Below, one piece after another: positions 1-10,682 of a stretch of 10,682 bases of DNA (within the stretch, counting starts at the first letter, position 1; every line of letters begins with the position of its first letter). The notes under the pieces are model-generated. The model was not told the DNA's origin. It saw nothing but the letters and a program-made list of their open reading frames with translations, and did no database searches. This DNA is from a bacterium (GTDB lineage Bacteria > SAR324 > NAC60-12): contig CBDDTI010000316.1 of assembly GCA_965233585.1 (NCBI GenBank), positions 1 through 10,682 of the forward strand, given 5' to 3'. The translations under genes and the position numbers were made by a program.

Positions 1-115
1 ATAGTTTGTATATTTTTCCTAAAGACTTAATATTTCAAAAAGAATGTAATTATTTTTATTTTGATAGTTTGTTTATTTTGCTAAAGACTTGATATTTCAA
101 AAAGAATGTAATTAT
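1..115. repeat. Tandem repeat of about 63 bp, at least 2 copies (may continue left of the window)
   Basis: 1-53 ATAGTTTGTATATTTTTCCTAAAGACTTAATATTTCAAAAAGAATGTAATTAT vs 64-115 ATAGTTTGTTTATTTTGCTAAAGACTTGATATTTCAAAAAGAATGTAATTAT. Confidence 0.9.
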
Positions 116-220
116 AGTTCAGTTTCATATGCTAACCATGACTTGCTTTCTGTTTAGCCAGGCGTGCGTGCTCCACGAAAGACTCCATGCGCACCTAGGG
201 AAAAACACAGAGCTAAAAAG

Positions 221-334
221 GTGCCCCTTCTGCCCTTTTGTCCTGATTGGCCTCGTTTTGTCCCTTTTGGCCCTCAAAAGTCCTTTTTGGCCTGTGTTGT
301 GGCCTTTTTGTCCTGTGTTGTGTCCTTTTTGACC
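221..334. repeat. Degenerate array of about 10-bp period (G-N-CC-N-TTT type) with a 21-bp higher-order unit
   Basis: About 11 units such as TGCCCTTTTG and GTCCCTTTTG. 282-302 CCTTTTTGGCCTGTGTTGTGG vs 303-323 CCTTTTTGTCCTGTGTTGTGT, with a partial third copy at 324-331. Confidence 0.8.
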
Positions 335-399
335 TTCGCATAAAAGGTTAAAATTCGCTGGAACTGTTTTATTTTTTGCCGAGATCTCGAACTGTTAAC

Positions 400-852
400 A
401 TGACTAAACGCGTGTGCCGCGATTGCCCGATTCCGAATTGTGGAGCAAAATATCTCGTTAGATTGTCTAATCATCTCACAGATGTACATGGATTAGATTA
501 CATAAATCGAAGGAAGTGGTTACAAGAAGCGAAATTACAACCTAAGGTTAGAGTGATGATCTATCCAGCAAAGAGGAGCCAGGGATTAAGACCTACAACA
601 AGTGAAACACCTCTATCAGTGCACGAAGAGGAAAAAGATACAATAGTCCATCATTTATCAACACCAAGAGGAGTAAAGAAATCCCTGAAACCTCTACCAA
701 AAGGACTAAAGAAATCACTGAAATCTCTACCAAGAGGCGTTAGAAAAGCAGCCAATAACATCAAACATTATAAAACAACAGCAGATTCAGTTCCTGAGTG
801 GCTCACTTTGTATGGAGACGATGAGGGGCCAAACCCAGAGAAGAGATCTTAG
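400..852 (+). CDS. Small basic protein with one N-terminal C2H2-type zinc finger and an 11-aa basic repeat (probable Polinton accessory ORF, 150 aa from ATG 400)
   Basis: CPIPNC-x10-HLTDVH finger (C-x4-C...H-x4-H); PRGVKKSLKPL/PKGLKKSLKSL/PRGVRK repeats. First in-frame ATG is at 400; the tracked TTG start at 376 is unlikely in a eukaryote. Confidence 0.65.
   Translation: MTKRVCRDCPIPNCGAKYLVRLSNHLTDVHGLDYINRRKWLQEAKLQPKVRVMIYPAKRSQGLRPTTSETPLSVHEEEKDTIVHHLSTPRGVKKSLKPLPKGLKKSLKSLPRGVRKAANNIKHYKTTADSVPEWLTLYGDDEGPNPEKRS
664..747 (+). repeat. 33-bp coding tandem repeat, about 2.5 copies
   Basis: Units start at 664, 697 and 730 (CCAAGAGGAGTAAAGAAATCCCTGAAACCTCTA / CCAAAAGGACTAAAGAAATCACTGAAATCTCTA / CCAAGAGGCGTTAGAAAA). 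Confidence 0.85.
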
Positions 853-923
853 TAACCCCGCCTGCAGTATCAGTAGCTTGTGACACTAAGCCGCGTCCCA
901 TAAGCTTCACATTTTCACTGCTT

Positions 924-957
924 TTTTTAAAGACGGCGCTCCACTTGCCGTTCAGTT
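924..957 (+). promoter_or_regulatory. Candidate core promoter of the ORF at 994: TATA-like TTTAAA plus TCAGT initiator
   Basis: TTTAAA at 926-931 lies about 28 nt upstream of the A in TCAGT (952-956), which is 40 nt before the ATG. This is canonical TATA-Inr spacing. Confidence 0.45.
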
Positions 958-993
958 TGCTGTGAAAGCTCATGCTGTTTAAACGAAAAGAAA

Positions 994-1500
994 ATGTCTT
1001 GGAGCAACGGTTATAATTACTGCCTTCTTCAACGAGGTAATGGATATTACGAAGACAGTGAAGACTCTCAATCTAGCCAAGAAACAGATTCTTCCCAATC
1101 TAGTCATGAAACGGATTCTTCCCAAGAAGTGACAGAGCACTTAAACCCTTGGTCGCGCATATTAGATGAAGCTCAGGAACGCCACGAGGTTCAGCTCAAT
1201 GCTTTGGTCGACGAGTACCAAAGAAACGGAGATTCGGAAAATGTAACTCACCTTAAAACGCAGAACGCTCTCCTTCCTCTCTACAGAAAAGGACTGAGAA
1301 AAGTACTGTTAGAGTATCTGCAGTGGATGCGAGCGATGAAGAAAGATTACACCTTTCAAAAAGTGATGGAAACGCAGAAAGATCTCAAAGATACAGATGG
1401 ATTTGATTGGTTAGAATCGACAGAACTAGCCATCGATAAGCGGAAATTCTTGCTTAATCGATTGTTTGTGAAGCAACCGATTCCACAAGATGAAGACTAA
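994..1500 (+). CDS. 168-aa hypothetical protein with an acidic Ser-rich N-terminus and a helical C-terminal domain ending in a DKRKFLL motif (probable Polinton accessory ORF)
   Basis: ATG in AAAATG context, clean ORF, and AATAAA 21 nt after the stop. The KD..FQKVMET....D.FDW.ES.E.A+DKRKFLL pattern resembles a multicopy family of marine-invertebrate hypothetical proteins that I associate from memory with Polintons (unverified). Confidence 0.75.
   Translation: MSWSNGYNYCLLQRGNGYYEDSEDSQSSQETDSSQSSHETDSSQEVTEHLNPWSRILDEAQERHEVQLNALVDEYQRNGDSENVTHLKTQNALLPLYRKGLRKVLLEYLQWMRAMKKDYTFQKVMETQKDLKDTDGFDWLESTELAIDKRKFLLNRLFVKQPIPQDED
1060..1128 (+). repeat. 27-bp coding tandem repeat (ETDSSQSSH-type), about 2.5 copies
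   Basis: 1081-1107 GAAACAGATTCTTCCCAATCTAGTCAT; 1108-1128 GAAACGGATTCTTCCCAAGAA; partial copy at 1060-1080. Confidence 0.85.
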
Positions 1501-1520
1501 GGCCATTTTGTTTTGCTCTC

Positions 1521-1526
1521 AATAAA
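1521..1526 (+). terminator. Polyadenylation signal AATAAA for the 994-1500 ORF
   Basis: AATAAA just after the stop, followed by a GT-rich element (GTGTGTTGTT, ~1552-1561). Confidence 0.55.
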
Positions 1527-2380
1527 AAAATGTACTTCAAACCGATATCTAGTGTGTTGTTCTATTGGAGTTTATTTCTTTGTCAAGGGGACTTCAGTGT
1601 TATTGTTCATTGCATCCTAATTTCCTGATTTACTTTGTGTTAAATACTTCATAGTTGTTGGAGCTTTGGTTGCCAATAAATGTGTTTTTAATTGATTTCA
1701 AATCTCTGTGTATTTGAATCATTTCGCTAATAAAAGTAATATTCACGAAACGTGTGTTGCGTTGACAATTAATTAGCGCTCCGAACTTCTATTGTTGTAA
1801 TTTCAATGGTAGAGCTGTCCGTTCGAGTTTGTCATTATGCAAATCTAGGGTTGAAAGTAGAGTTCAGTGCATGACTAACGGAGCGGAAAACTCGAGCAGT
1901 ACATTAGCTAAGAATTAATTCTCTCTCTCGTCAGCAAAACTGAGAGTTCAGATAAAAACATTAGAAAAAACAGTAGATTTTTCATAAGTCAATCAGGCTT
2001 AACTATAAGCCGGCAAGTTTCGAAAATCGAAGTACGTTTTCAAAGAAAGCTAGAGAACCTCAGAAATTATTACGCGTTCAAAAATTTGCGCTTGTCAACG
2101 TTTCCGAATCACGGACGGTTAAACAAGCGTTCAAAACAGTTTGAAATTCGCGAGCATCGGTAACGAAAGCCATCTTCACGATAATCGTTTCGAAATCGAA
2201 CAAAGTTTTCAAGTTTCCTGCGAGTTCAAGTTGAATGAAGGAATGACGCTTTCGCTGAAATTGGCGCTTTTATTTTGAATACGTAAAAGAGTTCTCATGA
2301 GCCAATCAGGGTTAATTATTAACGGGCAAGACCGGGCAAGCTAATTGTTTTTACTGTTTTAGAGCGACGCTGATTAGTAA

Positions 2381-2473
2381 ACCTAGACACTACATTAGTA
2401 TGGAGGAACCCATTTTTACCTAGACAGTTTGAATATTAATGATTGACCTAGGCACTTCATTAGTATGGAGGAA
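2381..2473. repeat. 28-bp subterminal direct repeat, two copies plus a partial
   Basis: 2381-2408 ACCTAGACACTACATTAGTATGGAGGAA vs 2446-2473 ACCTAGGCACTTCATTAGTATGGAGGAA (26/28 identical); partial ACCTAGACA at 2418-2426. Confidence 0.9.
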
Positions 2474-2638
2474 GGCAGGGAAGGTAGGGGAAGGCAAGGG
2501 AAGGCCGTGATGGGGCTTAATTCCCAACATACAAGACTACTAACACGATCCAATATAGCCCGCCACAGAAGTAAGTGATCATTAATGTGGAATTTGCATT
2601 AGGGAATTGTAAGTTATTATGTAGGTCAAGAGATTTAG

Positions 2639-2779
2639 CACTGATCCCAACGGCAGATATGACCAAAATTACAAAAAAACTATTACAAAAAAACTATTTT
2701 AACTATTTTTTTGTGAAAATAGTTTAGTCCATTATTCCGTTTTATTTAATTCTGGTCATATCCGCCGTTGGGATCAGTG
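2639..2779. mobile_element. 141-bp MITE-like element with 33-bp TIRs and CACTG...CAGTG ends (CACTA/CMC- or Transib-like termini)
   Basis: 2639-2671 CACTGATCCCAACGGCAGATATGACCAAAATTA vs the reverse complement of 2747-2779 (31/33). AT-rich core with a duplicated 14-mer ACAAAAAAACTATT. No TSD visible, so the superfamily is uncertain. Confidence 0.75.
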
Positions 2780-3020
2780 TGCCGTCTATATTTTGTATTC
2801 TAAAATTTCTACTGATCCAGGTCTACTAAAGATTTGGCACTCTCATCGGTTTGTTGCTGTGGTTATACAGATTTTGATTCCATTTGTTGTACAACTCTTC
2901 ACCACCGGTCCTGGAACACGGATCCAAACCACGGATCCAAAAGTTATTTTCTAATATGGGGATTGACCTTTGCTTATGGAGACTACGCGTTGGTTCTTTT
3001 AATTCCTCGAGACACCATAA

Positions 3021-3090
3021 CAGTTCAGTTCAGTTCATTTCATTTATTTGCCTTAACAAATTATGATTATAATAATTACAATAATAATTA
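3021..3090. repeat. Short microsatellites: (CAGTT)3 at 3021-3037 and degenerate (AAT)n at ~3060-3090
   Basis: CAGTTCAGTTCAGTTCA; ATTATGATTATAATAATTACAATAATAATTA. Confidence 0.7.
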
Positions 3091-3270
3091 TCCATTTGGT
3101 AGGCAGTCCAGGAAGCTATTTTGCTTATTTAAAGGACTGCCTTGAAGAATGGAGTAAAAATAAAAAACTAGAATGTACACTGTCCATGGCGGAACAAAAA
3201 TATTGAGACTGAAACTAAATATATATTACAAAAATTTATAATGAACCATGCGTTTAAGATAAAATAAAAA

Positions 3271-3330
3271 ACAGCGCAGCAACAACAAAAGCAAAGTAAC
3301 AACAACAAGAGCAAAACCACTGCAGCAACA
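3271..3330. repeat. Degenerate (CAA/CAG)n low-complexity tract
   Basis: ACAGCGCAGCAACAACAAAAGCAAAGTAACAACAACAAGAGCAAAACC. Confidence 0.6.
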
Positions 3331-3360
3331 CTGCGTTCTCGAAAATCAACGAACGCTTCC

Positions 3361-3597
3361 TTCAGCAAAAGGAAAACCCGTCAACACGATATTTTACACG
3401 TTCTTTTTCTCTTGCATTGGTTCCTCTTGTTTATTTACGCTACATCCACAAATAACTCAAACGGAGCTTCAACTCAGTTGTTTAACATCTCCCTCGACAA
3501 CACTATTGTCACGCCAGAAAATACAGCTTCTAAATGTATCTACTGTCCGCGTGCCTACCATCTACTGCTCTGCATGGACGTCGAACGAAATCCCAGA
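3361..3597 (+). pseudogene. Possible 5' remnant of a non-LTR retrotransposon ORF ending in a broken 2A-like motif
   Basis: A hydrophobic segment (ILHVLFLLHWFLLFIY) is followed in frame by YHLLLCMDVERNP-R (LLLCMDVERNP at 3562-3594), matching LLLxGD(V/I)ExNPGP up to the NP. The sequence then turns AT-rich and stops at 3615. Confidence 0.4.
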
Positions 3598-3911
3598 TTT
3601 CAAAATATCAAATAAATCAAGCACTGTAGTTAGAGTTTTTTGGTTAAATAACAATTTCATTTGGCGCTGATGATGAAAACAGACAAATTAAAATTAGATT
3701 AAGAATCATATAAACCTATACAAGAAAACTATATTACACTAGCTCCGGCCTATTACATCCGCGATTATCGACAAAGGTGAGACTATATTACAAAGTCTAA
3801 CTGAGTTGGAGTGGGCAAATAAAGAAAACCCCGTTAAATTAGTCCTAAGGTAATGCAGTAATGTATGACGCAGCACTGATTTCTCCCTTCGGGTTACGAC
3901 ATTAGTGTATA

Positions 3912-4530
3912 CAGTCAAACTTGTATTAGGCGGACATCCTCAGGCTCGGGACCCGTGCTGGTGTCCGCTTAAAACAGGGTGTTTGTTGTAAGCAGCTTCC
4001 CCCAGAATTCGTCTTAAAAGGGTCATTAATTATCAAAAAGCCTTGAAAGGGTCAAATATCATTCTCTTGAATGGTCCACAACTCTGAAATACCGTATTGC
4101 CATAAACAATGACAAGCATACGAGGCAAAACGATTTAAGGATCTAGTAACAGGATCTATACTGATCGAATAATGTGCTGGTTCACAAAATCAAACAAGAG
4201 CAAACGTTCTGTAAAAACAAAGCCGAACAAATAAGATTTGCATTTCTGTGACAGCTCTTTGTCGGCAAACTTAAATGACCGATCTATTAAAAGGTGGACG
4301 AAATAACATGCAGTCTCTTTTGCAGTGTCTGTTTGATACAGGTTTCTAGCAATAGAAATGACCATAAAAGTCAAGTTTAAGTTGTCCGCGTCCGCTTCAT
4401 AGAGGTTTTCGTTTGAATACAGGTATATTTTACAGTGAATGTAGAAAAAGAAAAATAATTGACTTGCTCTGTTGTCCGCTTATGGAGGGTGTCCACTTAA
4501 CATGGGGCCCGCTTAATACAGGTTTGACTG
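3912..4530. mobile_element. 619-bp non-autonomous Tc1/mariner (pogo/Tigger-like) MITE
   Basis: 24-bp TIRs: CAGTCAAACTTGTATTAGGCGGAC (3912-3935) vs the reverse complement of 4507-4530 (21/24). Left flank TA, right flank CA (probably mutated TA). Subterminal GTCCGCTT(A) motifs at ~3963, 4390, 4474, 4491 and 4507. Confidence 0.85.
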
Positions 4531-5417
4531 CAAATGGGACATAACAAATGTCGATGCTAGACTTACAAAACGATACATTGATTATCTTACACAAAAGCAA
4601 AGAGGTAAGCTAGATAGTCTGGATACATTTCTAGCCATTACATAAATATGAAAATTCAGATAGTGGTTGCTGGGTCGCATATAGCGATATCTTCCCTGGC
4701 TCAAGAAGTTCTCTCTTTTCTGTTCCTCAGTTAGGATCGACCAGAGAACTCCATATCATATGAAAAAGAAACAGCCGACCAAATTATAGAATTGTTCTTT
4801 CTTCTTTCTTAAGAGTAGACTGTAATTTCATCTTGGTCTCTTTTGAAGCTCGTTATGTACAATTAATTATCAGCAACAGGAAACTTTCCTCAAACTTGGT
4901 CAATGGCGGAAGTGTGTCCCTTTAAGTAAAAGCTTTAAAAATGAATACAATACCTTTCGTAAGTTGCTATCTTAATCTTAATTCTTGCTTTTTCTTACGT
5001 TACAATGACATCTATCCAACAAAGCCGTGTTTGTGATGCTACTTAATATAATTCACATCCTGATCGCTATTAAAATACGCATCGAAATCGCAAGCTGACG
5101 GCGAACAGTGTTAAGTTGTTAATGTTACTAAAACGCCAAGTTTGTTTCTCTACCGCTAACTAATAATTCCAGCTTCTTGACTTATTTCTGTAAAGACATC
5201 TCTTTCCCAAAAATAAGTGAAGTAAACACCTTGATTAACTAGCTCTTCATGATATTTGAGCCACATGCTCCCCTCATCTCTGTCCAAGGTGGACAATAGC
5301 AATTGCACTAACAGCTGATCCCGTTCTCAAAGTGGACTCAGGTTGAAGCTGACGGTAGAGTAGTACGTTATAGATAGATTGCAAGCTCGTCATTGAACAC
5401 AGAAGTCGAACTATGTC

Positions 5418-5952
5418 TAGGGCTGCAACGATACATTTTCTAAGGATACGATACAGATCTCGATACAAGTGCCACGATACGATACACGATACGTATCTTA
5501 GTTCCGAGTAACAATGGCGACAAATTACGATTTCTTTTACAACGTTCCTTACCCCTTGGGCATCGTAAAGTACTTTAAATCCAAAGTCTTTCCACACCTT
5601 TGGTTTAAACGAGGACGGTGCCGGTTGTAACTCAACGGAGGAAGACATTTTGATGAACGAACTGTATGCATGCGTTCATGCCGCCATCTTGAAAAGTACG
5701 TGATCGAAAGCATGCGAAGCGACACTAAGCAAGGACGAAGCCCTGTGGCTAAAAAAGGCTTGTACTTGGGTAAGGAGTCAATAAACTGATTAAAACAGTA
5801 ATTTCTGAATGTTGGTAAAGTAATTTCTGATTTTTGATGAGGAATATTTTTTTGTTTTGCGATACAGCGACATCCCATTCAAATATCGATATTCGTATCG
5901 TGGCAAAAAATATCGCGGTTCACCGATGCACCGGTGTATCGCTGCAGCCCTA
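5418..5952 (-). mobile_element. 535-bp non-autonomous hAT element (Ds-like internal deletion derivative)
   Basis: 18-bp TIRs: TAGGGCTGCAACGATACA (5418-5435) vs the reverse complement of 5935-5952 (17/18). Perfect 8-bp TSD ACTATGTC (5410-5417 and 5953-5960). Many subterminal CGATAC/GTATCG motifs and an internal transposase fragment. Confidence 0.95.
5493..5648 (-). pseudogene. N-terminal fragment of a ZBED1/Ac-like hAT transposase (truncated BED zinc finger)
   Basis: MSSSVELQPAPSSFKPKVWKDFGF...IVICRHCYSELRY has the BED pattern VWxxF...CxxC. The second half (HL..H) is missing; the frame runs directly into the subterminal repeats. Confidence 0.85.
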
Positions 5953-6379
5953 ACTATGTCTAGTCAACTGCATGGAGCTTTTGGCTTTGTGCATGGGTCT
6001 TGACCAAAATGTGATCACATGACAAGATGCTGGACGAGAGTGCTAACAATCTTGAGGCTTCACTCTAGAGACAAATAAAAATACAAGGAAGACGCTTTCA
6101 AAATCTCTATATAACTTGGTCCGAATAGAAATATGAGTTATCCACAGAGCTATAGAAAGCATTCAGTTGAAATTTATTTTGAGATTCCATCACACCCTAT
6201 AAAGCTAGCAGCCGTAATCGTTATCAGTATTAAAGTCTACCAAAGATATACATTTAGCGGAGATGCTGTAATTATACGTCCTCTGGAAATGCTGGCTTTT
6301 GGGACAAACATTCGGTCAACTCCCTTTGCCTATTGGTGCACATATGTTGGGGGAAGGGAGGCTTTCGCACTTAACTTAG

Positions 6380-6760
6380 AGGGGCTAGGTCACGCTATTT
6401 TGGGCAATTTCAGCACGGATCAAACGGTCATAGAATTAACTTAAATATCAAAATAACGACTCAAAACAATAGTAGAACTCTAACAAAACACAGCCAAGCC
6501 AAGAAGAGACATGGATGAACAAAACTGGAGAGGATTAAGCTAAATTGCTTTTGGGTAATTTGAAAAACGGCAGCCCTCCTTTTTTCAAATTCATATCAGT
6601 TTATATCAAAATCATTATTTACACAGCTGGAAAATCATTCTCAGCTGTTATGTGGTCGTGATTTTGCAAATAATAGACTATTGCTCTGCCAATTTGACGT
6701 TTAGAGCTCATAATTGACAAAATTAAACAAAATTACCTAAAATAGCGTGACCTAGCCCCT
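6380..6760. mobile_element. 381-bp Kolobok-like MITE (TTAA target, AGG...CCT termini)
   Basis: 31-bp TIRs: AGGGGCTAGGTCACGCTATTTTGGGCAATTT (6380-6410) vs the reverse complement of 6730-6760 (29/31). Right flank TTAA (6761-6764), left flank TTAG (6376-6379; one change from TTAA). Purine-starting ends argue against piggyBac (CC ends). Confidence 0.85.
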
Positions 6761-7142
6761 TTAAACAACACATTTGTAACGTAAACGCCCTTCCACCAAC
6801 CCCTTTTAACCGCAGTTGAGAGCCAGTCAGTATCTCTCCACCTTCGTTCCGGAGGCTTTCTGGTCGAAGCTGGTCTTCCATACATCATTAATAGAAATAA
6901 CAGGACAGAATAAGACAGAATTATACGACTGGTGTGTGTATCGAATCTATAAAAGTAAGTTAAGAACACAATAAATATGGAATACCTGTTGTAAGAAGTT
7001 GACTGATTGTTGAAGATTTTGTGGTGTGTGGAAGCAGAAACGAGTAAGTGTGAAATGTCCAAATCTTTACCTCATACAAGCCTGAGAATGCTTAAAGAAC
7101 TGCTGAATAAAGAAATTACCTTAATAGCTTTTGCAAATGATC

Positions 7143-10100
7143 TTACTTCTTCTTCTCCTCCACCATCTTTGTCTTGGTCTTCTTCATCATTTCTTCACAC
7201 ATGAACGTGATAGATCTTTCTTTTCCCTCACTGAGTCCCTGCATACCTCGCGCGATATCCAAAGGATTCTTTCCATCTTTATTGCGCATCTTTTTCCATT
7301 TCAGTGGCTTATAAAGAGGAAACAGCTTCCGGAAGGAAAATTTGGACATTGAAAGAACGCAATGATGCAGAGCTGTATTCCCATCATCGTCCACACTTTG
7401 AACAGAAATTGCGCTACCACGTCTTGTGAAAGTGGGGACTAATTTTACATTTCCACTTTTTATTGCCACAGACAAAGCGGACATTCCTGGAATCAGTCCT
7501 TTTGTGGCGTAGGGGTTTCTGTCGAAGTTTTGAGGCAGCTCACAATTGATATCCACCTTTCTTGTGGTGATTAAGTACTGGAGCACATGAGGGCTCATGG
7601 AGGGCAAGGAGCAAGCTTTCAGGATTGCATTGAAACCTTTCTCGTCCTTCGCCTGTAGCTGATCAGTGGTGAAACGCGCAAGCTTCTCTGCTACGTACTT
7701 CATTGTGAGGTCGCTACTGCCTGTTGTCTCCCCGTCTTTTCTACTACTGGTCTGCAGATTCCTAAATTCCCCCCAAAGACTGACGATATCTTTTGTGACG
7801 TCGTTGGTTCCTTCCGTATATCTGGGATCGTCATTTCTTGCAACTCGTTTTCTTCCCAAGGTCTCTTTATCCTCGCTAACAATGCTGACCTGGCATTTAC
7901 GGTGAACTTCCTCAGATCTGTCTTGTACAGAACTGGAAACATTCATTTTCTCTGAAGCCATCTCTTCTTCTATATGTACCGAATCCATAGAATCTATTCT
8001 AATTAAATCGATCGCTTTGCTCTTGTTTTCGAATTGGCTTGCGACGGCCTTAGCTGGTTTGCTCTTTGTTCCAAAATTTTGGAAGTGCTTAGGGCTGCTT
8101 TGCAATGGAGAAAATCCTTCCTCTATTATGATTACTTCGTCGCATCTCTCTGGCAATAAACTTTCCATTCGTTGATTGCAGTCGTCATTGGTTTTACGTC
8201 GCTTCATCTCGACACTGTCATCAAGTGATTCTCGAAGGGATCTCTTCATGCTTTTCTTTTCTTTGCTAATGAATTGCGTGTTATTGGGCAACGAAATTCT
8301 GTCCATTCTTGGCTCGTTCGTGATATTCAATAGACTGTTCTCAACTGTACTGGTAATATCCGCTTGATAATCCTTATCCTCTTGCGGGAAGGAAGCCTGG
8401 ATTAGAATGTATCGCAAACGATGTCTCTTTGGGTCAGCGGCGGACAGAATGGTATATTTGGAGTTTCTGTCTCTCATTTCGCGGGAGAAAAATATTGCTT
8501 TTGGTATGGTAGATTTAGTTAACTTCATTTCAGGCCACTCTTCAAGTACCTCCTTAGTACTTGTCACGGTAACAATTTTCTCCTTGGTGCTGCAAAATCT
8601 TGATGTTAAAAGCTCAATGTCGTTAGTTGTGAGATTTCCAACAGAAAACGAAAGAATGAAAACCGAAGTTCCTTTGGCAGCAGGCTCCTGCTTTGCTTCG
8701 ACTTCTTGAACTATTCTAGCGGGAGAGACTGTGTCTTTAAACCTTTCTTCTTGAGCATATCCAATGCATCCCTTGAAACACTTCTCAGGACCCTGAGTGT
8801 TGACAAAGTTACGAAGGTGTTCCAGGATTATACTCTCTTCAAACTCTTTGGGTAGCTCGCTCACAAGTGGTCGTTCCGCAAGAATGCTATCATCTCTCCA
8901 TTCAAAGATCTTTGGTGGTGCAAGGCTGTTGATCCAATCTTTGTACTGAACTTTGAGAAAACTGTAACGGTTGCATTTCACTACCCAGAGACCAGCTTTA
9001 TCGCAATCGTCATTGAACCGTAGGTCTTCCCAACAAGGCCATGGACGATAGAAAACACTCTTTTCGACGGTACTCTTGACATTCACCAAAACAGCAGCGT
9101 ACACTTGGGTTCTTGAAAATGGAGTTACTGCGACTGGAACACTTCTGATAAGACCTAGTACTCCGTAGCTCTCATGTTGCTTGTTTCTAAACAGCTTGGC
9201 AGGACCGGTGTAGCTATACAGTGGAAACTCTTGAGATTCAAAGTGGTCGGTTAAAGGATGGGGCTCATATTGTGTCTTATCGATTGGTGGAATTTCCTTT
9301 CCCTCCGCGATTTTCTGAAGATGGCTGAGTGGCTTGAGGAACGAACAGCGTTGCATCTTCATCGCACCCTTCTCGTCCCTTAGAACTCTTTCGGTGGGCG
9401 AAGACGGGTCTTTCCTGAATACTGCTTCGGACATCACTACCACGTTGTCATCTATTACAAAGATGTATTCCAGATTTAAGGCAAATGACATCTTCTGAAT
9501 GAAAAGCCTTGCATACCCCACTCCTCCTTCATTTGGTCCAAGCTCACAGTTGGGCAACGCATCTGGCAGTTGGACAATGTTAAGAACCTTTCCCCAAGTG
9601 GATCTGTAAGCATCGAATTTTTCTTTGCGAACAACAGTTACTTGTGCGTAGGCGGGGACTTGTCCCTTCTCTTGCATTACATGGTGGTAATTCAAGGTGC
9701 ACTTGCGAGGATCGTCCCTGTGTGAAGCATGAAAGATCCAGAAAGGTGACGATAAAGGATTGAGCTCTTTAGTAGCCTCCTCTGTTAAACTTGTGCTCTT
9801 CAGCTGTTCCAGCAAGTGTTTAAACGATTGGCTGCTGCTTGGGACGGAACATTTAACACTAACTGGTATACCATCGATGCTAACTTTGAAGGTCTCCAAA
9901 GCTGGGCCTTTTCCTTGAAGAAGTCGTCCACAATCGACACATTTTTCGAAGTGGTACCAATGCCAAGCTCGTAAACCCTCTGCACATTCTGTTTCCTGGT
10001 AATGGTGATCAATCGCCTTCTTATCCTGTTCTGGGTTCACAAGGGTGTTAGGACATTCCTCCACATCATGTGTATAGAAGCATCCCTCAATTGAGTATTT

Positions 10101-10682
10101 TACCGATGCTACTGGTTCATCATACAGGCTTGGAGAATCTTTGATCGTCTTCCAATAAGGAAATTCCCAGTCGTGCTTTTCACCTGTGTCACGGACCAGA
10201 AATTCTTGGGAAAAGCGGTTCTCTTTGTGGCAGTAAAAGATACCATCTTCAAATGCAGGTGTTGCGGAAAGGGGAACTTTTCCACAGATATCCCGTCGCA
10301 GTTCTCTTATGAGGCAAAGGTACGCACCCGTCTTGCCTATCTGGGGCTCTGCGTGGAGAAGGATTCTGTTGCAATGCTTCTTTACGTTTTGATAATCGTA
10401 GCTATCCTTTTGAGCTTCATAGTCTAGCCAACGCAAGGAAGAGCACTTCTGGTCTTTGCGTCTTCTGCTCTTTGTCATGTATCGATCCGCTTTCTGACAA
10501 GAAATGGCATTCATCGAAGGAGATGTTTTCAGTGACGTTTGAAGCGTCTTGAACAGCACTCGCCCAACCAGTACATAAGGCGTCTCACTGGCAGAGGACT
10601 TAGAGTAACGACACATTCTTCCCAACTCTTGAATGATGGTTGAAAGATGGAGTGACGAGCCTTCTTTGAACTCGCAACTGCT
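7143..10682 (-). CDS. GREB1-like protein (circularly permuted SF2 helicase remnant + TAGT/GT-A glycosyltransferase + C-terminal ankyrin repeats); 5'-partial, runs off the window
   Basis: 1160-aa ORF. Upstream of the tracked TTG the frame stays open to the window edge (SSCEFKEGSSLHLSTIIQE-LGRMCRY), so the true start is outside. Motifs, in order: QELGRMCR (SF2 motif VI), ILLHAEPQIGKTGAYL (like GREB1 PQIGKTGAYL), YHFEKCVDC, IFHASHR, VVRKEKFDAYRSTW, GGVGYAR, IFVIDDN, YGVLGL, PFSRTQVYAAVLVNV, WEDLRF..AGLWVVKCNRYSFLK. These are collinear with the GREB1 C-terminal region as I recall it. Orthology to GREB1/GREB1L is not established. Confidence 0.9.
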   Translation of the reverse strand, partial: SSCEFKEGSSLHLSTIIQELGRMCRYSKSSASETPYVLVGRVLFKTLQTSLKTSPSMNAISCQKADRYMTKSRRRKDQKCSSLRWLDYEAQKDSYDYQNVKKHCNRILLHAEPQIGKTGAYLCLIRELRRDICGKVPLSATPAFEDGIFYCHKENRFSQEFLVRDTGEKHDWEFPYWKTIKDSPSLYDEPVASVKYSIEGCFYTHDVEECPNTLVNPEQDKKAIDHHYQETECAEGLRAWHWYHFEKCVDCGRLLQGKGPALETFKVSIDGIPVSVKCSVPSSSQSFKHLLEQLKSTSLTEEATKELNPLSSPFWIFHASHRDDPRKCTLNYHHVMQEKGQVPAYAQVTVVRKEKFDAYRSTWGKVLNIVQLPDALPNCELGPNEGGVGYARLFIQKMSFALNLEYIFVIDDNVVVMSEAVFRKDPSSPTERVLRDEKGAMKMQRCSFLKPLSHLQKIAEGKEIPPIDKTQYEPHPLTDHFESQEFPLYSYTGPAKLFRNKQHESYGVLGLIRSVPVAVTPFSRTQVYAAVLVNVKSTVEKSVFYRPWPCWEDLRFNDDCDKAGLWVVKCNRYSFLKVQYKDWINSLAPPKIFEWRDDSILAERPLVSELPKEFEESIILEHLRNFVNTQGPEKCFKGCIGYAQEERFKDTVSPARIVQEVEAKQEPAAKGTSVFILSFSVGNLTTNDIELLTSRFCSTKEKIVTVTSTKEVLEEWPEMKLTKSTIPKAIFFSREMRDRNSKYTILSAADPKRHRLRYILIQASFPQEDKDYQADITSTVENSLLNITNEPRMDRISLPNNTQFISKEKKSMKRSLRESLDDSVEMKRRKTNDDCNQRMESLLPERCDEVIIIEEGFSPLQSSPKHFQNFGTKSKPAKAVASQFENKSKAIDLIRIDSMDSVHIEEEMASEKMNVSSSVQDRSEEVHRKCQVSIVSEDKETLGRKRVARNDDPRYTEGTNDVTKDIVSLWGEFRNLQTSSRKDGETTGSSDLTMKYVAEKLARFTTDQLQAKDEKGFNAILKACSLPSMSPHVLQYLITTRKVDINCELPQNFDRNPYATKGLIPGMSALSVAIKSGNVKLVPTFTRRGSAISVQSVDDDGNTALHHCVLSMSKFSFRKLFPLYKPLKWKKMRNKDGKNPLDIARGMQGLSEGKERSITFMCEEMMKKTKTKMVEEKKK
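7250..7650 (-). other. Ankyrin-repeat region (about 4 repeats, some degenerate) at the C-terminus of the large CDS
   Basis: DEKGFNAILKAC..VLQYLI..VDIN; GMSALSVAIKSGNVKLV; DDDGNTALHHCV; NKDGKNPLDIA all fit the D-x-x-G-x-T-P/A-L-H-x-A consensus. Confidence 0.85.
8944..9747 (-). other. TAGT (TET/JBP-associated, GT-A fold) glycosyltransferase domain within the large CDS
   Basis: N-terminal strand-S-x-R (PFWIFHASHR, ~9718-9747), GVGYAR (~9507-9524), acidic hhhhDD motif (IFVIDDN, DDN at 9444-9452) and C-terminal ED motif (WEDLRF, 9015-9032). Boundaries approximate. Confidence 0.85.

What the first reader, a model, noticed from the sequence alone, without database searches (positions are those of the whole stretch)
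7143..10682. GREB1-like helicase-glycosyltransferase with an added ankyrin module: candidate nuclear DNA or protein glycosylation system
Seen: one reading frame joining SF2 helicase motifs, a GT-A domain with its acidic DD and ED motifs intact, a charged linker and about 4 ankyrin repeats. Established: the TAGT family includes the kinetoplastid base J glucosyltransferase, phage glycosyltransferases linked to TET/JBP dioxygenases, and animal GREB1, for which protein O-GlcNAc transfer has been reported. Vertebrate GREB1/GREB1L end shortly after this region and have no ankyrin repeats. Inference: this is a divergent, lineage-specific GREB1-like paralogue whose ankyrin tail recruits a partner or substrate. 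It could glycosylate oxidised bases (5hmC/5hmU) or chromatin proteins in an invertebrate. Invertebrate GREB1-like proteins may already be noted in the literature, so the novel part is the architecture and its function.
Basis: partly seen in the sequence, partly recalled or inferred. Interest (0 to 1): 0.85.

Follow-up and report, generated by a model that had tools for sequence, protein, structure and literature searches.

The report
Coral GREB1-like glycosyltransferase with ankyrin tail
This is the intact end of a stony-coral gene for a GREB1-like enzyme that joins a helicase-type module, a sugar-transferring domain related to DNA-glycosylating enzymes and an added ankyrin tail, one member of a large uncharacterised coral gene family whose target is unknown.

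Summary
Window 7143-10682 (minus strand) is one uninterrupted 1179-codon frame that runs off the window's end and stops at TAA 7143-7145. It encodes:
- the last ~135 residues of a circularly permuted SF2 helicase, with its Walker A motif;
- a small His/Cys element;
- a TAGT-type GT-A glycosyltransferase with DDN and WED motifs;
- a conserved alpha/beta domain;
- a variable charged linker;
- about four ankyrin repeats.

Pfam, a PDB profile search, and AlphaFold plus Foldseek all agree.

It is not a lone paralogue. It belongs to a family that forms one clade in the GT-domain tree, and every named member is a stony coral. Several copies appear to share a contig or chromosome, and all named members are labelled "uncharacterized".
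- 146 of 148 coral-type proteins long enough to show the ankyrin tail have it.
- 0 of 88 other relatives have it.
- The sister lineage ends just before the linker.

Function is untested. I think an active, probably nuclear glycosyltransferase that the ankyrin tail brings to a conserved partner is most likely. Protein or DNA target stays open. No TET/JBP gene lies in the window. I file it as a new variant of a known kind, of moderate interest.

The parts
7143..10682 (-). Whole open frame: 1179 codons plus TAA stop at 7143-7145. It is open at its 5' end, so the gene continues beyond the window.
   Evidence: It aligns colinearly with residues 331-1505 of P0002 at 91% identity.
10278..10682 (-). 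C-terminal part (aa 1-135) of the circularly permuted SF2 helicase module. It includes Walker A QIGKTG (aa 114-119, bases 10326-10343).
   Evidence: Pfam cpSF2-GREB1, 103.9 bits, profile 602-705 of 716. QIGKTG is present in 121 of 121 full-length coral members.
9783..10277 (-). Inter-domain region (aa 136-300) with a conserved His/Cys element (HWYHFEKCVDC, CVDC at aa 248). It may bind zinc.
   Evidence: A conserved H...CxxC pattern appears in the consensus of 11 distant relatives. The model is partly confident here. Zinc binding is inference.
8781..9782 (-). TAGT-type GT-A glycosyltransferase domain (aa ~301-634). DDN lies at aa 411-413 (bases 9444-9452) and WEDLRFNDDCD at aa 551-561 (bases 9000-9032).
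   Evidence: Pfam TAGT scores 31.1 bits against a cut-off of 27.5. The AlphaFold model has mean pLDDT 80.7, above 90 over most of this domain, with DD directly after a beta strand. Foldseek top hits are phage TAGT proteins at E 3e-8 and PDB GT-A enzymes at E 5e-6. Mean identity to 135 coral homologues is 68%.
8283..8780 (-). Post-GT alpha/beta domain (aa ~635-800). It matches no named family.
   Evidence: The confident alpha/beta part of the model covers aa ~635-765. No Pfam match. The domain is found in coral members and in the sister proteins P0074 (77 bits) and P0075 (21 bits).
7728..8282 (-). Variable, charged, serine-rich linker (aa ~801-985). It holds a bipartite NLS-like motif, KRSLRESLDDSVEMKRRK, at aa 813-830.
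   Evidence: pLDDT is below 50 from aa ~777 to the end of the model. Identity to coral homologues is only 23%. Reading the motif as an NLS is recalled knowledge and inference.
7233..7727 (-). Ankyrin-repeat module (aa ~986-1150) with about 4 repeats. A conserved helix (aa ~961-982) precedes it.
   Evidence: Identity to coral homologues is 53%, with 43 positions at least 90% identical.

Best explanation
The window holds the 3'-terminal coding stretch (at least 3.5 kb without interruption) of a stony-coral gene from a coral-specific, multi-copy branch of the GREB1-like family.

**Architecture.** Close relatives show that the full protein is about 2100-2400 aa. In order it carries:
- a circularly permuted SF2 helicase with DECH, SAT and GKT motifs kept;
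- a small His/Cys element;
- a TAGT-type GT-A glycosyltransferase with its DxD motif;
- a conserved alpha/beta domain;
- a disordered charged linker;
- about four ankyrin repeats.

**Most likely mechanism.** Every step here is inferred, not shown.
- The GT domain is an active, metal- and nucleotide-sugar-dependent transferase.
- The helicase module supplies ATP-dependent binding to nucleic acid or chromatin.
- The linker's basic motif takes the protein to the nucleus.
- The strongly conserved ankyrin tail docks a conserved protein partner. That partner is either the substrate or the factor that brings the enzyme to its site.

**Target.** I rate a protein target somewhat more likely than a DNA-base target. 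A protein target (O-glycosylation) has been reported for human GREB1. A DNA-base target holds for kinetoplastid JGT and phage TAGT.
For: **Shown: family and fold.**
- Domain matches.
- The GT model's best matches are phage TAGT proteins (E 3e-8, target TM 0.45-0.60) and a phage glucosyl-HMC glucosyltransferase, plus PDB GT-A enzymes.
- The ankyrin fold is supported.

**Shown: conservation.**
- In full-length coral members DDN and WEDL occur in 121 of 121, QIGKTG in 121 of 121, DECHWG in 118 of 121 and SATP in 120 of 121.
- Identity by domain is GT 68%, ankyrin 53% and linker 23%.
- Robust and complex corals share the architecture.

**Shown: the tail is an addition.**
- 146 of 148 coral-type proteins have the tail, against 0 of 88 other relatives.
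- The sister lineage stops after the post-GT domain.

**Published.**
- Human GREB1 is reported to O-GlcNAcylate ER-alpha through its GT domain (PMC7968844, passages read).
- JGT glucosylates 5hmU in DNA (PMC11065753, passages read).
Against: - There is no experimental or expression data for any coral member.
- The TAGT profile match covers only positions 32-113 of 205.
- Foldseek TM-scores normalised to the query are low, 0.17-0.25. The model has several domains.
- Ank_2 is 0.3 bits under Pfam's cut-off in this protein.
- The helicase core, the N-terminus and the promoter lie outside the window, so I cannot say this copy is complete.
- A review states that metazoan JGT homologues were predicted to be catalytically inactive and that base J is undetectable in metazoa (PMC11065753).
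- The NLS reading rests on a recalled motif pattern only.
Confidence: 0.45

Rival explanations
1. DNA-base glycosylation. The enzyme transfers a sugar to oxidised pyrimidines (5hmC or 5hmU) in coral nuclear DNA, as JGT and phage TAGT enzymes do. The helicase module would engage DNA and the ankyrin tail would target it to chromatin.
For: - The GT model's closest structural matches are phage TAGT proteins and a glucosyl-HMC glucosyltransferase.
- Helicase ATPase motifs are kept in 118-121 of 121 full-length coral members.
- The linker holds a basic bipartite motif.
- The family's characterised non-animal members act on DNA (PMC11065753).
Against: - No TET/JBP or any other Pfam family was found in the 25 frames of window 1-7142.
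- A review reports base J as apparently absent from metazoa.
- The only tested animal member is reported to act on protein.
- An ankyrin tail is a protein-binding module and gives no sign of DNA recognition.
Confidence: 0.2
2. Conflict or immune role. The expanded gene family serves in defence against viruses or mobile elements. The helicase would sense foreign nucleic acid and the GT would act as effector.
For: - Species carry several copies, often apparently on one contig or chromosome. Examples are six Oculina patagonica models on one 64.4 Mb chromosome and two Stylophora loci on one contig. Four unnamed proteins each also report the same longest-contig lengths of 676,566, 925,964 and 993,971 bp.
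- The linker is variable.
- One member carries an OTU protease domain.
Against: - The ankyrin tail and the GT domain are strongly conserved rather than diversified.
- OTU occurs in only 1 of 321 fetched proteins.
- There are no expression data after infection.
Confidence: 0.15
3. Ordinary orthologue. This is simply the coral counterpart of animal GREB1/GREB1L with the same cellular role, and the ankyrin tail is a minor lineage decoration.
For: - The cpSF2-GREB1 profile matches coral full-length members over its whole length at 444-750 bits.
- The domain order is the same as described for GREB1 (PMC7968844).
Against: - In the GT-domain tree the coral clade (45 rows, support 98) groups with P0074/P0075, P0081 and P0105/P0111. 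It does not group with the branch holding the ~1950-1980 aa proteins.
- That tree has no taxon names and only a midpoint root, so it is weak evidence.
- Several copies per genome is unlike a single-copy orthologue.
Confidence: 0.15
4. Non-functional copy or mobile-element cargo. The frame is a decaying duplicate, or part of a transposon.
For: - One Oculina gene model joins the family to a reverse-transcriptase domain.
- Two MITE-like inverted repeats lie downstream.
- The family has many copies.
Against: - The 1179 codons have no stop or frame break.
- All catalytic and structural motifs are intact.
- The frame is 91% identical to P0002 over its whole length.
- No transposase or other Pfam family was found in the flanking frames.
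Confidence: 0.04

Closest known systems
Animal GREB1 / GREB1L (Pfam cpSF2-GREB1 PF20692 plus TAGT PF20691)
   Same: Both have a circularly permuted SF2 helicase followed by a TAGT-type GT domain in one polypeptide of about 2000 aa (PMC7968844, passages read).
   Different: The coral family adds a conserved post-GT domain, a long disordered linker and about four ankyrin repeats. It has many copies per genome and keeps the DECH, SAT and GKT motifs. The paper calls the human helicase catalytically inactive. I did not compare directly with a named vertebrate sequence.
Kinetoplastid base J glucosyltransferase (JGT)
   Same: Both have a GT domain of the same TAGT family. I hold this relation from recalled knowledge of Iyer et al. 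2013, which was not held in the library. JGT's activity is described in PMC11065753.
   Different: JGT acts on 5hmU in DNA made by JBP1/2. No JBP or TET gene is seen beside the coral gene, and no glycosylated base is known in animals. No JGT sequence was in my sets.
Phage TET-associated glycosyltransferases
   Same: They are the best structural matches of the GT model (E 3e-8 to 1e-5, target TM 0.43-0.60). The Pfam family is the same.
   Different: The phage proteins listed are stand-alone, about 230-310 aa, and (from recalled knowledge) lie next to TET/JBP genes. Sequence identity in the structural alignments is only 7-15%.
GT-A enzymes COLGALT1, LH3 and GnT-I (solved structures)
   Same: They share the GT-A fold and a metal-binding DxD. 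They are the best PDB matches, at E 5e-6 to 9e-3.
   Different: Identity is only 9-12% and TM-scores are low. They act on secretory-pathway protein or glycan substrates. The likeness is of fold only.

Membership tests
GREB1-like (cpSF2-GREB1, PF20692) | Match to the circularly permuted SF2 helicase profile above the curated cut-off | tested here: met
   The score is 103.9 bits against 26.2. Only profile positions 602-705 of 716 are matched, because the rest of the domain lies outside the window. Close relatives match the whole profile at 444-750 bits.
GREB1-like (cpSF2-GREB1, PF20692) | Helicase module followed by a TAGT glycosyltransferase domain in the same polypeptide | tested here: met
   Both lie in one uninterrupted frame.
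GREB1-like (cpSF2-GREB1, PF20692) | N-terminal zinc-binding domain, as described for human GREB1 | not testable with these tools
   The N-terminus lies beyond base 10682. The description comes from PMC7968844.
GREB1-like (cpSF2-GREB1, PF20692) | Orthology to vertebrate GREB1/GREB1L | tested here: inconclusive
   In the GT-domain tree the coral clade sits apart from the branch of ~1950-1980 aa proteins. No row outside the coral clade has a taxon name, and the root is a midpoint. The naming attempts failed.
TAGT (PF20691) | Profile match above the curated cut-off | tested here: met
   31.1 bits against 27.5, with partial coverage of positions 32-113 of 205.
TAGT (PF20691) | GT-A fold with an acidic DxD motif after a beta strand | tested here: met
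   The model has mean pLDDT 80.7, with DD at model residues 272-273 right after strand 267-271. Foldseek finds phage TAGT at E 3e-8 and PDB GT-A at E 5e-6. The DD pair is invariant in 58 aligned relatives.
TAGT (PF20691) | Genomic association with a TET/JBP dioxygenase gene | tested here: not met
   No Pfam family reached its cut-off in the 25 frames of window 1-7142. Only 7.1 kb on one side could be seen. As far as I recall, this linkage is not required of eukaryotic members.
TAGT (PF20691) | Sugar transfer to 5-hydroxymethyl-pyrimidine in DNA | not testable with these tools
   This needs a biochemical assay.
Ankyrin repeat | Profile match above the curated cut-off | tested here: inconclusive
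   Ank_2 scores 27.0 bits against 27.3 in this protein. Family members pass, for example P0069 at 36.5, P0027 at 30.3 and P0002 at 28.0.
Ankyrin repeat | Stacked helix-turn-helix repeat fold | tested here: met
   The model has pLDDT 84.5 and pTM 0.81, with 4-5 helix pairs. There are 97 PDB matches at E<=1e-3, and the listed ones are ankyrin-repeat or DARPin-containing structures with target TM up to 0.76. The tail profile hits 11 of 11 ankyrin proteins.
Active SF2 helicase/ATPase | Walker A, DExH and SAT motifs present | tested here: inconclusive
   Walker A (QIGKTG) is in the window. DECH and SAT would lie upstream of it. They are present in 118 and 120 of 121 full-length coral relatives. Activity itself was not tested.

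The most novel reading that the evidence does not exclude
Stony corals keep a many-membered family of helicase-coupled TAGT enzymes that glycosylate oxidised pyrimidines in their own or in invading DNA. This would be an animal counterpart of base J or of phage hypermodified cytosine. The ankyrin tail would tie the enzyme to a conserved chromatin or defence partner.
Probability: 0.1. Interest if true: 0.9.

Novelty: new variant of a known kind. Interest (0 to 1): 0.55.

Why it matters
- **An open question about animal GREB1.** GREB1-type enzymes descend from DNA-base glycosyltransferases, yet their role in animals rests on a single report of protein O-GlcNAc transfer. A review says metazoan JGT homologues were predicted to be inactive.
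- **What the coral family offers.** It has many copies, and its catalytic and helicase motifs are almost perfectly kept. That makes it a natural place to test whether animals glycosylate DNA, or use a second cytoplasmic or nuclear protein glycosylation system.
- **A practical handle.** The conserved ankyrin tail can be used to pull down the partner.
- **Coral annotation.** A recurrent set of "uncharacterized" genes would gain a name.

Tried and rejected
- **Taxon names for non-coral relatives.** A search with the sister protein P0075 returned only itself and coral proteins. A profile search with 11 distant relatives was swamped by coral proteins. The sister lineage's organism therefore stays unknown.
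- **ESM Atlas.** Residues 1-660 gave no score above 0.79. That is only a lead to a phage TAGT cluster.
- **Iyer et al. 2013**, which defined TAGT and GREB1. The paper is not held under either identifier. What I say of it is recalled.
- **Literature on coral or cnidarian GREB1.**
  - GREB1 + cnidaria gave 4 papers.
  - GREB1 + coral gave 75 papers, of which I saw 15 listings.
  - The phrase "TET-associated glycosyltransferase" gave 2 phage papers.
  - A six-term search listed no paper containing GREB1 among its 20 rows.
  - None described this family. I saw listings only, and supplements were not searched.
- **OTU fusion as a family trait.** Rejected, because it occurs in 1 of 321 fetched proteins.
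- **Methyltransferase reading of the post-GT domain.** Some Foldseek hits are Rossmann-fold methyltransferases. The tool gives no coordinates, Pfam finds nothing there, and I saw no glycine-rich SAM motif. I left it as an unnamed alpha/beta domain.
- **TET/JBP neighbour.** None was found in window 1-7142.
- **Not done.**
  - Genome contigs holds only bacteria and archaea, so I did not use it.
  - Coral genomic context, paralogue counts per genome, and transcripts therefore stayed unchecked.


Full report
**What is in the window**

Bases 7143-10682 hold one frame of 1179 codons on the minus strand. It has no stop and runs off the window's end. It terminates at TAA 7143-7145. With about 44% G+C, my hand estimate puts the chance of such a frame near 1e-30. 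The rest of the window (1-7142) has only short frames. None of its 25 stop-to-stop frames of 60 aa or more reaches a Pfam cut-off, so no TET/JBP gene is there.

**Domains of the encoded protein (P0001)**

Pfam gives three matches:
- cpSF2-GREB1 at aa 31-132, profile positions 602-705 of 716, 103.9 bits against a cut-off of 26.2.
- TAGT at aa 349-433, 31.1 bits against 27.5.
- Ank_2 at aa 1032-1111, 27.0 bits against 27.3.

So only the last part of the permuted helicase lies in the window. That part carries the Walker A motif QIGKTG at aa 114.

The GT domain holds GGVGYAR (aa 386), DDN (aa 411), YTGP (aa 491) and WEDLRFNDDCD (aa 551). The DD pair is invariant, and the ED pair at least 90% conserved, across 58 aligned relatives.

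I built an AlphaFold model of aa 140-830 from that alignment:
- Mean pLDDT is 80.7 and pTM is 0.72.
- The DD pair sits directly after a beta strand, as in GT-A enzymes.
- A second confident alpha/beta domain follows at aa ~635-765.
- From aa ~777 to the end of the model, confidence is below 50.

Foldseek supports the GT assignment:
- Against viral models, 29 matches have E<=1e-3. They are led by phage "TET-associated glycosyltransferase" proteins (E 3e-8, target TM 0.45-0.60) and include a phage glucosyl-HMC glucosyltransferase.
- Against the PDB, 8 matches have E<=1e-3. The named ones are COLGALT1 structures or its complex with LH3, and LH3, K4CP and GnT-I follow at weaker E-values.
- TM-scores normalised to the query are low, 0.17-0.25. 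The model has several domains.

The tail (aa 930-1179) folds with pLDDT 84.5 and pTM 0.81 into one long helix followed by 4-5 helix pairs.
- It gives 97 PDB matches at E<=1e-3. The listed ones are ankyrin-repeat or DARPin-containing structures.
- A profile of the tail hits 11 PDB sequences, all ankyrin-repeat proteins.

The linker (aa ~801-985) is rich in Ser, Glu, Lys, Arg and Asp. It holds KRSLRESLDDSVEMKRRK at aa 813-830. This resembles a bipartite nuclear localisation signal. That pattern is recalled, not tested.

**Relatives**

A word-indexed search found 67 proteins. Every named hit but one, a weak match to the cryptophyte Hanusia phi, is from a stony coral: Desmophyllum, Stylophora, Oculina, Acropora or Orbicella. 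Each is labelled "uncharacterized" or "hypothetical".
- The best hit, P0002, is 91% identical and colinear over all 1179 residues.
- No hit is identical, so the window's own protein is not in that collection.

A profile search added Porites and Montipora. It showed that full-length forms are about 2100-2435 aa.

Species carry several loci:
- at least four in Stylophora pistillata, two of them on one contig;
- six gene models in Oculina patagonica on one 64.4 Mb chromosome;
- three in Acropora digitifera;
- three in Acropora muricata.

Several unnamed proteins also report the same longest-contig length. I read that as tandem arrays, which is an inference.

**Exhaustive search and tree**

An exhaustive HMMER search of 1.84 billion representatives gave 289 hits at E<=1e-3 and 142 at E<=1e-10. 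Below the coral tier (45-91% identity) comes a tier at 27-39% identity. That tier aligns only to aa ~2-640, which is the helicase end plus the GT domain.

I built a GT-domain tree of 122 rows. Before building it, I dropped eight near-identical rows (P0022-26 and P0028-30) and every hit covering fewer than 250 profile columns. In the tree:
- The coral proteins form one clade of 45 rows with SH-aLRT support 98.
- P0074 and P0075 are its sister, with support 99.
- The proteins of ~1950-1980 aa sit in another branch.

The tree has a midpoint root and no taxon names outside corals. It does not settle orthology to vertebrate GREB1.

**The tail is a coral addition**

With a local profile of the tail:
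- 146 of 148 coral-type proteins that have at least 350 aa after the GT domain carry the tail. The two exceptions are P0042 and P0043.
- 14 further coral-type proteins end earlier and lack it. They may be truncated models.
- Among 91 other GT-bearing relatives, three scored. All three are coral fragments with a partial GT domain. So 0 of 88 true non-coral relatives have the tail.
- Pfam agrees: none of 23 non-coral relatives scanned has an ankyrin match at E<=1e-3, and one has a ZZ finger instead.

The post-GT domain is detectable in the sister proteins P0074 (77 bits) and P0075 (21 bits), and both end right after it. Linker plus ankyrin is therefore what the coral lineage added.

**Conservation**

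Across 135 coral homologues, mean identity to the window's residues varies by region:

| Region | Mean identity |
|---|---|
| GT domain | 68% |
| Helicase end | 65% |
| Ankyrin module | 53% |
| Inter-domain region | 48% |
| Post-GT domain | 37% |
| Linker | 23% |

The ankyrin module has 43 positions at least 90% identical.

In 121 full-length coral members, motif counts are DECHWG 118, SATP 120, QIGKTG 121, DDN 121 and WEDL 121. This points to purifying selection on both the transferase and the ATPase motifs, and on a fixed binding surface in the tail. That reading is inference.

The published description calls the human GREB1 helicase catalytically inactive (PMC7968844). I could not compare directly with a named vertebrate sequence.

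**How it most likely works**

I commit to an active nucleotide-sugar transferase.
- The helicase module gives ATP-dependent engagement of nucleic acid or chromatin.
- The conserved ankyrin tail docks a conserved protein, either a substrate or a targeting factor.
- The protein probably acts in the nucleus.

Shown: the fold, the motifs, the conservation and the lineage-specific tail. Inferred: activity, location, partner and target.

For the target I put protein slightly ahead of DNA:
- The only tested animal relative is reported to O-GlcNAcylate ER-alpha (PMC7968844, passages read).
- A review reports base J as apparently absent from metazoa (PMC11065753, passages read).
- The DNA reading remains open, because the GT model's nearest structures are DNA-modifying phage enzymes and the helicase motifs are kept.
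- The same review says metazoan JGT homologues were predicted to be inactive. The intact motifs here argue against that for corals, but do not prove activity.

**Novelty**

The sequences are in public databases as uncharacterised proteins. The cpSF2 plus TAGT combination is a known family. What I did not find described is the coral-wide, multi-copy branch with the post-GT domain, linker and ankyrin tail. I saw listings, and read passages of PMC7968844, PMC6163654 and PMC11065753. The founding paper, Iyer et al. 2013, is not held and might mention cnidarian members. I rate this a new variant of a known kind.

**Limits**

- The gene's 5' part is outside the window.
- No coral genomic DNA, transcripts or taxon names for the sister lineages could be reached.
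- The source organism is inferred to be a stony coral. The named hits of highest identity (60-64%) are Oculina, Desmophyllum and Stylophora.

Noticed in passing
window 352-852 and 931-1500, + strand: Two adjacent open frames of 166 and 189 aa (stop to stop) may be exons of a neighbouring gene. The first has a Cys/His pattern (CRDCPIPNC...HLTDVH). The second has a Ser/Gln/Glu/Asp-rich repeat (27-nt direct repeat at 1066-1119), then a helical-looking part. No Pfam family reaches its cut-off.
   Followed up: partly
window 2639-2779 and 6376-6764: There are two inverted-repeat pairs: 40-nt arms 61 nt apart, and 35-nt arms 319 nt apart, both about 90% complementary. They look like miniature inverted-repeat elements. 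The second lies about 380 bp downstream of the gene's stop codon.
   Followed up: no
P0013 (Stylophora pistillata LOC111318964), residues 49-152: This family member carries an N-terminal OTU cysteine-protease domain (42.7 bits). It is the only one of 321 fetched proteins that does. It could be a real fusion or a gene-model join.
   Followed up: partly
P0016 (Oculina patagonica ACROYT_G016884), residues 17-162; P0099, residues 1817-1856: One coral gene model starts with a reverse-transcriptase fragment (77.8 bits), probably a retroelement merged into the model. A non-coral relative ends in a ZZ zinc finger instead of ankyrin repeats.
   Followed up: no
window 9783-10277 (aa 136-300), minus strand: A conserved His/Cys element (HWYHFEKCVDC) sits between the helicase and the GT domain. 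The H...CxxC pattern recurs in the consensus of distant relatives. It may be a small zinc-binding knuckle.
   Followed up: partly
P0066, P0067, P0068 (protist relatives): The helicase plus TAGT architecture, without ankyrin and only 920-1240 aa long, also occurs in a cryptophyte (Hanusia phi, EukProt) and in unnamed JGI/ENA proteins. These proteins end with the GT domain.
   Followed up: no
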